Position numbers and translations under genes: made by a program. A model generated the notes under the pieces. It searched no databases, was not told where the DNA came from, and worked only from the letters and a program-made list of their open reading frames with translations. From NCBI GenBank assembly GCA_963717935.1, contig CAVQXP010000004.1, forward strand, positions 640,001 through 704,000: DNA of 64,000 bases. Direction: 5' to 3'. This stretch comes from Candidatus Eiseniibacteriota bacterium. Its GTDB lineage: Bacteria; Eisenbacteria; RBG-16-71-46. Below are positions 1-64,000 of the stretch, one piece after another (within the stretch, counting starts at the first letter, position 1; the number at the start of each line of letters is the position of its first letter).

Positions 1-354
1 ACCTCGTCGCTGCAGCATGCGGCGGTCAAGGAGTCGGGCGTGGCCTTCCGGGGCCGGCACTGCCTGATGCTGGTGTTGACGCGTCCGGGTGAGCCGACCC
101 GCTTCGGCTTCGTCGCGAGCCGCAAGGCCGTGGGTGGGGCGGTCCAGCGCAACCGGGCCCGCCGCCGTCTGCGGGAGCTGGTGCGCCGCCGCTGGCCGCG
201 CCTGAGCGAGCACGGCTACTGGATCGAGTTCATCGCCCTCCGCGGAGTGCTCGCCGCGCCACACCAGGAGCTGGCCACCGAAGTGGAGCACCTGCTGGCA
301 CGTGCCGGGGCGCTCGCGCCCACACGCATCCCCGGGGCCCTGGGTCATGCGTAG
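1..354 (+). CDS. rnpA: Ribonuclease P protein component (5'-truncated by window edge)
   Basis: Open frame from base 1; [26 protein letters not shown] is the RNR motif; canonical position before yidD/yidC. Confidence 0.93.
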
Positions 355-556
355 CCCGGCGCTCCTGCTCCTGCGTCTCTACCAGGTGCTGATCTCGCCG
401 GCCTTCCGCGGTTCCTGCCGTCACCTGCCCTCGTGCTCGGAGTACGCGCGTGAGGCCGTCGAACGCCACGGTGCGACTCGCGGACTGTGGCTCGCCCTGC
501 AGCGTCTCCTGCGCTGCCACCCGCTCGGCTCGAGCGGATACGACCCGGTGCCCTGA
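347..556 (+). CDS. yidD: Membrane protein insertion efficiency factor YidD
   Basis: YQVLISP...[12 protein letters not shown]...HG...G.WL...R..RCHP...GYDPVP signature; ATG at 347. Confidence 0.95.
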
Positions 557-558
557 CT

Positions 559-2403
559 ATGAATCGTCGCACGATGGTCTTCGTCGTCCTGCTGATGATG
601 GTGTTCCTCTTCTACCAGCCGCTGCTGAGGATGGCCGGGCTGGGCCAGTACCTCGACCCGCCGCGCCGGCCCATCCCCGCCGCGGTGGACACCACGCGCC
701 CGGACACCGCGGTGCCCCGCGCGACCGCTCCCGTCACGGCACCGCAGCCGGCCGCCGTCGGCACTGCGCCCCCCGTGGCCCCTCCTGCGACCCCCGCGCC
801 CGCGCAACTGGCGCCGCTGTCCATCCTGGCCCGGACGGGGGGGATCGAGAAGCGCTGGGCGCTCGAGACCCCGCTGTATCGCGCCGAGTTCACGAACCGC
901 GGCGCGCGGCTCCTCACGGTGGAGCTCAAGCGCTACGTCGCGGCCCACGGGGCCTCCGCGAAGAACGGCAGGCCGCTGCGGGTTCCGGTCGGACGCGAGG
1001 TGCCTGCGGGCGACCGCGTGGTGCTGGCCGGCGGGCCGCTCTTCGGCATGGACTTCGGCTCGGGCGCGGGGCTCCGCTCGCTGGCCGACGTGGTCTACGC
1101 CGTCGCCGAGAGCACCGACGCGTCGGGCGAGACGCGGGCCCTCACCTTCATCGCGGAGGACGACGCGGGGCTCGTCATCCGCCAGACCTGGCGCGTGCGG
1201 CCCGATACCTACGCGCTCGACCTCGAGGTGGAGACGCGCGGGATCCCCGATTCCTGGCGGCTGAACGACTACTCGCTGACCATGCGGACGTGGCCGGCCT
1301 TCACCGAGACGGACCGCAAGACCGATCTGAACGACGTGCGCGTCACGAGTCTCGTGGGACGCAACCTCCACCGCGATCCTCCCCGGGGTCTGGTGAAGGA
1401 TCACAAGTCCTACGAAGGGATGGTCGAGTGGACCTCGGTGCAGAGCCGCTACTTCCTCTGCGCCACCGTGATCGAGCAGGCCATCCCCCGCAGTGCGACG
1501 GGCCGCGGCGAGGAGCAGCCGCTGACCGACGCCGAGCTCGGCCAGCTCGCCGCCAACGAGAAGCCCGTGCAGGTCGTGGGGGTCGGCACCCTGGTCGTGG
1601 GGCTGCCGTCCTCGGAGCGGCCCCGCCAGCGCTTCATCGTCTACGTGGGCCCGAGCGACCTGCGCGTGCTGTCGCGCCTGGGTCACGACCTGGCGCGCGC
1701 GGTGGACCTGGGCTGGAACTGGATGCGGCCCATCAGCGAGTTGCTGCTGAAGCTGCTCGACTGGATCTTCGTCGTGGTGCGCAACTACGGCCTGGCCATC
1801 TTCGCCCTGGCGGTGCTGGTGCGCATCGTGCTGCACCCGCTCAATGCCTCGAGCCTGAAGAGCATGCGGGCCATGCAGAAGCTCCAGCCGGAGGTGGAGC
1901 GGCTCAAGCTGAAGTACAAGACCGACGCACAGGCCATGAACACGGCGCTCATGGCGTTGTACAAGGAGAACAAGGTGAATCCGGCGGGCGGCTGCCTGCC
2001 GATCCTGCTGCAGATGCCGCTCCTGATGGCGCTCTACCAGGTGCTGCTGAAGGCCATCGAGTTGAGGCAGGCGCCCTTCATCGGCTGGATCCACGATCTC
2101 TCGGCGCCCGACGTGTTGTTCAGCGTGAACTACGGCACCGGTCTCTTCCCGATCCGCCTGCTGCCGGTGCTGATGGCGGGCTCGGGGTTCCTGCTGCAGA
2201 AGTTCACGCCCACGAACCCGCAGCAGGCGCCGACGCAGTACCTGATGAACGCCTTCATGCTGGTGCTGTTCTACAACCTGCCGTCGGGGCTGGTCTTCTA
2301 CTGGACCGTGATGAATCTGGCCAGCGCGTTCCAGCAGTGGATGGTGCTGCGTCAGGACAGCTCTGCGGTGGTGGTGATGGAGTCCGCCGGGGGCAGGAAG
2401 TAG
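559..2403 (+). CDS. yidC: Membrane protein insertase YidC
   Basis: N-terminal TM, periplasmic domain, NYGLAI, MQKLQP, LYKENKVNPAGGCLP, WIHDLSAPD, PSGLVFYW motifs. Confidence 0.96.
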   Translation: MNRRTMVFVVLLMMVFLFYQPLLRMAGLGQYLDPPRRPIPAAVDTTRPDTAVPRATAPVTAPQPAAVGTAPPVAPPATPAPAQLAPLSILARTGGIEKRWALETPLYRAEFTNRGARLLTVELKRYVAAHGASAKNGRPLRVPVGREVPAGDRVVLAGGPLFGMDFGSGAGLRSLADVVYAVAESTDASGETRALTFIAEDDAGLVIRQTWRVRPDTYALDLEVETRGIPDSWRLNDYSLTMRTWPAFTETDRKTDLNDVRVTSLVGRNLHRDPPRGLVKDHKSYEGMVEWTSVQSRYFLCATVIEQAIPRSATGRGEEQPLTDAELGQLAANEKPVQVVGVGTLVVGLPSSERPRQRFIVYVGPSDLRVLSRLGHDLARAVDLGWNWMRPISELLLKLLDWIFVVVRNYGLAIFALAVLVRIVLHPLNASSLKSMRAMQKLQPEVERLKLKYKTDAQAMNTALMALYKENKVNPAGGCLPILLQMPLLMALYQVLLKAIELRQAPFIGWIHDLSAPDVLFSVNYGTGLFPIRLLPVLMAGSGFLLQKFTPTNPQQAPTQYLMNAFMLVLFYNLPSGLVFYWTVMNLASAFQQWMVLRQDSSAVVVMESAGGRK

Positions 2404-2785
2404 ACCGCGTGATGCCGCGGTGGACCGCGCGAACGGTGGCGCGGGGCCGCGCTCCCGGTCCGGTTCTCATCTGTTGTGGTCAGGGAGGTCGTACAGAGCT
2501 AGTCTAGAAGTACCCGAACGCGGTTGGGTCCGGACTCGCCACGCAGGCATCTCGTGCCCGCCGTGGATCCTCCGGCCCGATTCGCCTCCGCCGTGCGGGC
2601 GTCTCGCGGTCCCTTCATGGGCACCTGGCGGGCGTTCCGGCGAGGCTGCGAGAGGAAACACCCGCTGGCCGGGGGCCGGCGGGTCGGGGTCCGCCCCACC
2701 ATTCATGGTTCGCTTGCAGCGCGAGGGCAGGCATTCCAGGGTTCGCCTTGCCGCCCGGACGCGATGCGCAGGACTGAGGTGACCG

Positions 2786-4363
2786 ATGGCCCACATGGGC
2801 GATGTTTTCGAAGGCAGGACACTGGATACGGCGGTGACAAAGGGCCTGGACGCGCTGGGCCTCTCCCGCGCTGAAGTGATGATCACCATCCTCGAAGAGG
2901 GCTCGGGCGGATTTCTCGGCATCGGAGCGCGGCCCTACAGGGTGCGGATGATGCGGCGCCCCGGTGGCCCCCCCCTCCTGGATGCCGACGAACGGAGCCG
3001 TCGCGGAGCGGGGCGTGGCCGCCGCGATCGTGAGCGTGGAGCGACCACGGGACGCCCGGGGGAAGGAAGCCGCGGGTCCGGGGAGCGGCGCGATCGGCCG
3101 CGCGACCGGGGCGATGAGCGCAAGCGTGGCGAGCCGCGGCCGGAGCGTTCCGCCGAGCGCGGCGAGCGGCGGCCGGAGCGTTCCGCCGAACGTGGTGAGC
3201 GGCGGCCGGAGCGTTCCGCCGAACGCGACGAGCGGCGGCCGGAGCGTTCCGCCGAGCGGGGCGAGCGGCAGCCGAAGCGTTCCACCGAACGCGACGAGCG
3301 GCGGCCGGAGCGTTCCGCCGAGCGGGGTGAGCGGCGGCCGGAGCGTTCCGCCGAACGTGGCGAGCGGCGGCCGGAGCGTTCCGCCGAACGCGACGAGCGG
3401 CAGCCGGAGCGTTTCACCGAGCGCGACGAGCGGTGGCCGGAGCGTTCTGCGGAGCGCGACGAACGGCGTGGGGACCGTCCAGCTCCTCCGGAAGTCCAGG
3501 GCCCCGGAGCCGAAGCTCAAGGTGCGGGTGATCTCGACGGTGGCGAGGACCGCCGTCGTCGCCGCCGTGGCCGTCGGGGTGGGCGTCGCCGCCACGGTGA
3601 GGGTGCGGAGGGCCGGAGCGAGGCCGGGTTCTCGCCGCGCGAGTCCTCCGAGGAGCGTGGACCTGTTCATGAGGATCTCCCGGCGGAACGCGCCCCGGTC
3701 CACGATGAGTGGCCCATGGAGCGCGAGGTCTACGACGAACCGCCCGCTGTCCAGGTGGAGACGGCCGAGGCGCCGGAGCGCTTCGAGCCGCCGGTGCGCC
3801 GTGAGCCGCTGGAGCGCCCTGCGCGCGATCTCCCCCGCGAACCACGTCCCGAGACGTTCGACGGCCCCGGCCTCTCGGCCGACGAGTTGATCGCCCAGAG
3901 CACGCGCGTGACCGGGGATCTCCTCAAGGCCATGGGTTTTGAAGCCAAGATCAGCGCCACGGTGGACGGCAACCACGTGGATGTCACGGCAGAGGTCGCA
4001 ACGGACGAGGAACTGCTCACCGGCCGCAAGGGCGAGGTGAGGCAGGCCCTGCAGCACCTGCTCAATCGCATCCTCAACCGGGGCGAGGTCAGCCGCTACC
4101 ACCTGCAGCTCGAGATCAATGATTTCTGGAAGCGGCGCGAGGAGGAGTTGCGCGACCTGGCCCGCTCGCTGGCGGACGAGGCGATCGCCAGCGGTGGCGA
4201 GGCGGTGACCGAGTACCTGAACTCGCAGGAGCGGCGCATCGTCCACGTCACGCTCCGCGAGGACGCCCGCGTGAAGACCTATGCCCTGGGCACGGGCATG
4301 ATCAAACGCGTTGCGATCGCGCCGGCCGATTTCGAAGGCGGCCCGAGAGACGAGAGCGACTAG
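2786..4363 (+). CDS. khpB: Jag/KhpB (EloR) RNA-binding protein: Jag_N, long charged linker, KH, R3H
   Basis: Jag_N (EEGSGGFLGIGARP), KH (LTGRKGEVRQALQHLLN), R3H (ERRIVH); follows yidC; start could be 2795. Confidence 0.9.
   Translation: MAHMGDVFEGRTLDTAVTKGLDALGLSRAEVMITILEEGSGGFLGIGARPYRVRMMRRPGGPPLLDADERSRRGAGRGRRDRERGATTGRPGEGSRGSGERRDRPRDRGDERKRGEPRPERSAERGERRPERSAERGERRPERSAERDERRPERSAERGERQPKRSTERDERRPERSAERGERRPERSAERGERRPERSAERDERQPERFTERDERWPERSAERDERRGDRPAPPEVQGPGAEAQGAGDLDGGEDRRRRRRGRRGGRRRHGEGAEGRSEAGFSPRESSEERGPVHEDLPAERAPVHDEWPMEREVYDEPPAVQVETAEAPERFEPPVRREPLERPARDLPREPRPETFDGPGLSADELIAQSTRVTGDLLKAMGFEAKISATVDGNHVDVTAEVATDEELLTGRKGEVRQALQHLLNRILNRGEVSRYHLQLEINDFWKRREEELRDLARSLADEAIASGGEAVTEYLNSQERRIVHVTLREDARVKTYALGTGMIKRVAIAPADFEGGPRDESD
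3131..3460 (+). repeat. 10 x 33-bp in-frame tandem repeat encoding ERRPERSAER[G/D]
   Basis: Units such as gagcggcggccggagcgttccgccgaacgcgac read directly. Confidence 0.95.
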
Positions 4364-4381
4364 CCCGGTTCGAACTGGTTC

Positions 4382-4418
4382 GGCGCCGGGCTCTCTCGAG
4401 GGCCCGGCGCCTTTCTTT
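4382..4418 (+). terminator. Intrinsic terminator-like hairpin between khpB and mnmE
   Basis: ggcgccgggc (4382-4391) pairs with gcccggcgcc (4402-4411), followed by tttcttt. Confidence 0.65.
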
Positions 4419-4430
4419 GGAGCGGTCCCC

Positions 4431-5888
4431 ATGCTCGACCTCGACGACACCATCGCCGCCATCGCCACGGCCACCGGGGCCGCTGGCCTCGCGGTGGTGC
4501 GCGTGAGCGGTTCCTCCGCGCTCACCATCGCGGACGCGGTGTTCGAGGGCGCGCGGTTGTCGGAGGCGCCCTGCCACACGCTCCACCATGGCTGGGCCGC
4601 GTGGCCGGAGGCCGCGCAGGGATCCCGGGCGGACGGCCACCCGGTCGCGGGCCGCCCGGCATCCGCCGCTCCGGCCGGGCCGGCACGGGCGCCCCGTGCC
4701 CGGCTCGACGAGGTGGTCGCCGCCGTGTTCCGCGCTCCGCGCTCGTACACGCGCCAGGATGTGGTCGAGCTTTCCTGCCACGGCGGAGCGCTCTCCGCCG
4801 GGCGCGTGCTTGCGGCGTTGCTTGCGGCCGGGGCGCGTCCGGCGCGTCCCGGCGAGTTCACGTTGCGCGCCTTCCTCAACGGACGGCTCGATCTGACCCA
4901 GGCCGAGGCGGTGGCCGACCTCATCCACGCCGAGACGGAAGGGGCGCACGCGCTGGCGCTGGCGCAGTTGCGCGGCGAGCTCTCGCGGCAGCTCGCCACG
5001 ATCGCCGAGGCCCTGCGCGACGCCGTGACCGAGGTCGAGGCGCGCGTGGACTTCGCCGAGGACGTGGGGGGCGTCGAGGTGCCCGGGCACGTCCTCGACC
5101 GGATCATCGGGGCCGGGTCCGCGCTCACCGCGCTCCTCGAGGGCGCGGCCTACGGACGCGCGCTGCGCGAGGGCGTGCGGGTCGCCCTGGTCGGGCGGCC
5201 CAACGTGGGCAAGTCGTCGCTCTTCAACGCGCTCGTGGACGAGCGGCGCGCGATCGTGACCCCGGTTCCGGGGACGACGCGCGACCTGGTGAGCGAGGCG
5301 ATCGAGGTGGCCGGCGTGCGCGTGACGCTCGCCGATACGGCGGGCCTGCGCGAAGGCGGCGACGAGGCCGAGAGCGAAGGCGTGGCCCGCGCGCGCGCGG
5401 CGCTCGAGGAGAGCGCGGTCGTGCTGTGGGTCGTGGACGCCTCGGCGCCGCTGGACGCGGAGGACCTGCGAATCGCCGCGCGGCTCGCGGACCGCCGTGT
5501 GATCCTCGCGCTGAACAAGTGCGACCTGCCGGGCGTCGTGGAGGTCCGCGCGATCGAGGCGTCGCTCGGCGCCGGGCCCTTTGCGACGGTCACGACCTCC
5601 GCGACCCGGGGCGACGGGATCGCGGAGCTGAAATCGGCGCTGGGACGGCTGTTCGCGGGAGCGGGCGGGTTCGCAGGCGTGGTCGCCAACCCCCGCCACG
5701 CAGAGGCCCTCGGGCGTGCGCGGGAGGCCCTCGGGCGCGCGCGTGCGGTGGCCGTGGATGGCGCGCCCGGGGAGATCGTGTCGCTCGAGTTGCACGAGGC
5801 ACTCCAGGCCATCGGCGAGGTGACGGGCGAGGCGGTGGACGAGGATCTGCTCGAGCGCATCTTCAGCCGCTTCTGCATCGGCAAATGA
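4431..5888 (+). CDS. mnmE: tRNA modification GTPase MnmE
   Basis: DTIAAIAT, GEFTLRAFLNGRLDL, GRPNVGKSSL, PGTTRD, DTAG, NKCD, C-terminal IFSRFCIGK; ggag RBS before ATG 4431. Confidence 0.97.
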   Translation: MLDLDDTIAAIATATGAAGLAVVRVSGSSALTIADAVFEGARLSEAPCHTLHHGWAAWPEAAQGSRADGHPVAGRPASAAPAGPARAPRARLDEVVAAVFRAPRSYTRQDVVELSCHGGALSAGRVLAALLAAGARPARPGEFTLRAFLNGRLDLTQAEAVADLIHAETEGAHALALAQLRGELSRQLATIAEALRDAVTEVEARVDFAEDVGGVEVPGHVLDRIIGAGSALTALLEGAAYGRALREGVRVALVGRPNVGKSSLFNALVDERRAIVTPVPGTTRDLVSEAIEVAGVRVTLADTAGLREGGDEAESEGVARARAALEESAVVLWVVDASAPLDAEDLRIAARLADRRVILALNKCDLPGVVEVRAIEASLGAGPFATVTTSATRGDGIAELKSALGRLFAGAGGFAGVVANPRHAEALGRAREALGRARAVAVDGAPGEIVSLELHEALQAIGEVTGEAVDEDLLERIFSRFCIGK

Positions 5889-7867
5889 GCGCGTTCGACG
5901 TGGTGGTGGTGGGCGCGGGACACGCCGGCTGCGAGGCGGCCGCGGTGTGTGCGCGACTCGGGCTGCGCACCGCGCTCGTGAGCGCGGACCCCGGTGGCAC
6001 CGCGCGCATGTCGTGCAATCCGGCCATCGGTGGCATCGCCAAGGGGCACATGGTCCGGGAGTTGGACGCGCTCGGCGGCCTGATGGGGCTCGCGACGGAC
6101 CGCGCGGGCATCCAGTTCCGGATGCTCAACCGCGGCCGCGGCCCGGCCGTCTGGTCGCCGCGCGCACAGTGCGACAAGGCCCGCTACACGCTCGAGATGG
6201 CACGGTTGCTCGAGGGCGTCGTCGGGCTCGAGCGCGTGACCGGCGTGGTGGAGCGCGTGCTGCTCGAGCGCGGCGCGGTCGCGGCAGTGGAGCTCGCCGG
6301 CGGGCGGCGGTTGCGGTGCCGGGCGGCCGTCGTCACGCCCGGCACGTTCCTCGACGCGCTCATCCACATCGGTCCGCGCAAGTCCGAAGGCGGGCGCCTC
6401 GGGGAGCACGCTTCACGGGCGCTGAGCGAGAGTCTCGCCGCGCTCGGGCTCGAGCGCGGGCGCCTCAAGACCGGCACGCCGCCGCGCCTCCACCGCGACT
6501 CGATCGACTGGGATGCGCTGAAGCCGCAGCACGGCGACGAGCCGCCCGTGCCGTTCTCGCACTGGACGGAGACTCTCGAGGTCGAGCAGGTCCCGTGCTG
6601 GCTCACCCGCACCAACGCCCGCACGCACGAGGTCATCCGCGCCAACCTGCGACACTCGCCGCTCTTCTCGGGCGAGATCCGCGGACGTGGGCCGCGGTAC
6701 TGCCCGTCGATCGAGGACAAGGTGGTGCGGTTCCCGGGGAACGCGTCCCACCAGATCTTCCTCGAGCCCGAGGGGCGGGACGTGCCCGAGATCTACGTGA
6801 ACGGGATGTCCTCGAGCATGCCCGAGGAGGTGCAGCTCGAGTTCGTGCGCAGCGTGCGCGGGCTCGAGCGGGCGGTGATGCTGCGCCCTGGCTACGCCGT
6901 CGAATACGATTTCGTGCTGCCGCACCAGCTCGCGCCGACGCTCGAGGTGAAGCGCGTGCCAGGCCTGTTCCTGGCGGGACAGATCTGCGGCACCTCGGGC
7001 TACGAGGAGGCCGCGGTGCAGGGCCTCGCGGCGGGAGTGAACGCCGCGCACCGGCTGCTGGGGCGCGAGCCCTTCGTGCTGCGGCGCGATCAGGCCTACG
7101 CGGGCGTTCTCGTGGACGACCTCGTCACGCGCGAGCACTTCGAGCCGTATCGCATGTTCACCTCGGCCGCCGAGCACCGGCTATTGCTCCGCGCCGACAA
7201 CGCCGACGAGAGACTCGCCGCGATCGGCCACGGGCTCGGTCTGCTGACGGACGGCCAGGTGGCGCGCGTGCGCGCGAAGTACGACGCGATCGAGGCGGAG
7301 GAGCGCCGGCTGGCGCGCGTGACGGTCCGGGTCGCGGCGTGCGAGGTCGCCGCCGCCGCGTTCGGGGCACCGGTGGACGACGCGGAGGAGATGACGCGCG
7401 CGGCCGGCGCCGTGGCCACGGCGTGCGATGGCGCGACGCGCGCGCCGGTGGAGGCGGCTTCCGCGGCGGTGCGGTCGACCGCGCCGGGTCCTTCCATGCG
7501 CGGTCCGGTCAGTGCCCTCGAGTCCCTTGCGCGTCCCGGGGCCACGTATCAGGGGCTGCGATCGCTCGGCGTGGCCACGGACCTGCCCGCGACGTGGGGC
7601 GAGTGCCTTGAAGTGCGTGTGCGCTACCGCGGCTATATCGAACGCCAGCGTCGCGTCGCGGCCCAATCGGCGCGGTTGGAACACCTGGAGTTGCCCACGG
7701 CGCTGTGGGCCGGAGAACTGAACGGTCTCTCCCGCGAAGCCCGCGAGAAGCTCGCGCACCGGCAGCCCGCGACGGTCGGGCAGGCCGCGCGCATCGCGGG
7801 CGTGTCGCCCGCGGATGTCGCCGTGCTTCTGGTGCACGCGCGCCGGCTCAGGAGCCCGTCCGAGTAG
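5885..7867 (+). CDS. mnmG: tRNA uridine-5-carboxymethylaminomethyl modification enzyme MnmG (GidA)
   Basis: VVVVGAGHAGCEAA, MSCNPAIGG, LKTGTPPR, GPRYCPSIEDK, GYEEAA, EPYRMFTS; ATGA overlap with mnmE stop. Confidence 0.97.
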   Translation: MSAFDVVVVGAGHAGCEAAAVCARLGLRTALVSADPGGTARMSCNPAIGGIAKGHMVRELDALGGLMGLATDRAGIQFRMLNRGRGPAVWSPRAQCDKARYTLEMARLLEGVVGLERVTGVVERVLLERGAVAAVELAGGRRLRCRAAVVTPGTFLDALIHIGPRKSEGGRLGEHASRALSESLAALGLERGRLKTGTPPRLHRDSIDWDALKPQHGDEPPVPFSHWTETLEVEQVPCWLTRTNARTHEVIRANLRHSPLFSGEIRGRGPRYCPSIEDKVVRFPGNASHQIFLEPEGRDVPEIYVNGMSSSMPEEVQLEFVRSVRGLERAVMLRPGYAVEYDFVLPHQLAPTLEVKRVPGLFLAGQICGTSGYEEAAVQGLAAGVNAAHRLLGREPFVLRRDQAYAGVLVDDLVTREHFEPYRMFTSAAEHRLLLRADNADERLAAIGHGLGLLTDGQVARVRAKYDAIEAEERRLARVTVRVAACEVAAAAFGAPVDDAEEMTRAAGAVATACDGATRAPVEAASAAVRSTAPGPSMRGPVSALESLARPGATYQGLRSLGVATDLPATWGECLEVRVRYRGYIERQRRVAAQSARLEHLELPTALWAGELNGLSREAREKLAHRQPATVGQAARIAGVSPADVAVLLVHARRLRSPSE

Positions 7868-7910
7868 TCCGAAAGCGCGGCGGGGGAATCAGTCCCGGCG
7901 TGGGCGCCGG

Positions 7911-8097
7911 TCGCGGTGCGCGGCGCGGCGAGAGACCCAGGCGTGGCGCGCCGTCCGGCGCGAGCGCCGGGCGTGGTGCGCGGTCCGGCGCGAGACCTAG
8001 GCGTGGCGCGCGGTCCGGCGCAAGCGCCGGGCGTGGCGCGCGGTCCAGCGCGGGACCCAGGCGTGGTGCGCGGTCCGGCGCGAGCGCCGGGCGTGGC
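7911..8097. repeat. About 6 x 30-bp tandem repeat between mnmG and rsmG with alternating (60-bp) unit ends
   Basis: Units gcgtgg[c/t]gcgcggtccggcgcgag(cgccgg|acccag) at 7941, 7971, 8001, 8031, 8061; degenerate unit at 7911. Confidence 0.85.
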
Positions 8098-8215
8098 ACT
8101 GGGCGAGCAGAGGCACCATGCGCTCGCCCAGTGCCACCCCCGACGCCCGCTACTTCAACGCCTGCATTCGTCGTTACGGTGTCGGGTGGCCCGGCGCGTG
8201 CTAGAGTGCGCGGTC

Positions 8216-9466
8216 ATGAGAGAGCGCCGTCCGAGAGCCAGGCCGTCGAAGGGAACCCGTCGTCCTGCAAGGGGCGCTGCCGCCACCGGTGAACGCCGTG
8301 CCCGTCCGGGCGCAGGCAAGCCGCTCCGCGCGGGCGAGCGCCCGGCGCGTCCGGGCGCGGGCAAGCCGTTTCGCGCGGGCGAGCGTCCCGCACGTCCGGG
8401 CGCGGGCAAGCCGTTCCGCGCGGGCGAGCGTCCCGCGCGTCCGGGCGCGGGCAAGCCGTTTCGCGCGGGCAAGCGTCCCGCACGTCCGGGCGCGGGCAAG
8501 CCGTTTCGCGCAGGCGAGCGTCCCGCGCGTCCGGGCGCGGGCAAGCCGTTCCGCGCAGGCGAGCGCCCGGCGCGTCCGGGCGCGGGGAAACCGTTCCGCG
8601 CGGGCAAGCGCCCGGCGCGAAGGGGATCTGCCTCTCGCGAGACCTTCGGCGCACGACCGGAAGGCGGTTCCTGGGCCCCCGAATTGCGCTCTTCACGCAG
8701 CCGGAACCGGACCGGGGCTAAATCAAGGAACACCAAGAATGAAAATGGATTAAGACGTTCGGCTCCGGCCGGGCCCGTCAGGCGCGAGCCGTCGCGGGAC
8801 ATCGGGAAGTTGCTCGACCGCCAGCCCTGGGACTCGCTCACGCCGCACCTGCTGCGTGCGGGGACGGACATCGTCGAGGTATTGCCGCGCATCAGGCGGT
8901 TCGCCGAGCTCCTGCTGGAATGGAATCGTGGCTTCTCGAACCTGATCTCCACCAGCGACGAGACCCGGCTGGTGCAGCGACACATCCTTGAATCGCTCCA
9001 GCCGGCCCACTGGATCAAGTCCAGTGGCGCCCGGCGCTGGCTGGACTTCGGTTCTGGCGGCGGCCTCCCGGCGCTTCCCCTGGCGCTCGCCGGGATCGGG
9101 GAGAGCTGGACCCTGGTCGAGTCACGAAGGAACAAGACGTTATTCCTGCGTAAGGTAATTCAGGAGTTTGGGTTGAAGAACATAGAAGTGGAGCTGGCGA
9201 GGCTCGAGTCGCTCTCTGAAGAAGCGGACCGCCTTGGCAAGTTCGACGGCTTCACGTCGCGTGCGACGTTGCGGCTCGGACCGACGCTGGCACTTGCAGC
9301 AGATTGGGTTACACCGGGTGGCCTTGCATACCTCTGGAAGGGCAGCCGGAGGGAGCAGGAGATGGCCGAGGACCGCCGGTGGAAGGACTCCTGGGATCAG
9401 GACGGCTTGTTCGACATTGATTCCGGTCAGACTGTCGTGGCGAGATTCGTCAGAAAGACAAATTGA
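8216..9466 (+). CDS. rsmG: 16S rRNA m7G527 methyltransferase RsmG (GidB) with long repetitive basic N-terminal extension; start uncertain
   Basis: LLEWN..SNLIS, RHILESL, LDFGSGGGLP, LVESRRNKTLFL, TSRA; lies between mnmG and parA. Confidence 0.9.
   Translation: MRERRPRARPSKGTRRPARGAAATGERRARPGAGKPLRAGERPARPGAGKPFRAGERPARPGAGKPFRAGERPARPGAGKPFRAGKRPARPGAGKPFRAGERPARPGAGKPFRAGERPARPGAGKPFRAGKRPARRGSASRETFGARPEGGSWAPELRSSRSRNRTGAKSRNTKNENGLRRSAPAGPVRREPSRDIGKLLDRQPWDSLTPHLLRAGTDIVEVLPRIRRFAELLLEWNRGFSNLISTSDETRLVQRHILESLQPAHWIKSSGARRWLDFGSGGGLPALPLALAGIGESWTLVESRRNKTLFLRKVIQEFGLKNIEVELARLESLSEEADRLGKFDGFTSRATLRLGPTLALAADWVTPGGLAYLWKGSRREQEMAEDRRWKDSWDQDGLFDIDSGQTVVARFVRKTN
8288..8620 (+). repeat. 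7+ x 45-bp in-frame tandem repeat encoding G[E/K]RPARPGAGKPFRA
   Basis: Read directly; in frame with the rsmG catalytic domain. Confidence 0.92.
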
Positions 9467-9486
9467 TGCGTTGATTCGTCACGCCG

Positions 9487-9502
9487 GGTTTCACGTGGAA
9501 CA
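9487..9502. promoter_or_regulatory. parS site upstream of parA
   Basis: ggtttcacgtggaaca versus consensus tGTTtCACGTGaAACa. Confidence 0.88.
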
Positions 9503-9529
9503 ATCCTCTTGTTCCGCTCAGCTCCGCGC

Positions 9530-9538
9530 TGTTATCTT
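9530..9538 (+). promoter_or_regulatory. Putative extended -10 element for parAB
   Basis: TG-t-TATCTT about 65 bp upstream of the parA ATG. Confidence 0.35.
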
Positions 9539-9603
9539 GCCCCCACACCTCCCCCGTTGACCTCAGCCAGGTGGGCAAGGAATCGGCCCCCGCACGTAAG
9601 GAA

Positions 9604-10365
9604 ATGGGACGAATAATCTCAGTTGCCAGCCAGAAGGGCGGCGTTGGCAAGACCACTACTGCGATCAATCTGGGCGCGTGCCTGGCGCAGGAGAGCCGGC
9701 GCGTGCTCATCGTTGATGTGGACCCGCAGGCGAACGCGACGAGCGGGCTCGGGATCAACGGCAATGACCACAAGACCACGATCTATGAGGTCCTCATCGG
9801 CCATGCGGAACTGGCCGAGGCAGTCCTCCCGACGGCGCTGGCGAACCTCGATGTGGTTGTTTCCGGGCAGCGGCTGTCCGGCGCCGAGGTCGAGCTCGTC
9901 GGGGTGATGGCGCGCGAGACCAGGCTCAAGCAGGCCGTTTCCAAGGTGCGCGACCAATACGACTACATCCTGGTGGACAGCCCGCCTTCGCTCGGGTTGC
10001 TCACCGTGAACGCGCTCACGGCCTCTGACTCGGTGCTGATACCCTTGCAGTGCGAGTACCTCGCGCTCGAGGGGTTGACGCAGTTGATTGGTGCCATCCG
10101 ATTGGTTCAGGACCACCTGAATCCTGGCCTCAGAATCGAGGGCGTCCTGTTGACCATGTACGACTCGCGGCTCAACCTTTCGCAGCAGGTCGCGGATGAA
10201 GCGCGGAAATTCTTTGCCGACCGCGTCTACCGCACGGTGATCCCCAGGAACGTGCGGCTGAGCGAGGCGCCCTCCTTCGGGAAGCCCATAGTCCTGTACG
10301 ATCCTCACAGCACAGGCGCCGAGAGTTACCGAGACCTGGCGCGGGAGGTCCTTGACCATGCATAA
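9604..10365 (+). CDS. parA: Chromosome partitioning ATPase ParA/Soj
   Basis: QKGGVGKTTT, DVDPQANAT, DSPPSLG, PLQCEY.ALEG, IPRNVRLSEAPSFG; taagga RBS. Confidence 0.97.
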   Translation: MGRIISVASQKGGVGKTTTAINLGACLAQESRRVLIVDVDPQANATSGLGINGNDHKTTIYEVLIGHAELAEAVLPTALANLDVVVSGQRLSGAEVELVGVMARETRLKQAVSKVRDQYDYILVDSPPSLGLLTVNALTASDSVLIPLQCEYLALEGLTQLIGAIRLVQDHLNPGLRIEGVLLTMYDSRLNLSQQVADEARKFFADRVYRTVIPRNVRLSEAPSFGKPIVLYDPHSTGAESYRDLAREVLDHA

Positions 10366-11221
10366 GAAGGTACTGGGGCGGGGGCTTGAAGCGTTGATAC
10401 CGATTTCCGGCACCGCAACGGCCACGCCCGAGGCTCCCCGGGGCGGAACGTCTGAGTTGCCGGTCGATGAGATCGTCGCGAACCCCTACCAGCCGCGCAC
10501 TCGTTTCGATGAAGAGGCCATCCAGGAATTGGCGGCTTCCATCAGGGCTACGGGCGTTCTCCAGCCCGTCCTCGTCCGCCACACCCCCGGCGCCAGCGGC
10601 TACCAGCTGGTGGCCGGAGAGCGTCGCCTTAGAGCTGCCATTGTTGCTGGCCTCAAGAAGATACCGGTAATCATCAAGGACGTGCAGGACCGGGAGATGA
10701 TGGAGTTGTCCCTGGTCGAGAACATCCAACGCGAGAACCTGAACCCGATGGAGGAGGCGAAGGCCTACCAGACCCTGGTCAAGGAGCTAGGACTGACCCA
10801 CGACCAGGTGTCCGAACGCGTTGGCAAACAGAGGGTCTCGATCACCAACGCGCTGCGGCTCCTCGGCCTTCCGGACGAGGTCCAGGAGATGGTTTCACGT
10901 GAAACACTGAGTGCCGGACATGCACGGGCCCTGCTCGCGATTGACAAGTCCGCGGACCAACTGGCTGCGGCGCGCTACGTCCAGAGCAGGGGATTCTCGG
11001 TGCGACGCACCGAGGCCTTCGTGCGGCGCAAGCTGCGCCGGCTGCACTCGCGGCCTCGCCCGCCGAAGCTCAGCGGGCTGCGGGAGTGGGAGGTCCGGCT
11101 CCAGCAGAAGTTCGCCACACACGTGGCGATCACGCCTGGCCGCAAGGGCGGCAAGGTCGAGTTCGAGTACTACGGGCAGGAGGATCTGGAGCGTCTCTTC
11201 GAAGCCTGGGGAGTTCTCTAG
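10358..11221 (+). CDS. parB: Chromosome partitioning protein ParB/Spo0J
   Basis: LGRGLEALI, NPYQPR, GERRLRA, ENIQRENLNP.EEA, HTH, SAGHARALL. Confidence 0.97.
   Translation: MHKKVLGRGLEALIPISGTATATPEAPRGGTSELPVDEIVANPYQPRTRFDEEAIQELAASIRATGVLQPVLVRHTPGASGYQLVAGERRLRAAIVAGLKKIPVIIKDVQDREMMELSLVENIQRENLNPMEEAKAYQTLVKELGLTHDQVSERVGKQRVSITNALRLLGLPDEVQEMVSRETLSAGHARALLAIDKSADQLAAARYVQSRGFSVRRTEAFVRRKLRRLHSRPRPPKLSGLREWEVRLQQKFATHVAITPGRKGGKVEFEYYGQEDLERLFEAWGVL
10891..10906. promoter_or_regulatory. parS site inside parB (encodes VSRET)
   Basis: ggtttcacgtgaaaca, 15/16 match to TGTTTCACGTGAAACA. Confidence 0.92.
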
Positions 11222-11291
11222 CCGAAGCTCGTCTGGCCGTGGACGGCGGCCACGGCCGCACAGATCGGCCGCATCGCGAGGAGAGAACACG

Positions 11292-11696
11292 ATGTTCCGT
11301 TCGCGCGCACCCGAGGTTGAGGAAGTTCCTGTGCCCAGCGCGCTGATCGGCGTTGGATCGAGTTTCCACGGCACCCTGATGGTTCACGGCACGCTTCGCA
11401 TCGACGGAGAATTCGAGGGGGACATCCTCGACTGCGACCGGCTCGAGATCGGCGAGCATGGTTTGATGCGGGCGGACGTCGAGGTGAAGGAGGCGGTGAT
11501 CCGCGGGCGCGTCCAGGGCAATGTCCGGGCGCTTGGCTCACTCGAGATGAAGCAGGGCGCCCACATCGAGGGCGACGTGGCGGCCGTGAACGTGGTGATC
11601 GAGACCGGCGTCTATTTCACGGGGCGCTGCACGATGCTGGACACGGGGACCGAGGGTGTCCAGATTCAGACGGAGAACACCCGCGCGCGTGGCTGA
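11292..11696 (+). CDS. Bactofilin (polymer-forming cytoskeletal protein)
   Basis: LIGVGSSFHGTL...LRIDGEFEGDI...LEIGEHG.....V....IRGRVQGNV....LE....HIEGDV....VIETG..F.G.C.M beta-helix pattern. Confidence 0.92.
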   Translation: MFRSRAPEVEEVPVPSALIGVGSSFHGTLMVHGTLRIDGEFEGDILDCDRLEIGEHGLMRADVEVKEAVIRGRVQGNVRALGSLEMKQGAHIEGDVAAVNVVIETGVYFTGRCTMLDTGTEGVQIQTENTRARG

Positions 11697-11802
11697 CCTC
11701 CTGCGTGTGGCACCGTGCCCACGGCCGCGATGGGGGGCGCCCATGCGATTCCCACGGCTCCTGCCCCCGGGATCGGCGCCCGGCTCGGACTCAAACGAGA
11801 TC

Positions 11803-13212
11803 ATGCGGCCGAGCGTCCCGCTCCTGGCGAGTCTTGCCGTCCGGCTGTCAGTGTGTCTCGTTGTGGCCTCTGTTACCTGTTGTCTTGCATGTGATTACAG
11901 TATTTCGGCCGGCCCTGATTTGGCCTCGCTCTGGATCCGCGCCCAGGTGGGTTCGTCCGAGTGTGCCACTGCCGTCCCGGACACCGCGGACATCGCGCCC
12001 CGGCCGGTGTCGCTTGCCTCGCTGCCGTGGCCGGACGGCACGCAGGTACTCCGCTTCGAGGACCTCGAAGGCGCAATCCTCGTGCGCGCGAGGCTTGTCT
12101 CGGCGTCCGGCCGTGACACGAGCGGGGTCCTTATCCTCGACACGGGCGCCGGTTTCCTCGCCCTCGACCTCGACCTCGCCCGCCTGTTCGGCGTTGCGGA
12201 CTACGCCTCGGGGGCCGCCGCGGTGGACCTGGCCGCTCGGCCGCTCGCCCGTCTCGAGCTGGGTGGGCTGCAGGTGGACCAGGTCTGGCCCGTGCTCACG
12301 GTGGACGCGGGCGTGATCCGGCGGGTCACCGGCCGGCCCGTCCTGGGGTTGCTCGGGCACGCGCTGTTCCGGGACCGGGTGGTCATGCTCGACTACCTCG
12401 AGGGCATCCTGGTCCTGCTGCCACCCGAGACGGGTCCGGGCTCGCCCTTCAGGGCCGTGGGTCTGGCCCTGGCGCCCGGGGCGGTGCCTGTCCCCTTCCG
12501 GCTGGCTGGCGACGGAAAGGTGCTCGTGAGGGCCCGGGTCTCGGGACGGCGCGGGCCGTCCGCGGAGGAGCTCACCCTGATCGTGGACACGGGGGCGACG
12601 AAGTGCGTGTTCTTCCGGGAGGCGCTCGACCGGCGCCTCCCGGGCTGGGGATCCTGGCCGGCGCTTCGAGGGCTCGGGGCCCCGACGCTCACCGGGGACG
12701 CGAGCGCCGAGCTGGTGCGTGTCCCCGGGATCGAGTTCCGCGCGCCCGGGGCGTCCGTCGCCCGGGGTGGCGTGGACGCGGCCGTGCTCCAGGGGGACCT
12801 GGGCAGGGCGCTCGCTCGAGCCGCCGGCGAGCCGGTGGAGGGTCTGCTCGGCTACTCGTTCCTGAAGCACTACCGGATCGCCCTGGACTACCCACGCCGT
12901 CTGCTCTGGCTCGACGGTTCCCGGGGCGACGTCGCGGACCGTCTCGAGGAGTATTCCCACCCCGGACTTCAGCTCGAGAGCGTGGGTGGAGAGGTCCGGA
13001 TCTTCGCGGTCGCGGAGGGGTCCCCGGCGGCGCACGCGGGGATCCTGGCGGGCGACGTGCTGGTGGCGATCGACGGCGAATCCGTCACGGACCTCGACGT
13101 CGTGGCGGTCGCGCGGAAGCTCGAGGGTGCGCCCGGAACCGCGCTCTTGCTGGGGCTGCGACGTGGTCCACGAGAGTGGACCTGTCGCGTGGTCCGCAAG
13201 CTGCTGCTCTAG
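11803..13212 (+). CDS. Exported aspartyl protease with two retropepsin-like domains and a C-terminal PDZ domain
   Basis: LILDTGAG...GLLG and LIVDTGAT...GLLGYSFL; PDZ GSPAAHAGILAGDVLVAIDG; hydrophobic N-terminus; start uncertain. Confidence 0.85.
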   Translation: MRPSVPLLASLAVRLSVCLVVASVTCCLACDYSISAGPDLASLWIRAQVGSSECATAVPDTADIAPRPVSLASLPWPDGTQVLRFEDLEGAILVRARLVSASGRDTSGVLILDTGAGFLALDLDLARLFGVADYASGAAAVDLAARPLARLELGGLQVDQVWPVLTVDAGVIRRVTGRPVLGLLGHALFRDRVVMLDYLEGILVLLPPETGPGSPFRAVGLALAPGAVPVPFRLAGDGKVLVRARVSGRRGPSAEELTLIVDTGATKCVFFREALDRRLPGWGSWPALRGLGAPTLTGDASAELVRVPGIEFRAPGASVARGGVDAAVLQGDLGRALARAAGEPVEGLLGYSFLKHYRIALDYPRRLLWLDGSRGDVADRLEEYSHPGLQLESVGGEVRIFAVAEGSPAAHAGILAGDVLVAIDGESVTDLDVVAVARKLEGAPGTALLLGLRRGPREWTCRVVRKLLL

Positions 13213-13247
13213 CCTCGCGGGACCCCCTCGACATCCCGGAAACGGCG

Positions 13248-13353
13248 TCCCGATATTTCGTGAAACAGTCGTCTATTTGGAATCCTGCAGACTGGCAACA
13301 TGATGCCGCACATATGAATTGCCGATTTGTCCAAAATCACGACATTTCGTGAA
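13248..13353. repeat. Two copies of a 17-bp imperfect palindrome TC[C/A]CGA-[T/C]ATT-TCGTGAA in a low-GC convergent intergenic island
   Basis: tcccgatatttcgtgaa at 13248-13264 and tcacgacatttcgtgaa at 13337-13353. Confidence 0.75.
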
Positions 13354-13506
13354 TAACCGACTTGAAGGGAAGTGACTGCGGGCTCTCCCGCGACCCCCTC
13401 GGAGGCGCCTCGCCCGCTCGCCGGAACGCTCGAAAGAGCACGTCCCGGCCCTGGCCGAACGTCGCTCTGCGGGCATCCGTGATGGGTCCCGTCGAGCTGC
13501 TCTTCG

Positions 13507-13965
13507 CTAGCTCGCCGCGGCGAGATCCTCGTCTGGCGCATGCAGGGCACGGAGGCGCTCGCACACCTTCTCGACCCGCATCGCGCTCACCGTCTCGACC
13601 GAATAGGGCTCGTCCCAGATCAGGTTCCCGCGCAGCCAGACTCTCAGTTCGGGGTGGGCCTGCAGGAGGGTGAGACCGGTTCGTCCCTTGAGCTGTCGGA
13701 CGGTGCCCGAGACACTCTGCGTGGGGCTCAGCCCGAGGACCAGATGGACGCGCTGCGGCGCGGCCGCGAACTCGACCAGAGTGAAGTCCAGCTCGTCACA
13801 GGTCTGCTGGATCAGGTCGCGGAGGGTTCTGACGTGGCGGTCCCTCAGCACCGGCCGGCGGCCCCGCGTACTCCAGGTGATCACGTAGTGGAGCTGGCTC
13901 CGGTAGACCGGCTCCCAGCGTCCACGCAATGCCTCATCGACCTCGGGGGCGAGATTGCGGTTCAT
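13507..13965 (-). CDS. IS200/IS605 TnpA (Y1_Tnp)-like protein, apparently catalytically degenerate
   Basis: LHYVITWSTRGRRPVL, QRVHLVL (for DHVHLL), LKGRTG, IWDEPYSVETVS fit the TnpA fold; no Tyr in the C-terminal helix; GGAGG RBS at 13973-13977. Confidence 0.82.
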   Translation of the reverse strand: MNRNLAPEVDEALRGRWEPVYRSQLHYVITWSTRGRRPVLRDRHVRTLRDLIQQTCDELDFTLVEFAAAPQRVHLVLGLSPTQSVSGTVRQLKGRTGLTLLQAHPELRVWLRGNLIWDEPYSVETVSAMRVEKVCERLRALHAPDEDLAAAS

Positions 13966-13984
13966 GTTCGTGCCTCCTGTTTGC

Positions 13985-13998
13985 TGAACATCCGTGCA
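13985..13998. promoter_or_regulatory. Candidate LexA (SOS) box upstream of the TnpA-like gene
   Basis: TGAAC-ATCC-GTGCA with C/G flanks, immediately upstream of the RBS; one mismatch to the box at the lexA promoter. Confidence 0.7.
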
Positions 13999-14103
13999 GT
14001 ACACGTACACACTTCTAGATGCCATCAACTGCCTGGGGGGTTCATCCGGTCGACCGCGGTCGCGACTCCCGGGCGGCCGGTGCCCCGGCCCCGGCCACGC
14101 GCC

Positions 14104-14703
14104 CTAGCCGCCCACGGTCCGCAGCACGCCGGTGACCACGCCCAGGATCCGGAAATCCTGGCCCTCGGTCACCTGGATGGGGTCGTATTTCTCGTTCGCC
14201 GGCACGAGCTCGATCCGGTCGGGCCGGGGCCGGTAGTACTTCACCGTGGCCTCCTCGCCGATCAGAGCCACCACGATCGCCCCGGGCTTTGCCTGGTCGC
14301 GCTGCCGGACGATGACGACGTCGCCCTCGAGGATGCCGGCGTCCACCATGCTGTCGCCCCGCACCCGCAGTGCGAACAAGTCGCTCGAGTCGCCAAACGC
14401 CTGTCCCACGTCCAGCCGGTCTTCGATGCACTCCTCGGCCAGGATGGGCTGGCCCGCCGCGACCCGGCCGATCAGCGGGACGCCGATGCCCCGCCCGGTC
14501 GAGGCCAGGCCGCAGCCCCGCGAGACCCCGCCACGGTGCTTCAGGTAGCCCGCCTTTTCGAGCATGGTCAGGTAGTAACGGACCCCGTTGGTCGATGAGA
14601 TGCCGAAGGCCTTCCCGATCTCGCGGATCGTGGGAGGCATGTCGTGCTCATGCTGGAAGCTCCGGATGTAGGACAGGATCTTTCGCGCTCGGTCGTTCAA
14701 CAT
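14104..14703 (-). CDS. lexA: SOS repressor LexA
   Basis: PPTIREIG..FGISSTNGV HTH; VAAG cleavage site; RVRGDSM (Ser); EATVK (Lys). Confidence 0.96.
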   Translation of the reverse strand: MLNDRARKILSYIRSFQHEHDMPPTIREIGKAFGISSTNGVRYYLTMLEKAGYLKHRGGVSRGCGLASTGRGIGVPLIGRVAAGQPILAEECIEDRLDVGQAFGDSSDLFALRVRGDSMVDAGILEGDVVIVRQRDQAKPGAIVVALIGEEATVKYYRPRPDRIELVPANEKYDPIQVTEGQDFRILGVVTGVLRTVGG

Positions 14704-14752
14704 GACTCGCGCCCCCGGTTGGCCTCGTCCACGATGGACGTCGACGGACGGC

Positions 14753-14782
14753 AGGTTAGTGCACAGGCGTGCAGCGTGTCAA
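14753..14782 (-). promoter_or_regulatory. lexA sigma70-type promoter with a LexA box in the spacer
   Basis: Minus strand TTGACA (14777-14782), 18 bp, TAACCT (14753-14758); palindrome TGCAC-N4-GTGCA at 14760-14773. Confidence 0.8.
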
Positions 14783-15174
14783 GGGGCGATTTCGGGCCGT
14801 AACGGCGCGGGCTCCTGCTGGCCGGCGCCCCGTGCACGGCGGCTACGCCGCGTGACGCGGGGCGACAGCGACGCGAAGCGCAGGAGGTGCACCGGGCTCA
14901 GGACGTCCATGCGCTGACGCCGCCTGGTACTCCGTGGACAGTCGCGCCCGGCGGACGCTGTCACGCTCGGCGCGGCGGAGGCGATCGCCCCCGCGGGAAT
15001 CACGACTTGCGCGTTTCCGCCGTCCGCGTCACGTGTTGGTCCGCAGATTGCGATGGGTCGAGATCGAGGTCGCGAGACCTCTGCACGAGAGGCAAGGAGC
15101 GGGGGCCGGGTCCGTGGAGGTTGGCCGCAATCGGGGGCCGGTCGGCTGAAGCGATCCGCCCCGCCACCTTGTCG

Positions 15175-15351
15175 GTCGAGCAGGGCGATCAGGCCCGGCA
15201 CCACATGACCGTGGAGCCGGGCCCCGTCCTTTATAGGGTGCGCAGCGGTCTGCCACTTCCAGCGCTGGGTGAGCCCGGCAGACCCGTTGCGCGGCAGGGG
15301 GGCTCGCAGGACTTCCCGCGCGGGCCGTTGATGAACCCCGCTGCGCTTGGC
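15175..15351 (+). ncRNA. Candidate structured RNA of unassigned family (6S-like rod or cis-regulatory leader)
   Basis: Several long stems readable by eye (15192-99/15216-23; 15240-54/15277-92; 15301-07/15320-26; closing atca/tgat and gcag/ctgc); G-U pairs favour the + strand. Confidence 0.4.
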
Positions 15352-15472
15352 GCTTCGCCGTGTGAATGGAGCGCGTCGTCGCTTCCTTGACTTCGCTCTG
15401 CGCCATCGCGAAGACTCCCCGCGCGCACCATCCGGTTCCGTGTCGTGTCCCGATCGCCTGGAGACCCCATCC

Positions 15473-17509
15473 ATGAGGCGTGCCCGCCAGTTCTTCACCT
15501 GCCTGTCGCTCCTCATGCTGTCGGTCCCTTCCGGCGCGGGCCCCGCGCGATGCGCCGCACCGGCGGACACGGCGAGCGTCGAGGTCGAGGGAGTGACCAT
15601 CTTCGGCACGCGCCCGCTCACGACGCGAGGCGGCAGCAGCGCCATTCGCGCCGTGCTCGATTCGCTGCCGATCCCGGCGGCCGGCAGCCTGGAGCAGGTG
15701 CTGCGCAGTCTGCCCGCGCTCCACGTGCGCACGAACAGCCGCGGCGAGGCCGAGCTCTCGGTGCGGGGCTCCGAATCGCGACAGGTGGCGGTGCTCCTCG
15801 ACGGTGTGCCGCTCACGCTGAGCTGGGATGGCCGCACCGACGTGTCGGTGATCCCGGTGGGCGCGCTCCAGCAGGTGACGCTGGTGCGAGGGCTCTCCAC
15901 GCTGCTCTCCGGACCGAACGTGCTCGGTGGCGCGATCGAGTTCGAGAGCGGCGCGGCCGGCGGACGGCCCGACCCGTCTTCGTTCCAGGTCCGCTCCGGC
16001 GCCGATCAGGTCGGGGCATTCGGCGCCTCGGCCACGATCACCGCTCCCAGGGCGACGCCGGGCGGGGTCCTCACCCTGCGTGCCGGGATCGGTCATCGTG
16101 ATGCCCCGGGCGTCCCGCTCGCCCGGGGGGTCGTCGAGCCGATCCCCTCGGATGATCTCAGGATCAACACGGACCTCACCGAGACCGACGGGTTCGCCTC
16201 GGCCCGCTTCGACCGTGGCGACGGGGGCTGGGTGTCGCTGGCCGGCTCCGCGTTCCGCGCCGAGCGAGGCATCGCCGCGGAACTGGGCGTGGACGGGCCC
16301 CGCTTCTGGCGCTATCCGTACGTCGCCCGCTCGCTCACGGTGCTTTCGGGCGGGAGCGGCGTGCGTCGCGCGCCCTGGGGCGGCGTATCGAGCCTGCGGG
16401 CGAGCTTCGGCCTCGACGTCGGCCGAACGGAGATCGACGCGTTCGATTCGCGGACCTACGAGAACCTCGTCAGCGAGGAAGACGGCGATCAGCGCACGCT
16501 CTCGATGCGCATCCTGGGGACACAGACGTTCGGCCGCCGGGCCGATCTCCGGCTCGGGGTCACGAGCGGCGATCTGACCTACGACGAGCACCTCCAGCCG
16601 GGCAGCACCAGCCGTTACCGGCACCGGCTGTGGAGCGTCGCCGGGGAGTCCATGGTCCGGCTGCCCTTCGCGGCCGGCGGCGGGCTGGACGAGATCGACC
16701 TGAGCCTGGGTGGGGCGTTCGACCGCTCCACCAACCCGCTCGCGGGCGGCAAGACCGCCCTCGGCCCTCGTAACGAGTGGGGCGGGCGCGCCGGCGTGAG
16801 CGCCCTGCTCGCCGACGGAGCCGTGACAATGCACGCGAGCACGAGCCGGCGGGCGCGATTCCCGTCGCTGCGCGAGCTCTACTCGGGGGCGCTCGGCAAG
16901 TTCGACCCCAACCCGGACCTCGTGCCCGAGAAGCTCGTCGCGACCGAGGCCGGCGTCACGCTGCGCGGTCCATCGGGAACGCTTCAGCTGGTCGGCTACC
17001 GGCAGCGCCTGAGCGACGCCGTCGTGCGCATCAAGGTCGGAAGCCTGTACCGCCGCGTGAACCAGGAGGGCATCCGGAGCACCGGGGTGGAGTTGCTGGG
17101 TTCGCGCACCATCGGGTGGCTCACGCTCGGAGGGAACCTCGTCGCCCAGTCGGTAGAGCTGCTCGATCCGAGCGCCGCGCTCGAACATCCCGAGAACCTG
17201 CCCGAGGTGAGCGGCGGCCTGCACGTGGAGATGTCGCTCCCGCACCGCCTGGCGCTCGGCGCGGGCACGCGTTACATCGGCGAGCAGTTCGCGATCGATC
17301 CCAACAGCGGGGACCTGGCCACGCTTCCCGCCCGTGCGCGGGTGGACGCGGATCTCGGCCACACCTGGAGCTTCGGACCGGGCCCGGGCGGGGTCTCGAC
17401 GCTCCACGCCCGGATCGCGGCGGAGAACCTGACGGACGAAGCGATCTACGACGCGTTCGGTCTCCCCGAGCCGGGCCGCACGATCCGCCTCGAGCTGAGA
17501 CTGCAGTAG
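15473..17509 (+). CDS. TonB-dependent outer membrane receptor
   Basis: Signal peptide; plug SVRGS...VAVLLDGVP...VTLVRG....GPNVLGGAI; barrel RFPSLRELY, NPDLVPE, ENLTD..Y...PGRTIRLELRLQ. Confidence 0.9.
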   Translation: MRRARQFFTCLSLLMLSVPSGAGPARCAAPADTASVEVEGVTIFGTRPLTTRGGSSAIRAVLDSLPIPAAGSLEQVLRSLPALHVRTNSRGEAELSVRGSESRQVAVLLDGVPLTLSWDGRTDVSVIPVGALQQVTLVRGLSTLLSGPNVLGGAIEFESGAAGGRPDPSSFQVRSGADQVGAFGASATITAPRATPGGVLTLRAGIGHRDAPGVPLARGVVEPIPSDDLRINTDLTETDGFASARFDRGDGGWVSLAGSAFRAERGIAAELGVDGPRFWRYPYVARSLTVLSGGSGVRRAPWGGVSSLRASFGLDVGRTEIDAFDSRTYENLVSEEDGDQRTLSMRILGTQTFGRRADLRLGVTSGDLTYDEHLQPGSTSRYRHRLWSVAGESMVRLPFAAGGGLDEIDLSLGGAFDRSTNPLAGGKTALGPRNEWGGRAGVSALLADGAVTMHASTSRRARFPSLRELYSGALGKFDPNPDLVPEKLVATEAGVTLRGPSGTLQLVGYRQRLSDAVVRIKVGSLYRRVNQEGIRSTGVELLGSRTIGWLTLGGNLVAQSVELLDPSAALEHPENLPEVSGGLHVEMSLPHRLALGAGTRYIGEQFAIDPNSGDLATLPARARVDADLGHTWSFGPGPGGVSTLHARIAAENLTDEAIYDAFGLPEPGRTIRLELRLQ

Positions 17510-17529
17510 CGGCGCAGCGTTCCCGCCCC

Positions 17530-18465
17530 ATGTCCGTCCGCCGCCCAGCCCTGCTCTACCCGGCGATGATGCTCAACGTGCTGATCGCGGCGGGCACGTT
17601 CCTCATCGCCAAGTCCACGCTCCGGGAATTCCCCCCGCTCGTGCTGGCGCTCGTGCGCTTCGTCCTCGCCACCTGCGTGCTGTGGCCGGTGGCGCGGCTC
17701 CTGCGGCCCGGCAAGCGCATCGCGCGCGAGGACCGCGGCCGCATCCTCCTGCTCGGGCTCCTGGCCATCCCGCTGAACCAGGGCCTGTTCCTCTATGGGA
17801 TGCGCTGGGCCAGCGCGACGCACGCGGCGCTCCTCTACGCGCTGACCCCGACCTTCATCATCCTGATCGCCACGGCGCGTGGGACCCGGCCCTCGCTGCG
17901 GCAGGTCGCCGGCATCGGGCTCGCGTTCGCCGGCGTGCTCACGCTCCTGCTCCAGCGGGGGCTTCACTTCGACCCGAACTCCCTCTCCGGGGATCTGCTC
18001 ATCCTCGCGGCCGTCGTGGCCTGGGCCTTCTACCTCTACCTGGGCCGCGGCCTGACGCGCCGCCACGGGCCCATCCTCGTGACCAGCGAGTCGCTGCTCG
18101 CGGGCACGCTCATGTTCCTGCCCATCGGCCTCGTGGCCCTGTGGGGCTTCGATTTCCGAACGGTCTCGCCGGCGGGCTGGTCGGGCGTCTTCTACCTGGC
18201 CTGGCTCACTTCGGGGGTGAACTACCTCATCTTCTTCTGGGGCATCGAGCACATCGGGCCGGCCGCGGTGGCCGTGTGGTCGAACCTGCAGCCACCCGCC
18301 ACGGCGGCCATGGCGTGGGCGTTGCTCCACGAGGCCCTGCCTGCCGGCTTCCTGCTCTCGGCCGCGCTGGTCCTGGGCGGCGTGTGGATCGCGCTGGGGG
18401 CGGGGCCCGACCGGCCGCCGCCGGGCCACGAGCCCGTGGTCCCGCCGCTCGCGAGCGGGGGTTAG
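17530..18465 (+). CDS. EamA/DMT family transporter
   Basis: About 10 TM helices in two repeats; LVRFVLA, LTPTF, GDLLIL, NLQP motifs. Confidence 0.9.
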   Translation: MSVRRPALLYPAMMLNVLIAAGTFLIAKSTLREFPPLVLALVRFVLATCVLWPVARLLRPGKRIAREDRGRILLLGLLAIPLNQGLFLYGMRWASATHAALLYALTPTFIILIATARGTRPSLRQVAGIGLAFAGVLTLLLQRGLHFDPNSLSGDLLILAAVVAWAFYLYLGRGLTRRHGPILVTSESLLAGTLMFLPIGLVALWGFDFRTVSPAGWSGVFYLAWLTSGVNYLIFFWGIEHIGPAAVAVWSNLQPPATAAMAWALLHEALPAGFLLSAALVLGGVWIALGAGPDRPPPGHEPVVPPLASGG

Positions 18466-18495
18466 CGGCCGGGGGGCGGGCTCGGCTACCCTGCG

Positions 18496-19425
18496 GTGAC
18501 CGACATGAGCACCGCCACCGCCGCCCTCCGCCCGCTGGCCCGCCTGCGCACCTACGCCTCGTTCGTGCGCTTCGAGCACACGCTCTTCACCCTGCCGCTC
18601 ATCCTGGCCGGGATCTTCAGCGCGCCCCGGCCCGCGATGGACGCCGGACGCTGGCTGCTGATCGCGCTCGCCGCGGTCGGCGCGCGCACCACCGCGATGT
18701 CGCTCAACCGGCTCATCGACCGCCGGCTGGATGCGCTCAATCCGCGCACCCGGGTGCGTGAGTTGCCGAGCGGCGCGATGAAGGTGGCGGAGGCGTGGGG
18801 CCTGCTCGCCGGATCGCTGGCGGCGTACGTCGCGGCCTGCTGGGCGCTCGACCCGGCGGGGCATCTCTATCTGAAGCTGGCCGCCGTCCCGGTCGCGGTC
18901 TTCACGCTCTACCCGTACGCGAAGCGCTTCACGCCCTTCTGCCACCTCGGGGTCGGTGCGGGGATCGGGCTGGCGCCGCTCGCGGGCTACGCCGCGGCGC
19001 ATCCCGATCTCGCCAGCCCCTGGGCCGCGCTCTGGCTCGGCGCCTTCACGTTCCTCTGGGGGAGCGGTTTCGACATCATCTACTCGACGCTCGACGAGGA
19101 CTCGGACCGCGCGAACGGTGTCCGGTCCATGGTCGTGTGGCTCGGACGCGGGCGGGCGCTCGAGGTGTCGGCGTGGCTGCACCGCGCGGCGCAACTCTGC
19201 CTCATCCCGATGGTGGCGCAGGTGCTGCTCGCGGCCGGGCAGCCGCTGCCGTCCTTCGCGGCGTTCGCGGCGTTCTTCGTCTGGTTCGGCGCCGGCGTGC
19301 TGCTGTACCTCGAACAGAAATGGGCCGAGGACGTGAACCTCGCCTTCTTCAAGGTGAACGTCTGGGTGGGTGCGGTGGTGCTCGCCCTGGTGCTGGTGAC
19401 CCGCGCGGCGGGCGGAGGCTTCTGA
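18496..19425 (+). CDS. UbiA-like polyprenyltransferase (MqnP-type)
   Basis: VRFEHTLFTLP, NRLIDRRLDALNPRT..RELPSG, YPYAKRFT, GFDIIY...D...D; start may be ATG 18505. Confidence 0.9.
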   Translation: MTDMSTATAALRPLARLRTYASFVRFEHTLFTLPLILAGIFSAPRPAMDAGRWLLIALAAVGARTTAMSLNRLIDRRLDALNPRTRVRELPSGAMKVAEAWGLLAGSLAAYVAACWALDPAGHLYLKLAAVPVAVFTLYPYAKRFTPFCHLGVGAGIGLAPLAGYAAAHPDLASPWAALWLGAFTFLWGSGFDIIYSTLDEDSDRANGVRSMVVWLGRGRALEVSAWLHRAAQLCLIPMVAQVLLAAGQPLPSFAAFAAFFVWFGAGVLLYLEQKWAEDVNLAFFKVNVWVGAVVLALVLVTRAAGGGF

Positions 19426-19426
19426 C

Positions 19427-19981
19427 ATGGCGCGTTACCTGATCGGCATGACCGGCGCCTCGGGCAGCGTCTACGGCGTGGATTTCATCCGGCGCTGCCC
19501 CGGCGAGAAGTACCTCGTACTCTCCGACTGGGCGCGCCAGGTGCTGCACTCGGAGACCGGGCTCAAGCCCTCCGACCTCGAGCCGCACGTGAAGCGGATC
19601 TTCGCCGACGCGGACCTCGCCGCGCCGTTCTCCTCGGGCAGCAACCGCCACGACGCCTATGTCATCCTGCCCTGCACGGTCTCGACGCTCGCCAAGATCG
19701 CCGTCGGCATCGCCGACTCGCTCATCACGCGCGCGGCCGCTGTCGCACTCAAGGAGCGCATGCGCATGATCGTCTGCGTGCGCGAGACGCCGCTCTCGAC
19801 CATCGCGCTCGAGAACATGCACAGGCTCTCCCGCGAGGGCGTCATCGTGATGCCGGTCTCGCCGCCCTGGTACGGGAAGCCGGAGAAGCTGGACGACCTC
19901 GTGGCCGGCTTCACGGACAAGCTCCTCGCCCTGCTCGGCGAATCGGCCGGCCCGGCCTGGCGCGAGGAGGAGCTGGAGTGA
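19427..19981 (+). CDS. ubiX: Flavin prenyltransferase UbiX
   Basis: GMTGASG, APFSSGS, PCTVSTLAKIA.G, LITRAA.V.LKER, RETPLS. Confidence 0.93.
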   Translation: MARYLIGMTGASGSVYGVDFIRRCPGEKYLVLSDWARQVLHSETGLKPSDLEPHVKRIFADADLAAPFSSGSNRHDAYVILPCTVSTLAKIAVGIADSLITRAAAVALKERMRMIVCVRETPLSTIALENMHRLSREGVIVMPVSPPWYGKPEKLDDLVAGFTDKLLALLGESAGPAWREEELE

Positions 19982-21747
19982 AGGGCTTCCGCACGCTCGG
20001 CGACTTCCTCGCCGACCTCGAGCGCCGCGGCGACCTGAAGCGCGTGACGCGCGAAGTGGACCCGGAGTGCGAGGTCGCCGAGATCGCCTGCCGCGAGGCG
20101 AAGGCCGAGGGCCCGGCGCTGCTGTTCGAGAACGTGCGCGGGGCGCGCTTCCCGCTGGCCGTGAACGTGCTCGCCGCCGCGCGCCGCATCGAGTGGGCGC
20201 TGGGCCGCGCGCCCGCCGCGGTCGGCGCGGAGCTCGAGGAGATCTTCCACGCGTTGCCGCCCCGGCGGCTCGCCGACCTCTGGCGCCTGCGCGGCAGTGC
20301 CGCGCGCGTGCTGGCCATGCGGCCGAAGACGCTCGCACGCGGCCCCGCGCAGGAGCAGGAGATCGGCGCCGACCTCGAGGCACTGCCGATCCTCAAGCTG
20401 TGGCCGAAGGACGGCGGGCGCTTCCTCACCTTCCCGCTGGTGCTCACCGAGCACCCCGAGACCGGGGTCCGCAACCTCGGCGTCTATCGCATGCACGTCT
20501 TCGACGGGCAGACCACCGGCATGCACTGGCAGATCGGCAAGGGCGGCGGGTTCCACCACCACGCGGCGGAGAAACGGGGCCAGGCGCTCGAGGTCGCGGT
20601 CGCGGTGGGCGCCGACCCCGCGACGCTGCTCGCCAGCGTGGCGCCGCTGCCCGAGGGCGTGGACGAGCTGGCGTTCGCGGGCTTCCTGCGCGGCAGCCCC
20701 ACGCGGCTCGCGCCCGGAACGAAGCTGCGCATGGCCGTGCCGGCGGACGCGGAGTTCGTCGTCGAGGGCGTCGTCCCGGCGGGCGAGCGCCACCTCGAAG
20801 GCCCCTTCGGCGACCACTTCGGTCACTACTCGCACGCCGCGGACTTCCCCGTCTTCCACGTGCGCAACGTCACCCATCGCGCGCGGCCGGTCTTCCAGGC
20901 GAGTGTCGTCGGCAAGCCTCCCCAGGAGGACAAGTTCATGGGCGAGGCGGTGCAGGAGATGTTCACCGGCGTGCTCAAGGTCCTCCACCCCGAGATCCGC
21001 GACCTGTGGGCGTACTTCGAGGCCGGCTTCCACAACCTGCTGGTGGTCGCGGTGGAGAACCGCTTCGCGAAGGAGGCGAAGAAGACCGCGCTCGCCCTGA
21101 TGGGCACGGGGCAGCTCTCGCTCACCAAGGTCATCGTGCTGGTGGACGCCGGGGTGAACCCGCGCGACCGCGCCGCGGTGTTCGGGGCGATCGCGCGCAA
21201 CTTCGACCCGGCCGAGGACCTGATCCTGCTGCCCGGCGTGCCGCTCGACACGCTCGACTTCACCTCCGGCACCATGAACCTCGGCAGCAAGCTGGTGCTC
21301 GACGCGCAGACGAAGCCGGGGCGCGCGCCGGTCGCGCCGCTCGCGAGCGTGGCGGACCCCCGGGCCTTCGACGAGCGCATCGCGGCGTGGCGGCTGGCCT
21401 GGGGCGGGATGCTGGTCGTGCAGTTGAAGGAAGGCGCCGGTGGGCGCGAGGTCGTCGAGCGGCTCGTGCGCCGCCCGGAGCACGCGGCCGTGAAGCTCAT
21501 CGTCGCGGTGAGCGCGGACGTCCCGCTCGACGACGACGAACTGCTGCTCTGGGGCATCTTCACGCGCTTCGACTGCGCCCGCGACGTCGTGCCCGCGCAG
21601 ACGGAGACGCGCGGCGCCTGGCTCACCTGCCGCGGCCCGCTCGGCATCGACGCGACCTGGAAGCGAGGTTACCCCGAGCCGGTGGCGAACACGCCGGAGC
21701 TGGTGGCGAAGGTGGACGGGTGGTGGGGGAAGGGCTCGGCGGGGTAG
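19978..21747 (+). CDS. ubiD: UbiD-family decarboxylase (menaquinone futalosine-pathway type)
   Basis: LPILK.WP.DGGRF.T, RNLG.YR, EGPFGDHFGHYS, GKPPQED; coupled to ubiX. Confidence 0.9.
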   Translation: MKGFRTLGDFLADLERRGDLKRVTREVDPECEVAEIACREAKAEGPALLFENVRGARFPLAVNVLAAARRIEWALGRAPAAVGAELEEIFHALPPRRLADLWRLRGSAARVLAMRPKTLARGPAQEQEIGADLEALPILKLWPKDGGRFLTFPLVLTEHPETGVRNLGVYRMHVFDGQTTGMHWQIGKGGGFHHHAAEKRGQALEVAVAVGADPATLLASVAPLPEGVDELAFAGFLRGSPTRLAPGTKLRMAVPADAEFVVEGVVPAGERHLEGPFGDHFGHYSHAADFPVFHVRNVTHRARPVFQASVVGKPPQEDKFMGEAVQEMFTGVLKVLHPEIRDLWAYFEAGFHNLLVVAVENRFAKEAKKTALALMGTGQLSLTKVIVLVDAGVNPRDRAAVFGAIARNFDPAEDLILLPGVPLDTLDFTSGTMNLGSKLVLDAQTKPGRAPVAPLASVADPRAFDERIAAWRLAWGGMLVVQLKEGAGGREVVERLVRRPEHAAVKLIVAVSADVPLDDDELLLWGIFTRFDCARDVVPAQTETRGAWLTCRGPLGIDATWKRGYPEPVANTPELVAKVDGWWGKGSAG

Positions 21748-21760
21748 CGCCCCTCCAGGG

Positions 21761-24259
21761 CTATCCGGCGCGCGCGCGCCGCAGCCGTTGCAGCAGGGCC
21801 CAGCCGGCCCAGGCGAGGAGGCCCGCCAGCCAGGCCCCGAGCCCGGCGCGGGTCACCGGAACGGCTTCGCGCATCCCCGCGGTCTCGTAGCGCATCTCGA
21901 CGCGATGCCGTCCTCCCGGAAGCGGGATCCCCCGCACGAGCAGGTTCGTCGGGGCGATCTGCGTGCGGCTCCCGTCCACCCACGCGCTCCATCCGGGGAA
22001 ATCGCTGTCGGCCACGACGAGGAACGCCCGGTCCGGAGCCTCGGTCTCCAGCACGAGCCACTGGGGATCGTCCCGGATCCAGCGGATCGCGCAGTCCGGC
22101 GAGCCCGGGTATCCGCCCTCGACGCTGGGATCCGTCGTCACCGCGACCGCGGCCGGGTCGAAGCCGGGGTGCGCCATCGCCCGCGCGATCGCGTCCCCGT
22201 CCGGCAACGCCACCACCAGAGGCACGGCATACGCGCGCCCGAGCGGCTGGTCCACCGCGTAGACCGCGGCGCGCTCGTCCTGCGTGACCAGCGCCAGGCC
22301 GGGGGACGTCGGGACGGTCGCGCGGTCCAGGTCCAGCCAGGCCACTCCCCAGGCGCGCAGCACGGACTGGGAGCGCGTCAGCCCGTGCTCCATCGCGATC
22401 CGCCACGCGGACGGGAAGGCGCCATGATTCCCCGTCAGGCAGCGCGCCCGCCAGCTCACCCAGAAGTTCGTGTAGCTCTCGGCATACCGACGGTCGGCGA
22501 ACACGCTGTCCTGCACGGGCCGGGCCGCGCCCACGTAGGCCCGGGTCCGTGGAGCGCGAGCCGCGACCTTCGCCAGCGGCGTGGCGGCCGGGGCCTCGAC
22601 GGCCGCGGGCGTCCCGCTCGCCCGCCACAGGGCGGGAGCGCCGACCGAGGCCAGATCCAGGGCGACGAGGAGTGCGAGCGCGGGCCGTGCCCAGGCCCTG
22701 CCGGCCCGTGCCGGCAGCAGGAGCGCGCACGCGCACGCGACCAGGGTGGAGCGCAGAAGGAGATCGAGGCCGGCGAACCGCGCCGCGGCGCGCGCGGTCG
22801 TCTCGTCCAGAGAGGACCGCAGCGTGCGGGCGAGGTCCGCATAGAGGGAGCCGGGCGGGCCGAACGCGAGCGCCAGGCCGGCGAGCGCCAGGACCGCGAG
22901 CGCGATCAGGACGCCGCGCAGACCCGTCCACCGTCCGGGCCCGGCGGACGGCGGCACGGCCGGCTGGCGCGGCTCCGGCGCGAGCACGGGATCCGGGGCG
23001 GTGACCCGCGACAGGCCGCGGGCGACGAGCAGGGCCAGCGCGAGACAGGCGCCGATCAGCACGTAGAGCGGCACGCGGAACTTGTTCCACAGCGGGACGT
23101 GCGCATGGACGAGACCGAACAGGCCGCCCAGGTTCACGCCGAGGGAGAAGGCCAGGCTGACCAGGAAGACCGCCCACCAGAAACGCGAGGTCGCATCGCC
23201 GCGATCCGCCGTGCGCCACGATCCGCCCAGGGCCAGGGCGATGGCCACCGCGCCGAGATAGGGGGCGTAGTCGGTGACCTGCATGCCGCCCCAGTACGTG
23301 ACCCCGCCGAAGCCGACCGCCTGGGGCCAGACGAGCGAGAGCAGGTCGCGCCAGTGCAGGCTGTACTTCGCGACGACGAGCAGGGAGACGCCCGGCGCGC
23401 TCCCGCCACCGCGCGACGACAGCTCGCTGTACAGAAGCGCGGGCCACCAGACGGCCGCGCCGATCGCGGCCCCGAGGGCGACCGCTGCGCCCCAGGGCAG
23501 CAGGCGCATCCAGCGCCTGCGCGTCCAGGCCTGGTGGAGCGCGAACAGCCCGATCAGGGTCGAGGAGTAGACGACGATCTGGGGATGACCGTGCAGGCAC
23601 TGGACCCCCAGCGCGAGCGCAAGCAGGAGCGCGCCGCCGAGGACCGCGCGCGACCGGCCGGAGGTGATCACGACGTGGGTGCCCAGCGTGACGACGGGCA
23701 GGAGCGCGTCGGCGAGGATCTGGGCGTCGTGGCCGTGGGCGAGCGGGCTCAGAATCGGGATCGTGACCAGCCAGGTCAGACCCCCGGCCGCGGCGCTCCA
23801 GGGATCCGCGCCCCAGAGACGGCGCGCCAGCACCACGACCGCCAGCGTCCCGGCGAGATGGGCGAGCAGCAGCCAGAGCTGGGGCGCGGCCGCGGGTTCG
23901 CTCAGGCGTTCGGTCGCATCGAGCAGTGGCCCCGGGAGGTACTGCGGGCGCGGGTCCGCGAGGCTGGCCACCGACTCGATCCCCATGAAGACATAGGGAT
24001 TCCAGTAGGTGCGCTCCCGGGTCTCGTGCCAGCGCGCCCGGGAGAACTCCGGGAACGGGCGGAACGCCGAGGAGTCACCCGGGACGAAGTGCTGGCCGAG
24101 GAAGAGCTGCGGGAGGAAGAGCAACGCCCACACCAGCGCGACGGCCAGGCCCGACGCCGCCCAGACGCGCGGCTCGTGGCGTTGCGGAAGGAACTCGCGA
24201 GGCGGGTCCTGGCCCTGCGGCTGGGCACCGGAGACCCGCGACCGGCGTGCTCGTGCCAT
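21761..24259 (-). CDS. YfhO-like polytopic membrane protein (GT-C glycosyltransferase-like)
   Basis: WNPYVFMG, GHPQ, YLG, FRVP motifs; C-terminal LVVADSDFPGWSAWVDG...RGIPLPGGRHRVEMRY. Confidence 0.8.
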   Translation of the reverse strand: MARARRSRVSGAQPQGQDPPREFLPQRHEPRVWAASGLAVALVWALLFLPQLFLGQHFVPGDSSAFRPFPEFSRARWHETRERTYWNPYVFMGIESVASLADPRPQYLPGPLLDATERLSEPAAAPQLWLLLAHLAGTLAVVVLARRLWGADPWSAAAGGLTWLVTIPILSPLAHGHDAQILADALLPVVTLGTHVVITSGRSRAVLGGALLLALALGVQCLHGHPQIVVYSSTLIGLFALHQAWTRRRWMRLLPWGAAVALGAAIGAAVWWPALLYSELSSRGGGSAPGVSLLVVAKYSLHWRDLLSLVWPQAVGFGGVTYWGGMQVTDYAPYLGAVAIALALGGSWRTADRGDATSRFWWAVFLVSLAFSLGVNLGGLFGLVHAHVPLWNKFRVPLYVLIGACLALALLVARGLSRVTAPDPVLAPEPRQPAVPPSAGPGRWTGLRGVLIALAVLALAGLALAFGPPGSLYADLARTLRSSLDETTARAAARFAGLDLLLRSTLVACACALLLPARAGRAWARPALALLVALDLASVGAPALWRASGTPAAVEAPAATPLAKVAARAPRTRAYVGAARPVQDSVFADRRYAESYTNFWVSWRARCLTGNHGAFPSAWRIAMEHGLTRSQSVLRAWGVAWLDLDRATVPTSPGLALVTQDERAAVYAVDQPLGRAYAVPLVVALPDGDAIARAMAHPGFDPAAVAVTTDPSVEGGYPGSPDCAIRWIRDDPQWLVLETEAPDRAFLVVADSDFPGWSAWVDGSRTQIAPTNLLVRGIPLPGGRHRVEMRYETAGMREAVPVTRAGLGAWLAGLLAWAGWALLQRLRRARAG

Positions 24260-24550
24260 CGTCCTCGATCTCGTGGAGGGTGTGCCGCCTGCCCACGGGC
24301 TCGCCCGGCCGTCCTTACCATAGAGACGGGGTCGGGGGCGCTCAGGGTGCCACGAGTGGCCGCCGCCGCCAAGGAACGTCCGTGGGGCGGGCGCGTAGAC
24401 GACGGCATCCGGACCGGATAAGGTGCCCCATTCGGTCGGGGGGGCCGCGTGCCGGCCTCCTTCGGGCCTGGTGCGCGAGGGGGTGGCCGTGGGCCGAGGG
24501 GTTCACCGGGCCGGGCGTGAGGACTCGGCAGGGAGCAACCGGGAGGTCAG

Positions 24551-26038
24551 ATGAAAGTCAGCATCACGCGGGATTTCCCCCGCACGTTCTGGACCGCGAA
24601 CGTGATGGAGTTGTTCGAGCGCGCCGCCTACTACGGGCTCATGTCGGTGCTGGCGATCTACCTGACGGGCAGGAAGGAGACCGGCGGGCTGGGCTTCACC
24701 GAGTCGGCGGTCGGCTTCCTGCAGAGCATCGTCTACGCCGCGACCTACGTCATCCCGATCCTCGGCGGCGCGCTGGCCGACCGCTACGGCTACCGGCGCA
24801 TGCTGCTCTTCGCCTTCTCGCTGCTCGCCACCGGCTACTTCGCCGCGGGCCACATGTCCTCCTACGCGGCGGTCTTCATGGCGCTGCTGCTGATGGCCAC
24901 GGGCGCCGGGCTCTTCAAGCCGATCATCTCCGGGACCATCGCCCGCACGACCGACGAGCGCACGTCGGCCATCGGTTTCGGCATCTACTACTGGATGATC
25001 AACCTCGGGGCCTTCCTCGCGCCGCTCGTGGTGAGCGTGCTGAAGGGCTTCTCGTGGCAGGCGGTCTTCACCGCCTCGGCGGCCTACACCGCTGCCATGC
25101 TGATCCCGACCATCTTCTTCTTCCGCGACCCGCCCCTGCCCGAGAACCGCAAGACCCTCAAGGAGATCCTGGGCGGTGCGGCCGAGGTGCTGAGCGACTC
25201 GCGCTTCGTGCTGATGATCGTCGTGTACTCGGGCTTCTGGGTCCTCTACTTCCAGAACTTCGGCTCGGTGCTCTGGTACCTGCGCGACTTCGTGGACCGC
25301 GCGCCGGTGAGCGCCGCGGTCAGCGGCTGGTTCTCCGCCATCGGGTTGCCCGTGCAGTTCGTCTTCGACGCCGAGCACGTCACCGTCATCAATGCCGGCA
25401 TGATCATCCTGCTCCAGGTGCTGGTGAGCCGCATCGTGCGGACCCGGCCCGCGCTGCCCACGATGGTGGCGGGCATGGTGCTGGGCGGGCTGGGGTTCGT
25501 GTGCCTCGCCATCTCGCAGAGTCCCTGGATCCTGATCCTCGGCATCGCGATCTTCTCGATCGGCGAGATGACGGCCCATCCCAAGTACTACTCGTTCGTC
25601 GGGCTCGTCGCGCCGCAGGATCGCAAGGCCGTCTACATGGGTTACTCGTTCCTCTACGGCATCCTGGGCTCGCTGCTCGGCTCCAACATCGGCGCCTTCC
25701 TGTACGAGCGCATCCTGAAGCCGGTCATCGGCATGCCGGAAGCCGGCGCGCGCGCGCGCCTGTTCTGGCTGATCTTCGCGGCCCTCGACGTGGTCGCGGT
25801 CCTCGGCCTCATCCTGTTCAACCGGGCCTTCGGCAAGGACACGCCCGAGACGCGGCGCGGCGCGACCCGGGTGATGACCGTCGTCTACGCGGGCATCCTG
25901 CTGCTGGGCGTGATGTTCCTGGCGTTCGCCTTCAGCTCGCAGCCGCCGCAGTACCGCACGGCGGTGCAGTCCATCATCTTCCTGGCCCTGGGCGGTGGCG
26001 GGCTGGTCATGAACCGCAGGAGGAAGGCGGTGGCGTGA
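24551..26038 (+). CDS. MFS transporter, POT/PTR2-like
   Basis: ELFERAAYYG (ExxERFxYY-like), GGALADRYG, GLFKP, YYWMINLGA; GGAGG RBS. Confidence 0.88.
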   Translation: MKVSITRDFPRTFWTANVMELFERAAYYGLMSVLAIYLTGRKETGGLGFTESAVGFLQSIVYAATYVIPILGGALADRYGYRRMLLFAFSLLATGYFAAGHMSSYAAVFMALLLMATGAGLFKPIISGTIARTTDERTSAIGFGIYYWMINLGAFLAPLVVSVLKGFSWQAVFTASAAYTAAMLIPTIFFFRDPPLPENRKTLKEILGGAAEVLSDSRFVLMIVVYSGFWVLYFQNFGSVLWYLRDFVDRAPVSAAVSGWFSAIGLPVQFVFDAEHVTVINAGMIILLQVLVSRIVRTRPALPTMVAGMVLGGLGFVCLAISQSPWILILGIAIFSIGEMTAHPKYYSFVGLVAPQDRKAVYMGYSFLYGILGSLLGSNIGAFLYERILKPVIGMPEAGARARLFWLIFAALDVVAVLGLILFNRAFGKDTPETRRGATRVMTVVYAGILLLGVMFLAFAFSSQPPQYRTAVQSIIFLALGGGGLVMNRRRKAVA

Positions 26039-26274
26039 TCGAGATCCGCCCCGAGGCCCCCGCGGACTTCGCCGCGGTACGCGAGAGCGTCGTCATGGTG
26101 CTCGGCCCTCCGCACGCCTACCCGCGCTTCGGGTTCGTGCCGGCCGCGACGAAGGGCCTCTCGTGCGAGTATCCTGTGCCGGACGATGTCTTCCCGGTGA
26201 CCGAGCTGGCGCCGGGCGCCCTGCGGGGCCGTACGAGACTGGTGAAGTACCACCCGGAGTTCGTGCGCGTCTGA
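26035..26274 (+). pseudogene. YhbS-like GNAT acetyltransferase remnant with an in-frame internal deletion
   Basis: MIEIRPEAPADFAAVRE joined directly to VVMVLGPPHAYPRFGF...YHPEF; only 79 aa; acetyl-CoA motif A absent. Confidence 0.7.
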
Positions 26275-26332
26275 CGGCCGCGGCTGCGGGATCGTGAACC
26301 GTCCGGGCCGGGCCCGGGGAGGGATCAGCGAG

Positions 26333-27145
26333 ATGGACAGCCATGCCACGATGACCCAGCTCTTCGGCGTGCGCCGCGCGCTGATCGGCATGATCCACGT
26401 GGGCGCCCTGCCGGGCACGCCGGCGGCGGGCGCGCCGCTCGAGCGCGTGGTCGAGACGGCCCTCGCCGAGGCCCGCGCCTACCTCGACTCCGGCTACACC
26501 GCGCTGATGATCGAGAACATGCACGACCGGCCGTATCTGAAGGGCGTGGTCGGTCCCGAGATCGTGGCGGCGATGACGGCGGTGGGCCGCGAGGTCCGCC
26601 GCGAGGTCGCGCTGCCGTTGGGCGTGCAGGTGCTGGCGGGGGCGAACCGCGAGGCGATCGCGGTGGCGCTGGCCTGCGGCGCCACCTTCGTGCGGGCCGA
26701 GGGCTTCGTCTTCGCGCACGTCGCGGACGAAGGCCTGATCGAGTCCGGCGCGGGCGAGTTGATGCGCTACCGGCGCGCGGTCGGCGCGGAGCAGGTGCGC
26801 GTGTTCGCGGACGTCAAGAAGAAGCACTCCGCACACGCGCTCACCGCGGACGTGGGCATCGTCGAGACGGCGCGCGCGGCGGAGTTCTTCCTCGCGGACG
26901 GCGTGGTCGTGACGGGCCCGGTCACCGCGCGGGCGGCCGATACGGCCGAGGTCGAGGCGGTGGCCGCGGCCGTGGGCATCCCGACCTTCGTGGGCTCGGG
27001 TCTGACGCCCGCGAACCTCGCCGCCTACCCGGGGGCGGACGGCTTCATCGTGGGCTCCTTCGTGAAGCGGGGCGGGCTCTGGTCGAACCCGATCGACGGC
27101 GAGCGCGTGCAGGCGGTGGCGGCCGCGTTCCACGAGTCCGCGTGA
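26333..27145 (+). CDS. BtpA/SgcQ family TIM-barrel protein
   Basis: LIGMIHVGALPGTP, IENMHDRPY, ADVKKKHS, ADGVVVTG, VGSG, DGFIVGS; start uncertain. Confidence 0.88.
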   Translation: MDSHATMTQLFGVRRALIGMIHVGALPGTPAAGAPLERVVETALAEARAYLDSGYTALMIENMHDRPYLKGVVGPEIVAAMTAVGREVRREVALPLGVQVLAGANREAIAVALACGATFVRAEGFVFAHVADEGLIESGAGELMRYRRAVGAEQVRVFADVKKKHSAHALTADVGIVETARAAEFFLADGVVVTGPVTARAADTAEVEAVAAAVGIPTFVGSGLTPANLAAYPGADGFIVGSFVKRGGLWSNPIDGERVQAVAAAFHESA

Positions 27146-28056
27146 ACGCCGATCTCGTCTGCCTCGGCAACCTCGTCGTGGACGACGTGGTGTTCCTCGA
27201 CGGCACGACGCGCATGGGCGAGCCGGGCGGCGCGATGCTCTACGCGGCGCTGGGCGCCGCGCTCTGGGAGACGGGCGTGGCCGTGGTGGCGCCGCTCGGC
27301 GACGACTACCCGGCCCGCGCGCTCCACGCGCTCGAGCACCGCGGCGTGGACCTCGAGGGCCTGCGCCCGCTGGGGCGTCCGGGGCTGCGCACCTGGCTGC
27401 TCTACGAGCCGGCGGCGCGCCGCATCGTGCACCGGCTGGGCGCGGCGAACCACGTGGAAGCTTCGCCCACCCCGGACGACGTCGCGGGCCGCTTCACCGA
27501 CGTGCTCGCCTTCCACCTTTCACCCACGCCGCTGGTCTGCCAGCGGCCGCTGCTCGAAGTCCTCTCGGCGCGCGCGGACGTACTGCTCTCGCTCGACCCG
27601 CACGACCCGGTGCGCGAGGACAACCTCGAGCGCTGGCGCGAGGCGCTGGCGCTCCTGGACGTCTTCTTCGTGAGCGAGGAGGAGCTGCAGCTGGCCGGGG
27701 TGGCGGACGATCCGCGGGGGGCGCTCGTGCGGCTCGCGGGCGGGCGGCTGCGCTACGCGCTGCTGAAACGCGGTGCGGCCGGCGGGTTGCTCTACGATGC
27801 CCGCACAGGGGAGACGCGCACCTGGGCGGCGCGCGCGGCGCAGGTGGTGGACCCGACAGGCGCCGGCGACGCGTTCGCGGGCGGGTTCCTCGCGGGCCTG
27901 CTCGCGGGCGAGGACGCCCCGGGTGCGCTCGAGCGGGGCGTGGTATCGGCGTCGTTCGCGCTCGAGGCGTGGGGTGCGGCAGGCCTGCTCGCGGCCACGC
28001 CGGCGGATGCGCGGTCGCGCCGCGCGGAATGGTTCGGCACGAGGATGGACACATGA
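27142..28056 (+). CDS. PfkB/ribokinase-family carbohydrate kinase
   Basis: N-terminal GG motif; LKRGAAGG; VVDPTGAGDAFAGGF signature. Confidence 0.9.
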   Translation: MNADLVCLGNLVVDDVVFLDGTTRMGEPGGAMLYAALGAALWETGVAVVAPLGDDYPARALHALEHRGVDLEGLRPLGRPGLRTWLLYEPAARRIVHRLGAANHVEASPTPDDVAGRFTDVLAFHLSPTPLVCQRPLLEVLSARADVLLSLDPHDPVREDNLERWREALALLDVFFVSEEELQLAGVADDPRGALVRLAGGRLRYALLKRGAAGGLLYDARTGETRTWAARAAQVVDPTGAGDAFAGGFLAGLLAGEDAPGALERGVVSASFALEAWGAAGLLAATPADARSRRAEWFGTRMDT

Positions 28057-28967
28057 ACGAACGGCTGGTGCTGTCCGAGGAGGTCGCTCTCGCGCTGCGC
28101 CGCCGCAAGCCGGTGGTGGCGCTCGAGACCACGCTGGTCACGCACGGCCTGCCGCACCCGCAGGGGCTCGAGGCCGCGCTGGAGCTGGAGGCGGTCGTGC
28201 GCGCGGCCGGCGCCACGCCGGCCACGGTCGGCATCCTCGACGGCGGGGTGCGCGTGGGGCTCGCGCGCGCGGAGCTGGAGCGCCTGGCGACCGCGCGCGA
28301 TGTCGCCAAGGTGAACCCCGGCAACCTCGCGGCCGTGGTCGCCTCGGGCGCTCCGGGCTCGACCACCGTGGCGGCGACGATGTTCGTCGCGGCGGAAGCC
28401 GGGATCCGCGTCTTCGCCACCGGCGGGATCGGCGGCGTGCACCGCGACGTGGCGGAGAGCGGCGACGTCTCGGCCGACCTCGTCGCGCTCGGACGTTTCC
28501 CGGTGGCGGTGGTGTGCGCGGGCGCCAAGGCGATCCTCGACCTGCCCCGGACGGTCGAGATGCTGGAGACGCTGGGCGTGCCGGTGCTCGGCTTCGGCAC
28601 GGACGAGTTCCCGGCCTTCTACCGGCGCGCGAGCGGCCAGCGCGTGGACCGGCGTTGTGATGCGGTGGACGAGCTGGCGCTCGTGGCGCGCGCGCACTGG
28701 GCGCTGGGCTTCCGGACCGGCGTGCTGGTCGTGAATCCCATCCCCGAGGCGGATGAGCTGCCGCGCGCCGCCTACGAGCAGGCGCTGGAGAGCGCGCTGG
28801 CCGAGGCCGCGGAGCGCGGCCTGCGCGGCCGCGAGGTCACGCCGTTCCTGCTCGACCGCCTGCGCGAGTTGACGGGCGGCGACACGGTGAAGGCCAACCT
28901 CGCGCTGCTGCGGAACAACGCGCGCGTGGCCGCGGAGCTGGCGCTGGCGCTGGCGCGGGAGGCTTGA
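28053..28967 (+). CDS. psuG: Pseudouridine-5'-phosphate glycosidase
   Basis: PVVALETT..THGLP.P, TTVAATM, FATGGIGGVHR, DVSADL, GAKAILD, VTPFLL, NNARVAA. Confidence 0.93.
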   Translation: MNERLVLSEEVALALRRRKPVVALETTLVTHGLPHPQGLEAALELEAVVRAAGATPATVGILDGGVRVGLARAELERLATARDVAKVNPGNLAAVVASGAPGSTTVAATMFVAAEAGIRVFATGGIGGVHRDVAESGDVSADLVALGRFPVAVVCAGAKAILDLPRTVEMLETLGVPVLGFGTDEFPAFYRRASGQRVDRRCDAVDELALVARAHWALGFRTGVLVVNPIPEADELPRAAYEQALESALAEAAERGLRGREVTPFLLDRLRELTGGDTVKANLALLRNNARVAAELALALAREA

Positions 28968-28974
28968 GGACGGC

Positions 28975-31278
28975 GTGAACGGGAACCCCGGCTCCGGCGG
29001 CGGCGAGCGCGTGGGCGAACCTGCCCGCCCGGGCGCCCCGCTGCGGTGGCTCGACCTGGTCCGCGGCCTTGCCATCGCCTGGATCTTCACCAACCACGCG
29101 GTGGAACGGGTCCTGGGCTTCCCCCTCATCGCGAACCCCGCGCCCGACTGGCCGCCGCTCCACGAGCGGATCGCGCAGTTGCGGCCGCTCGCGGGCCACG
29201 GGTTCTGGGACCTGCCGCTCAACCTGCTGCGCTATGTCGGCTGGTCGGGCGACCAGGGGGTCACGCTGTTCCTCATCGCCAGCGGCTTCGGACTGACCTG
29301 GGGGCTGCTGCGCCGGCACGGCCGGGACCGGCTCCCGCTCGGGGAGTTCTACGGGCGTCGCCTGCTGCGCATCTACCCGCAGTGGTGGGGCGCGCACCTG
29401 CTCTTCGCCGCGAGCGCGCTCCTCGTCGGCTGGGGCTTCTCCGCGACCTCGCCTTCCTTCTGGCTGAGCCTGCTGGGCATCCGCTTCACGCCGCGGCTGA
29501 TGTACGCCTTCTCGCCGGCGTGGTGGTACGTGGGGCTCATCCTCCAGCTCTACGCAGTCTACCCGCTGCTCTGGATGGGGCTGCGCCGGCGCGGGCCGGG
29601 CTGGCTGCTGGCGGTCGCGTGCGCGGCGGGCTTCGCGGCGCGGCTCGCGGGTCTGCTCCTCTTCCACGGCTACCTCGACGCCTGGCAGCGCGGCGCGGTC
29701 TTCATCACCCGGCTCCCGGAGTTCGTGCTGGGCATCGCGCTCGCGGCGTGGATGTCGCGCTCGCCCGAGACCGTGACCGCGGGCCTGCGCCGGCCGCGCA
29801 CGCTCCTCGTGGCGGTCGCGGTCTACGCGGCTGGCACCGCTCTCTCGCTCACGCTGGCCGGGATGGCGGTCGCGCCTTTCCTGCTCGGGGCGTCCGTGCT
29901 GGTGCTGCTCCACGCGCTCTTCACCGCCGGCCGTGCCTGGAGCGGACGCGCGGGGGAGCCACTGGCCTGGCTCGGCCGCCACTCGTACGCGATCTACCTC
30001 CTGCACGGTCCGCTCGTGCGGCGCCTGGTCCCCGCGGGGCTCGCGCACGGCTGGCAGCGCGCGGTCATCGGCGTGCTGGCAGCGCTGGCCGCCACGGCGC
30101 TGCTGAGCGTGCTGTTCGAATGGGCGGTGGGCCGGGTCGAGGCGCTGGCGGGCCGCGTGCGCGGACGCGCCCTGGCGCTGCGCGTGACCGCGGCCGCGAC
30201 GATCCTGCTCGCGCTCCTCGTGCTCGCCGAGGTCGTGTCGCGCCGCGTGGCGCCCCAGGAGCTCGGCGGCTGGGGCGAGCGCCCGTCGCTGGTACCCGAT
30301 CCGGTGGTGGGCTGGAAGCTCAAGCCCTCGAGCGAGACGCGGCTGCGCTGGGCGAGCTACGACTACCGGGTGAGCGCCAACGCGCTCGGCTTCCCGGGGC
30401 CGCTCTACCCGGTCACGAAGGCACCCGGGACGTACCGGATCCTCGTCACGGGCGATGCCTTCACGAGCGCGGAAGGCGTGAACACGGCCGACGCCTGGCC
30501 CCGCCTGCTCGAACGGGAGCTGACGGCGCGATGGGGCGCCGGCGCGCCGCGCGGTCCCGGCCGCAAGGTCGAGGTGCTCGATTTCGCCATCACGGGCTAC
30601 GGGCCCAACCAGTACGCCGCGGTCGTGAGGGCCTACGCGCCGGTCTACGGGCCCGACCTCATCCTGGTCGAGATGTTCGTCAACGACTACCAGGACGTGC
30701 TGGAGAGCGACTCCACGTTCCGTGCCTCGATCGGCTTCGGCCGGCCCTCGCCCGACAGCCGGGGCTCGGTCCTGCGCCTCGAGAACCTCGGGGCCCTGCT
30801 CCGGGTCGGGGTGAGGGAGCCGCTCCTCGAGTGGCTGCGCCACCGGCCGCGGCCCGCGGGCTACTTCCTTGGCGGCTTCCCGGCGCTCGAGCGCGGCCGT
30901 CCCGACCGCGACCACGCGCGGCAGCTGGTGGCGGGGCGCCTGGCCGCGATCCGGACGGTGGCGGACAGCCTCGGGGCCCGCGTGCTGATCGTGCTGGTCC
31001 CGGCTCCGGTCCAGGTCTCGGGCCCGCGGGAGCTGGCCTACCACCCGCGCGGCGTGGATCTGAGCGACACCACCCGATTCGACCCCGAAGGCCCGGGCCG
31101 CGCGACGCGCGCGATCGCCGATTCCCTGGGCCTCGCCTGCCTCGACCTGCGCCCGGCGCTCGCGCGGGCGCAGGGGGGGCGCCCCTACCAGCGCCACAAC
31201 ATGCACTGGACCTTGAGCGGGCACCGCGCGGTCGCGGCCTGGCTGGCGGACACGCTGGCCAGCGGAAGCATCCGCTGA
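28975..31278 (+). CDS. Acyltransferase_3 (OafA-like) fused to an SGNH/AlgX-like periplasmic domain
   Basis: LDLVRGLA, GVTLFLIASGF, RRLLRIYP, SYAIYLLH; C-terminal GDAFT, GYGPNQY, NDY, MHWT..GH. Confidence 0.82.
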   Translation: MNGNPGSGGGERVGEPARPGAPLRWLDLVRGLAIAWIFTNHAVERVLGFPLIANPAPDWPPLHERIAQLRPLAGHGFWDLPLNLLRYVGWSGDQGVTLFLIASGFGLTWGLLRRHGRDRLPLGEFYGRRLLRIYPQWWGAHLLFAASALLVGWGFSATSPSFWLSLLGIRFTPRLMYAFSPAWWYVGLILQLYAVYPLLWMGLRRRGPGWLLAVACAAGFAARLAGLLLFHGYLDAWQRGAVFITRLPEFVLGIALAAWMSRSPETVTAGLRRPRTLLVAVAVYAAGTALSLTLAGMAVAPFLLGASVLVLLHALFTAGRAWSGRAGEPLAWLGRHSYAIYLLHGPLVRRLVPAGLAHGWQRAVIGVLAALAATALLSVLFEWAVGRVEALAGRVRGRALALRVTAAATILLALLVLAEVVSRRVAPQELGGWGERPSLVPDPVVGWKLKPSSETRLRWASYDYRVSANALGFPGPLYPVTKAPGTYRILVTGDAFTSAEGVNTADAWPRLLERELTARWGAGAPRGPGRKVEVLDFAITGYGPNQYAAVVRAYAPVYGPDLILVEMFVNDYQDVLESDSTFRASIGFGRPSPDSRGSVLRLENLGALLRVGVREPLLEWLRHRPRPAGYFLGGFPALERGRPDRDHARQLVAGRLAAIRTVADSLGARVLIVLVPAPVQVSGPRELAYHPRGVDLSDTTRFDPEGPGRATRAIADSLGLACLDLRPALARAQGGRPYQRHNMHWTLSGHRAVAAWLADTLASGSIR

Positions 31279-31279
31279 C

Positions 31280-32134
31280 GTGGAGATGTCCCCCGCGCTG
31301 TCCGCGGCGCTTCGTTACACGGGCTCGGCGGCGGCCGCGACCGCGGCCCAGCTCGCGTTGCTGCTGGGCCCGGGGCTCGTGCTCGCCGCGCTCCTGCACG
31401 CGCTCTCGGGCTTCGTGGCCCGGCGGACGACCCGCACCCTGGGTGGCGCCGCGTACCTGCTCTTCGGCTGGCTGGGGACCGCGGTGCACGAGACCGGCCA
31501 TGCGCTCTTCTGCCTGCTGTTCGGCCACCGCATCACGGGCATCAAGCTGTTCGACTTCGCCCCGCGTGACGGCACCCGCGGCCACGTGAGCCACACCTTC
31601 GATCCCGCGAACCCGTGGCAGCAGGCCGGCAATTTCTTCATCGGCATCGGACCGATCCTCTTCGGGACCCTGGTGATCGTCGTGGCCGCGCGCGGGTTGC
31701 TGGGCGCGGAGGCGCTCGGGCGGATGACGGAGCCGCTGCCGGGTGGCGGACTCGTGCGCTCGGCCGGCGACGGGCTGGCACTGGCGGGCCACGTCGCCGC
31801 CGGCGCGGGCGCGGCGCTCGCCTCGCTTCTCCACCCGCACCGCCTGCTCGAGTGGAGGGCGTGGCTCTTCCTCTACCTGACCTTCGCGGTCGGCAGCTCG
31901 ATCTCCCTGAGCGGGGCCGACCTCAAGGGAGCGCTTGCCGGTTTCGCCACGCTCGTGCTCCTCGCGCTGCTCGCGAACCTCGCGACGCTCTGGCTGGGCG
32001 ACGTGCTCGGGGCCGGCGTGGCCTGGCTCGCACGCTGGCAGGTGGTCGGCTACGCGGCGATGCTGTTCGCGCTGCTCGTGAACGCGCTGGCCGCGCTGAT
32101 CGCGCTCGCGATCCCGGGACCGGCCTCGCGCTAG
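31280..32134 (+). CDS. Membrane zinc metallopeptidase-like protein (M50-like)
   Basis: GTAVHETGHALFC (HExxH) within a TM region; FFIGIGP; S.AD motif. Confidence 0.65.
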   Translation: MEMSPALSAALRYTGSAAAATAAQLALLLGPGLVLAALLHALSGFVARRTTRTLGGAAYLLFGWLGTAVHETGHALFCLLFGHRITGIKLFDFAPRDGTRGHVSHTFDPANPWQQAGNFFIGIGPILFGTLVIVVAARGLLGAEALGRMTEPLPGGGLVRSAGDGLALAGHVAAGAGAALASLLHPHRLLEWRAWLFLYLTFAVGSSISLSGADLKGALAGFATLVLLALLANLATLWLGDVLGAGVAWLARWQVVGYAAMLFALLVNALAALIALAIPGPASR

Positions 32135-32206
32135 TCCGGGGCGGCCGCGCTCGCGCACCCGTTCGACCGCGTTCGTGCGAATCGGGCACGCCGACGGGGG
32201 GGGCAT

Positions 32207-32236
32207 GACAACCCCACGGGCCCGGGCGCCGTCGTA
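32207..32236 (+). promoter_or_regulatory. Candidate ECF-sigma promoter (AAC-N17-CGTC)
   Basis: gacaac, 17 bp, cgtcgta upstream of DUF5916 copy 1. Confidence 0.4.
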
Positions 32237-32281
32237 TCACGCGTGAGCCGCATCCATCCCGCGTTCCCCGAGGGCCAAGTC

Positions 32282-34933
32282 ATGTGCCGCGTCCCCACCT
32301 TGATGTTCCTCTGCCTCCTGACCGCGTTCGGGACGGCGTCCGCCCGGATCCAACCCAACTCCGGCGACTCCCTGCCGCCCATCCGGGCCGCGCGGCTCGC
32401 GTCGCCGGTCACGATCGACGGTGCGCTCACGGAGGCGGCCTGGCAGGGCGCGCCCTCCTCGACGCAGCTCGTGCAGGGCGACCCGGTCGAGGGCGTCGCT
32501 CCGAGCGAGAGCACCTGGGTGTGGCTGGCCTTCGACGAGAACGCGCTCTACGTCGGCGCGCGCATGTGGGACGCCCACCCGGATTCCATCATCGCCAACC
32601 TGGTGCGCCGGGACGGCTTCGTCGCCTCGGACCGGTTCCTGCTGCTGCTCGACCCGTACCACGACCACCGCAGCGGCTACTACTTCAGCGTCAACGCCGC
32701 CGGCGTGCTGCGTGACGGGACGCTCCTGAACGACGTGTGGAGCGACGAGTACTGGGACGGCGTCTGGGAGGGCCGGGCGCGGCGGGACGACAAGGGCTGG
32801 ACCTGCGAGATGAGGATCCCGTTCTCGCAGATGCGCTACCGCGCCGGCGTGGAGCAGATCTGGGGCGTCAACCTGCGCCGCCGGCTCGAGCGCCACAGCG
32901 AGGAGCACTACTCCGTCTACATGCCGAAGGACGGGAGCGGCTACGTCTCGCGCTTCCCGCACCTCGTGGGCCTGCAGAACGGGCACCATTCGCGCTCGAT
33001 CGAGCTCGTGCCCTACTCGACGGGCAAGGCCGAGTACCTGGCGCACGACGCCGGCGACCCCTTCCGCGACGGCGGGCGCTACACGCCGGCGATGGGCGTC
33101 GACCTGCGCACGGGCGTGGGCAACAACCTGACCCTCAACGCCACGGTGAACCCCGATTTCGGCCAGGTCGAGGTGGACCCGGCGGTCGTGAACCTGTCCG
33201 ACGTCGAGTCCTACTTCGGCGAGAAGCGTCCGTTCTTCACCGAGAACTCCAACGTCTTCAACAACTTCGGCCAGGAGGGCAGCTCGAACTACTGGGGCTT
33301 CAACTGGTCGGGACCCAGGTTCTTCTACACCCGCCGGATCGGACGCAGCCCGCAGGGCGCGGTGCCCGGCGGGGCCGAGTTCAGCGACGTGCCGATGGCG
33401 ACGCACATCCTCGGCGCGGCGAAGCTCACGGGGAAGCTCGCGCCGAGTCTCAGTTTCGGCATGCTGAACGCGCTGACCTCCCGCGAGGACGCGAAGTACG
33501 CGCTGGGCGGGCTCGAGTCGGAAGCCCCGGTGGAGCCGCTCACGTACTACGGCGTGACCCGGGGGCTCAAAGAGTTCAAGGGTGGCGCCAACGGCCTGGG
33601 GGCGATGGCCACGCTGGTTCAGCGGCGCTTCGACGGCGGCGGCCTCGAGGACGCACTCAACCGCCAGTCGCTGATGGCCGGCCTCGACGGCTGGCACTTC
33701 CTCGACAAGGAGCGGGTGTGGGTGGTCTCCGGCTGGGCGGGGCTGTCCCGCGTGGCGGGGACCCGGCAGCGGATGATCGATCTGCAGCGCGACTCGCGGC
33801 ACTACCTGCAACGCCCGGACGTGGACTACCTCGGCGTGGACAGCAGCGCCACCTCGCTCACGGGCTGGGGCGGACGACTGACGCTCAACAAGCAGAAGGG
33901 GAACGTGCTCTCGAACTCGGCGATCGGCGTGCTGAGCCCGAAGTTCGACGTGAGCGATGTCGGGTATCTCTCCCGCACGGACGTCATCAACCTGCACTCG
34001 GGCCTGGGCTACAAGTGGACGAAGCCCAACCGCTGGCGCCGCTACGCGGACGTGATCGGCGCCGTCTTCCAGACCCGCGACTTCGGCGGGGTCCCCGTCT
34101 GGGAAGGCCTCTGGGGCACGGCCGAGGTCACCTTCGCGAACAGCTGGTACGCCAGCGTGAGCGGCGCGTGGAACCCGCCCATGGTGAACGACCGGTGGAC
34201 GCGCGGCGGGCCGCGCATGCGCACCCTGAACCAGGGCGAGTCGAGCCTCACTCTCGTGACCGACAGCAAGAATCGGTTCTACTACGAGTTCGGTGCCTCC
34301 TACAGCGGGTCCACCGATGGCAATTCGCACGGCGTGTCGCTCAACCCGTGCGTGGTGTGGAAGCCGGCTTCGAACTTCTCCCTCTCCGTCGGGCCGGGCT
34401 ACGACCACTACATCGAGGACGCCCAGTACGTGAAGCAGGTCCTGGCGCCGGGCGAAGTGCCCATCGACTTCGGCGAACGGCGCTACGTCTTCGCGCGGCT
34501 CGACCAGCAGACCGTCTCGGCGAACATCCGCCTCGACCTCTCGTTCACGCCGAACCTCTCGCTGCAGACCTATCTGCAGCCGCTCATCTCGGCCGGAAGT
34601 TACGACGACTTCAAGGAGCTGGCCCGGGCGAACTCGTATTCCTTCGTCCACTATGGCGCGGCCTACGACCCCGCGACGGGCGTGGTGACGCCCGCGGGTG
34701 GCACGCCGTTCGCGCTGATCGACCCCTCGTTCAACTACAAGTCGCTCCGCGGGAACGCGGTGCTGCGCTGGGAGTACCGGCCCGGTTCGGTGCTGTACTT
34801 CGTCTGGACGCAGGAGCGCACCGACAGCCAGGACTACGGAGAGCTGAACTTCGGTCCGTCCACGCGGCGGCTGTTCGACGCGCAGGCGAACGACATCTTC
34901 CTGGTGAAGGCGACGTACTACCTGAACCTGTAG
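32282..34933 (+). CDS. Exported CBM9-like + DUF5916 outer-membrane protein, paralog 1
   Basis: Signal peptide; IDGAL.E..W, WDGVW, E.RIPFSQ.R, WG.N; NPDFGQVE.D, EKRPFF.E; ends RWEYRPGS...FLVKATYYLNL. Confidence 0.82.
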   Translation: MCRVPTLMFLCLLTAFGTASARIQPNSGDSLPPIRAARLASPVTIDGALTEAAWQGAPSSTQLVQGDPVEGVAPSESTWVWLAFDENALYVGARMWDAHPDSIIANLVRRDGFVASDRFLLLLDPYHDHRSGYYFSVNAAGVLRDGTLLNDVWSDEYWDGVWEGRARRDDKGWTCEMRIPFSQMRYRAGVEQIWGVNLRRRLERHSEEHYSVYMPKDGSGYVSRFPHLVGLQNGHHSRSIELVPYSTGKAEYLAHDAGDPFRDGGRYTPAMGVDLRTGVGNNLTLNATVNPDFGQVEVDPAVVNLSDVESYFGEKRPFFTENSNVFNNFGQEGSSNYWGFNWSGPRFFYTRRIGRSPQGAVPGGAEFSDVPMATHILGAAKLTGKLAPSLSFGMLNALTSREDAKYALGGLESEAPVEPLTYYGVTRGLKEFKGGANGLGAMATLVQRRFDGGGLEDALNRQSLMAGLDGWHFLDKERVWVVSGWAGLSRVAGTRQRMIDLQRDSRHYLQRPDVDYLGVDSSATSLTGWGGRLTLNKQKGNVLSNSAIGVLSPKFDVSDVGYLSRTDVINLHSGLGYKWTKPNRWRRYADVIGAVFQTRDFGGVPVWEGLWGTAEVTFANSWYASVSGAWNPPMVNDRWTRGGPRMRTLNQGESSLTLVTDSKNRFYYEFGASYSGSTDGNSHGVSLNPCVVWKPASNFSLSVGPGYDHYIEDAQYVKQVLAPGEVPIDFGERRYVFARLDQQTVSANIRLDLSFTPNLSLQTYLQPLISAGSYDDFKELARANSYSFVHYGAAYDPATGVVTPAGGTPFALIDPSFNYKSLRGNAVLRWEYRPGSVLYFVWTQERTDSQDYGELNFGPSTRRLFDAQANDIFLVKATYYLNL

Positions 34934-34977
34934 TCGGACGTGCCCGCCGCGCGGAAGACCCGGCGCCGTCCATGCGG

Positions 34978-35004
34978 GCAACATCTTGCCCCCCCGGGTC
35001 GTAG
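34978..35004 (+). promoter_or_regulatory. Candidate ECF-sigma promoter (GCAAC-N17-CGTAG)
   Basis: Upstream of the S41 peptidase gene. Confidence 0.45.
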
Positions 35005-35090
35005 GTGGGGGGGGGCTCGTGCCGCCGACCAGGGTTCCGGCCGGGACCCGCGGTGGCCCCGCGACTCCGCTCACGCCAGGAGGTGCGAAC

Positions 35091-36461
35091 ATGAAGTCGA
35101 TGCAGGGGAAGATCCTCATCAACATGCTCCTCGCCGTGCTGGCCGCCGGTGCAGTCCTGGTTCCCGCGGCTTCGGCCCAGCCCGGAGTCGCCCGGCCCGG
35201 CCAGCTCCCGGCCATCGACGCCATGGTCCAGGCCGCCATCGTCGACAGCGTCACCGCCACGATCGACTCGGTCTACGTCATCGGTGAGGGCGCACAGAGG
35301 ATCGTCGCCTTCCTGCGGCGGCAGCTGGCCGAGGGCGCCTACCGGAACCTGACCGACCCGGCCGAGTTCGCCACGCGGCTCGAGGCCGACGCCCAGGCGA
35401 CCCACCACGATGGCCACTTCGCCATCCGGGCGATGCAGCCCCTGCCTCCCGGGCGCGCCGAGCGGGTCGCGGACCCCCGCGACGACGAGCGCGCGCAGCG
35501 TTCCCTGCGCGAGCGCAACTTCGGATTCCAAAAGGTCGAGCTGCTGTCCGGCAACATCGGCTACCTGAAGCTGAACCAGTTCGCCGACACGGACGTGGCG
35601 GCCGGGACCGCCATCGCGGCCATGAACTTCCTGGCCGACGCCGGGGCGCTGATCATCGACCTGCGCGAGAACGGTGGCGGCAACGCCTCGATGATCCGCC
35701 TGCTGGCCACGTACCTGTTCAAGGACCAGGTCCATCTGATCAACTGGTACGAGCGCGTCCACGACGAGACCGTCCAGTCCCGGACCCTGGACTACGTCCC
35801 CGGCCGCCGCCTGGCCGAGGTGCCGGTCTACGTGCTCACCAGCCGCAACACGTTCTCCGCCGCGGAGGAGTTCACCTTCGATCTGAAGAACCTGAAGCGG
35901 GCCACGATCGTGGGGGACACCACCGGCGGTGGCGGACACACGGTCAGCGCCCAGGCCTTCGACTTCAAGACCTTCCGCATCGGGCTCCGGGTGCCCTACG
36001 GGCGCGCCTACGACCCGAAGACCGGCAAGGGCTGGGAAGGGGTCGGGGTCATCCCGGACCTCGCCGTGCCGAGCGCGCAGGCCCTGCAGGCCGCCCACCG
36101 GGCCGCGCTGCAGGCCCGGGTCGCTGCGGAGAAGGACCCGGACGCCCGGCTCGCCCTCGAGTGGCCGCTGCTGGGCCTCGACAGCCGGCTCAACCCCACT
36201 CGACTCTCTCTGCGGCAGCTGAGGCAGTACGTCGGGGTGTTCGGTCCCCGGCGCATCACGCTCGACGGCGGCGACCTCTACTACCAGCGCGAGGACCGTC
36301 CCCGTCTCAAGCTGGAGCCCATGGGCGCGGATCTGTTCCGGGTGGGGGACCTGGAGTACTTCAGACTGCGGTTCGATCGTGACCCGGCCGGCCGGATCGT
36401 CAAGGTGGTCGGCCTCTACGACGACGGCCGTCAGGACGAGAACGGGCGTTCGAAGGGCTGA
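35091..36461 (+). CDS. S41 family peptidase (IRBP/Tsp-like), exported
   Basis: NIGYLKL, LIIDLRENGGG, TFSAAEEF, IVGDTTGGG, WEGVGVIPD; signal peptide; GGAGG RBS. Confidence 0.9.
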   Translation: MKSMQGKILINMLLAVLAAGAVLVPAASAQPGVARPGQLPAIDAMVQAAIVDSVTATIDSVYVIGEGAQRIVAFLRRQLAEGAYRNLTDPAEFATRLEADAQATHHDGHFAIRAMQPLPPGRAERVADPRDDERAQRSLRERNFGFQKVELLSGNIGYLKLNQFADTDVAAGTAIAAMNFLADAGALIIDLRENGGGNASMIRLLATYLFKDQVHLINWYERVHDETVQSRTLDYVPGRRLAEVPVYVLTSRNTFSAAEEFTFDLKNLKRATIVGDTTGGGGHTVSAQAFDFKTFRIGLRVPYGRAYDPKTGKGWEGVGVIPDLAVPSAQALQAAHRAALQARVAAEKDPDARLALEWPLLGLDSRLNPTRLSLRQLRQYVGVFGPRRITLDGGDLYYQREDRPRLKLEPMGADLFRVGDLEYFRLRFDRDPAGRIVKVVGLYDDGRQDENGRSKG

Positions 36462-36666
36462 CGCCGCGGCCCAGGCCGTGGGCTCGCCGGGGCGCGGCGT
36501 CGGGCTGGCCCCTCGCCGCGCTCGTGCCTCCGGGAACCGGGTTCGTCAGCGGGCCGCCGCGATGGCCGGACTCCTTGACACGACGGGCCGGTCGGTCGGC
36601 GAACCTGATGGTCGTGCGACGCCCGGCGACCGGGACCGTTCCTTCCGACCCCGAGGACCCTCCGAC

Positions 36667-39360
36667 ATGCGCCCTCTGCCGATGATCGTACTGCTCGCGC
36701 TCTTCTCGACCGCGGGTCCGTTCGCCGCGACGGGGGCTGCCGTGCCGGCCGCCGGCGATTCGCTCCCCCCGGTTCGGGCCGTGCGCCTCACGTCGCCGGT
36801 CACGATCGACGGCGCGCTCGAGGAGCCCGTCTGGCAGAGCGCGGAGCCCATCCGGTGGTTCACGCAGAGCAACCCGAACGAGGGTGCCGCGCCCAGCGAG
36901 AGCACGGCGATGTGGCTGGCCTACGACGACGGTGCGCTCTACGTGGCGGCCCGCATGTGGGACGCGCACCCGGACTCGATCATCGCGAGCCTCGTGCGGC
37001 GTGATCTGTGGGTCCCGTCCGACCGGCTCGTGGTGTATCTCGACCCGTACCACGACCACCGCAGCGGCTACTTCTTCTCCGTCAGCGCGGCCGGGGTGCT
37101 GTGGGACGGCACGATGTTCAACGACGGCATGCTCGACGACTCGTGGGACGGCGTATGGGAGGCCCGGGTGCGGCGCGAGGGCGGCGAGCGCGGCGCCGTC
37201 GCGGTGGGCGGGGGTCCGGGGGGCTGGACCTGCGAGATGAGGATCCCGCTCTCGCAGCTGCGCTTCCGGCCCGGCCGCGAGCAGGTCTGGGGCATCAACC
37301 TGCGCCGGCGCATCGAGCGGACGACCGAGCTCGACGAGTTGGTCTACACGCCCAGGAAGGGCAGCGGCTTCACCTCGCGCTTCCCGCACCTCGTCGGCAT
37401 CGAGGACGGGCGGCGCTCGCGCTCGATCGAGGTCATGCCCTACACGACGGGCAAGGCGGAGTACCTCGCGCACGAGGCCGGCGATCCGTTCAACGACGGC
37501 TCGCGCTACACGCCCGGAATGGGCGGCGACTTGCGCATGAGCGTGGGCAACAACCTGACGCTGAACACCACGGCGAACCCCGACTTCGGGCAGGTCGAGG
37601 TGGACCCGGCGGTGGTGAACCTCTCGGACGTGGAATCGTACTTCCAGGAGAAGCGCCCGTTCTTCACCGAGAACTCGCGCATCTTCTCCTTCGGCAACGA
37701 GGGCGCGAACCGGTACTGGGGCTTCAACTGGCCGGAGCCGCGCTTCTTCTACAGCCGCCGCATCGGACGTACGCCCCAGGGGGGCGCGCCGGACGACGCC
37801 GAGTTCAGCGACCTGCCGGTCGCGACCCACATCCTCGGGGCAGCGAAGCTCACCGGGAAGCTCTCGCCGGGCCTCAACTTCGGCACGATGCACGCCGTGA
37901 CCTCGCGCGAGGACGCGCGGTACGCGCTCGACGGGCTCCACTCGACGGCCGAGGTCGAGCCGCTCACGTACTACGGCGTGGCGCGCGGCCTGGGGGAGCT
38001 CAAGGGGGGCTACAACGGCCTCGGGCTCATGACGACGCTGGTGCAGCGCCGGTTCGAGGGGGGCGGGCTGAAGGACCTGCTGAACGAGCAATCGCTGATG
38101 ACCGGGCTCGACGGCTGGCATTTTCTCGACCGGAAGAAGCTGTGGGTGCTGTCGGGCTGGGCGGGGATGTCTCGAGTGGCGGGGACGGAGCAGCGGATGA
38201 TCTCGCTGCAGCGCAGCTCGCGACACTACCTGCAGCGGCCGGACGCAGAGCACCTCGGCGTGGACAGCAGCGCCACGTCGCTCACCGGCTTCGGCGCGCG
38301 CGTGTGGCTCAACAAGCAGCAAGGCAATCTCATCAGCAACTCGGCGATCGGGTTCATGGACCCGAAGTTCGACGTGAACGACATGGGATTCCAGTCGCGG
38401 GCGGACGTGATCACCGCGCACACGGGCCTGCAATATCACTCCACGAAGCCGAACCGCTGGAGCCGCGAGGCCTGGGTCGCCGGGGTGGTGTTCGAGAGCC
38501 GCGACTTCGACGGCAACCGGACGGGGGCGGGGCTCTGGCAGGGGAACACCGTCACCTTCGCGAACGACTACGGCCTCAGCACCGAGCTGATGTACGTCCC
38601 GCTGACCATGAACAACCGCCGGACCCGCGGCGGGCCGCTCATGGAAGAGCCGCCCGGCACGTACGCGTCGGTGACCTTCAACACCGCGGGCCGGAACAAG
38701 CTCGTCTACAGCCTGTACGCGGACCGCACGTACACCCCGGCCGCCGGCGGCACGGATTACTACAACGTCTTCCCGGCGGTGGAGTGGAAGCCGGTCTCGA
38801 ACTTCTCCATCCAGGTCGGACCAAACCTCCAGCGCGCCATCGAGAACGCCCAGTACGTGAGACGGGTCTCGGCCCCCGGCGAGGTGCCGGCGGACTTCGG
38901 AGACCTGCGCTACGTCTTCGCCCGCATGGACCAGACGACGGTATCGGCGGACATCCGGTTGAACGTGTCCTTCTCCACGAACCTCACGCTGCAGACCTAC
39001 ATCCAGCCGCTGATCTCGGCCGGCCACTACACCGATTTCAAGGAGCTGGCCCGGGCCGGCTCGTACGAATTCATCCACTACGGCGCGAGCTACGATCCCG
39101 CGACCGGCATCGTGACGCCCGCCGGCGGCACGCCGTTCTCGATCTCCGACCCGGACTTCAACTTCAAGTCGCTCCGCGGGAACGCGGTGCTGCGCTGGGA
39201 ATACCGGCCGGGCTCGGTGCTGTACCTGGTCTGGACGCAGCAGCGCACCGACAGCGAGGCCCTCGGCGAGCTGCAGTTCGGCCGTTCGGCGCGGCGGCTG
39301 GTGGACGCGCAGGCGGACGACATCTTCCTGGTGAAGGCGACGTACTACCTCAACCTGTAG
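36667..39360 (+). CDS. CBM9-like + DUF5916 protein, paralog 2
   Basis: Same motifs as paralog 1; signal peptide from ATG 36667. Confidence 0.82.
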   Translation: MRPLPMIVLLALFSTAGPFAATGAAVPAAGDSLPPVRAVRLTSPVTIDGALEEPVWQSAEPIRWFTQSNPNEGAAPSESTAMWLAYDDGALYVAARMWDAHPDSIIASLVRRDLWVPSDRLVVYLDPYHDHRSGYFFSVSAAGVLWDGTMFNDGMLDDSWDGVWEARVRREGGERGAVAVGGGPGGWTCEMRIPLSQLRFRPGREQVWGINLRRRIERTTELDELVYTPRKGSGFTSRFPHLVGIEDGRRSRSIEVMPYTTGKAEYLAHEAGDPFNDGSRYTPGMGGDLRMSVGNNLTLNTTANPDFGQVEVDPAVVNLSDVESYFQEKRPFFTENSRIFSFGNEGANRYWGFNWPEPRFFYSRRIGRTPQGGAPDDAEFSDLPVATHILGAAKLTGKLSPGLNFGTMHAVTSREDARYALDGLHSTAEVEPLTYYGVARGLGELKGGYNGLGLMTTLVQRRFEGGGLKDLLNEQSLMTGLDGWHFLDRKKLWVLSGWAGMSRVAGTEQRMISLQRSSRHYLQRPDAEHLGVDSSATSLTGFGARVWLNKQQGNLISNSAIGFMDPKFDVNDMGFQSRADVITAHTGLQYHSTKPNRWSREAWVAGVVFESRDFDGNRTGAGLWQGNTVTFANDYGLSTELMYVPLTMNNRRTRGGPLMEEPPGTYASVTFNTAGRNKLVYSLYADRTYTPAAGGTDYYNVFPAVEWKPVSNFSIQVGPNLQRAIENAQYVRRVSAPGEVPADFGDLRYVFARMDQTTVSADIRLNVSFSTNLTLQTYIQPLISAGHYTDFKELARAGSYEFIHYGASYDPATGIVTPAGGTPFSISDPDFNFKSLRGNAVLRWEYRPGSVLYLVWTQQRTDSEALGELQFGRSARRLVDAQADDIFLVKATYYLNL

Positions 39361-39645
39361 CTGGCCCGACCGGAGGCGGTGTGCGGCGCGCGCGCGGCCC
39401 GAGGGCGCAGGGACGGCGTGGGCGGCGAGCCCGGCGCTCGGTCGGCGCCGGGCCTCGCCGTCGGATCGTCACGTTCGTTCGCGCGAATGCCGCGCTGGTC
39501 GGCACCGGGCGCACACTCGGCCGAGCGCCGCGGATGTGGGGGCCGGGATCGTGGATGCTCGTCCGCGCCGGCGCGTGCCGGTGGCCGCCCCGGCGAGAGT
39601 CCCGGGCGATCACGCGACCCCCCTTCACCCGCGAGAACCCAGGTC

Positions 39646-42306
39646 ATGCGCATCCTCCCCGCAGTGTTGCTCCTCGCCCTGGCCGGGCCGGCGGCGGCGC
39701 AACCGCCGGAAGGCGTCGGCCCCGTGCAGGCCGTGCGCCTGACCGCGCCCGTCGTGATCGACGGGCGGCTCGACGAGGCCGTCTGGCAGAGCGCGCCGGC
39801 CGTGACGAGGTTCACACAGCGCGATCCGGTAGAGGGCGCCGTCCCGCGCGAGAGCACCTGGGTGTGGGTCGCGTACGACGACCGGGCGCTCTACGTCGCG
39901 GCGCGCCTGTGGGACTCGCGGCCGGACTCCATCGTCGCGCAACTCGTGCGGCGCGACGTGAACACGGCGTCCGACCGCTTCTTCCTCTACCTGGACACGT
40001 ACCACGACGGGCGCAGCGGGTACTACTTCGGCGTCAACGCGGCGGGCGTCCTGCTCGATGGCACGCTGTTCAACGACATCCAGAGTGACGCCTCGTGGGA
40101 CGGGGTGTGGGACGCGCGGGTGCGCCGCGAGGGGGCGCCGGGAGTGGCGGCGTCCGGCTGGACCTGCGAGATGCGCATCCCGATCTCCCAGATGCGCTCG
40201 CGCGTGGGCGCCGAGCAGGTCTGGGGCATCAACTTCAAGCGCTGCATCACGCGCCTCAACGAGGTGGACTACCTCGTTCCCCTGCCCAAGAAGGCCAGCG
40301 GCTTCGTGTCGCGCTTCCCCGACCTGGTCGGGTTCAAGCCCGGACGGCGGGGGCGCAACGTCGAGCTGCTGCCCTACGCGACGGGCAAGGCCGAGTATCT
40401 CGTGCACGACCCGGACGACCCGTTCAACGACGGCTCGCGCTATACGCCCGGCCTCGGCGCCGACCTGCGGGCCGGCGTCGGGAACAACCTGACGCTCAAC
40501 GCCACGGTGAATCCGGACTTCGGGCAGGTCGAGGTGGACCCGGCGGTGGTGAACCTCTCCGACGTGGAGTCGTACTTCGAGGAGAAGCGCCCGTTCTTCA
40601 CCGAGAACTCGCGCATCTTCGCCTTCGGCAACGAGGGCGCGGCTTCGTACTGGAGCCTGGGCTGGCCCGCTCCGCGCTTCTTCTACAGCCGGCGCATCGG
40701 GCGGGCGCCGCAGGGGGGCGTTCCCGTCGGAGCGGAGTTCAGCGACGTGCCGATGGCGACGCACATCCTCGGCGCGGCGAAGCTCACGGGCAAGCCCTCC
40801 GAGGGGTTCGGCCTCGGGATGCTCCAGGCGGTGACGTCCCGCGAAGACGCGCGGTACCAGGTGGACGGGCTCGAGTCGGAGGCGGTGGTCGAGCCGCTCA
40901 CGTACTACGGCGTGGTGCGCGGACTGAAGGAGATGAAGGGCGGATACAACGGTCTCGGGGTGCTGACGACGCTGGTGCAGCGCCGTTTCGGAGACGACGG
41001 ACTGGCGGACGCGATGAACCGCCAGTCGCTGATGGCCGGCCTGGACGGATGGCACTTCCTGGACCGCAAGAAGCTCTGGGTGCTGTCGGGCTGGGCCGGG
41101 ATGTCACGGGTGGCGGGGACGGAGCAGCGGATGATCGACCTGCAGCGCAGTTCGCTGCACTACCTGCAGCGGCCGGACGCGGAGCATCTGGGCGTGGACA
41201 GCACGGCGACGTCGCTGGCCGGTTACGGAGCACGGCTGTGGCTCAACAAGCAGGAAGGTAACGTCCTGTTCAACTCGGCGATCGGGATGCTGTCCCCGAA
41301 GTTCGACGTGAACGACGTGGGTTACATGTCCCAGGCGGACGCCACGAACGGCCACATCGGGGCCGGGTACAAGTGGACGGAGCCGAACGCGTGGCGCAAG
41401 GACCTCACCATGCTCGGCGTCGTCGTGGCGACCGGCAACCGCGACGGCGACGTGACCTCGAGAGGGTTGTACCTGAGTCCCGCCATCACCCTCGCCAACG
41501 ACTGGAGCCTCAGCCCAGAATACTTCCCGTTCCTGTCCTCGAAGAACGACCGGCGCACACGCGGCGGGCCGCTCATGCTCGAGCCGGCCAGCACGTGGTG
41601 GCAGCTCACCTTCGATTCCGACCCCAAGCGGACGACGACCTGGCACCTCGTCACGTCCGGGAGCAGCGCCCCGTCGGTGAACACGAGCTACTGGTCGCTC
41701 TACCCGTCGGTGGAGTGGAAGCCGGCCGCCAACTTCACGTTGAGCGTCGGCCCGGGACTGGACCGCACCCTCGAGGACGCGCAGTACGTGACGAAGGTCG
41801 CGGCGCCCGGGGAGGTCCCGGCGGACTTCGGGGACCGGCGCTACGTCTTCGCGCGCATGGACCAGACGACCGTCTCGGCCAACATCCGGCTCGACGTGTC
41901 GTTCACGCGGAACCTCACGCTCCAGACCTACATCCAGCCGCTGATCTCGGCGGGGCGCTTCTCGGACTTCAAGGAGCTCGCCCGCTCCGGTTCGTACGAC
42001 TTCATCCACTACGGGCTCGACGACGGCTCGACCTACGATCCCGTGGCCGGGATCGTGGACCCGGGCGGAGGCGGCACGCCGTTCGCGCTGTCCGACCCCT
42101 CCTTCAACTTCAAGTCGCTGCGCGGGAACGCCGTGCTGCGCTGGGAGTACCGGCCCGGGTCGGTGCTGTACTTCGTCTGGACCCAGGAGCGGGCGGACTT
42201 CGAGCCCTTCGGGGACCTGCGCTTCGGTCCCTCGACGCGACGGCTGCTCGACGCGCAGGCCAACGACATCTTCCTGGTGAAGGCGACGTACCACCTGAAC
42301 CTGTAG
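39646..42306 (+). CDS. CBM9-like + DUF5916 protein, paralog 3
   Basis: Same motifs; signal peptide MRILPAVLLLALAGPAAA. Confidence 0.82.
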   Translation: MRILPAVLLLALAGPAAAQPPEGVGPVQAVRLTAPVVIDGRLDEAVWQSAPAVTRFTQRDPVEGAVPRESTWVWVAYDDRALYVAARLWDSRPDSIVAQLVRRDVNTASDRFFLYLDTYHDGRSGYYFGVNAAGVLLDGTLFNDIQSDASWDGVWDARVRREGAPGVAASGWTCEMRIPISQMRSRVGAEQVWGINFKRCITRLNEVDYLVPLPKKASGFVSRFPDLVGFKPGRRGRNVELLPYATGKAEYLVHDPDDPFNDGSRYTPGLGADLRAGVGNNLTLNATVNPDFGQVEVDPAVVNLSDVESYFEEKRPFFTENSRIFAFGNEGAASYWSLGWPAPRFFYSRRIGRAPQGGVPVGAEFSDVPMATHILGAAKLTGKPSEGFGLGMLQAVTSREDARYQVDGLESEAVVEPLTYYGVVRGLKEMKGGYNGLGVLTTLVQRRFGDDGLADAMNRQSLMAGLDGWHFLDRKKLWVLSGWAGMSRVAGTEQRMIDLQRSSLHYLQRPDAEHLGVDSTATSLAGYGARLWLNKQEGNVLFNSAIGMLSPKFDVNDVGYMSQADATNGHIGAGYKWTEPNAWRKDLTMLGVVVATGNRDGDVTSRGLYLSPAITLANDWSLSPEYFPFLSSKNDRRTRGGPLMLEPASTWWQLTFDSDPKRTTTWHLVTSGSSAPSVNTSYWSLYPSVEWKPAANFTLSVGPGLDRTLEDAQYVTKVAAPGEVPADFGDRRYVFARMDQTTVSANIRLDVSFTRNLTLQTYIQPLISAGRFSDFKELARSGSYDFIHYGLDDGSTYDPVAGIVDPGGGGTPFALSDPSFNFKSLRGNAVLRWEYRPGSVLYFVWTQERADFEPFGDLRFGPSTRRLLDAQANDIFLVKATYHLNL

Positions 42307-42477
42307 CCCGGCCGGCCCGCAGGCCAGCGGTGGGGGCCCGCGTGTTCCGGGTGCGAGACGGGGCGCAGGTGGCGAGCCCGGCGGGTCTGCGGCGCCGGGT
42401 TCCGTCGCCGGGGCACCCGCGTTCGTCGCTCCGGCGTCGTCGCTGGTCCGCCGCCCGCGCGGGAGCGGGCCCGCGAC

Positions 42478-42504
42478 GAAACCCGGCGCCGGACGCATCC
42501 GTCA
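42478..42504 (+). promoter_or_regulatory. Candidate ECF-sigma promoter (GAAAC-N17-CGTCA)
   Basis: Upstream of DUF5916 copy 4. Confidence 0.45.
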
Positions 42505-42591
42505 CAGGGGTGTGAGACCACCGCAGGCCCGCACCCCGCTCTCCTGCCTGTCCGCGAGCCGAATCCGCCTTCACCGACCGAGGAGCCCCCG

Positions 42592-45267
42592 ATGCGAAGC
42601 GCTCTGATCCCGACGTTCCTGTGGGTGCTGGCCGCCGGGGCCGCCCTCGCCGCCGGTCCCGCCCGAGCCGCCCAGGCCCCGCCCGACCCCGGTGACGCGC
42701 TTCCCCCCGTGCGCGCCGCGAGGCTGGCCTCGCCGGTCTCGGTGGACGGCGCGCTGACCGACGCCGCCTGGCAGGGCCCGCCCGCCATCACGCGGATGGT
42801 GCAGCTGCAGCCCTACGAGGGCGCGGTCGCGAACGACAGCACCTGGGTGTGGTTCGCCTTCGACGACCAGGCCCTGTACGTGGCGGCGCGCATGTGGGAC
42901 GCGCACCCCGATTCGATCATCGCCCCGCTCTTCCGCCGCGACGACTTCCTCCCCTGCGACTTCGCGGGCGTGATCCTCGACCCGTTCCACGATCACCGCA
43001 CGGGCTACGAGTTCGTCATCACCCCCTCCGGTGCGGTCATGGACGCCACCACGGCGAACGACGGCGAGGAGGACGCGTCCTGGGACGGCGTGTGGGAGGG
43101 ACGCGCCCGGCGCGACCCGCAGGGGTGGACCTGCGAGATGCGGATCCCGTTCTCGCAGTTGCGCTTCACCCCGGGCGAGCGCCAGGTGTGGGGCGTGAAC
43201 TTCGGCCGCAACGTGGCGCGCCGTGCCGAGAAGTCCTTCGCCGTGATCAAGCCGAAGGCGGAGAGCGACTTCTGGCCTCGTTTCCCGCACCTCGTGGGCA
43301 TCGAGCACGTGAAGAGCGGACGGACCGTCGAGTTGTCGCCCTACGTGACGGGGAAGGCGGAGTACCTGGCCCGGCCCCTGGGCGATCCCTTCAACGACGG
43401 TTCGCGCTACACGCCGGCCGTGGGCGGTGACCTGCGCGCCAGCCTGGGCAGCAACCTGACGCTGAACGCCACGGTGAACCCCGATTTCGGCCAGGTCGAG
43501 GTGGACCCGGCGATCGTGAACCTCTCGGACGTCGAGTCCTTCTACCAGGAGAAGCGCCCGTTCTTCACCGAGAACTCGCGGGTCTTCTCCTTCGGCCAGG
43601 ACGGTCCCAACGATTCCTGGGGCATGAACTGGCCGGAGCCGACGTTCTTCTACAGCCGCCGCATCGGGCGCGCGCCGCAGGGCGGCGTGCCGGGTGACGC
43701 GATGTTCGCGGACGTCCCGATGGCGTCTCACATCCTCGGTGCGGCGAAGCTGACCGGCCGGCCCGCCCCGGGCTGGAACTTCGGCACGCTGCAGGCGCTG
43801 ACCTCGCGCGAGCGGGCGAAGGTCTGGGTGGACGGGCTCGAATCGAGGACCGAGGTCGAGCCCCTGACCTGGTACGGGATGGTGCGCGGACAGCGGGAGT
43901 TCAAGGAGGGCCGCAACGGACTCGGGTTCCTTTCCACGCTGGCACAGCGGCGCTTCGGCGACGGCGGGCTCCTCGCGGACGCGCTCAACCGCCAGTCCCT
44001 GATGACCGGCCTGGACGGCTGGCACTTCCTCGACCCGAAGAAGGTCTGGGTGCTGTCGGGCTGGAGCGCCATGTCGAGGGTGGCGGGGACCGAGGCGCGC
44101 ATGAGCGAGCTGCAGCGCAGCTCGCGCCACTACTTCCAGCGGCCCGATGCCGACTACCTGGGCGTGAAGGACCGGACCTCGCTCACCGGCTTCGCCGGTC
44201 GCCTCGCGCTCAACAAGCAGGAGGGCAACGTCCGCTTCAATTCGGCCGTCGGGGTGCTGGACCCGAAGTTCGACGTGAGCGACATGGGCTATCAGTCCTA
44301 CGCCGACCTGGTCAACGCCCATGTGATGACGGGCTACAAGTGGACGAAGGCCAACCGCTGGCAGAGCGAGAGCCGGCTCGCGGGCTACGTCGCCAGCAAC
44401 TGGGACTTCGGCGGCGAGCGGGTCTGGTCCGAGGTCGGAGGGGCGGGCCACATCACGTTCATCAACAACCACAGGTTCGATGCCGAGGTGGACTGGTTTC
44501 CCGAGGCGACGGCGAACCGCCAGACCCGCGGCGGCCCGCGCATGCTGCGCCAAGCCGGCGGCGCGGCGAGCCTGCACTACGACACCGACGAGAACCGCCG
44601 CCTGTCCAGCTGCACCAACTTCGGGATCGAAGGCACGCCGGGCACGGATTCGTACGACTGGTTCGTGGCCCCGGCGCTGGCCTGGAAGCCCTCGCCGAGG
44701 GTCTACCTGAGTTTCGGTCCCTCGCTGGAGCGCAACGTCGCCGACGCGCAGTTCGTCACCTCGGTCGCGGCGCCCGGCGAGGTGCCGGCGGACTTCGGCG
44801 ACCGGCGCTACGTCTTCGCCCGCCTGGACCAGACCACGGTCGCCGCCAGCATCCGGCTCAACGTGACGTTCACGCCGGACCTCTCGCTGCAGACCTACAT
44901 CCAGCCGTTCATCTCGGCGGGACGCTTCTCGGACTTCAAGGAGCTGGCGCGCGCGGGCTCGTACGACTTCATCCACTACGGGCAGGTCCCGGGCACGTCG
45001 TACGTGGACGGCACGGTGACGCCGGCCGACGGAGGCACGCCGTTCGCGCTGGGAGATCCGTCGTTCAACTTCAAGTCCCTGCGCGGGAACGCGGTGCTGC
45101 GCTGGGAGTACCGGCCGGGTTCGGTGCTGTACCTGGTCTGGACGCAGGAGCGCACGGATGAGGAGGCGCTGGGAGACCTGCGGTTCGGCCCCTCCACGCG
45201 GCGCCTGCTCGACGCGCAGGCGAACGACATCTTCCTGGTGAAGGCGACCTACTACCTGAACCTGTAG
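42592..45267 (+). CDS. CBM9-like + DUF5916 protein, paralog 4
   Basis: Same motifs; AGGAG RBS; signal peptide. Confidence 0.82.
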   Translation: MRSALIPTFLWVLAAGAALAAGPARAAQAPPDPGDALPPVRAARLASPVSVDGALTDAAWQGPPAITRMVQLQPYEGAVANDSTWVWFAFDDQALYVAARMWDAHPDSIIAPLFRRDDFLPCDFAGVILDPFHDHRTGYEFVITPSGAVMDATTANDGEEDASWDGVWEGRARRDPQGWTCEMRIPFSQLRFTPGERQVWGVNFGRNVARRAEKSFAVIKPKAESDFWPRFPHLVGIEHVKSGRTVELSPYVTGKAEYLARPLGDPFNDGSRYTPAVGGDLRASLGSNLTLNATVNPDFGQVEVDPAIVNLSDVESFYQEKRPFFTENSRVFSFGQDGPNDSWGMNWPEPTFFYSRRIGRAPQGGVPGDAMFADVPMASHILGAAKLTGRPAPGWNFGTLQALTSRERAKVWVDGLESRTEVEPLTWYGMVRGQREFKEGRNGLGFLSTLAQRRFGDGGLLADALNRQSLMTGLDGWHFLDPKKVWVLSGWSAMSRVAGTEARMSELQRSSRHYFQRPDADYLGVKDRTSLTGFAGRLALNKQEGNVRFNSAVGVLDPKFDVSDMGYQSYADLVNAHVMTGYKWTKANRWQSESRLAGYVASNWDFGGERVWSEVGGAGHITFINNHRFDAEVDWFPEATANRQTRGGPRMLRQAGGAASLHYDTDENRRLSSCTNFGIEGTPGTDSYDWFVAPALAWKPSPRVYLSFGPSLERNVADAQFVTSVAAPGEVPADFGDRRYVFARLDQTTVAASIRLNVTFTPDLSLQTYIQPFISAGRFSDFKELARAGSYDFIHYGQVPGTSYVDGTVTPADGGTPFALGDPSFNFKSLRGNAVLRWEYRPGSVLYLVWTQERTDEEALGDLRFGPSTRRLLDAQANDIFLVKATYYLNL

Positions 45268-45330
45268 CGGCCTCGACCTCCCGCGGCGGGCGTGGGTATA
45301 CTCCGCGCCCGCCTCATCCACGGAGGTCCC

Positions 45331-46506
45331 ATGCAGTGCCGAGAGCACGATCGCCTGGCCGCGGTCCGGCCCCGCGACCCGGCCGTGGCCGCCGCCCGGC
45401 GCACCCTGCTCGAGGGCGGGCGGCTCAGCCAGGAGGATGGCCTGCGTCTCTTCGCCGCGCCCGTGCTCGAGCTGGGACGCCTGGCCGACGCCTACGCGTG
45501 CGACCTGCACGGCGAGCGCGTCTACTTCACGGTCAACCGGCAGCTCAACCCGACCAACGTCTGCGTGCTCTCCTGCCGGTTCTGCGACTACGCGAAGAAG
45601 CCCGGCGCCCCCGGCGCCTACACCCTGACGAAGGAGCAGATCCTCGCGCATCTCGATCCCGGGATCACCGAGCTGCACATCACGGGTGGCCTGCACGACA
45701 GGTGGCGATTCGAGGACTACCTGGACGTCATCCGCTGGGTGAAGGAGGCGCGGCCCGACCTGCAGGTGAAGGCCTATACCGCGGTCGAGATCGACTTCTT
45801 CTGCCGCCTGACGAAGCAGCCGGTCGGGTGGGTGCTCGAGCGGCTGCGCGAGGTGGGGCTCGACGCCCTGCCCGGCGGCGGCGCCGAGGTGTTCAGCGAG
45901 CGCGTGCGCCGCGAGCTGTTCCGCCGGAAGATCGGCGGACAGCGCTGGCTCGAGATCCACGAGACCGCGCACCGGCTGGGCATCCCCTCGAACGCGACGC
46001 TGCTCTACGGCCACATCGAGACGCCGGCCGAGCGCGTGCAGCACCTGATCCTGCTGCGCGAGCTGGAGGACCGCGCGCCCGGCTTCCTCGCCTTCGTCCC
46101 GCTGGCCTTCCAGCCCGGCGTGACCGGCCTGGTGCGCCGGCAGGCCTCGGCCATCGAGGACCTCAAGACCATCGCGGTCTCGCGGCTGGTGTTCGACAAC
46201 GTGCCGCACGTCAAGTCCTACTGGGTCATGCTGGGGCACGACACCGCGAGCGTGGCGCTCAATTTCGGCGCGAGCGACCTGGATGGCACCATCGGCGCGG
46301 AGAAGATCGCGCACGCCGCGCAGGCGCGCAGCCCGGTCGGCCTGGCCGAGGAATCCATGGTGCAGACCATCCGCGAGGCCGGGAAGCTCCCCGTGCAGCG
46401 TGACGCGCTCTACCGCGTGGTGCGCGTGTACGGGCCGGGCACCGGCGCGGGGGCCGTCGCCGGACGCGTCCACGAGCGTGGCGCGGCCGGTGGGGCGACG
46501 GCGTGA
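45331..46506 (+). CDS. mqnE: CofH-like radical SAM enzyme, aminofutalosine synthase type
   Basis: NPTNVCVLSCRFC, ELHITGG, PGGGAEVF, SNATLLYGHIET, HVKSYWVM, DLDGT..EKI.H.A; TATACT -10 at 45297. Confidence 0.82.
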   Translation: MQCREHDRLAAVRPRDPAVAAARRTLLEGGRLSQEDGLRLFAAPVLELGRLADAYACDLHGERVYFTVNRQLNPTNVCVLSCRFCDYAKKPGAPGAYTLTKEQILAHLDPGITELHITGGLHDRWRFEDYLDVIRWVKEARPDLQVKAYTAVEIDFFCRLTKQPVGWVLERLREVGLDALPGGGAEVFSERVRRELFRRKIGGQRWLEIHETAHRLGIPSNATLLYGHIETPAERVQHLILLRELEDRAPGFLAFVPLAFQPGVTGLVRRQASAIEDLKTIAVSRLVFDNVPHVKSYWVMLGHDTASVALNFGASDLDGTIGAEKIAHAAQARSPVGLAEESMVQTIREAGKLPVQRDALYRVVRVYGPGTGAGAVAGRVHERGAAGGATA

Positions 46507-46886
46507 CTCCCGGTCATCAGACCGGGTTCCTCGCGCTGATCGAGGAGGCGCGGCCGCGCGTGAAGGAGATCGGCATCGCCGAGTACGGGGAGCGCCTCAT
46601 GCGACGCGAGCAGCACGTGCTGATCGACGTGCGCGAGGACCACGAGTGGGCGCGCGGACACCTGCCGGGGGCGATGCACCTGGGCAGGGGCATCATCGAG
46701 CGCGACATCGAGTCATGCTTCGCCAGCCGCAGCACGCCGATCGTCTGCTACTGCGGTGGCGGCTACCGCACCATCCTGGTCTGCGACAGCCTGCAGAAGA
46801 TGGGCTACACGAACGTGGTCTCGCTCGCGGGCGGTTTCCGCGGCTGGCAGGCGGCGGGTCTCCCGGTCGAGACGGACGGGGCGTAG
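46503..46886 (+). CDS. Rhodanese-like domain protein
   Basis: LIDVRE..EW..GHLPGA, YCGGGYR, MGYTNV.SLAGG..GW; GTGA overlap with mqnE. Confidence 0.9.
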   Translation: MTPGHQTGFLALIEEARPRVKEIGIAEYGERLMRREQHVLIDVREDHEWARGHLPGAMHLGRGIIERDIESCFASRSTPIVCYCGGGYRTILVCDSLQKMGYTNVVSLAGGFRGWQAAGLPVETDGA

Positions 46887-46909
46887 GCCGCCGGAGGCCC
46901 GGAGCCTCC

Positions 46910-47605
46910 CTATCGCAGCACCTCGTCCGGCACCGCCGGCAGTTGCGACATGCCCGTTGCGGGCAGTGCCTGCGGGTCGCGCAGGATCTTCAGTTGTCCC
47001 TGCGCGCGCATGAGCGTGGGCTGGAAGCCGGGGTTCTGCAGCCGGATCTCGGTGTAGACCTGCATCGCGTCCAGCGGCAGGCCGAGGTTCTCGTACGCCT
47101 GTCCCGACCAGCGCCGGACCTGCGCCCACTCGTCGTCGTCGCGCACGTTCGCGACCGCCGAGTCGAGCAACGCCAGCACGTGCAGTTGCATCCGGATCCG
47201 GTCGAGGCTCGTGCGCGCCGCCGAGCGCCCGGGGTTGTCCGCGCTGCCCACCCACATGAGGTTGTGCTGCGAGAGCGCCAGGCCGAGGAGGTATGTCGGG
47301 TTCGTGGGCTCGGTCGCCGCCACGCGCCGGAACCAGCGGACCGAGCGGGCCCAGTCCTGGGCCTGCTCCGCGGCGCGCACGCTGTCCATCAGCACGGCGA
47401 TCGGCAGGGTCTCCTTCGCCGGGCCCGCCGGCGTGGACCTCCGGTGCGCGAGGTTCCACGCCGCGGCGGCGAGGAGGAGCAGCGCGAGCGCGACGAGCGC
47501 GATGCGCGCGGGTGAGGGTCCGCGCCTGCCGGGCCGCGTCGTGCGCCGCCCGGACGCCTCCGCTCCGCCCTGAACGCGTCGCCTTCCGCCGCCGCCCCGG
47601 TTCAT
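46910..47605 (-). CDS. Membrane-anchored helical (TPR-like) hypothetical protein
   Basis: Basic N-terminus and one TM (IALVALALLLLAAAAW); TPR-like helices; ATGA overlap with upstream gene. Confidence 0.55.
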   Translation of the reverse strand: MNRGGGGRRRVQGGAEASGRRTTRPGRRGPSPARIALVALALLLLAAAAWNLAHRRSTPAGPAKETLPIAVLMDSVRAAEQAQDWARSVRWFRRVAATEPTNPTYLLGLALSQHNLMWVGSADNPGRSAARTSLDRIRMQLHVLALLDSAVANVRDDDEWAQVRRWSGQAYENLGLPLDAMQVYTEIRLQNPGFQPTLMRAQGQLKILRDPQALPATGMSQLPAVPDEVLR

Positions 47606-49752
47606 CGCTTGGGGCCCTCGTCGAAACGGAAGGAGACCTCGCGCGCCCCGGCCGGAGCATCCACCCACGAGCTGCCCGTCACGTGCGCGCCCGCGCTCAG
47701 CGCGGCGATCGCGCGCGCCCCATCGGGCACCCGCACGCGCACCGGGACCGGGAGCGAATCGAGCCGCGCGCGCAGCACCCCGGCCGCGGGGCGCTCGAGC
47801 CGCACACTCGTGACGCCGAAGCGGGTGGGCGCCCGCTCGAGGCTCGTGCCGTCCCACCAGGCGAGCGGCGCGCCCAGCGCCACCTCGAGCGTGTCGCGCG
47901 TGTCGCAGACGATCATGTTCCGGATCAGGTCCACGAGCGTCGCGGCCGCGGTCGAGTGCGGTGGCAGGTTGGCGCCGAACCCGCCGGCGCGCTGGAACAT
48001 CTCGGCCTGCCCGAGCGTGCTGCTGCTGTGCGCGAGCAACCCCGCGAGCCAGGCGCGCGCCTCGGCCGGCCGGCCCGCGAGCAACGACCACTGCGCGAGG
48101 TCGGCGCCGAGGTAGGTGTGGAGCGAATCGTCGTCGCCGTAGCAGACGAGCCCGGTCGGCTCGCCGTGGGCGCGCATGCGACGCGCGAGGGCCGCGAGTC
48201 GCGGGTCGTCGGCGGCGAGCACGAGCGTGGGGTAACCCACGTTCGCGTTGCCCCAGTCGCGGCCCGGGCCCGGCCACGAGGGCGGGATGTCGGGGTGGCG
48301 CGTGGCCGCGAGCGCGGCGACGAAAGTCCCGCGGTAGTCGGCCGCGGTGGCGAGTGCCTCGCGGGCCAGCGAATCGTCACCGGCGGCGCGCGCGAGCGCC
48401 GCCACGGCGCGGCAGCCGGCGATGGCCCAGGCGTCGTTCCCGACCAGTGGCGCGCGCACCAGCTCGGCGTCGCGCGGATCGCCGTAGGGGAGCAGGCCCG
48501 CCCAGGGTAGACGCAGGCTGATGGTGTTGCCGCGCTGCCGGCGGATCCAACGCAGGCCATCGCGGGCCGCCGTGAGGAACTCCCTCGCGACCGCGGGCGA
48601 AGGCGGCAGCGACGCCACCTGCTCGAAGGCCCACAGGGCCTGGCCGGTGCCGTCGAGTTGCCCGCGCTGGGAGAGGAACACGCCGGTGGGGAGCTGGAAG
48701 CGCCCGAGCGTGCGGGCGTCGTCGCGCGCGAGGTCCGTGAGCCCCGCGACGGCCAGGGCCCGCACGACGCGCGCGCCGTCGCGCAGCCACACGTCGCGGT
48801 ACTGGAACGGATTCCCGATCGGGACCCAGTGGCCCGCGTCGCGCTCCTGGCAGACGACGAGGGTGACGAGGGCCGCCCGCCAGGCGAGGTCGGTGAGCGT
48901 GTCGGGGGTCTCGAGCGTCGTGGCCCGCGCCAGCCAGTCGCGCCAGAAGCGTCGCGACGCGGACACGATGCGCTCGTGCGAGGCCTGCTCGAGAGCCCGC
49001 CCACGCGGCGCGACGGGGTAGGCCGGCACGAGGAAGTCCCAGTGGCGCCGCTCGCCCGGAGCGAGGCGCGCGGCGCAGCGCGCGACCAGGGCCCCGGGCC
49101 CCGGGCCGGACGTGCGTGCCGGGCGCTGCACCGTGGGCGCGTCGGGTGGCAGCGCGACGGCGCGGTCCACGACGGCGACGACGCGGCCGTTGCGCAGCGC
49201 GGCGCGGCCGCTCCAGGCCTCGGTGAACGCGGTGTCTCCGGGCGCGTCCCAGGGCGCCGCGCCTGGTCCGGCGGGCCGCGCGCGCACCCGGACCTCGAAG
49301 CTCGCCTCGCCCGGCGCGGCGCCCAGCCACTCGGCCGTCGCCCGCACCGAGAGCAACAGGCTCGTGTCGCCGAGGGCGCGCTCGGGCGCGGCCGCCGCCT
49401 CGAACGTGACGCGCTGCCGCGCGTCGGTCAGGGTCCAGTGGGCGACCGGGACGCCGTCGCGCTCGAACCAGACGGGCGAGACGGTGCTCGAGTCGCCGGC
49501 CGGAAGCAGGCGCCACTCGAGGGCGCACTCCCCGGTGGAGACCACGCTGCCGTGCCCGGCCTGGAAGGCGCGCCGCGCGCCGGGCCAGCCGAGCGCCGCG
49601 AGCGAGTGCGTGTAGTGCTCGGGCAGGACCGCGATGCCGGCGCCGGGGACCGCGCGAGGGCCGGAGCAGCCGGACAGCGCGGCGGCGAGCGGGAGCGCCA
49701 GGGCGAGGGCGCGTGCGGATCGCGAACGGGGTGACCGGGGGCTCGAGGACAT
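47602..49752 (-). CDS. Lipoprotein with six-hairpin glycosidase-like (alpha/alpha)6 domain
   Basis: Lipobox LSGC; QYRDVWLRDGA and GQLDGTGQALW motifs resemble (alpha/alpha)6 glycoside hydrolases. Confidence 0.6.
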   Translation of the reverse strand: MSSSPRSPRSRSARALALALPLAAALSGCSGPRAVPGAGIAVLPEHYTHSLAALGWPGARRAFQAGHGSVVSTGECALEWRLLPAGDSSTVSPVWFERDGVPVAHWTLTDARQRVTFEAAAAPERALGDTSLLLSVRATAEWLGAAPGEASFEVRVRARPAGPGAAPWDAPGDTAFTEAWSGRAALRNGRVVAVVDRAVALPPDAPTVQRPARTSGPGPGALVARCAARLAPGERRHWDFLVPAYPVAPRGRALEQASHERIVSASRRFWRDWLARATTLETPDTLTDLAWRAALVTLVVCQERDAGHWVPIGNPFQYRDVWLRDGARVVRALAVAGLTDLARDDARTLGRFQLPTGVFLSQRGQLDGTGQALWAFEQVASLPPSPAVAREFLTAARDGLRWIRRQRGNTISLRLPWAGLLPYGDPRDAELVRAPLVGNDAWAIAGCRAVAALARAAGDDSLAREALATAADYRGTFVAALAATRHPDIPPSWPGPGRDWGNANVGYPTLVLAADDPRLAALARRMRAHGEPTGLVCYGDDDSLHTYLGADLAQWSLLAGRPAEARAWLAGLLAHSSSTLGQAEMFQRAGGFGANLPPHSTAAATLVDLIRNMIVCDTRDTLEVALGAPLAWWDGTSLERAPTRFGVTSVRLERPAAGVLRARLDSLPVPVRVRVPDGARAIAALSAGAHVTGSSWVDAPAGAREVSFRFDEGPKR

Positions 49753-49934
49753 GATGGTCGTGTGACTCTAACGCAGCCGCGGCCGGCGTGCAGCCCCCGG
49801 GCCCGATGGGGCGCGCACCGGCGCGACCGGCCAAGCGTCGTTGCCGGGCCGCGCGCGGGCGCGTAGAGTGCATGCGCTCGTCCCGGACCCGCTCCGCGGG
49901 CGCTCCCGTCACCGCTCCCGTCCACGGAGGGACC

Positions 49935-51551
49935 TTGTCCGACCTCTTCGCTCCCGCGCCCTCCGCGAAGGCCACCGACCCGCAGCACGTGCTCGAAGGC
50001 GTCTTCGGCTTCCGCGAGTTCCGCCCGGGGCAGCGGCGGGTCATCGACGCGGTGCTCGCCGGACGCGACTGCATCGCGGTGATGCCGACCGGCGCGGGCA
50101 AGTCGCTCACCTTCCAGGTCCCGGCGCGGATCCTGCCCGGTCCGGTGCTGGTCATCTCGCCGCTCATCTCGCTGATGAAGGACCAGGTGGACGCGCTCAC
50201 CCGGGTCGGCTTCCGCGCCACGGTCCTCAACTCGACGGTCGAGTTCGACGAGCGCAGGCGCCGGCTGGCGGCGCTGCGGCGCGGCGAGCTGGAGCTGGTC
50301 TACGTCGCGCCCGAGGGGCTCGAAGGGTCGCTGCGCGACCTGATCGCCGGCTGCCGCATCAGCCTCGTGGTGGTGGACGAGGCGCACTGCATCAGCCACT
50401 GGGGGCACGATTTCCGGCCCGCCTACCGGCAGCTCGCGGGGCTCAAGGAGCTGATGGGCGACGTGCCGGTGCTGGCGCTCACCGCGACGGCGACGCGGCG
50501 CGTGACGGACGACATCATCCAGCAGCTGGGGATGCGCCAGCCCGAGGGCTACAAGGGCTCGTTCTTCCGCCCGAACCTGATCATCACCGCGCAGCGGAAA
50601 GGCGACGGAGGGCAACCGCGCAGCGCGAGCGATGGCCTGCTGCAGGCGGGCGCGAAGCGCAACTCGCGGAGCGACATCCTCGGCATCGTGCGCCGCCACG
50701 CCGGCGAGAGCGGCATCATCTACTGCCTCTCGCGGCGCTCGGTGGACTCGCTCTCCGCCTGGCTCGGCGAGCGCGGCGTGCGCGCGCTGGCCTACCACGC
50801 CGGGCTGCCCGACGAGGTGCGCCACGGCAACCAGGATGCCTTCGCGCGCGACGAGTGCGACGTCATCGTCGCCACCGTCGCCTTCGGCATGGGCATCGAC
50901 AAGAGCAACGTGCGCTTCGTCGTCCACCGCGACATGCCGAGGAGCGTGGAGGCCTGGTACCAGGAGATCGGCCGCGCCGGCCGCGACGGGCTCGCGAGCG
51001 ACTGCGTGCTGCTCTACTCGTGGGCCGACGTGATGGGCTACGAGAGGTTCCTCGACGGGATCGAGGATCCGGTGCTGAGGACCGAGACGCGCGCCAAGAC
51101 GGTGGAGATGTTCCGCCTCGCGGACCGCGGCGGCTGCCGCCACCAGGCGCTGGTGCGCTACTTCGACGAGGCCATCGAGCCCTGCGGCGGCTCGTGCGAC
51201 GTGTGCCGCGGGTCCGGGATCGACGCGGTCGTGGCCCGGGCGCCCGGACGCGGTGCGGCGGCGCGCGGCGGCGACGACCTCTTCGAGCGGCCTTCCTCCG
51301 CGAGGTCGCGCAGCCGTGCCGCGGGGGAGATCGTGAACCCCGAGACGTTCGAGCGACTGCGCGCCCTGCGCAAGCGGCTCGCCGACACCGAGGGCGTGCC
51401 CGCCTACATCGTCTTCAGCGACGCCGTGCTGCGGGAGATGGCGAAGCACGAGCCCCGGACGCGCGCGGGGTTGCTCGGCATCTCCGGAGTGGGGCCGGTC
51501 AAGCTCGAGCGCTACGGTGAGGCGTTCCTCGAGGTGCTGCGGGAGGGGTGA
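49935..51551 (+). CDS. recQ: RecQ-family ATP-dependent DNA helicase with HRDC domain
   Basis: [52 protein letters not shown], Zn-binding CRH...[15 protein letters not shown] start after GGAGG. Confidence 0.92.
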
Positions 51552-51721
51552 CGAGCGGGATGCCGCTGCCGCCGGCTGCCGTCGCTCCGGGCCGTGCCCG
51601 TGCGATTCCGGTTGAAACCCCGGCCCGCGAGCGGCAAGCTGGGACGGTCGGCCGGGCGCCCTCAGCCCGGTCGATTCATGTTCCGGGGCAGGGGCGCACG
51701 GCGAACCGCGTCGGAGGGATC

Positions 51722-54078
51722 ATGGCCGTTACAGGCTCCGTCCTCGCCCTGCTCCTCGCGCTCACCGCCGCGCCCGGCGCCCGCGCCGCGCCGGCGCCCG
51801 GCGATACCGTCGGCACCGATTCGGTGGGTGCTGCCCACCGCGTCGTGCGAAGCTTCCCGCCCATCGAGGTGCGCGCTCCGCTGCGGGACCCCCGGTCGAG
51901 CCAGACGGTGCGCTCGATCTCCGGGACCCGTTGCAGAATTTGCCCGTGGACGGCCTGGTGGAGGCGGTCGGGTTGCAGCCGGGCGTGGTCACCCAGGCGG
52001 GCGAGCTGCACGTGCGCGGCGGACGCGGGGGCGAAACGACGGAGTACCTGGACGGCTTCTGCGTGAGCGAACCGGTGCGGCGGCGCTTGCTGGAGTTGCC
52101 GCTCCTCGCACTGCGCGAGGTGGAGCTGGTGACCGGCGCGCCGGAGGCGCAGTACGGCTGCGGTCTGGCGGGGGCGCTGCAACTGCACTCGGTGGACCCG
52201 GGGCCGCGGTGGTCGGCGGATGCGCGCTGGACGACCGACTTCAGCCTCTCGGACCACTACGACCGGGCGAACGCGCGGGTGAACGTGCCGCTCGGGGGGC
52301 TCGGGGTGGTGGCGGCGGGGGACGCGACGTTGGACGGGACGTGGTACCCGACGCTGCGCTCGCAGACGACCTTCGACCTGGCGGGGCTGTCGGTGGCGCG
52401 ACGGACCGAAGACCTGCTGCAGGCCTGGTTGAAACTGGCGCCGGTGCGGTCGCCGCGCCGGTTCGCGGCGCAGGTCCTCACGAGTCGGCGCATCCACCAG
52501 CCGTACGATCCCGCCTGGACGACCGAACGATGGTCGGCCACGACCGGTCAGCCGCTCTACCGGGCCGCGGACCACCTGCCGATCACCGAGGACCGGCAGG
52601 TCGCGGCGCTGCTGTCGGCAGCGGCCGACGACCGCAACCGGCGCGCGAGCGCCACCCTCGGTTGGATGCGCACGCGCAGCGTGAGTTCGGTGAGCGGGGT
52701 GCGCGAGGATCTCTCGCGTCCGTACTACGTGGGCTACGGGAGCGACCCGTTCCAGGTCACGGCGGGGGACTACCCGCTCTACCGCGAGAGCGACAGCGAC
52801 GCGCTCGCGCTACGCGGCGACGTCGAGCGGGGCGCCCCGAACGGCGCCTCGCGCGTCGTGGTGGGGGCGGGGCTGACGTACGAGGACGTGAGGCTGCGGG
52901 AGATGGACTGGACCGTGCCGACGGTCTTCGGCGACCCGATCCTCGATCGCCTGCGCTCCTACGATGCCCATGCTCCCGGCGGCTACGGTTACGCGCAGGG
53001 GCGTCTGACCTCGAGCGGGCTGGTCGTGAACGGCGGGCTGCGGTGCGAGTACTGGACGCCCGGGCCCGCGGGCCACTCGCAGACCCTGCCGTGGGACGGC
53101 CGTGGGGCGCTCCTGATCTCGCCGCGCATCGGGGTCGCCTGCCCGGTCTCGCCGATGGACGTGCTCTCGTTCTCCTATGCGCACATCTCGCAGGCCCCGG
53201 CGCGCGACTTCCTCTACGACCAGCGCCAGGCGATCAGCAACCGTCAGCCGCTCGGCAACCCGGCCCTGAGGCCCGAGACGGTGGTCTCGTACGAGAGCGC
53301 GTTCCAGCACGTGTTCGGGGTCGAGTGGGCGATGCAGGCCTCGGTGTTCTACCGCGAGTTGTACGACCAGATCGGCGCGCGCGACTACGCCGGGGACGGA
53401 CTGCCGATGGAGCTGCGCTACGACAACGCCGGGAACGGGAACGTCATCGGCTTCGAGTGGAGCCTGGCGTGGTCGGAGGACCGGGCCCGCGCCGAGGCGC
53501 ACTACACCTGGATGGACGCGCGGGGCTACGAGTCCCGGCCGGAGGGGGAGCCGTTCGGGGCGATCCGCTCGGTGCGTGCTCCGGTCACCGGGGACGCCCC
53601 GCTCTCCTGGGACCGGAGGCACTCGATCGTCGTGAGCGCGACCCTGCCGTGGCGCAGGTCCTGGGAGGTCTCGTGGTCCACGCAGGTGGGCTCGCCCCTG
53701 CCGTGGACGCCGCACGGGCTGACCGACACGATCCCCGACCCGTCCCTCATCAACAGCGCGCGGCTCACCTGGAGCGAATGCACGAACGCGAGCCTGCGCT
53801 GGAAGCCGCTGATGACGCGGTCGCTGGTCGTCGCCTGCGAGGTGCGCAACCTGTTCGACACGCGCGGCGAGAACGCGGCGACGCTCGACGGCTACCCCAA
53901 CCCGCTGATCAACACGCGCTGGGACGAGTACGGCGCCCATCGCACCGCGACCGGCCGGGGCGGGGGGGGCTACTGGATGGACACCGGCGGCGGGACCGGC
54001 TACTGGGTCGCGGTGCGCGACCCCCGGCTCTACGAACCGCCGAGGTCGGTCCGCATGAGCATCAGCGGAAGCTGGTGA
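51722..54078 (+). pseudogene. TonB-dependent receptor split by a 1-nt frameshift near 51930 (pseudogene or sequencing error)
   Basis: Signal peptide frame from ATG 51722 to ..RSISGT; plug (LHVRGGRGGET..YLDG) and barrel (GNPALRPET, NLFD, PRSVRMSISGSW) continue in another frame from 51931. Confidence 0.75.
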
Positions 54079-54209
54079 GCCGCACCGAAGGAGCCCCGAT
54101 CGCCCGGGCCGCGGCCCTCACTCGCACCGGCCCCGCGTCGGCGCCGCGGCAGCTCCCGCGCCGGCTTCTCGACCTCGCCGGGCCGCGCGTTGTACAGTCC
54201 GGCTCCGCC

Positions 54210-55007
54210 ATGGAAGACCTCCCGGAGTTGACCAGCGCGATCGTCGCCGCGCGCATCCCCTACGCGAACGTCGCGCCGTTCTATGCGTTGTGGCACGAGG
54301 CGCCCTTCGCGGTGCGCAACCTGGTGCCGCGCGACCTGGGTCGCGAGGCCGAGGCGGGGCGCGTGGACTTCGGCAGCATGGCCGCGGGCGACTACCTGCG
54401 GCTCAAGGACCACTTCGAGCTGATCCAGCCCCCGATGGGGGCGGCGGCGCGCGGCGAGGTGCAGTCGGTGCTGCTCTTCTCGCGCCGGCCGGCCGAGGCG
54501 CTCGCTGGCACGCTCGTCTCGGTCACGCCCGCGACCTCGACCTCCGTGCGGCTGCTGCACCTGCTGCTCGACGTGCGCCGCGGGCTGCGCAACGTGCGCT
54601 ACATCCGCGGCCTCGAGCCCGCGCAGGCCGACGGGCTGCTCATGATCGGCGACGACGCGATGCGCATGCGCAACCAGCGGCCCGAGGGCTTCACCCACAC
54701 GCTCGACCTCGGCACCGACTGGCTGGAGTGGACCGGGCTCTCGTTCGTGTATGCCGTCTGGGCGGTGCGCAAGGCGCTCGAGCCCGGCGTCAAGGCGGCG
54801 ATCGGGCGCTTCCTCGAGACCTCGCTCGCGGCGGGGCTCGCCTCGCTGCCCGAAGTCGCGCGCCAGCAGACCGAGCCGGGCTGGCGGCCCGAGGAGGTCG
54901 AGGCCTACCTGCGGCGCTTCCACTACCGGCTCGGCCCCGAGGACCTGAACGGGCTCGAGCGGTTCGAGGCGCTGCTGCACGCCCACGGCCTGGTCGAGTT
55001 GGACTGA
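54210..55007 (+). CDS. mqnA: Chorismate dehydratase (menaquinone futalosine pathway)
   Basis: RIPYANVAPF, VQSVLLFS, TSTSVRLL, LMIGDDA, DLG..W...TGL.FVYAVW. Confidence 0.85.
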   Translation: MEDLPELTSAIVAARIPYANVAPFYALWHEAPFAVRNLVPRDLGREAEAGRVDFGSMAAGDYLRLKDHFELIQPPMGAAARGEVQSVLLFSRRPAEALAGTLVSVTPATSTSVRLLHLLLDVRRGLRNVRYIRGLEPAQADGLLMIGDDAMRMRNQRPEGFTHTLDLGTDWLEWTGLSFVYAVWAVRKALEPGVKAAIGRFLETSLAAGLASLPEVARQQTEPGWRPEEVEAYLRRFHYRLGPEDLNGLERFEALLHAHGLVELD

Positions 55008-55008
55008 G

Positions 55009-55035
55009 GCAACCGTGACCGGGCCCCGTCCGTAG
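55009..55035 (+). promoter_or_regulatory. Candidate ECF-sigma promoter (GCAAC-N17-CGTAG)
   Basis: Upstream of the AIM24 gene; same boxes as at 34978. Confidence 0.45.
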
Positions 55036-55094
55036 GCATCTGCGAGACACGCCGGAGACGATTCCCCGCGCCCACCCGCACCAGGAGCCTCACC

Positions 55095-55904
55095 ATGCCG
55101 GCCATGCACGAAGTGGACTACGAGATCGTCGGTGACGACATGCAGTTCGTGAAGATCGAGCTGGACCCGGGCGAGGCCGTGCTCTCCGAGGCGGGCTCGA
55201 TGATGTACCTCGAGGACGGCATCGAGATGCAGACCATCTTCGGTGACGGCTCGCAGCAGCAGCAGCAGGGCGGTTTCATGGGTGCGCTGCTCAGCGCTGG
55301 CAAGCGCGTCATCGTGGGCGAGTCGCTCTTCATGACCGTGTTCCTCAACCAGGGGCAGGGCAAGCGCAAGGCCGCCTTCGCCGCGCCCTACCCGGGGCGC
55401 ATCCAGGCCATCAAGCTCTCGGACGTCGGGGGCGAGTTGATCGCGCAGAAGGACTCGTTCCTGTGCGCGGCCCGGGGCGTGTCGCTCGACATCGCCTTCA
55501 CCAAGCGCTTCGGCGCCGGGCTCTTCGGCGGCGAGGGCTTCATCCTCGAACGGCTCAAGGGCGACGGCTGGTGCTTCGTGCACGCCGGCGGCGCGCACGA
55601 GGAGCGCACGCTCGCCGCGGGCGAGACGCTGCGCGTGGACACCGGCTGCATCGTGGCGATGCAGCCGAGCGTCGGATACGACATCCAGCTGGTGGGCGGC
55701 ATCAAGACCGCGCTCTTCGGCGGCGAGGGCCTGTTCTTCGCGGTCCTGCGCGGCCCGGGCAAGGTCTGGCTGCAGTCGCTGCCCTTCAGCCGCCTGGCCA
55801 GCCGCATCTACGCCGCCGCGCCGCAGACCGGCCGGGGCGGCCGTGGGGAGGGCTCGATCCTGGGCGGGCTGGGGGATCTGTTGAGCGGCGACCGCGGGAA
55901 CTGA
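55095..55904 (+). CDS. TIGR00266/AIM24 family protein
   Basis: [54 protein letters not shown]. Confidence 0.92.
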
Positions 55905-55930
55905 TGTCAGGGAGAGCCGGAGCCTGACAC

Positions 55931-55958
55931 GAGGGGGGCGCCCGCGGGCGCCCCCCTC
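55931..55958. terminator. Perfect GC inverted repeat between convergent genes
   Basis: gaggggggcgccc-gc-gggcgcccccctc; no U-tract. Confidence 0.55.
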
Positions 55959-55979
55959 ACGATCCCCGCCGGACGTCCG

Positions 55980-56555
55980 CTACAGCTTCGCGCTCTTCTC
56001 CATCACTCCGTAGAGCTTCTCCTCGAGGAAGGCGAAGGGCCGCATCAGCGCGTACGGATCGGGCGCCTCGAGCACGTCCTTGTCGATGGTGGCGCCGACC
56101 ACGCGCAGCAGGATGATGATCTCCTCGCCGTAGACGATCTCGCGCTCGTAGGCGCACTCGAGGTGTGCGCGGCACTCGGCGATGCCGGGCGGTTTCACCA
56201 GCCGGCTGGCGACGGGGGTGAGGCCCGCGGACTCGAGGGTGCGCGGATGCGGGAGTTCCGACGTGGCCCAGGTCTCCGCCGCCAGCTCGGCTCCGGGGAC
56301 GTTCACCACGCACTCGAGGCCGCGGCGCAGGTTCTTCGCGGTCCAGTGGGCGAGGTTGCAGCCCATCGCCAGCAGCAGCGGCCGGAAGATCATCAGCGAG
56401 AGGCAGCTCTTGGGCGCCACGTTCGAGGCGCCGTCCTCGTTGAGCGTGGTGACAAGGGTGACCTGGTTCATGAGCGGGGTGGGGTGCCAGACCATCCGCT
56501 CGAGCGAGAACGGGACCTTCTCCTTCGCCGCCGGGTCGTTCGGGTTCACCGTCAT
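55980..56555 (-). CDS. Flavin reductase-like FMN-binding (split-barrel) protein
   Basis: LVTT...G..NVAP.S, T.KNL....E.VVNVP, S.LVKPPGI.EC.A.LEC; GGAG RBS. Confidence 0.85.
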   Translation of the reverse strand: MTVNPNDPAAKEKVPFSLERMVWHPTPLMNQVTLVTTLNEDGASNVAPKSCLSLMIFRPLLLAMGCNLAHWTAKNLRRGLECVVNVPGAELAAETWATSELPHPRTLESAGLTPVASRLVKPPGIAECRAHLECAYEREIVYGEEIIILLRVVGATIDKDVLEAPDPYALMRPFAFLEEKLYGVMEKSAKL

Positions 56556-56661
56556 CGCTCCTCCGCGTCTCGTGCTCGGGGTCCGTGCGTCTCGACCGCG
56601 CGCAGTCTCGCCCCCGGCGGGCGCGGGCGCAAGCGGGCGCCCGTGCTCGCGCCAGTCCGGG

Positions 56662-57771
56662 CTAGGGTCTCTCGACGCGCGGCGCGCTGGGGTGGTGGAG
56701 CGCATCCGCCAGGTCGGGGCAGAAGCCGCCGAGCGCGGGGAAGCGCGCGCGCTCCCGCTCGTAGCGCTCGAGTGCCGCCAGCAGCCTCGGCAGATAGGTG
56801 AAGCCGAGGCGCAGTTGCAGGGCGAGCGCCTTCTCCGCGGCGCGGTCGCCTTCCAGGAGCGCAACGAGCCGCACGCCCACCGCGCGCACCAGGTGCTCGT
56901 CGGCGCAGACCTCCCACCGCGCGTAGCCCTGCGGGAGCATCCGCGCGCGCAGCGGCTCGAAGAGGGCCGAGTCGGCGGCGATCCGCAGGCGGCAGGCCTC
57001 GGGCAGGTTGCCGACGAAGACGTGGGAGAACTCGTGCCACAGCAGGGCCTCGAGCGCGTCCGGGCCCCAGAAGCGCGGCCGCCCGTGGCTCGTCCGCGAG
57101 GGGCCGAGGATGGCGTAGCAATCCACGATCCCCGGCGGGCGCTCGACCTCTGCCGCGTAGCCGCCGGCGTGCAGGAGCGGAGCGAGGATCAGGTGGTAGC
57201 CGTGCTCGCGCACCCCGAAGTAGTCCTCGAGCGACCCCACGACCCTCGTGCGCGGCAGCACCCGCCGCGTCTCCTCGACGAGCCTGCGGAACAGGCCTGC
57301 GTGCGCGGCGTGGAATTCCATGAAGCGGCTCTCGGTGGCGAAGTCACGTAGCGAGTCGAGGAAGGCAAAAAGCTGCCTGCGCCCGCCGGCGCGGGTCTCG
57401 AGGTACACCGAGAAGGGCGCGCGCAGTTCGAGCGCGGGGGGCTCCGCGAGGCGCAGCATCACGGCCGGCGGGGCGTCGTGCGTGAAGCCCTCGCGCGCCA
57501 TCCGCGCGAAGAGCGTGACCGCGGGATGCGCCCGCCACGGGGCGAAGCGCTCAAGCGCCTCCCGCCGGTACGAGAGTCCGGCGCCCCCGAGTTGTTCGTA
57601 GCCGGCCAGGCACTGCACGACGGCGAGCAGTTCGATGCGCGGGTCCACCGAGACCTCGATGCGCGCCGAGGCGTCGCGCGGATCCACGGGGGCCCCGGCA
57701 CGCGCCGGGGCGGCCGCAGCCGGGACGAGCCAGGCCGCGATCAGGCAGGTGAGCGAGAGGAGTCGGACCAT
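56662..57771 (-). CDS. Exported DUF4932-like protein with HExxH motif
   Basis: Signal peptide; VDPRIELL; WHEFSHVFV; Y..W...DEHLVRA. Confidence 0.7.
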   Translation of the reverse strand: MVRLLSLTCLIAAWLVPAAAAPARAGAPVDPRDASARIEVSVDPRIELLAVVQCLAGYEQLGGAGLSYRREALERFAPWRAHPAVTLFARMAREGFTHDAPPAVMLRLAEPPALELRAPFSVYLETRAGGRRQLFAFLDSLRDFATESRFMEFHAAHAGLFRRLVEETRRVLPRTRVVGSLEDYFGVREHGYHLILAPLLHAGGYAAEVERPPGIVDCYAILGPSRTSHGRPRFWGPDALEALLWHEFSHVFVGNLPEACRLRIAADSALFEPLRARMLPQGYARWEVCADEHLVRAVGVRLVALLEGDRAAEKALALQLRLGFTYLPRLLAALERYERERARFPALGGFCPDLADALHHPSAPRVERP

Positions 57772-57805
57772 GGCCGTGCCTCCGGGGTCGGGGATGAGCA
57801 TAGCG

Positions 57806-57837
57806 CAGAAACGCGAAGGCCCGCCGGATGGCGGGCC
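57806..57837 (-). terminator. Hairpin downstream of the MBL-fold gene
   Basis: ggcccgcc-ggat-ggcgggcc followed on the minus strand by a short gtttct. Confidence 0.4.
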
Positions 57838-57868
57838 CTCGTCGTCGGAGGCCGCGAGAGTGCCGGGA

Positions 57869-59659
57869 CTACCTGCCGAGCACCACGAGGCGGGTGATGG
57901 CGGTCCGGTCCAGGCCCTCGAGCCGCGCGAAGTAGATCCCGGCAGGCACCGGCGAGCCGCCCGCGCCCGCGAGCGACCACTCGGTGGTGGTCGTGCCCGG
58001 CAGCGCGCGGCCCGAGAACGGCACCGCCACGCAACGGCCGCCGAGGTCGAAGATCTCGAGCCTCACATCGGCCTCGCGGCTCAGCGTGAAGCTGAGGCGC
58101 GTCGAGCGGAACAGCGGGTTGGGTGCCGCGGCGAGCGCGACCTCGTCCGCGAACAAGCCAGCGCCCGCCTCCGGCACGACGGGCGTCGGTGCGAACTCCG
58201 TGACCACCTGCGTGGCGGACGCGCCCTGGCCGTAGTCGTACGTGAAGGCCATGTAGTCGCCGCGGCAGGAGTACGCCTTGTTGTTCAACGCGCCCAGCAC
58301 GCGCGCGCGCACCTCGCCCGTGTTCGAGACGTAGGCTGCCGGCATCGTGGTGGTCCAGGTCGTGGTCACGTCCGTGGTGCCGACCGTGGCCGAGTTGACC
58401 TGCGTCCACGCGCTGGTGAAGAAGTCGTACAGGTAGAGCGTCTGCGTGCGGCTGACCGAGTAGGACCCGTCGTAGGTGAGGGTGAGCTTGACGGGCGGGT
58501 GCGCGAGCGTGGCGGAGCCGTACCAGTCGGTCGTGTACCTGCCCCCCGACCGGGCCGCGTTGATGGTGATGTAGCTGGCGTCGTTCGCGGCGAGCGAGGC
58601 CGCCGAGCCGCCGGCGATCGTGCCGTACAACGTCGTCACGCTCGAGGGCGCGACGGTCTCGGTGACGATGACCGGCGCGACCCCGCTATCGTTGTAGTAG
58701 GTGTCCGTGAAACCGGTGCCCGAGACCGTGTAGGCGGCGCCCGCGCCAGGATCGGCCTGCACGACGATGGTGCCACCCACCTTGTCCCAGCCGTCAAGGG
58801 GCGCCACGCCTTCTCCGGTCTCGGTCCAGTAGGTCTTCACGTTGTGGTTGTGGAGCCGCTCGAGCGCCTCTGCGGTGGGGTGCCCGTAGGAGTTCCCGTC
58901 GCCGACGGAGATGACACCGACCTCTGCGGTCACCGCGCTCAGCCAGCTGTCGATCGACGAGGTGGCCGAGCCGTGGTGGTGGACCTTGTAGACCTCGACG
59001 TCCCCGACCTCGGGGCCGACCGTGGTCTCGACGTCGGAGTCCCAGTCGTCGCCGGAGAGATCGCCGCCCAGGACCTCGTCGAAGGCGCCATAGGTGACCT
59101 TGTAGACCGTGCTCAGCGCATTCTCGTCCGTGCCGAAATAGACGCCCGCGCCGTTCAGGTCCACGCACCTGACCAGGACGGGGTCCGCCGCCCCCGCGTC
59201 GAGTGTGATGACCTGATCCTTCGCGATGGTCGTGCGCAGCGCGCCCAGGGTGTTGACGTAGGTCGTATACGTGGCGGTCGTGTAGGAGCCGCCCCGGTCG
59301 TAGCCCGCGGTGGTCACGGTGATGCCGATGGCCGCGAGGTCGTCGATGCAGCCGATGTGGTCCGAGTGGTAGTGCGTGGTGAAGTGGTACTTCAGGTTCG
59401 TGATGCCGAGACCCTGCAGGTAGGACTTGATGCCGCTGCAATCGGTGTAGGTGCCGTCGTCGAACAGCGCGGTCTCGCCCAGCGGCGAGATCAGCAGGAT
59501 GCCGTCGCCCTGGCCGACGTCGATGTGATGGATCTGGAGCTTGCCATTGCCGGCAGCCAGCGCAAGGGCGGGGACGAGGAGGAGGACGAGGGCGGCGGGG
59601 ACGAAGAGCCGCAGGGAACGGAGGGCACGGCCTGGCCAGCGGACATGGAACCGTCGCAT
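57869..59659 (-). CDS. Secreted ComEC/Rec2-type MBL-fold hydrolase with C-terminal FlgD-Ig/T9SS-like domain
   Basis: IDVGQGD, THYHSDHIG, GD, KVHHHGS, NSYGHP; C-terminal PNPL..STRLSFTL...LEIFDLGGR...PAGIYFARL; signal peptide. Confidence 0.82.
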   Translation of the reverse strand: MRRFHVRWPGRALRSLRLFVPAALVLLLVPALALAAGNGKLQIHHIDVGQGDGILLISPLGETALFDDGTYTDCSGIKSYLQGLGITNLKYHFTTHYHSDHIGCIDDLAAIGITVTTAGYDRGGSYTTATYTTYVNTLGALRTTIAKDQVITLDAGAADPVLVRCVDLNGAGVYFGTDENALSTVYKVTYGAFDEVLGGDLSGDDWDSDVETTVGPEVGDVEVYKVHHHGSATSSIDSWLSAVTAEVGVISVGDGNSYGHPTAEALERLHNHNVKTYWTETGEGVAPLDGWDKVGGTIVVQADPGAGAAYTVSGTGFTDTYYNDSGVAPVIVTETVAPSSVTTLYGTIAGGSAASLAANDASYITINAARSGGRYTTDWYGSATLAHPPVKLTLTYDGSYSVSRTQTLYLYDFFTSAWTQVNSATVGTTDVTTTWTTTMPAAYVSNTGEVRARVLGALNNKAYSCRGDYMAFTYDYGQGASATQVVTEFAPTPVVPEAGAGLFADEVALAAAPNPLFRSTRLSFTLSREADVRLEIFDLGGRCVAVPFSGRALPGTTTTEWSLAGAGGSPVPAGIYFARLEGLDRTAITRLVVLGR

Positions 59660-60001
59660 CGGGGGCACCTCTTCTGAGGTTCGTGACGGGGCGTGCGCAT
59701 GTCCGCGCACGCGGTTCCTGAGCCTGCGCGGAATATAGTCGGCTCCCCGGCGCGATGCCAGAGAAAGATGGAGGCGCGGCTGCCCGGCGGCCTCGTCGGG
59801 GCCGCCGCCGGACGGGGCCGCGACCCGCCGGCGTCCCCCTGCGTTCGAAGGACCGGATCCCCGCCCGGGACACAGTCTCCTAGGCCCCGAGTAGCGCATG
59901 GCGACGACTGCGGCCATGGGTGCTACGCTCGGGTTGGCGCTGCGGCGCGGTTCGAATGCCCACGATGGATGGAGCGAGGAGGGCGAGGGGGTGCAGCCTA
60001 G

Positions 60002-61015
60002 ATGACTCCAGCCGGGCCGAGGCGCGTCCTGGCCGTCCGCGTGGGCCGCGGGGGTGATCTGGTCATGATCACGCCCGCGCTGCGCATGTTGCTCGATGGC
60101 CTCCCCGGCGCGGAGCTGGACCTGCTGACGAGCGCCGACGGGCGGCGCATCCTGCGGGGCTTCGATCCGCGCCTGGCGTGTTTTCACCTCTACCACCGGC
60201 GCTTTCCCGGCTCGCTCTTCCTGCGTCCCCGCCTGCGCCGGGCGCTGCGGCGGGAGGGCTACGAGCGGATCTATCTGTTCGAGTCGCATCCGCACTACCG
60301 CTCGCTCGTCGAAGGCGCCGCACCCGAGATCCACTCGCTCGGGATCGCCTCGCCGGGGAGGCACTACGCCGACCGCTGTCTGGACGTCGTCGAGCCCACG
60401 CTCCCGGGCTCGCCGCCACGCGGATGGATCTCGCTTCCGCTGACCGAAGCCGCCCGCGCCGCGGCCGCGCGCTACCTTGCGGTCCACGGACTCGCGGACG
60501 GCGACCGGCTGGTCGGCCTTCACCTGACGTTCAGCGAGTCCGCGCGCGGCCTGTTCGCGGGGCGGCGCGGTCTCAAGAACCGCCGGTGGTCACCCTCCGC
60601 CGGCGCCGATCTGGCGCGGAGGCTCGCCGAGCACGGGCGTTCGCAGGGGCGCCCGATCCGCCCGGTGGTGGACATCCTGCCGCACGAGCGCGGCCTGCTC
60701 GCCGGATTCCTCGAGCGTGCGGGTGATGCCGTCACGGTGCTCTCGGGCCCGCCCGATTTCGAGCGCTACAAGGCGGTGCTCTCGCGGCTCGCGCTGCTGG
60801 TCACGCCCAATACTGGGCCGATGCACGTCGCGGCGGCCGTCGGCACGCCGGTCGTGGCGTTGTTCTCGGGCTGGTCGCCTGCGGAATGCGGACCGTTCGT
60901 GCCGCCCGAGCGCACGCGCATCCTGCGCGCCGAGGACACGGCCGAGCCCGGGCGCGGACTGGCCGCGATCTCCGCCGCCGCGGTCTTCGAGGCCTGCCGG
61001 ACCTTCCTGCCCTGA
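60002..61015 (+). CDS. Glycosyltransferase family 9 (heptosyltransferase-like)
   Basis: VRVGRGGDLVMITP; NTGPMHVAAAVGTPVVALF. Confidence 0.88.
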   Translation: MTPAGPRRVLAVRVGRGGDLVMITPALRMLLDGLPGAELDLLTSADGRRILRGFDPRLACFHLYHRRFPGSLFLRPRLRRALRREGYERIYLFESHPHYRSLVEGAAPEIHSLGIASPGRHYADRCLDVVEPTLPGSPPRGWISLPLTEAARAAAARYLAVHGLADGDRLVGLHLTFSESARGLFAGRRGLKNRRWSPSAGADLARRLAEHGRSQGRPIRPVVDILPHERGLLAGFLERAGDAVTVLSGPPDFERYKAVLSRLALLVTPNTGPMHVAAAVGTPVVALFSGWSPAECGPFVPPERTRILRAEDTAEPGRGLAAISAAAVFEACRTFLP

Positions 61016-61117
61016 GGGGTGACGGAGCGGCAGCCGTCCCCGGGAACGGGCCCGCGGGGCGCTCGACGCTCCCCGCAGCCCCGTGTAGACTCCGTGCGCT
61101 TCCGGCTGCTCGGAGCC

Positions 61118-62347
61118 ATGAATCCCCGAGAACCGAGGGTCCCCGACGTGTGGTCCATCATCGAAGACAAGGTCCGGCGCGCCGAGCGGCTGACGAGCGC
61201 CGAGGGTGTCTACCTGCTCACCGAGGCGCCGCTGCTCGAGTTGGGCGCGCTCGCTCACGAGGTGCGCTCGCGCAGGAACGACCCGCGCCTCGTCACCTAC
61301 GTCCTCGACACGAACCCCAACTACACGAACGTCTGCACGGTGGATTGCCACTTCTGCGCCTTCCACCGCAGACCCGGCGCGAACGCGCCGGACGCCTACG
61401 CTCACGATGTCGAAGGCGTGATGCGGATGATGGAGGCGGCCGACAGGATCGGCGCCACGACGGTGCTGCTGCAGGGCGGGCTCAACCCGGCGATCCCCTG
61501 GGAGTTCTATCCGACCATCGTGCGCGAGTCGCTGCGGCGCTGGCCGCACATCACGCCGCACTTCTTCTCGGCGCCCGAGATCCACCAGATGGCCGCGGTC
61601 TCGGGTCTCACGGTGCGCGGCGTGCTCGAAGCGCTCCACGCGGCGGGGCAGCGGACGCTTCCGGGCGGTGGCGCCGAGATCCTGGCGGAGCGCGTGCGGC
61701 AGCGTGTCTCGGTCAGGAAGGGCGGGCCCGAGACCTGGCTCGACGTGCACCGCGAGGCGCACCGGGTGGGCATGCGCTCCACCGCCACGATGATGTACGG
61801 GCACGTCGAGACCGACGCCGAGGTGGTCGAACACTTCGACCACCTCCGCGGCCTGCAGGACGAGACGAAGGGCTTCACGGCCTTCGTGCCCTGGTCCTAC
61901 AAGCGTGGCAACACCCCGATGGAGGCGAGGGTCCCGAGGGTGGCGGGCGCTTCGCGCTACCTGCGGATCCTCGCGTCCGCGCGGCTCTACCTCGACAACT
62001 TCGACCACATCCAGGCGTCGTGGTTCGGCGAGGGCAAGAAGACCGGGCAGATCGCGCTGCATTTCGGCGCCGACGACTTCGGCGGCACGCTTTTCGAGGA
62101 GTACGTCCATCTCGCCACCGGACACCTCAACAGGGTGACGCAGCCCGAGATCGAGACGCTCATCCGCGAGGCCGGCTTCACGCCGGCGCGGCGCACCACG
62201 CTCTACGAGATCCTGAGCGTGAGCGAGGGCCCGGCGGCGCTCGAGCTCCCGGGCGAAGACGTGCCGCTCTTCGTCGAGAACCTGCGCGAGCTGCCGGCCG
62301 AGTATCCCGCCGAGCTGGAAGGCGAGGAGCGCGCGGGCGGGGGCTGA
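61118..62347 (+). CDS. mqnC: Cyclic dehypoxanthinyl futalosine synthase (radical SAM)
   Basis: NYTNVCTVDCHFCAF, LLQGGLNP, STATMMYGH.E, FTAFVPWS, YLDNFDHIQASW, GADDFGGT. Confidence 0.88.
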   Translation: MNPREPRVPDVWSIIEDKVRRAERLTSAEGVYLLTEAPLLELGALAHEVRSRRNDPRLVTYVLDTNPNYTNVCTVDCHFCAFHRRPGANAPDAYAHDVEGVMRMMEAADRIGATTVLLQGGLNPAIPWEFYPTIVRESLRRWPHITPHFFSAPEIHQMAAVSGLTVRGVLEALHAAGQRTLPGGGAEILAERVRQRVSVRKGGPETWLDVHREAHRVGMRSTATMMYGHVETDAEVVEHFDHLRGLQDETKGFTAFVPWSYKRGNTPMEARVPRVAGASRYLRILASARLYLDNFDHIQASWFGEGKKTGQIALHFGADDFGGTLFEEYVHLATGHLNRVTQPEIETLIREAGFTPARRTTLYEILSVSEGPAALELPGEDVPLFVENLRELPAEYPAELEGEERAGGG

Positions 62348-62432
62348 CCCTCTCCGAGCGCACGCTTCGAGCCCCCGCTGGCACACCGCTTCCCCTCATC
62401 GTAGTCTCTCCGTCCTCACATGGAGGACTGTC

Positions 62433-64000
<1,568 letters not shown>

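Follow-up and report, generated by a model that had tools for sequence, protein, structure and literature searches.

A tyrosine-less descendant of IS200/IS605 TnpA transposases linked to lexA, probably domesticated into the SOS regulon of Eisenbacteria

The 64-kb stretch of DNA analysed here (hereafter the window) carries, on the minus strand, lexA and, after a 138-nt spacer, a gene with the fold of the Y1_Tnp transposases, which we name tnpAL (Table 1). The lexA product scores 183.4 bits against TIGR00498 (cut-off 110.95) and displays the features by which LexA proteins are recognized, namely, a winged helix-turn-helix DNA-binding domain (LexA_DNA_bind, E = 1.9e-14), an S24 self-cleaving peptidase domain (Peptidase_S24, E = 2e-32), and a palindromic box in the promoter of its own gene; its AAG, GDSM, and VKYY motifs presumably correspond to the cleavage-site and catalytic motifs of E. 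coli LexA. For tnpAL, the 152-aa reading was preferred over the 173-aa version in the list of open reading frames (ORFs), which starts at a TTG codon at position 14028, because the ATG/GTG position is where the homologues begin, most of them having 152 aa. GGAGG also precedes the tnpAL start codon in the related intergenic regions that we inspected. In the window, tnpAL has as neighbours lexA and a PDZ/Asp-protease gene that converges on it, and neither the ORF list nor these neighbours included a tnpB or iscB beside it. The original prediction had described a TnpA-fold ORF of this length with a good ribosome-binding site, 138 nt after lexA on the same strand, had noted the absence of tnpB and iscB, and had recognized a near-copy of the lexA operator (spelled there in the plus-strand orientation) next to the ribosome-binding site; each of these observations was borne out. 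Hairpins downstream of tnpAL differ from the hairpin upstream of it and resemble terminators of convergent genes, and their interpretation as a relic of an insertion sequence (IS) right end was rejected. A search of positions 13000 to 15400 against Rfam yielded only a sub-threshold match to Pxr (23.8 bits versus a gathering score of 80), which was taken as chance, and the PADLOC defence models gave no match.

Table 1. Features of the lexA-tnpAL locus, in coordinates of the window.
Feature	Position	Strand	Description
tnpAL	13507-13965	minus	152 aa, ATG at 13965, stop at 13507; derived from IS200/IS605 TnpA, without the Tyr nucleophile
tnpAL ribosome-binding site	13973-13978	minus	AGGAGG, 7 nt before the ATG
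tnpAL operator	13985-13998	minus	TGCACGGATGTTCA; one mismatch from a palindrome; 6 nt upstream of the ribosome-binding site
lexA	14104-14703	minus	199 aa; HTH and S24 peptidase domains; AAG, GDSM, and VKYY motifs
-10-like hexamer, lexA promoter	14753-14758	minus	TAACCT (consensus TAnnnT), read from the sequence
lexA operator (SOS box)	14760-14773	minus	TGCACGCCTGTGCA; perfect palindrome, in the promoter spacer
-35 element, lexA promoter	14777-14782	minus	TTGACA, read from the sequence

Profile and structure comparisons agree on the TnpA fold that had been predicted. tnpAL matches the Pfam domain Y1_Tnp (PF01797) with an E-value of 1.8e-19 (70.5 bits, cut-off 23), and the NCBIfam IS200 model with 76.4 bits; the score against NF033573 is above the model cut-off. 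The best Foldseek matches of its AlphaFold model (pLDDT 85.9) are the TnpA proteins of ISDra2 and IS608 (E = 1e-11, TM up to 0.81), with the structures 2xm3 and 2vjv included among matches ranging from 1e-11 to 1e-8, and a search of the ESM Atlas returned only Y1_Tnp clusters. Besides the fold, the domain, and a similar length, tnpAL shares with IS200/IS605 TnpAs the conserved core residues Y27, W31, R36, K93, W117, and Y121, and most of its family members also have the HUH strand motif. Strand 1, however, lacks the canonical His and the KYR motif its K-Y, other residues standing in their place, and two elements are new, a G-R-W-E-P motif in the N-terminal part and a C-terminal tail, E-[DE]-L-A-A-A-S, which is modelled with low pLDDT and conserved at L148, A149, and A151 (at least 96% each). 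Identity to canonical TnpAs is 20% to 28%, and the stem branch of the tnpAL family in the tree is long (1.15). The 849 homologues, named “putative transposase” or “RayT” in the databases, are nearly constant in length; the lack of fused or longer forms among 3485 candidates is weak evidence, and the isoelectric point was uninformative (family median 9.0 versus 9.5 for canonical TnpAs).

The canonical TnpA signature comprises a catalytic Tyr on helix D and a Gln four residues later (Y…Q), as described in a phylogenomic survey of the superfamily (PMC6006769). Profile alignment places R137 of tnpAL opposite the catalytic residues Y132 of ISDra2 and Y127 of IS608, and L141 opposite Q136 of ISDra2, so that neither element of the signature is present. 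The helix spanning residues 128 to 141 of the window protein contains no Tyr, nor does helix D in any of the 188 family members, 186 of which have R137, whereas the same columns in 36 canonical relatives hold Tyr in 94% and Gln in 75%. Because Arg has replaced the nucleophile and Leu the metal ligand, tnpAL is predicted to be unable to form the 5'-phosphotyrosine intermediate required for transposition. The HUH motif is likewise broken in the window copy, which reads Q-R-V-H (R72-V-H74), but both histidines are kept in 185 of the 188 members, H74 is invariant (188/188), and H142 is nearly so (186/188). The first His is Arg only in the window protein, P0013, and L042, a single CAC>CGC change (H72>R) that occurred 3 times within the family. 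In the sister subfamily B, Arg or Lys is fixed at this position (16 of 16 aligned members), and 2 of these members have lost the second HUH His as well. Hence, the earlier claim that both catalytic elements are gone describes the window copy and is accurate for the family with respect to Tyr but not to HUH, QRVH being rare. Judging from the alignments, a positive charge is tolerated at the old metal site, given the recurrent H72>R change and the state of subfamily B, and the HUH pair of most members, together with the near-invariant H142, argues that the metal site still matters, which leaves room for hydrolysis.

The lexA operator, of the form TGCAC-N4-GTGCA, is flanked by TTGACA and TAACCT; when 64 lexA upstream regions are aligned at the box, TTGAC is kept at the same place, and the consensus has a conserved TA...T one base past the box. 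A simple promoter and terminator scan of positions 13300 to 14900 called neither a terminator nor a sigma-70-type promoter beside either box, the -35/-10 pair of lexA going uncalled because the -10 element conforms only to TAnnnT. The operator precedes lexA in all 66 cases with upstream sequence, window included (65 with GTGCA and 1 with GTTCA); in this count, the box of L054 was found by eye, and L010, in which the upstream sequence is absent, was left out. The tnpAL box, TGCAC-N4-GTTCA, differs from the lexA operator by one mismatch. The combined motif TGCAC-N4-GTKCA occurs at only two places in the window, upstream of lexA and of tnpAL, which give 3 matches because the palindrome counts once for each strand; 0.16 were expected, and 1 of 100 shuffles reached 3. 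Both boxes occupy a fixed place among the relatives, counter to the unconserved box that would have spoken against the original prediction: 64 of 67 lexA-tnpAL intergenic regions contain the strict tnpAL box (61 GTTCA, 3 GTGCA), 2 more (L008 and L019) have it with one mismatch, and it is absent only from the decayed locus L065, against a background of 1 further match in 685,962 bases of related loci. The box (TGCACAT-N2-GTTCA) lies 15 to 69 nt before the start codon (median 24) and, in most genomes, behind a terminator-like hairpin that parts tnpAL from lexA; the RNA fold of the window spacer is no more stable than that of shuffled sequences (z = 0.63). tnpAL thus bears one mark of an SOS regulon member, a putative LexA operator in the promoter or leader region that is conserved across species.

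Assignment of this box to LexA rests on its place in the lexA promoter and on its likeness to what we take to be the LexA boxes of Gram-positive bacteria and Fibrobacter. Our literature search found no paper giving the motif, and a study of Bacteroidetes LexA (PMC8565304) contains none of the terms Fibrobacter, transposase, TGCAC, GTGCA, Gemmatimonadetes, and FCB. By this assignment, LexA would repress tnpAL, and DNA damage would release it through RecA-stimulated self-cleavage of LexA. No convincing -35/-10 pair for tnpAL could be discerned by eye in the aligned intergenic regions; if its promoter is not at the box, transcription would proceed from the lexA promoter, itself repressed by LexA, so that SOS control would apply either way.

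Throughout the 66 related loci, mostly from Candidatus Eisenbacteria, lexA lies directly upstream of tnpAL on the same strand; the parA-parB synteny is also kept, parB being present in 53 of the 54 loci whose sequence extends 3 kb downstream. Of 65 assemblies, 64 contain a single tnpAL locus, the exception being one indel-rich extra contig, and the two complete chromosomes (3.6 and 4.2 Mb; accessions OY970178.1 and OY970342.1) gave one locus each. The marks of a mobile element, that is, several copies, similar end hairpins, and tnpB, are missing. Among the closest pairs, dN/dS is 0.02 to 0.2 for tnpAL and 0.03 to 0.22 for lexA (0.127 versus 0.129 between the window and L001), and the dN values of the two genes are correlated over 1953 pairs (r = 0.82); by these estimates, purifying selection on tnpAL is equal to that on lexA. 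In L065, the lost box is accompanied by an internal deletion, which indicates that at least one lineage can do without tnpAL. A set of 131 canonical-like TnpA queries matched only tnpAL in the window and the 66 loci (686 kb). Counting of 13-mers revealed no dispersed REP-like repeats in the window, where only two tandem arrays were among the top-ranked repeats; REP-like targets for tnpAL were dropped from consideration once the repeated 13-mers followed up proved to be these arrays. A single-copy, lexA-linked gene with dN/dS below 1 is what the original prediction had anticipated for a repurposed protein as opposed to a decaying IS, and these three properties, in combination with the conserved box and the TnpA fold, support it. 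Overall, the domestication of tnpAL and its regulation by LexA are well supported by the comparative data.

Several known systems resemble tnpAL in part. It departs from the IS200/IS605 TnpAs in its apparent status as a single-copy, syntenic, LexA-controlled gene with no tnpB and with dissimilar left and right hairpins. In RAYTs, HUH and Tyr are both intact and REP arrays lie alongside the gene, whereas tnpAL lacks the Tyr and the window lacks dispersed REP-like repeats; against the REP_Tyr_transpos model (NF047646), tnpAL scored 33.2 bits, below the cut-off of 80. What it shares with RAYTs (TnpA-REP) is the Y1 fold at one copy per genome, for which a role serving the host is suggested in PMC5581495. 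The superfamily survey was limited to proteins in which the HuH and Y motifs are both present, which places Tyr-less clades outside its scope (PMC6006769). Control of a transposase-family gene by a DNA-damage repressor has precedents: LexA binds ISCR transposase promoters (PMC13393415), and LexA represses the Tn5 transposase gene, while two D. radiodurans transposase genes are under DdrO (PMC8533742). Unlike those mobile and catalytically intact elements, tnpAL is immobile, has lost the nucleophile, and is fixed in the phylum. Genes kept beside lexA as SOS effectors under the same type of operator include yneA in Bacillus, divS in Corynebacterium, chiZ in Mycobacterium, and dinB with lexA in Geobacter; to our knowledge, these encode division inhibitors or polymerases, and none has a transposase fold.

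We consider it probable that tnpAL descends from an IS200/IS605 Y1 (HUH) transposase and has been domesticated as a vertically inherited, single-copy gene, whose product no longer transposes and acts, under LexA repression, as a binder of single-stranded DNA (ssDNA) or hairpins within the Eisenbacteria SOS regulon. For its biochemical role, we infer that R137, H74, H142, and a His or Arg at position 72 now line the former active-site pocket, which would hold a phosphate of single-stranded or hairpin DNA noncovalently; the targets of tnpAL would then be the stretches of ssDNA that build up during the SOS response, at gaps and at stalled forks. That it is an ordinary IS200-type insertion, active or decaying, with a fortuitous or promoter-related box, has a negligible chance of being correct: the NF033573 score and the database names agree with it, but the 66/66 synteny, one locus per assembly, dN/dS of 0.02 to 0.2, the near-constant length of 849 homologues, a helix D devoid of Tyr in 188/188, and a box in 64 to 66 of 67 regions versus 1 background match in 686 kb do not, and the co-divergence with lexA (r = 0.82) argues against recent transfer. 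The strong retention of histidines raises the question of whether tnpAL has remained an enzyme, namely, a hydrolytic nuclease that depends on metal and cuts ssDNA or hairpins, in which H72, H74, and H142 form a three-His site and water replaces Tyr, and which, once SOS-induced, would process secondary structures or damaged ssDNA. HUH in 185/188, H74 in 188/188, and H142 in 186/188, the last adjoining the position of the lost Gln ligand, exceed what a purely structural role would need; nevertheless, we regard such activity as unlikely in view of the change of the first His to Arg in the window and twice more in the family, the Arg/Lys in 16/16 aligned members of subfamily B, two of them also without the second His, and the lack of a conserved new nucleophile near helix D. 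We also know of no Tyr-less HUH hydrolase.

Because TnpA active sites are assembled across the dimer, a Tyr-less subunit could poison them, and tnpAL could be a dominant-negative inhibitor that heterodimerizes with active IS200/IS605 transposases or competes for their end hairpins, damping transposition when SOS ssDNA is abundant. An increase in IS200/IS605 transposition after irradiation of Deinococcus, reported in PMC2806898, is in line with such a role. However, the 131 queries found only tnpAL in the 64-kb window and the 66 loci, the identity of 20% to 28% and the stem branch of 1.15 set it far from canonical TnpAs, and the phylum-wide constancy of its sequence is unlike an arms race with changing IS elements, all of which renders inhibition highly improbable. 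Of the two roles put forward in the original prediction, a damage-induced ssDNA or hairpin binder appears to fit better than such an inhibitor; no canonical IS200-type TnpA was found in the window or in the 686 kb of loci. Alternatively, tnpAL might act off DNA, as a protein-protein modulator of the SOS switch that acts, for instance, on RecA filaments or LexA cleavage, much like DinI, RecX, or DdrR, and docks by its C-terminal tail. Its constant place beside lexA (66/66 loci) and the conservation of a low-pLDDT tail, as is often seen in docking peptides, are in favor of this idea, but adjacency to lexA alone is weak evidence, and the fold, basic pocket, and retained HUH point to nucleic acid; we therefore find it rather doubtful.

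Between lexA and tnpAL, 43 of the 67 intergenic regions contain a hairpin conserved in sequence, ACGGGAGC-N-GCTCCCGTTTTT, which has a single further occurrence in 750 kb; its placement is that of the IS200 left-end hairpin/terminator relative to tnpA. A more speculative proposal, which we put forward with considerable reserve, is that tnpAL founds a new class of SOS effectors, in which a transposase fossil serves as a noncatalytic clamp for folded ssDNA, perhaps with this hairpin as the cognate site. By binding here, or to similar hairpins at stalled forks, the clamp would make fork protection or read-through at the lexA terminator respond to the exposure of ssDNA. Were this the case, the SOS response would have a second layer, one that senses structure.

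Our literature search found no paper on a LexA-linked or Tyr-less IS200-type gene, and tnpAL looks like a new DNA-damage-response protein of an uncultured phylum. Annotation models call it “IS200/IS605 family transposase,” a label that inflates mobile-element counts in these genomes by one nonmobile gene. Only a few transposases of prokaryotes are known to have been domesticated, and the Y1 case among them, RAYT, retains its chemistry, whereas tnpAL has lost its nucleophile, yet has been kept through the history of the phylum at lexA's own rate and under LexA's operator. It thereby opens to test which uses cells may make of a catalytically disabled HUH fold, whether binders of ssDNA structures take part in SOS responses beyond the model phyla, and how an IS insertion beside a regulator may turn into a member of its regulon.

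The gene directly downstream of lexA in the window, here called tnpAL, matches the Pfam domain Y1_Tnp (E 1.8e-19) and scores 76.4 bits on the NCBIfam IS200 model (cut-off 55), and its coordinates agree with the original prediction of a 152-aa TnpA-fold ORF separated from lexA by a 138-nt spacer on the same strand. For the lexA product itself, the NCBIfam lexA equivalog gives 183.4 bits (cut-off 110.95), and both Pfam LexA domains are present. A 173-aa version of tnpAL, opening at a TTG (14028) in a mechanical ORF list, was set aside in favor of the shorter reading because homologues, most of them 152 aa long, start from the ATG/GTG position. In agreement with the original claim, neither tnpB nor iscB was found beside tnpAL in the window; its neighbors are lexA and a PDZ/aspartyl-protease gene, beyond which follow bactofilin, parB, parA, gidB, and gidA. 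This origin-type cluster is kept next to the lexA-tnpAL pair in most related loci. The window also has two tandem arrays, one of 33-bp and one of 45-bp period, the second within the long N-terminal extension of a GidB-domain ORF. The arrays may encode peptide repeats in frame; alternatively, this ORF may have been called too long.

Coordinates of features in the window and, where a locus number (L) is given, in related genomic loci
Feature	Coordinates	Strand or orientation	Remark
lexA	14104-14703	minus	199 aa
lexA leader stem	~14722-14741
tnpAL ORF	ATG at 13965 to stop at 13507	minus	152 aa
tnpAL AGGAGG	13973-13978	minus	7 nt 5' of ATG
tnpAL C-terminal tail	13510-13533		residues 145-152
PDZ/aspartyl-protease gene	11656-13212	convergent	downstream of tnpAL
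gidA-gidB-parA-parB-bactofilin cluster	5519-13212	convergent	origin-type
GidB-domain ORF	7916-9466
First tandem array	3136-3440
Second tandem array	8345-8575
Spacer hairpin, example	L025:5924-5950
Second lexA-tnpAL locus of one assembly	L050:5217-6447
Decayed tnpAL	L065:6001-6421

The tnpAL product is a TnpA fold without the nucleophile. Its AlphaFold model (input alignment of 135 sequences, mean pLDDT 85.9) has the TnpA proteins of ISDra2 and IS608 as top structural matches (E 1e-11 to 1e-8, TM up to 0.81), one entry being the Y132F mutant; a RAYT structure is farther away (E 4e-5), and the RAYT model scores 33.2 bits, under its cut-off of 80. Comparison of the family profile with solved TnpAs places R137 opposite Y132 of ISDra2 and Y127 of IS608, bearing out the Tyr-less C-terminal helix described originally, and pairs L141 and H142 with Q136 and H137 of ISDra2, respectively. 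The strand carrying the HUH motif (the metal-binding His motif of TnpA) reads Q-R-V-H in the window protein, again as described. Since domain, alignment, and HUH reading agree, the initial observation was correct in every particular.

A word-indexed search returned 849 relatives of tnpAL, the best 120 of which show identities of 63-94% and are mostly exactly 152 aa long. When 1.84 billion 50%-identity representatives were searched exhaustively with a profile, only 8 (one full-length, fragments, and one diverged relative) reached E<=1e-30, beyond which the profile score falls to ~80 bits, the level of ordinary IS200-type proteins, indicating that the family (family A, window included) is tight and isolated. 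Residues were counted in 188 members, namely the window protein, 121 searched-out proteins, and translations of 66 loci. H74 is invariant, W17 and E18 are each present in 187 members, and P19, R137, and H142 each in 186. Tyr is missing from helix D in all 188, six of which have a Tyr solely in the far C-terminal tail. In the same alignment columns, 36 canonical relatives carry the Tyr (94%), the Gln ligand (75%), the strand-1 His (97%), and the Lys (92%) and Tyr (69%) of the K-Y-R motif, all of which the family has lost. Its gains are a G-R-W-E-P motif toward the N-terminus and, at the C-terminus, the tail E-[DE]-L-A-A-A-S. Within this tail, which has low model confidence, L148, A149, and A151 are conserved at 96% or more; speculatively, it might serve as a tag for docking or degradation.

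The proposed loss of both catalytic elements stands family-wide for the Tyr but not for the first HUH position, which is His in 185/188 members and Arg, through a CAC>CGC change, only in the window, protein P0013, and locus L042. These three are set apart on the tree by His-bearing sequences; thus, the change arose more than once. A sister subfamily (subfamily B) comprises 30 Tyr-less Y1_Tnp proteins of 150-158 aa (P0128 and P0272-P0299) with the motif HWSPLCVSRLHYHVTW. In each of the 16 aligned members, Arg or Lys occupies both the first HUH position and the Tyr position, and two of them also lack the second HUH His. In a quick tree, A and B group together to the exclusion of canonical TnpAs (SH-aLRT 98, stem length 1.15), placing a single loss of the Tyr before their split. 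Since then, the metal site has been eroding, always toward a basic residue, and the tnpAL pocket may still hold DNA phosphate while no longer performing the chemistry.

Scanning 185,579 species genomes with two family-specific peptide patterns yielded 66 loci, which by record title or NCBI lineage belong to Candidatus Eisenbacteria (43), are unclassified (17), or carry other phylum labels (6). lexA lies directly upstream of tnpAL on the same strand in 66/66 loci, and parB is present in 53 of the 54 that reach 3 kb downstream. The six other-label loci (L006, L015, L030, L044, L049, and L066), all with the lexA-tnpAL pair, come from one third-party assembly series and are labeled Acidobacteriota, Gemmatimonadota, Saccharimonadota, or Methylomirabilota; the same parA-parB neighbors occur in the four that reach far enough, with parA ~80% identical to that of the window, which makes these labels doubtful. 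Complete chromosomes (n = 2) gave one locus each. One assembly gave a second locus, L050, in which lexA and tnpAL both contain several frameshifts, suggestive of a contig rich in errors or of a duplicate in decay. L065, which lacks the operator and whose tnpAL is disrupted by an internal deletion or a frameshift, is a decayed copy, indicating that tnpAL loss can occur.

Nei-Gojobori dN/dS was calculated for 63 lexA/tnpAL gene pairs (1953 comparisons), excluding L010, L050, L054, and L065 (missing or doubtful starts, or frameshifts). Because codon bias at 72% G+C compresses synonymous distances, the closest pairs alone are informative, with values of 0.02-0.2 for tnpAL and 0.03-0.22 for lexA (window versus L001, 0.127 and 0.129, respectively). 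Mean dN is 0.287 for tnpAL and 0.276 for lexA, and the two are correlated across all comparisons (r = 0.82); tnpAL evolves like lexA and in step with it. Homologues thus display the lexA synteny, dN/dS below 1, and single copy number named as checks in the original prediction, and, as judged from sequence, the gene is single-copy, vertically inherited, and under purifying selection.

On the coding strand, the window lexA promoter reads TTGACA-cgc-TGCACGCCTGTGCA-c-TAACCT, and 64 upstream regions aligned on the box (TGCAC-N4-GTKCA) give the consensus TTGAC-N4-TGCACG-N3-GTGCA-N-TA-N3-T. This palindrome in lexA's own promoter has the look of an autoregulated LexA operator, and is found in all 66 regions with sequence (65 GTGCA, 1 GTTCA; L054 by eye, L010 without region). 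The near-copy reported before tnpAL, a putative LexA-type operator, is likewise conserved, with the strict motif in 64/67 spacers (61 GTTCA, 3 GTGCA), a one-mismatch version in L008 and L019, and no box in L065; it ends 15-69 nt (median 24) ahead of the start codon. Elsewhere in the loci, the motif occurs once in 685,962 bases, and the 64-kb window contains the two sites only (0.16 expected). The half-sites resemble GAAC-N4-GTTC and TGCNC-N4-GTGCA, the Gram-positive and Fibrobacter LexA boxes, respectively. The literature search turned up no paper giving the motif string; characterization of Fibrobacter LexA is described in excerpts of PMC3091678.

In 43/67 spacers (among loci L009-L066), a hairpin, ACGGGAGC-loop-GCTCCCG, with a T run behind it separates the lexA stop from the box; the window and L001-L007, which are closest to it, lack this hairpin. 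The stem, which occurs once elsewhere in 750 kb, is sequence-conserved with few compensatory changes, and the hairpin could be a terminator or, alternatively, a relic or a target. Where it terminates, any tnpAL promoter would be confined to the ~45 nt holding the box, and where it does not, tnpAL would be transcribed from the LexA-repressed lexA promoter, so that LexA control is predicted either way. No convincing -35/-10 pair could be placed for tnpAL, and a simple promoter scan called none. The lexA 5' leader has its own conserved hairpin, GTGCC(a/g)GGTCC-N4-8-GGACC, between the -10 and the RBS in most loci (about 30-55 nt past the box in L025), and a different stem in the window.

An ordinary IS is contradicted by these data. 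Conservation of the HUH and H142 fits a hydrolytic nuclease with a three-His site, but the His>Arg/Lys changes recur. Against a dominant-negative inhibitor of IS200/IS605, canonical TnpA was not found in the window or the loci, and the identity of tnpAL to canonical TnpAs is only 20-28%. The gene could alternatively encode a protein-protein modulator docking via the C-terminal tail. Among known systems, RAYTs, which are domesticated Y1 transposases present in single copy (available text of PMC5581495), come closest, although, unlike tnpAL, they retain catalytic residues and REP partners. In the literature searched, no account was found of an IS200-type gene linked to lexA or lacking the Tyr; a phylogenomic survey of the superfamily, as excerpted, retained only HuH + Y proteins and held others to be probably non-functional (PMC6006769).

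We favor a noncatalytic DNA-binding role for tnpAL. There are precedents for linking this fold to damage-generated ssDNA: ISDra2 transposition is set off by irradiation (abridged text of PMC2806898), and several transposase genes are controlled by LexA or DdrO (portions of PMC13393415 and PMC8533742). LexA would repress tnpAL and DNA damage would induce it, and the protein, acting when ssDNA is abundant, would bind ssDNA or hairpin DNA without cutting, through the basic remnant of its active site.
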